NCBI RefSeq assembly: GCF_003334765.1
Contig: NZ_QOWT01000134.1
Strand: one strand, 5' to 3'
Origin: Escherichia coli
GTDB taxonomy: Bacteria; Pseudomonadota; Gammaproteobacteria; Enterobacterales; Enterobacteriaceae
DNA length: 338 nucleotides
Below, one piece after another: positions 1-338 of the stretch. Numbering within the stretch: the first letter of the stretch is position 1; the number at the start of each line of letters is the position of its first letter. The position numbers and the translations under genes were made by a program. The notes under the pieces are model-generated. The model searched no databases. It was not told where the DNA came from and was given only the letters and a program-made list of their open reading frames with translations.

Positions 1-179
1 AGACGGTCCATCCAGCCGAAGACACGGGGCTCCAGGGTCACCCACTGTGGAATGAGGCCAAAGTGCTGCGGCCAGAAACTGATACGTTGTTCATCAGGGA
101 CGAGGCTGGCAACCAGTTGTTGCAGGTCAGTCTCCGGTGCTGAGACCGAAGAGGTGGTGTTCTGAGACAATGTTTTCAT
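1..179 (-). CDS. Hypothetical protein, N-terminal fragment (59 codons; continues beyond the window start). Visible sequence: MKTLSQNTTSSVSAPETDLQQLVASLVPDEQRISFWPQHFGLIPQWVTLEPRVFGWMDR...
   Basis: ATG at 179-177 on the minus strand is preceded by AAGGA with an 8-nt spacer. The same frame carries stops just upstream (TGA at 251-249, 248-246 and 242-240) and no other ATG/GTG/TTG between them and 179, so an N-terminal extension is excluded. The frame is open to the window edge. Codon usage is enterobacterial-like: Arg is CGT three times, Leu mostly CTG/CTC, Gly GGC, about 64% GC at third positions. The aligned plus-strand frame would need rare CGG/AGG Arg codons. Confidence 0.7.
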   Translation of the reverse strand, partial: MKTLSQNTTSSVSAPETDLQQLVASLVPDEQRISFWPQHFGLIPQWVTLEPRVFGWMDR

Positions 180-187
180 ATGTGAAA

Positions 188-192
188 TCCTT
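188..192 (-). promoter_or_regulatory. Shine-Dalgarno / ribosome-binding site (AAGGA) for the CDS starting at 179
   Basis: Minus-strand AAGGA (plus-strand tcctt at 188-192) lies 8 nt upstream of the ATG, a canonical spacing. Confidence 0.6.
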
Positions 193-273
193 GTAGTGTG
201 AATAAATGCGAGGAAGTAAAGGTCGGGTGGCTGATAACATCACGTTCATCACTGACCGTGAGACCCGGTAATA

Positions 274-338
274 TCAGGGATGAATGATATTCGGCTGAAA
301 TTCCGGACAGCCGTACGCGTAACCGTTCCGGTCACAGA
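274..338 (-). CDS. Possible 3' end of an upstream minus-strand gene (hypothetical protein; last 20 codons ...CDRNGYAYGCPEFQPNIIHP, stop TGA at 276-274)
   Basis: A minus-strand frame is open from the window edge to the TGA at 276-274 and uses mostly common codons (CCG, GCG, GGC, TAC, AAC). A second minus frame is also open, ending at TGA 251-249 (...SVTGTVTRTAVRNFSRISFIPDITGSHGQ), but it contains the rarer ATA, CGA and GGA codons. With under 30 codons visible the choice is not secure, and neither frame may be coding. Confidence 0.3.
   Translation of the reverse strand, partial: CDRNGYAYGCPEFQPNIIHP

Follow-up and report, generated by a model that had tools for sequence, protein, structure and literature searches.

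The DNA analysed here (the window) is a stretch of 338 nt that corresponds to positions 12001-12338 of our reference locus, which is taken from E. coli 042 and is called L001 below. Read 5' to 3', its minus strand carries the 3' end of a small Cys-rich gene that has become a pseudogene in this lineage, a spacer, a Shine-Dalgarno motif and the 5' part of a gene that runs on past position 1 (Table 1). On the strength of its sequence we identify this last gene as ardB, a member of the ArdB/KlcA anti-restriction family. The start of ardB is unambiguous on direct reading of the sequence: exactly 8 nt (TTTCACAT) separate AAGGA from the ATG, the minus strand around the start being ...ACAAGGATTTCACAT ATG AAA ACA..., and from this ATG the frame is open to the edge of the window for 59 codons (translation, MKTLSQNTTSSVSAPETDLQQLVASLVPDEQRISFWPQHFGLIPQWVTLEPRVFGWMDR), while three TGA codons lie upstream of the ATG in the same frame. 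RefSeq places the start of ardB at the identical base in its annotation of E. coli 042 (L001 12179, or window 179). In addition, the sequence ACAAGGA is kept 8-9 nt 5' of the ATG in the Yersinia and Klebsiella orthologues, the Mixta version being ACGAGGA. A first-pass annotation made from the letters of the window had proposed a real minus-strand gene with just this ATG, an AAGGA 8 nt upstream and in-frame upstream stops, and on these points it was correct.

Table 1. Positions of features in the window (plain numbers) and in the reference and compared loci (L numbers; L001, E. coli 042; L006, Yersinia; L007, Salmonella).
Feature	Position	Strand	Basis
5' part of ardB, codons 1-59 and two bases of codon 60	1..179	-	Translation, annotation, Pfam, PDB, PHROG
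ATG of ardB	179-177	-	Read from sequence
Shine-Dalgarno AAGGA, 8 nt 5' of the ATG	188..192	-	Sequence; motif kept in orthologues
94-nt spacer, stop of the Cys-rich ORF remnant to the ardB ATG	180..273	-	Promoter and terminator scans, RNA fold, Rfam
TGA codons in the ardB frame	251-249, 248-246, 242-240	-	Read from sequence
3' end of the small Cys-rich gene (pseudogene here), last 20 codons from 336, TGA 276-274	274..338	-	Translation, intact homologue, alignment
Palindrome ACCG-GAA-CGGT	332-322	-	
Full ardB ORF	L001 11706-12179	-	Annotation of E. coli 042
38-nt deletion site in the small gene	L001 12464/12465	-	Alignment
Small Cys-rich gene, decayed copy	L001 12274-12481	-	
Terminator-like hairpins before DUF932 and DUF905, E. 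coli	L001 13377-13348 and 13686-13658	-	
Terminator-like hairpin before DUF932, Yersinia	L006 3125-3147		
Terminator-like hairpin before DUF932, Salmonella	L007 3126-3153		
Small ORF-ardB spacer, Yersinia	L006 4265-4392		
Small ORF-ardB spacer, Salmonella	L007 4262-4326		
Intact copies of the small gene	L004 2452-2697; L005 4935-5189; L006 4001-4264; L007 4001-4261; L009 4001-4255		

Identity of ardB and the island that carries it

The full ORF to which the window contributes encodes a protein of 157 aa (WP_000855083.1) that is annotated as an "antirestriction protein" in E. coli 042. Searches with this protein returned the Pfam family PF03230 (Antirestrict; E 1e-36, residues 62-157 against the full model, 1-92), PHROG 10132, "anti-restriction protein" (E 4.5e-63), and two structures, namely ArdB of E. 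coli CFT073 (PDB 2WJ9, E 7.5e-107) and KlcA (PDB 2KMG, E 2.3e-22, aligned over residues 17-157); an NCBIfam search with ArdB gave no family. Its size fits that of the family (about 135-160 aa), and it is an acidic protein of 17.8 kDa with a computed pI of 4.74. The closest characterised relative is clearly ArdB CFT073 (ORF14 of PAI II-CFT073, NP_752219), which has the same length, is likewise acidic (reported pI of 4.83) and is also encoded on a genomic island, in that case the pathogenicity island PAI II. The two proteins are identical at 150 of 157 residues (95.5%) and differ by seven substitutions (V12A, S13C, D18G, S25T, L26I, G90D and N92T), five of which fall in the N-terminal tail encoded by the window. 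The first-pass annotation had considered the gene to be of unknown function and had asked for a protein homology search, a confident hit in which would by its own account remove that status. Because the protein shares 95.5% identity with CFT073 ArdB, which has been crystallised and assayed, and matches the Pfam Antirestrict family, the function has to be counted as known, and the earlier label does not stand.

There is a considerable body of work on what proteins of this family do. ArdB of CFT073 and the K-12 proteins YafX and YfjX relieve type IA-ID restriction in vivo; their anti-modification activity is negligible and they did not inhibit purified EcoKI in vitro (PMC2836571). The action of ArdB is independent of the recognition site, and type III and BREX systems are unaffected (PMC10149784). 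In the case of the purified type I enzyme BlihIA, cleavage was blocked in vitro by ArdB of R64 (PMC12429846). By analogy with the CFT073 protein, from which it differs at only 7 residues, the 042 allele would be expected to have anti-restriction activity. Reasoning from these near-identical proteins, it would block DNA cleavage by type I enzymes (IA-ID) and thereby protect unmodified DNA entering the cell, would have barely any effect on methylation and would act in a site-independent manner rather than as a DNA mimic.

More distant relatives differ from the gene studied here mainly in their setting. KlcA of the IncP-1 plasmid pBP136 (2KMG) belongs to the same fold family as the present ArdB, and both KlcA and the ArdB proteins of pKM101/R64 share with the ArdB family a restriction-only, site-independent inhibition of type I enzymes. 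However, these proteins are distant in sequence and plasmid-borne (klcA is part of the kilC operon of IncP plasmids), whereas the present gene is chromosomal and lies on an island. YfjX (also called LfgA) of prophage CP4-57 and YafX of prophage CP4-6, both from K-12, are paralogues of ArdB within the same family, with anti-restriction activity shown in vivo (PMC2836571). Their genes have the downstream neighbours that ardB has here, that is, a RadC-like gene, DUF987, an antitoxin and a toxin. They differ in that the proteins have 152 rather than 157 aa, with a different N-terminus (MTTQTQ...), and in that upstream of yfjX and yafX a DUF905 gene or pseudogene takes the place of DUF932 and the small Cys-rich ORF.

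The window is matched at 100% in five complete E. coli genomes, that of 042 among them, and at 99.7% in O104:H4, 55989 and H10407. Part of it is far more widespread, being present in 4418 of 5426 complete E. coli genomes and in each instance overlying an annotated "antirestriction protein". In 042 the surrounding island adjoins cadC and contains an integrase remnant, an IS1 fragment, Ag43 and the CbtA/CbeA pair. Its genes are all on one strand, in the order GTPase, Ag43, membrane protein, IrmA, DUF905, DUF932, ArdB, RadC/JAB, DUF987, CbeA, CbtA, DUF5983, DUF957 and DUF4942, and in the 042 annotation the gaps between ardB and its same-strand neighbours are short. The carrier of ardB is a CP4-like integrative island of E. 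coli, of the type found in 042, 55989, O104:H4 and H10407, which in 042 has lost most of its mobility functions. The gene thus sits on a mobile or formerly mobile element, and the module is also found on a conjugative IncHI2 plasmid. The accessory-island context that the first-pass annotation had raised is well supported by these surroundings.

A decayed small Cys-rich gene upstream of ardB

The nearest annotated intact gene upstream of ardB is DUF932, which ends at L001 12481 (window coordinate 481), and RefSeq leaves a gap of 301 nt between the two. In other genomes this space is occupied. E. coli 190693 has an 81-aa "hypothetical protein" (WP_001164966.1) whose start codon shares its first base with the end of the DUF932 stop codon (TGATG) and which ends 93 nt before ardB, and on the conjugative IncHI2 plasmid of Klebsiella quasipneumoniae an 84-aa homologue is found in the same place, 16 nt before ardB. 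Alignment revealed that in the 042 lineage 38 nt have been deleted near the 5' end of this small gene, between two AGGCG direct repeats and about 126 nt past the end of the window. The frame of the original ATG now runs for 15 codons before it meets a stop, and the 68 codons that remain are open and lack an ATG, GTG or TTG start. Two near-invariant residues have been substituted as well (C36Y and W58R). The tail of this remnant, its last 20 codons (CDRNGYAYGCPEFQPNIIHP) followed by TGA, is the part that lies in the window. The small gene is therefore a pseudogene in this lineage through a 38-nt deletion and frameshift, and the "intergenic" gap of 301 nt in 042 is mostly (about two-thirds) a decayed copy of a conserved small gene. 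The deletion allele is rare: at most 66 of the 5426 complete E. coli genomes fully cover the deletion junction, and the undeleted form is present in 2217. We also observed that the 68 codons left by the deletion are in frame with DUF932 and directly follow its TGA stop.

These findings bear on what had been said of the region upstream of ardB. The first-pass annotation had placed the likely end of an upstream ORF roughly 70-95 nt before ardB and had treated it as the upstream gene. Of the stops in question, that at 276-274 belongs to the frameshifted gene and that at 251-249, some 70 nt from the ATG, ends a chance ORF of 35 aa in the frame of ardB. As the small gene is frameshifted, the nearest intact upstream gene, DUF932, is 301 nt from ardB and not 70-95 nt. 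We also considered a plus-strand ORF of 337 aa that runs antisense to DUF932 over the full length of that gene, from an ATG at window 280 to L001 13293, and rejected it; it looks like a shadow ORF, since its length is unconserved (276 aa in Salmonella, 137 aa in Yersinia, and 118 and 105 aa in Klebsiella).

The small gene belongs to a family that is not represented in the domain collections that we searched. We found 184 homologues, from Escherichia, Klebsiella, Enterobacter, Citrobacter, Salmonella, Yersinia and Mixta, with identities down to about 53%; most of the full-length ones have 79-87 aa. The family is thus conserved in Enterobacterales. Precomputed Pfam domains occur among these 184 in two longer fusion products only. 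A profile search extended the family to 321 clusters (50% identity), some of which have the domain at the N- or C-terminus of proteins of 150-294 aa. Pfam, NCBIfam and PHROGs hold no model for the small ORF, and Pfam and PHROGs none for its fused relatives. The family core reads SISDDDLCAWCxHLxYRPGExSLC...WP...DGY...CP (in a looser form, SISDDDLCxxCxxLxYxPGExSxC...WP...DGY...C), and the four cysteines that are invariant (C33, C36, C49 and C71) probably form a zinc site. AlphaFold2, run with an alignment of 34 sequences, gave an unusable model of the small ORF (mean pLDDT of 42). In the loci that we compared, the small gene always lies between DUF932, with which it shares the TGATG overlap, and ardB. 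The order DUF932, small ORF, Antirestrict gene, RadC recurs in Klebsiella, Salmonella arizonae, Mixta, Yersinia intermedia and E. coli, as do most of the downstream genes. It is conceivable, if rather doubtful, that the small Cys-rich protein has a role in the anti-restriction module that has so far been overlooked, as a partner or as a regulator.

Within the remnant, about 150 nt upstream of the ardB ATG, the codons D-R-N-G form the palindrome ACCG-GAA-CGGT. A motif ACCG-N5-CGGT located 162 bp upstream of K-12 lfgA is not needed for the binding of MqsA (PMC10846083), and the likeness of the two is probably coincidental.

Transcription of ardB

The first-pass annotation had reported no good -35/-10 pair upstream of ardB, and our scans agree with it. 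A consensus scan of L001 11600-12700 found 0 promoter-like and 0 terminator-like sites, with the qualification that consensus scans miss weak, activator-dependent, H-NS-silenced or alternative-sigma promoters. When the minus strand between the end of DUF932 and ardB (L001 12500-12160) was scanned with sigma-70 position weights, the best score was 4.9, as against a mean best score of 7.2 +/- 1.9 for shuffled controls (91% of shuffles scored at least 4.9) and scores of 8-14 for five known promoters.

Terminators were likewise lacking where they would separate ardB from DUF932: L001 12180-12480, the stretch that separates the end of DUF932 from the first codon of ardB, contains no terminator-like site. 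Over the whole minus-strand block that begins with DUF932 and closes with DUF957, just two such sites were seen, both weak and both downstream of ardB, inside the CbtA and DUF5983 genes. The strong terminator-like hairpins on the gene strand are located before DUF905, before DUF932, after DUF957 and after DUF4942. Those with stems of 10-13 bp and a T-run that lie about 30-50 nt before the DUF932 start are found in E. coli, Yersinia and Salmonella alike (Table 1; the second of the E. coli hairpins listed precedes DUF905), and no recognisable promoter was present in the short gap between this hairpin and the DUF932 start. A leader or attenuator RNA was also considered and rejected. The RNA fold of window 150-290, which includes the spacer, had a z of +0.24 (no significant structure), that of the 301-nt region had a z of -1.2, and Rfam gave no match in L001 11000-14000 at a permissive E-value threshold.

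We lean towards the possibility that ardB is transcribed by read-through from DUF932. Under this scenario, ardB mRNA would come from transcription that continues through DUF932 and translation would start from the gene's own strong Shine-Dalgarno site. Co-transcription with the upstream genes is plausible, and our reasoning for this is that (i) the neighbours are on the same strand, (ii) no terminator intervenes, (iii) no promoter is visible and (iv) in Klebsiella and Mixta no more than 16 nt separate the small ORF from ardB. The proposal that ardB is an internal gene of an operon, which was part of the first-pass annotation, is reasonable in the light of these points; against it stands the description of the K-12 paralogue yfjX/lfgA as the first gene of its operon, and it is supported in part only. 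We searched the literature for mapped transcription starts or signs of co-transcription in this island module and found nothing usable.

The principal alternative, to which we give a smaller but still substantial share of our belief, is that ardB heads a unit of its own (ardB, radC, DUF987, cbeA, cbtA and so on) that is expressed from a weak or non-consensus promoter, possibly activator-dependent or silenced. The 301 nt between DUF932 and ardB would hold such a promoter, either within the decayed remnant of the small ORF or within the 94-nt spacer. There is precedent for this in K-12, where yfjX/lfgA is described as the opening gene of the MqsA-repressed lfgABCDE operon, preceded by a promoter region to which a regulator binds; the MqsA footprint lies about 245 bp upstream of the lfgA start, and repression is 3-4 fold (PMC10846083). 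However, on alignment the upstream regions of K-12 yfjX and yafX, with their DUF905 gene or pseudogene, are not homologous to the region upstream of ardB here. The MqsA/lfgA promoter data therefore do not transfer to ardB, and we rejected the K-12 regions as a model for it.

The spacer itself offers further points in favor of a separate promoter. In Klebsiella and Mixta it measures 16 nt, from which it has expanded to 93-128 nt in E. coli and Yersinia (94 nt here, 93 nt in E. coli 190693 and 128 nt in Yersinia). In Yersinia a terminator-like hairpin separates the small ORF from ardB, so that a downstream promoter would be needed there; this hints that ardB is insulated from upstream transcription in some lineages. 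Against a promoter in E. coli stand the sigma-70 score, which is below that of typical shuffles and of the known promoters, the empty consensus scan and the lack of a terminator between DUF932 and ardB. For Salmonella, the spacer is 65 nt by the called ardB start and probably about 92 nt, as judged from the sequence, if the start is the second ATG, which lies 27 nt downstream with AAGGA 9 nt before it. A GC-rich hairpin is seen in the Salmonella spacer just before the called start.

A quite different idea, and a very improbable one in our view, is that the promoter-less region is a single-stranded-DNA promoter of the Frpo/ssi type that becomes active on the transferred strand directly after its entry by conjugation, in the manner of plasmid leading regions. 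Leading-region anti-restriction genes are often driven by Frpo elements of roughly similar size (PMC11541004), the same gene module is present on a conjugative IncHI2 plasmid and, when both strands of the 301 nt were folded as DNA, the fold was somewhat more stable than shuffles (z of -2.8 and -2.3). However, the fold consists of branched short hairpins rather than one long imperfect hairpin presenting -35 and -10 boxes, and these elements were absent in the scans. In addition, about two-thirds of the 301 nt is a decayed coding gene of which about 2200 other E. coli genomes have an intact copy, and the plasmid, on which the small gene is undamaged, has a spacer of no more than 16 nt. We therefore rejected this candidate. 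Finally, the notion that the frame open over 1-179 arose by chance or is a fragment of a dead gene, for which we found no supporting point, can be set aside given that the full 157-aa ORF is intact and annotated, matches Pfam at E 1e-36, is 95.5% identical to a crystallised, active protein and has its coding part in 4418 of 5426 complete E. coli genomes.

Implications for the ardB module

Taken as a whole, the account that we favor, in which the window carries the start of an island-borne ardB, likely reached by read-through, and the tail of a pseudogene upstream of it, is one that we hold with strong confidence. Its central element is an ordinary finding: the gene is an already known and well-studied anti-restriction determinant, and beyond a correct annotation there is little to be gained from it, as most E. 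coli genomes have ardB and both a crystal structure and activity assays exist for a near-identical protein. Some value attaches to the recognition that the 301-nt gap of the RefSeq annotation of 042 is mostly a decayed copy of a conserved and uncatalogued small Cys-rich gene; this family beside ardB is the only item here that is new, and it is mildly so. With regard to expression, transcription of ardB on islands of this kind may come either from DUF932 read-through or from an own, regulated promoter of the sort claimed for K-12 lfgA. If the small Cys-rich protein did indeed act as a partner of the module or regulate it, the 042 lineage, which has lost it and kept ardB intact, would represent a natural knockout, and the small gene would be dispensable in the resident island.

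Follow-up and report, generated by a model that had tools for sequence, protein, structure and literature searches.

The stretch upstream of an Escherichia coli antirestriction gene as the probable 3′ end of a decayed small four-cysteine gene

Reading frames at the window edge and the gene map

Which gene, if any, lies directly upstream of the antirestriction gene in the 338-nt stretch of E. coli DNA analysed here (the window)? The sequence-only reading of this stretch had left three frames in competition between positions 274 and 338: two minus-strand frames open from the window edge, with stops at 276-274 and 251-249, and a plus-strand frame open from an ATG at 280 to position 338. All three are indeed present. 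Read from 336 on the minus strand, the first gives CDRNGYAYGCPEFQPNIIHP followed by the TGA at 276-274; read from 338, the second gives SVTGTVTRTAVRNFSRISFIPDITGSHGQ, ending in ...ITGSHGQ before the TGA at 251-249, and the third minus-strand frame closes immediately (CTG TGA). Chance alone would produce runs this long (21, 30 and 19 codons) with probabilities of ~0.37, ~0.24 and ~0.40, and the window by itself could therefore not decide between the frames. Extending the sequence past position 338, as had been proposed, does settle the matter: the frame ending at 276-274 is the one with homologs, though it turns out to be startless and only 68 codons long.

The window matches five E. coli chromosomes at 100%, among them that of strain 042 (NC_017626.1 4835115-4835452), and close relatives of it occur in 4,418 of 5,426 complete genomes. 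In 042 and EJN001 the RefSeq start of the antirestriction gene is an ATG at 179-177, and not at position 180. Of the two intergenic lengths considered earlier (about 94 or about 69 nt), the first describes the spacer exactly. However, the annotated gap corresponds to neither; it measures 301 nt because the nearest intact upstream gene encodes a DUF932 protein and lies beyond the window, its stop codon being situated 143 nt past the window edge in 042 and EJN001 (window-equivalent 483-481, where the numbering of the window is continued upstream). In both strains RefSeq places no feature whatsoever within these 301 nt. The features of the locus are collected in Table 1.

The gene order in 042 is Ag43, membrane protein, IrmA, DUF905, DUF932, the gap, antirestriction, RadC, DUF987, CbeA and CbtA, followed by DUF5983 (partial), DUF957 and DUF4942. 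Two further features of the 042 island, an integrase fragment and a DUF5983 gene that is truncated (L001 2190-2304 and 3831-4028), fit a general decay of the element adjoining cadC in this strain.

Table 1. Features in and next to the window (positions are those of the window, continued upstream; L001 numbering refers to the 042 locus)
Feature	Positions	Strand	Basis
Antirestriction gene, 5′ part (WP_000855083.1)	1..179	-	RefSeq annotation of identical sequence, E. coli 042 and EJN001
Spacer of 94 nt, small-gene stop to antirestriction ATG	180..273	-	Sequence, promoter and terminator scan
Probable end of decayed small Cys4 gene, 20 sense codons and TGA 276-274	274..338	-	Translation, homologs, alignment
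Second minus frame, 35-aa ATG ORF (window-equivalent 356 to 249)	249..338	-	Out of frame inside small gene
Start of 337-aa shadow ORF	280..338	+	Codon-for-codon antisense to DUF932
DUF932 gene	window-equivalent 481-1299 (L001 6481-7299)	-	RefSeq

A small gene intact elsewhere and broken at this locus

Followed upstream, the frame with its stop at 276-274 shows no further stop for 68 codons, and no ATG, GTG or TTG, until it reaches the DUF932 TGA; in 042 it shares the DUF932 reading frame. An open stretch of this length has a chance probability of ~0.04 and is what is expected of a recently inactivated gene. The 68-aa translation matches 96 proteins, the best with an E value of 1.7e-35 at 95% identity. 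Full-length forms of 81-84 aa are found in Escherichia, Mixta, Citrobacter, Enterobacter, Yokenella, Klebsiella, Salmonella and Hafnia; E. coli has the 81-aa form, and the 84-aa form is that of Mixta, Citrobacter, Enterobacter, Yokenella, Klebsiella and others. One full-length sequence reads MQHVPEGVIQAPESPDAPEALPGCRSISDDDLCAWCTRLLYRPGEISLCRLSTGNGIWPSVCDRNGYAYGCPEFQPNIIHP. An intact CDS, WP_001164966.1, is annotated as "hypothetical protein" at the same position in E. coli EC9682, 83972 and GPEC1354, and related accessions are annotated in MEI003 and O103:H2 12009.

In the intact E. coli copies the ATG of this small gene shares one base with the DUF932 stop codon (TGATG), and 93 nt separate its stop from the antirestriction ATG. 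We retrieved 28 loci from other species (Yokenella, Hafnia, Mixta, Salmonella diarizonae, Yersinia, Serratia, Rahnella, Kosakonia and others) and found DUF932 directly upstream in 24 of the 28 and an antirestriction homolog downstream in 24 of the 28; the same-strand succession of DUF932, small gene and antirestriction gene is also that of the window locus. The stop/start overlap, as TGATG or TAATG, occurs in 18 of the 21 loci whose match starts at the ATG. As a feature of the sequence, this overlap suggests that translation of the two genes might be coupled.

Substitutions among 17 intact copies concentrate at third codon positions. The median pairwise dN/dS (Nei-Gojobori) is 0.22 over the small ORF, 0.12 within its core (residues 23-60) and 0.10 over DUF932, while the same alignment read in the two shifted frames gives 1.25 and 1.60. 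From this contrast we conclude that the favoured frame is truly coding and, across Enterobacterales, under purifying selection and that the second minus frame is noncoding. The earlier preference for the 276-274 frame was thus well placed as regards the frame of the conserved gene; what it could not see is that the gene is not intact here.

Aligned at the DNA level with an intact copy, the 042 sequence lacks 38 nt directly after codon 6. The endpoints of the deletion are apparently two short AGGCG repeats. The frame is shifted by the deletion, so that the ATG (window-equivalent 481-479), which still overlaps the DUF932 stop, is out of frame with the remnant and yields only the 15-aa peptide MQPVPEGAAGMSFHF before a stop. 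Left without a start are 63 homologous codons, which align to residues 19-81 of WP_001164966.1 and run past the window to window-equivalent 480 at the outer limit of the open stretch. Two substitutions have changed residues that are invariant among 38 homologs, C36Y (CAWC to CAWY) and W58R (in GIRPS). The window copy therefore agrees with WP_001164966.1 in locus, frame, flanks and ~95% of its DNA sequence, but it differs in the missing 38 nt near the 5′ end, in having no in-frame start, in both substitutions and in being unannotated; homology and synteny place it in the family, whereas an open frame of 81-84 codons and the conserved C36 and W58 are lacking.

We therefore consider it very probable (about 0.9) that positions 274-338 are the 3′ end of a pseudogene, a small gene for a four-cysteine (Cys4) protein killed by the 38-nt deletion. 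The course of events would have begun with a parent gene of 81 codons (84 in other genera) between DUF932 and the antirestriction gene. Loss of the 38 nt would have thrown the frame out of register after codon 6 and reduced the product of the ATG to the short peptide, and the codons left behind would have come to stand, by accident, in frame behind the DUF932 TGA; the changes at the two invariant residues would be further damage to the remnant. Most likely the remnant is now merely transcribed spacer within a DUF932-to-antirestriction transcript, although it could still be translated at a low level, for instance by read-through of the TGA from the in-frame DUF932 gene.

A perfect 7-bp hairpin, TCAGTCT-GTGC-AGACTGA, is found on the minus strand at window-equivalent 366-383 (L001 6366-6383), at the codons for the invariant residues S-L-C. 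No T-run follows it, and it may be nothing more than a consequence of the coding sequence.

With the full 301-nt query covered, the allele carrying the 38-nt deletion (del38) was found in ~60 of the 2,595 records that hold the spacer, including 042, 55989, ETEC H10407 and O104:H4 outbreak strains, and in none of these records does RefSeq annotate the remnant. Since ~60 independent complete genomes carry it, an assembly error is unlikely. The LD39-1 lineage, ~97% identical overall, has the same deletion and a base-identical remnant, with all differences confined to the downstream spacer. This pattern points to a single deletion event that later spread by recombination. In this one other del38 lineage examined, the zero divergence of the remnant gives no signal of selection.

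The del38 allele is one case among several. The E. coli collection has 4,261 matching places in all. In a sample of 14 evenly spaced E. coli copies, the gene was intact in five and broken in the other nine, by conversion of W58 to a stop (3), a 2-nt insertion (3), a 2-nt deletion, a change of the ATG to ATA or a 76-nt deletion. Across all E. coli copies examined there are at least six kinds of lesion (del38, del2, ins2, W58stop, ATG>ATA and del76). Together with the purifying selection seen elsewhere, the nine broken copies indicate that the gene is decaying repeatedly in E. coli islands while it is conserved across other genera, which fits loss in CP4-like islands after chromosomal fixation. 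In K-12, no copy or remnant was found in the CP4-57 stretch or in the thrW-proximal part of CP4-6, and the small gene has therefore no K-12 name. The antirestriction and RadC homologs of CP4-57 in MG1655 are known as lfgA and lfgB (formerly yfjX and yfjY) from a study of the LfgB protease (PMC10846083), and these names are now used in RefSeq for MG1655 (L049 17920-18869).

Operon context and competing readings of the stretch

Whether the downstream gene belongs to an operon had been left to depend on the choice of frame. Seen from the arrangement of the genes, co-transcription from DUF932 to the antirestriction gene is likely. In Yokenella, Hafnia, Mixta, Affinibrenneria, Enterobacter and Leclercia only 15-16 nt separate the stop of the small gene from the antirestriction ATG, and a conjugative Klebsiella plasmid (IncFIB/IncHI1B) with the same module from DUF905 to CbtA has an equivalent gap of 16 nt. 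No sigma-70 consensus promoter and no intrinsic terminator were found between L001 6100 and 6600. The antirestriction ATG is preceded, at a distance of 8 nt, by a Shine–Dalgarno-like AAGGA (192-188). The Ag43 gene fluC and yfjQ (DUF932) have been reported to rise together in E. coli Nissle (PMC11056357).

The stretch might be thought to serve mainly in regulation, as promoter, 5′ UTR or small RNA of the antirestriction operon, with its coding appearance being incidental. It does lie directly upstream of the antirestriction gene, and the E. coli spacer (93-94 nt) is longer than that of other genera. However, besides the promoter and terminator scan, a search for Rfam families on both strands of L001 5600-7400 had no match, the RNA of the 301-nt gap has an unremarkable predicted fold (z = -1.2), and the substitution pattern across genera is of the protein-coding type. 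We regard a mainly regulatory role as improbable.

The open frame behind the DUF932 TGA raises a different possibility, namely that ribosomes reading through this stop translate the remnant as an extension at the C-terminus of DUF932. The 68 codons in register with DUF932 and the persistence of the del38 allele in ~60 complete genomes could be taken in its favour. In the intact copies and in other genera, however, the small gene and DUF932 overlap by one base and are read in different frames; their being in frame here is thus a side effect that a deletion has a 1-in-3 chance of producing. The changes at two invariant positions also speak against an extension, as does the identity of the remnant in all del38 copies examined, which carries no mark of selection. 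An extended DUF932 protein, the continuity of which is limited to the del38 allele and not conserved among homologous loci, was accordingly rejected and is very improbable.

As to the second minus frame, it has an ATG, it appears as a listed ORF, and the databases do contain proteins with its ending, ...ITGSHGQ (P0069, 90 aa, and relatives). These proteins, however, are products of the small Cys4 gene itself, in which 2 nt inserted at nucleotide 155 have shifted translation to the second frame, and it is only in alleles with this insertion that the second frame is read. Upstream the frame closes after 38 codons. It has no family match, the two shifted-frame dN/dS values are both above those of the small ORF, and a conservation of this frame at low dN/dS across other genera was tested for and not found. 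That a real upstream gene should end at 251-249 is thus extremely improbable.

Practically negligible is the chance that a genuine antisense gene is encoded by the plus-strand ORF (337 aa, L001 6280-7293). Its length is unusual, and the frame is open in each of the four E. coli copies examined (209-339 codons). Yet its codons are in exact register with those of DUF932 on the opposite strand, NCBIfam has no family that matches it, and in most of the other genera sampled the frame falls into runs of 81-153 codons, as other antisense frames do. The minus strand, by contrast, encodes DUF932, a conserved gene that RefSeq annotates and on which purifying selection is strong. One locus from another genus (L032) is an exception, with 265 open codons. 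The openness in E. coli has a plain cause, since the 273 codons of DUF932 include no TTA, no TCA and only one CTA, the complements of which are stops; elsewhere, in most of the genera sampled, DUF932 contains 3-9 of these codons and the antisense frame is interrupted. The outcome named beforehand as speaking against the favoured frame was a long plus-strand ORF that begins at 280 and has homologs; the length is there, but a family match and conservation outside E. coli are not.

The gene map is with this settled, with the ATG at 179, a 94-nt spacer, a dead small gene and a functional DUF932 gene, and the empty RefSeq gap is explained. For the window itself the result is bookkeeping, an ordinary unannotated pseudogene.

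The four-cysteine family

Many UniProt and NCBI entries name the small protein "Antirestriction protein", for example Q1RDD9 of UTI89. We found no ground for regarding it as an ArdB/KlcA antirestriction protein (PF03230), and this candidate was rejected: a Pfam scan detected no PF03230 domain in any of the 38 small proteins, and NCBIfam and PADLOC were also empty. Only P0076 among the matches has a PF03230 domain, and it looks like the product of a fused gene call. The small gene and the ArdB/KlcA genes are adjacent, in the same orientation and probably in the same operon, and both occur on conjugative plasmids and islands, but there is no sequence relationship between the proteins. The label seems to have been taken over from the adjacent gene or to stem from fused calls of the P0076 kind; it has no supporting homology and should not be relied on.

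By tblastn the small gene was found on 1,175 plasmid records, mostly from Klebsiella, of which 1,132 are predicted to be conjugative, and phage records gave no match. A stand-alone copy lies near ardA on the Yersinia ruckeri plasmid pYR6. An 84-aa homolog, WP_009652519.1, is encoded by the Klebsiella pneumoniae plasmid p1-7011.62-NDM1, with the block DUF905 / DUF932 / small gene / antirestriction / RadC / DUF987 / YeeU / CbtA / DUF5983 / DUF957. On this conjugative plasmid (IncFIB/IncHI1B, MOBH) the island block from DUF905 to DUF957 is intact and tightly packed (L034 6183-7745). The plasmid-borne block suggests that the module of the "CP4-type cryptic prophage" originates from a conjugative element.

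A profile search of 1.84 billion representatives gathered 302 clusters (representatives at 50% identity) around the core S-I-S-D-D-D-L-C-x-x-C-x4-Y-x-P-G-x2-S-x-C ... W-P ... D-x2-G-Y-x3-C. Among 87 diverse homologs C33, C36 and C49 are invariant and C71 and W58 nearly so. The core is found mostly in stand-alone proteins of 55-115 aa and sometimes as the N- or C-terminal domain of proteins of 160-290 aa. Distant members are neighbours of PilS/DotD conjugation genes or belong to series of small ORFs that share a strand. Among the larger relatives (P0120, 232 aa; P0200, 211 aa; P0107, P0123, P0131 and P0159) there is one with two tandem copies of the Cys4 core and another with a DUF6876 fusion, and several proteins of 180-290 aa have the core at the C-terminus behind N-terminal parts that match no family.

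The core itself is covered by no Pfam family, DUF6876 being located elsewhere in one distant member, and neither the small protein nor its larger fusion relatives have a family in NCBIfam, PHROGs or PADLOC; there was a weak match to a PHROG tail protein (E = 0.29), and two PHROGs of unknown function matched one fusion protein at ~1e-3. In a sequence search of the PDB the first profile gave only a chance-level match (cytochrome c550, E = 0.04) and the deeper profile none, and the family has no fold match in the PDB. The AlphaFold2 model reached a pLDDT of 45 with 38 close homologs and of 84.6 with the deeper alignment of 87 sequences. A literature search by accession and by the combination of DUF932 and antirestriction returned no description of the small protein.

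The family resembles Cys4 zinc modules such as zinc ribbons, treble clefs and the RecR zinc finger in the spacing of its cysteines, CxxC...C...C within ~40 residues, and in a predicted fold that would be small and mostly beta. Judging from their conservation, the four cysteines may bind a metal. Our best guess, from genomic context and the conserved cysteines, is that the gene encodes a small Cys4 metal-binding protein made together with DUF932 that would act in the establishment of conjugative elements or against host defence. The wider proposal is that the intact gene stands for an undescribed four-cysteine family, borne for the most part by conjugative plasmids and integrative islands and translationally coupled to DUF932, whose members might either be new factors of establishment or anti-defence or depend on DUF932 as obligate partners; it is put forward tentatively, as we think it possible rather than probable. 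The Cys4 family would be a reasonable candidate for inclusion in screens for plasmid-establishment genes.

Follow-up and report, generated by a model that had tools for sequence, protein, structure and literature searches.

Short palindromes and a direct repeat within a decayed small cysteine-rich reading frame next to an antirestriction gene of Escherichia coli 042

Closest described systems and setting of the locus

The cryptic prophages CP4-6, CP4-44 and CP4-57 of E. coli K-12 carry a set of genes in which a DUF932 gene lies upstream of genes for an antirestriction protein, RadC, DUF987, the CbeA antitoxin and the CbtA toxin. Based on the K-12 genes compared here (yafZ/yfjQ for DUF932, yafX/yfjX, ykfG/yfjY for RadC, ykfH for DUF987 and yafW-ykfI or cbeA-cbtA), the locus described in this study shows the same gene set in the same order. 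The window, i.e. the whole stretch of DNA that was analysed (338 nucleotides), is 100% identical to positions 4835115-4835452 of the E. coli 042 chromosome (NC_017626.1), and 4,418 of the 5,426 complete E. coli genomes contain related sequence, the median being two copies; of the spacer, about 4,260 copies were counted in E. coli. According to the RefSeq annotation, the locus is a CP4-type island beside cadC with all genes on the minus strand, in the order Ag43, membrane protein, IrmA, DUF905, DUF932, a 301-bp unannotated gap, antirestriction protein, RadC, DUF987, CbeA, CbtA, DUF5983, DUF957 and DUF4942. Window positions 180-338 form the first part of this gap, and RefSeq lists the stretch as intergenic. 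The spacer in front of the antirestriction gene contains an AAGGA ribosome-binding site 8 nt before the ATG (Table 1), and orthologous genes in the antirestriction position match PF03230 (Antirestrict).

The second part of the comparison concerns an unnamed family of small proteins, annotated as “hypothetical protein” (WP_001164966.1, WP_001684385.1). The window copy resembles its members in sequence, strand, position between DUF932 and PF03230 genes and start/stop overlap, but differs by a 38-bp deletion and the substitutions C36Y and W58R, and it is left unannotated by RefSeq in strain 042. At the same place in other E. coli strains, a minus-strand “hypothetical protein” is annotated, with 81 aa in EC9682 and 57 aa in 1613. 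In CP4-6 of K-12 (L005, 263-268 kb), in contrast to the window, no trace of the small open reading frame (ORF) was found, and ykfK, ykfL, yafY, ykfB and ykfF lie between yafZ and yafX. A named K-12 gene for the small ORF was sought, but CP4-6 does not contain the ORF.

The ArdB/KlcA-type gene (PF03230) is the neighbour of the small ORF within one operon-like array and shares its name with the small protein in some databases, whereas the small protein differs from it in length, cysteine pattern and predicted fold. Several members of the small family carry the UniProt/NCBI name “Antirestriction protein” (e.g. Q1RDD9 of E. coli UTI89, as well as P0004 and P0017), although they show no PF03230 match; this name probably stems from the annotation of the adjacent gene.

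Table 1. Features of the 338-nt window, with observed/expected ratios (O/E) of the short words in a 100-kb sample of the same chromosome
Feature	Position	Strand	Boundary or codon context	Basis	O/E, base composition	O/E, 4th-order Markov
ArdB/KlcA-type antirestriction gene, 5' part (WP_000855083.1)	1-179	minus	ATG = reverse complement of 177-179	RefSeq annotation and ORF listing
Spacer of 94 nt, small ORF stop to antirestriction start	180-273	minus		Sequence, alignment, repeat scan
Decayed small cysteine-rich ORF, 3' end	274-338	minus	Stop TGA = reverse complement of 274-276	tblastn, frame translation, orthologues
TCCGGA palindrome	302-307		Codons C71-P72-E73 (TGT CCG GAA) of the minus-strand ORF, as T/CCG/GA		0.68	0.50
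CGTACG (312-317) and ACGCGT (315-320) palindromes, overlapping	312-320		Codons Y67-A68-Y69-G70 (TAC GCG TAC GGC)		0.72 (CGTACG), 1.07 (ACGCGT)	0.81 (CGTACG), 0.84 (ACGCGT)
First TTCCGG (CCGGAA on the minus strand)	301-306		Codon-aligned on P72-E73		1.75	0.93
Second TTCCGG	326-331		D63 (third base)-R64-N65 (first and second bases)		1.75	0.93

Conservation of the small gene and its decay in E. coli

On the minus strand, window positions 274-338 encode ...V61 C62 D63 R64 N65 G66 Y67 A68 Y69 G70 C71 P72 E73 F74 Q75 P76 N77 I78 I79 H80 P81, and the body of the ORF runs past the window to about position 481 (L001 6274-6481), where its ATG and the stop codon of DUF932 overlap. An intact copy of 81 aa is present in another E. 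coli locus (L003 1591-1836), its ATG likewise overlapping the DUF932 stop as TGATG. In a tblastn comparison, residues 19-81 of the intact 81-aa E. coli protein matched the window copy at 95% identity (E = 2e-38). A search of a 5.8-billion-protein collection returned 184 homologues at E <= 0.001; full-length homologues of 79-88 aa with 53-65% identity occur in Citrobacter, Salmonella, Yersinia, Mixta, Klebsiella, Enterobacter and others.

The position of the gene is conserved as well: it sits between DUF932 and the ArdB/KlcA-type gene in CP4-type integrative islands of Enterobacterales. In all seven orthologous loci of other genera, the final base of the DUF932 stop codon is also the first base of the small ORF (TGATG/TAATG). 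A PF03230 gene comes next in six of these loci, and L012 has one extra gene in between; RadC, DUF987, CbeA and CbtA follow later in most of the loci. The window copy shows the same arrangement, with its ATG overlapping the DUF932 stop and the PF03230 gene next on the same strand. This overlap of start and stop codons suggests that the two genes would be translationally coupled.

Among the seven orthologous loci, pairwise Nei-Gojobori dN/dS values ranged between 0.11 and 0.32, with dS near saturation, and variation was concentrated at the third positions of the minus-strand frame. Of the other frames on both strands, none was consistently open across the seven orthologues. Judged from these sequence comparisons, the small ORF, with a conserved length of 81-87 aa, is a real protein-coding gene under purifying selection.

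The copy in the window, by contrast with the intact copies, has decayed. Alignment with the latter revealed a 38-bp frameshifting deletion after codon 6, located between two AGGCG microhomologies. As a consequence of this frameshift, the coupled ATG of the 042 copy now yields MQPVPEGAAGMSFHF and then a stop after 15 codons, and the remaining body of the ORF (...LPGCRSISDDDLCAWYTRLLYRPGEISLCRLSTGNGIRPSVCDRNGYAYGCPEFQPNIIHP, followed by the stop codon) has no start codon of its own. In addition, the 042 copy carries C36Y and W58R, both at nearly invariant positions. It has neither an intact frame of about 80-87 codons nor the full set of four cysteines (C33, C36, C49, C71) together with W58, and the small ORF in E. 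coli 042 is a pseudogene. The preliminary description of this DNA, made from the window alone, had regarded the region as probably coding and the short words near its end as possibly due to chance. Extending the sequence bore this out in essence, as the region is coding in the orthologues; in this strain, the frame lies on the minus strand, is broken and is missing from the RefSeq annotation.

As a separate observation, the 38-bp deletion (L001 6434-6483, corresponding to window positions ~434-483, beyond its end) brings the ORF remainder into the frame of DUF932 with a single TGA between them; readthrough of this stop would therefore give a fusion of DUF932 and the small protein.

Decay is frequent in this species. 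Ten E. coli copies were sampled so as to cover the identity range; nine were broken and one was intact, and the broken copies represent five independent lesions (the 38-bp deletion, a TGA at W58, a 76-bp deletion, a +TA insertion and a 2-bp deletion). In line with this, the protein search recovered large clusters of frameshifted products beside clusters of the intact 81-aa protein with 717 and 234 members. Further rearrangements were noted around the gene: in E. coli CE10 (L019 1-400) an IS3-family element has inserted directly behind the small ORF and replaces the antirestriction gene, in P0103 an IS-type insertion inside the small ORF fuses it to a transposase fragment, and in P0027 a deletion joins the first 53 codons of the ORF to the antirestriction protein's C-terminal half.

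Origin of the palindromes and the direct repeat

Near the end of the window, the preliminary description had pointed out the perfect palindromes TCCGGA and ACGCGT and two copies of TTCCGG, and had raised the option of restriction or regulator sites. All of these positions proved exact when checked by script on the sequence (Table 1). A third 6-bp palindrome, CGTACG, which overlaps ACGCGT, had been overlooked. Positions 301-338 read ...ttccggacagccgtacgcgtaaccgttccggtcacaga, and according to a repeat finder the two TTCCGG copies are part of a 9-nt direct repeat with a single mismatch (TTCCGGACA, 301-309; TTCCGGTCA, 326-334).

In order to compare these words with their background, two 50-kb stretches of the same chromosome (100 kb in total) were used, providing 994 windows of 338 bp. 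The whole window contains four 6-bp palindromes, compared to 5.1 +/- 2.3 in shuffled sequences. At least two 6-bp palindromes within 31 bp were observed in 56% of the 994 same-genome windows, at least three in 14%, and at least two together with a non-overlapping repeated hexamer in 15%. Across all 64 six-bp palindromes, O/E values in this 100-kb sample ranged from 0 (CCTAGG, GGGCCC) to 2.25, and the three palindromes of the window are mid-range. The 23 repeated hexamers of the window stood out against mononucleotide shuffles (13.3); this excess was rejected as a signal, as it vanishes against real genome windows (mean 19.6; at least 23 in 29%). Over- or under-representation of the hexamers, which the preliminary description had considered, was not marked in either direction, and on the 100 kb sampled they occur at background level. 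The hexamer cluster is no more than chance.

The minus-strand frame accounts for each of the words. Window positions 333-301 read GAC CGG AAC GGT TAC GCG TAC GGC TGT CCG GAA on this strand (D63 R64 N65 G66 Y67 A68 Y69 G70 C71 P72 E73), and this codon string of the small cysteine-rich ORF would produce the hexamers by chance. The two CCGGAA copies lie in different codon phases (C/CGG/AA and CCG/GAA), and therefore do not reflect a peptide repeat. Comparison with the other genera separates the protein from the DNA words. Family members share the conserved motif CD-x-DGY-x-x-x-CP; C71 and P72 are nearly invariant, R64 and N65 variable (A/E/D/N in orthologues). The codons differ between orthologues, for example TAT GCC CAA TCC TGT CCG GAG and TAT GCA CAG TCC TGC CCA CAG. 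At the positions equivalent to 312-320, all seven differ from the window, with TAT/TAC followed by GCC/GCA/GCG/ACG/GAG and then CAG/CAA/CGG. Neither ACGCGT nor CGTACG nor either copy of CCGGAA was found in any of the seven orthologues, and TCCGGA was present in one (L006). Since the amino acids are kept while the DNA words are lost, the hexamers appear incidental, and we consider it very probable that the palindromes and the direct repeat are by-products of minus-strand codons near the 3' end of the small ORF.

Among the alternatives, the one that survives best, although it is quite improbable, is that TTCCGG-N19-TTCCGG, or the inverted arrangement CCGGA...TCCGG, serves as an operator for the downstream antirestriction/RadC/CbeA-CbtA operon and has been kept as DNA despite the decay of the ORF. 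The stretch precedes the antirestriction start codon by 95-155 bp, and it is almost invariant in the ten sampled E. coli copies, nine of which have a broken ORF. In nine aligned E. coli copies from few lineages (L001-L004, L015-L018, L020), the mean pairwise difference was 0-0.03 at window positions ~270-465 (L001 6270-6465), whereas the flanks were more variable, with 0.035-0.08 at the DUF932 3' end and up to 0.19 at the antirestriction 5' end. Such low diversity despite mostly broken ORFs could hint at a constraint at the DNA level. Recent spread of the island copies, or gene conversion among them, explains it equally well, and in view of the few lineages and the likely exchange between island copies we do not read it as evidence of a DNA-level function. 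Apart from TCCGGA in L006, the putative operator elements are absent from the seven orthologous loci, where the distance between the small ORF and the antirestriction gene ranges from 16 to 128 nt in six and reaches 642 nt in L012 with its intervening gene. In addition, a crude consensus scan for one promoter type detected no sigma-70-like promoter within 400 bp on either side (L001 5900-6700), and patterns of such size belong to the 15% class of same-genome windows given above.

A functional RNA or DNA hairpin, formed by CCGGA (303-307) with TCCGG (327-331) or by minus-strand helices, is less probable still. A GC-rich stem of 5 bp can be drawn, and a 59-nt minus-strand fold reached z = -1.64. 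Folding of both strands, however, gave z-scores of +0.61, -0.72 and -1.64, with 144, 40 and 10 of 200 shuffles, respectively, folding at least as well. Searches of the 2 kb around the site returned no Rfam match at E <= 1, a consensus scan revealed no terminator-like sites, and the pairing bases are not conserved in the orthologues. Outside this stretch, we noted an 11-nt inverted repeat with arms at 245-255 and 274-284 (TTCATCACTGA and TCAGGGATGAA, 91% complementary, 18 nt between), which spans the small ORF's stop codon and lies upstream of the antirestriction gene.

Equally far-fetched is the idea that the plus-strand ORF starting at ATG 280 (MNDIRLKFRTAVRVTVPV..., 337 aa), which is antisense to the small ORF and DUF932 in strain 042, represents a real gene. 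Its frame is open in 042, and PGAP annotated a plus-strand “hypothetical protein” of 46 aa (WP_000997937.1; L004 1598-1738) at the place equivalent to window position ~277 onward. Nevertheless, the ORF is the shadow of two minus-strand genes: the antisense frames of the seven orthologues contain between zero and five stops each and none is consistently open, and substitutions track the minus-strand codon phase. The 46-aa call over the decayed ORF is probably spurious. RefSeq annotation hence leaves a recognisable pseudogene without a feature in 042, and other strains sometimes receive a spurious plus-strand ORF in its place.

The weakest alternative, that the palindromes, which we take to be sites of the BspEI/Kpn2I type (TCCGGA), of MluI (ACGCGT) and of BsiWI (CGTACG), are restriction-enzyme targets or restriction-avoidance sites tied to the neighbouring antirestriction gene, has as its sole support that three 6-bp palindromes happen to fall into a span of 19 bp beside that gene and can practically be dismissed, as their O/E values in the 100-kb sample (0.50-1.07) are unremarkable, the sites are not conserved in the orthologues, and ArdB/KlcA proteins counteract type I systems, which recognise bipartite sequences rather than 6-bp palindromes.

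The suggestion of restriction or regulator sites in the preliminary description is consequently not supported: the hexamers occur at background frequencies in the 100 kb sampled, they are lost in other genera where the amino acids are kept, and neither promoter- or terminator-like sites (in the consensus scan) nor an Rfam match nor an unusual fold was found. The reading of the short words as incidental products of the coding sequence would stand even if the encoded domain binds metal and partners DUF932 and ArdB, a question considered below.

A four-cysteine domain in mobile elements

The intact small protein defines a domain with a core of about 50 residues (SISDDDLCxxCxxxxYxPGxxSxC..WP..D.DGY...C). 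Using a profile search against 1.84 billion representatives, we identified 313 clusters at 50% identity that match at E <= 0.001. Across 117 diverse sequences, four cysteines, three aspartates and a tyrosine, a glycine and a serine are invariant. Some proteins consist of the domain alone (55-90 aa), others (110-294 aa) carry it at their N- or C-terminus, and one case in tandem was seen; distant family members are found in tight arrays of small unannotated genes.

Database comparisons returned little that could be related to this domain. The small protein had no Pfam match at E <= 10, PF03230 included, and no family match in NCBIfam, PHROGs or PADLOC. Among larger proteins carrying the domain, a Pfam search of 30 yielded only single co-occurrences of DUF6876 and DUF3846, and an NCBIfam search of ten yielded nothing. 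PHROGs matches of the larger proteins comprised phrog_10759 and phrog_8491, both of unknown function, outside the domain, and a marginal match to phrog_26445 overlapping it (E = 0.004). Sequence searches of the PDB with two profiles gave no credible hit. Literature searches on the gene context and the motif ISDDDLC retrieved nothing relevant, and as far as we could find the four-cysteine domain has apparently not been described.

An AlphaFold model of the domain based on the alignment of 117 sequences reached a pLDDT of 87, and a search for its structural neighbours revealed none outside the family and no solved fold alike. An earlier-type model from a shallow alignment of 63 enterobacterial sequences had a pLDDT of 57 and was discarded. 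The family resembles small Cys4 zinc-binding modules, such as zinc ribbons and treble clefs, in its four invariant cysteines (C-x2-C ... C ... C) and, according to the predicted model, in a domain of about 50 residues composed mostly of short strands.

The cysteine pattern suggests metal binding, and the gene neighbourhood points to a role alongside DUF932 and ArdB in the establishment of the element. The intact protein, with its four invariant cysteines, would then be a small metal-binding module that acts with DUF932 and the antirestriction genes upon arrival of the element in a new host. A tentative proposal, which we regard as possible but rather doubtful, is that the domain binds metal as a partner of DUF932 and ArdB and helps mobile elements to establish themselves or to counter host defence on entry.

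The hexamer cluster itself represents chance words in a former coding sequence and has no wider importance. The intact gene, in contrast, defines a conserved, widespread and uncharacterised four-cysteine domain beside antirestriction genes in mobile elements, and the family is a reasonable candidate for surveys of anti-defence or establishment genes.
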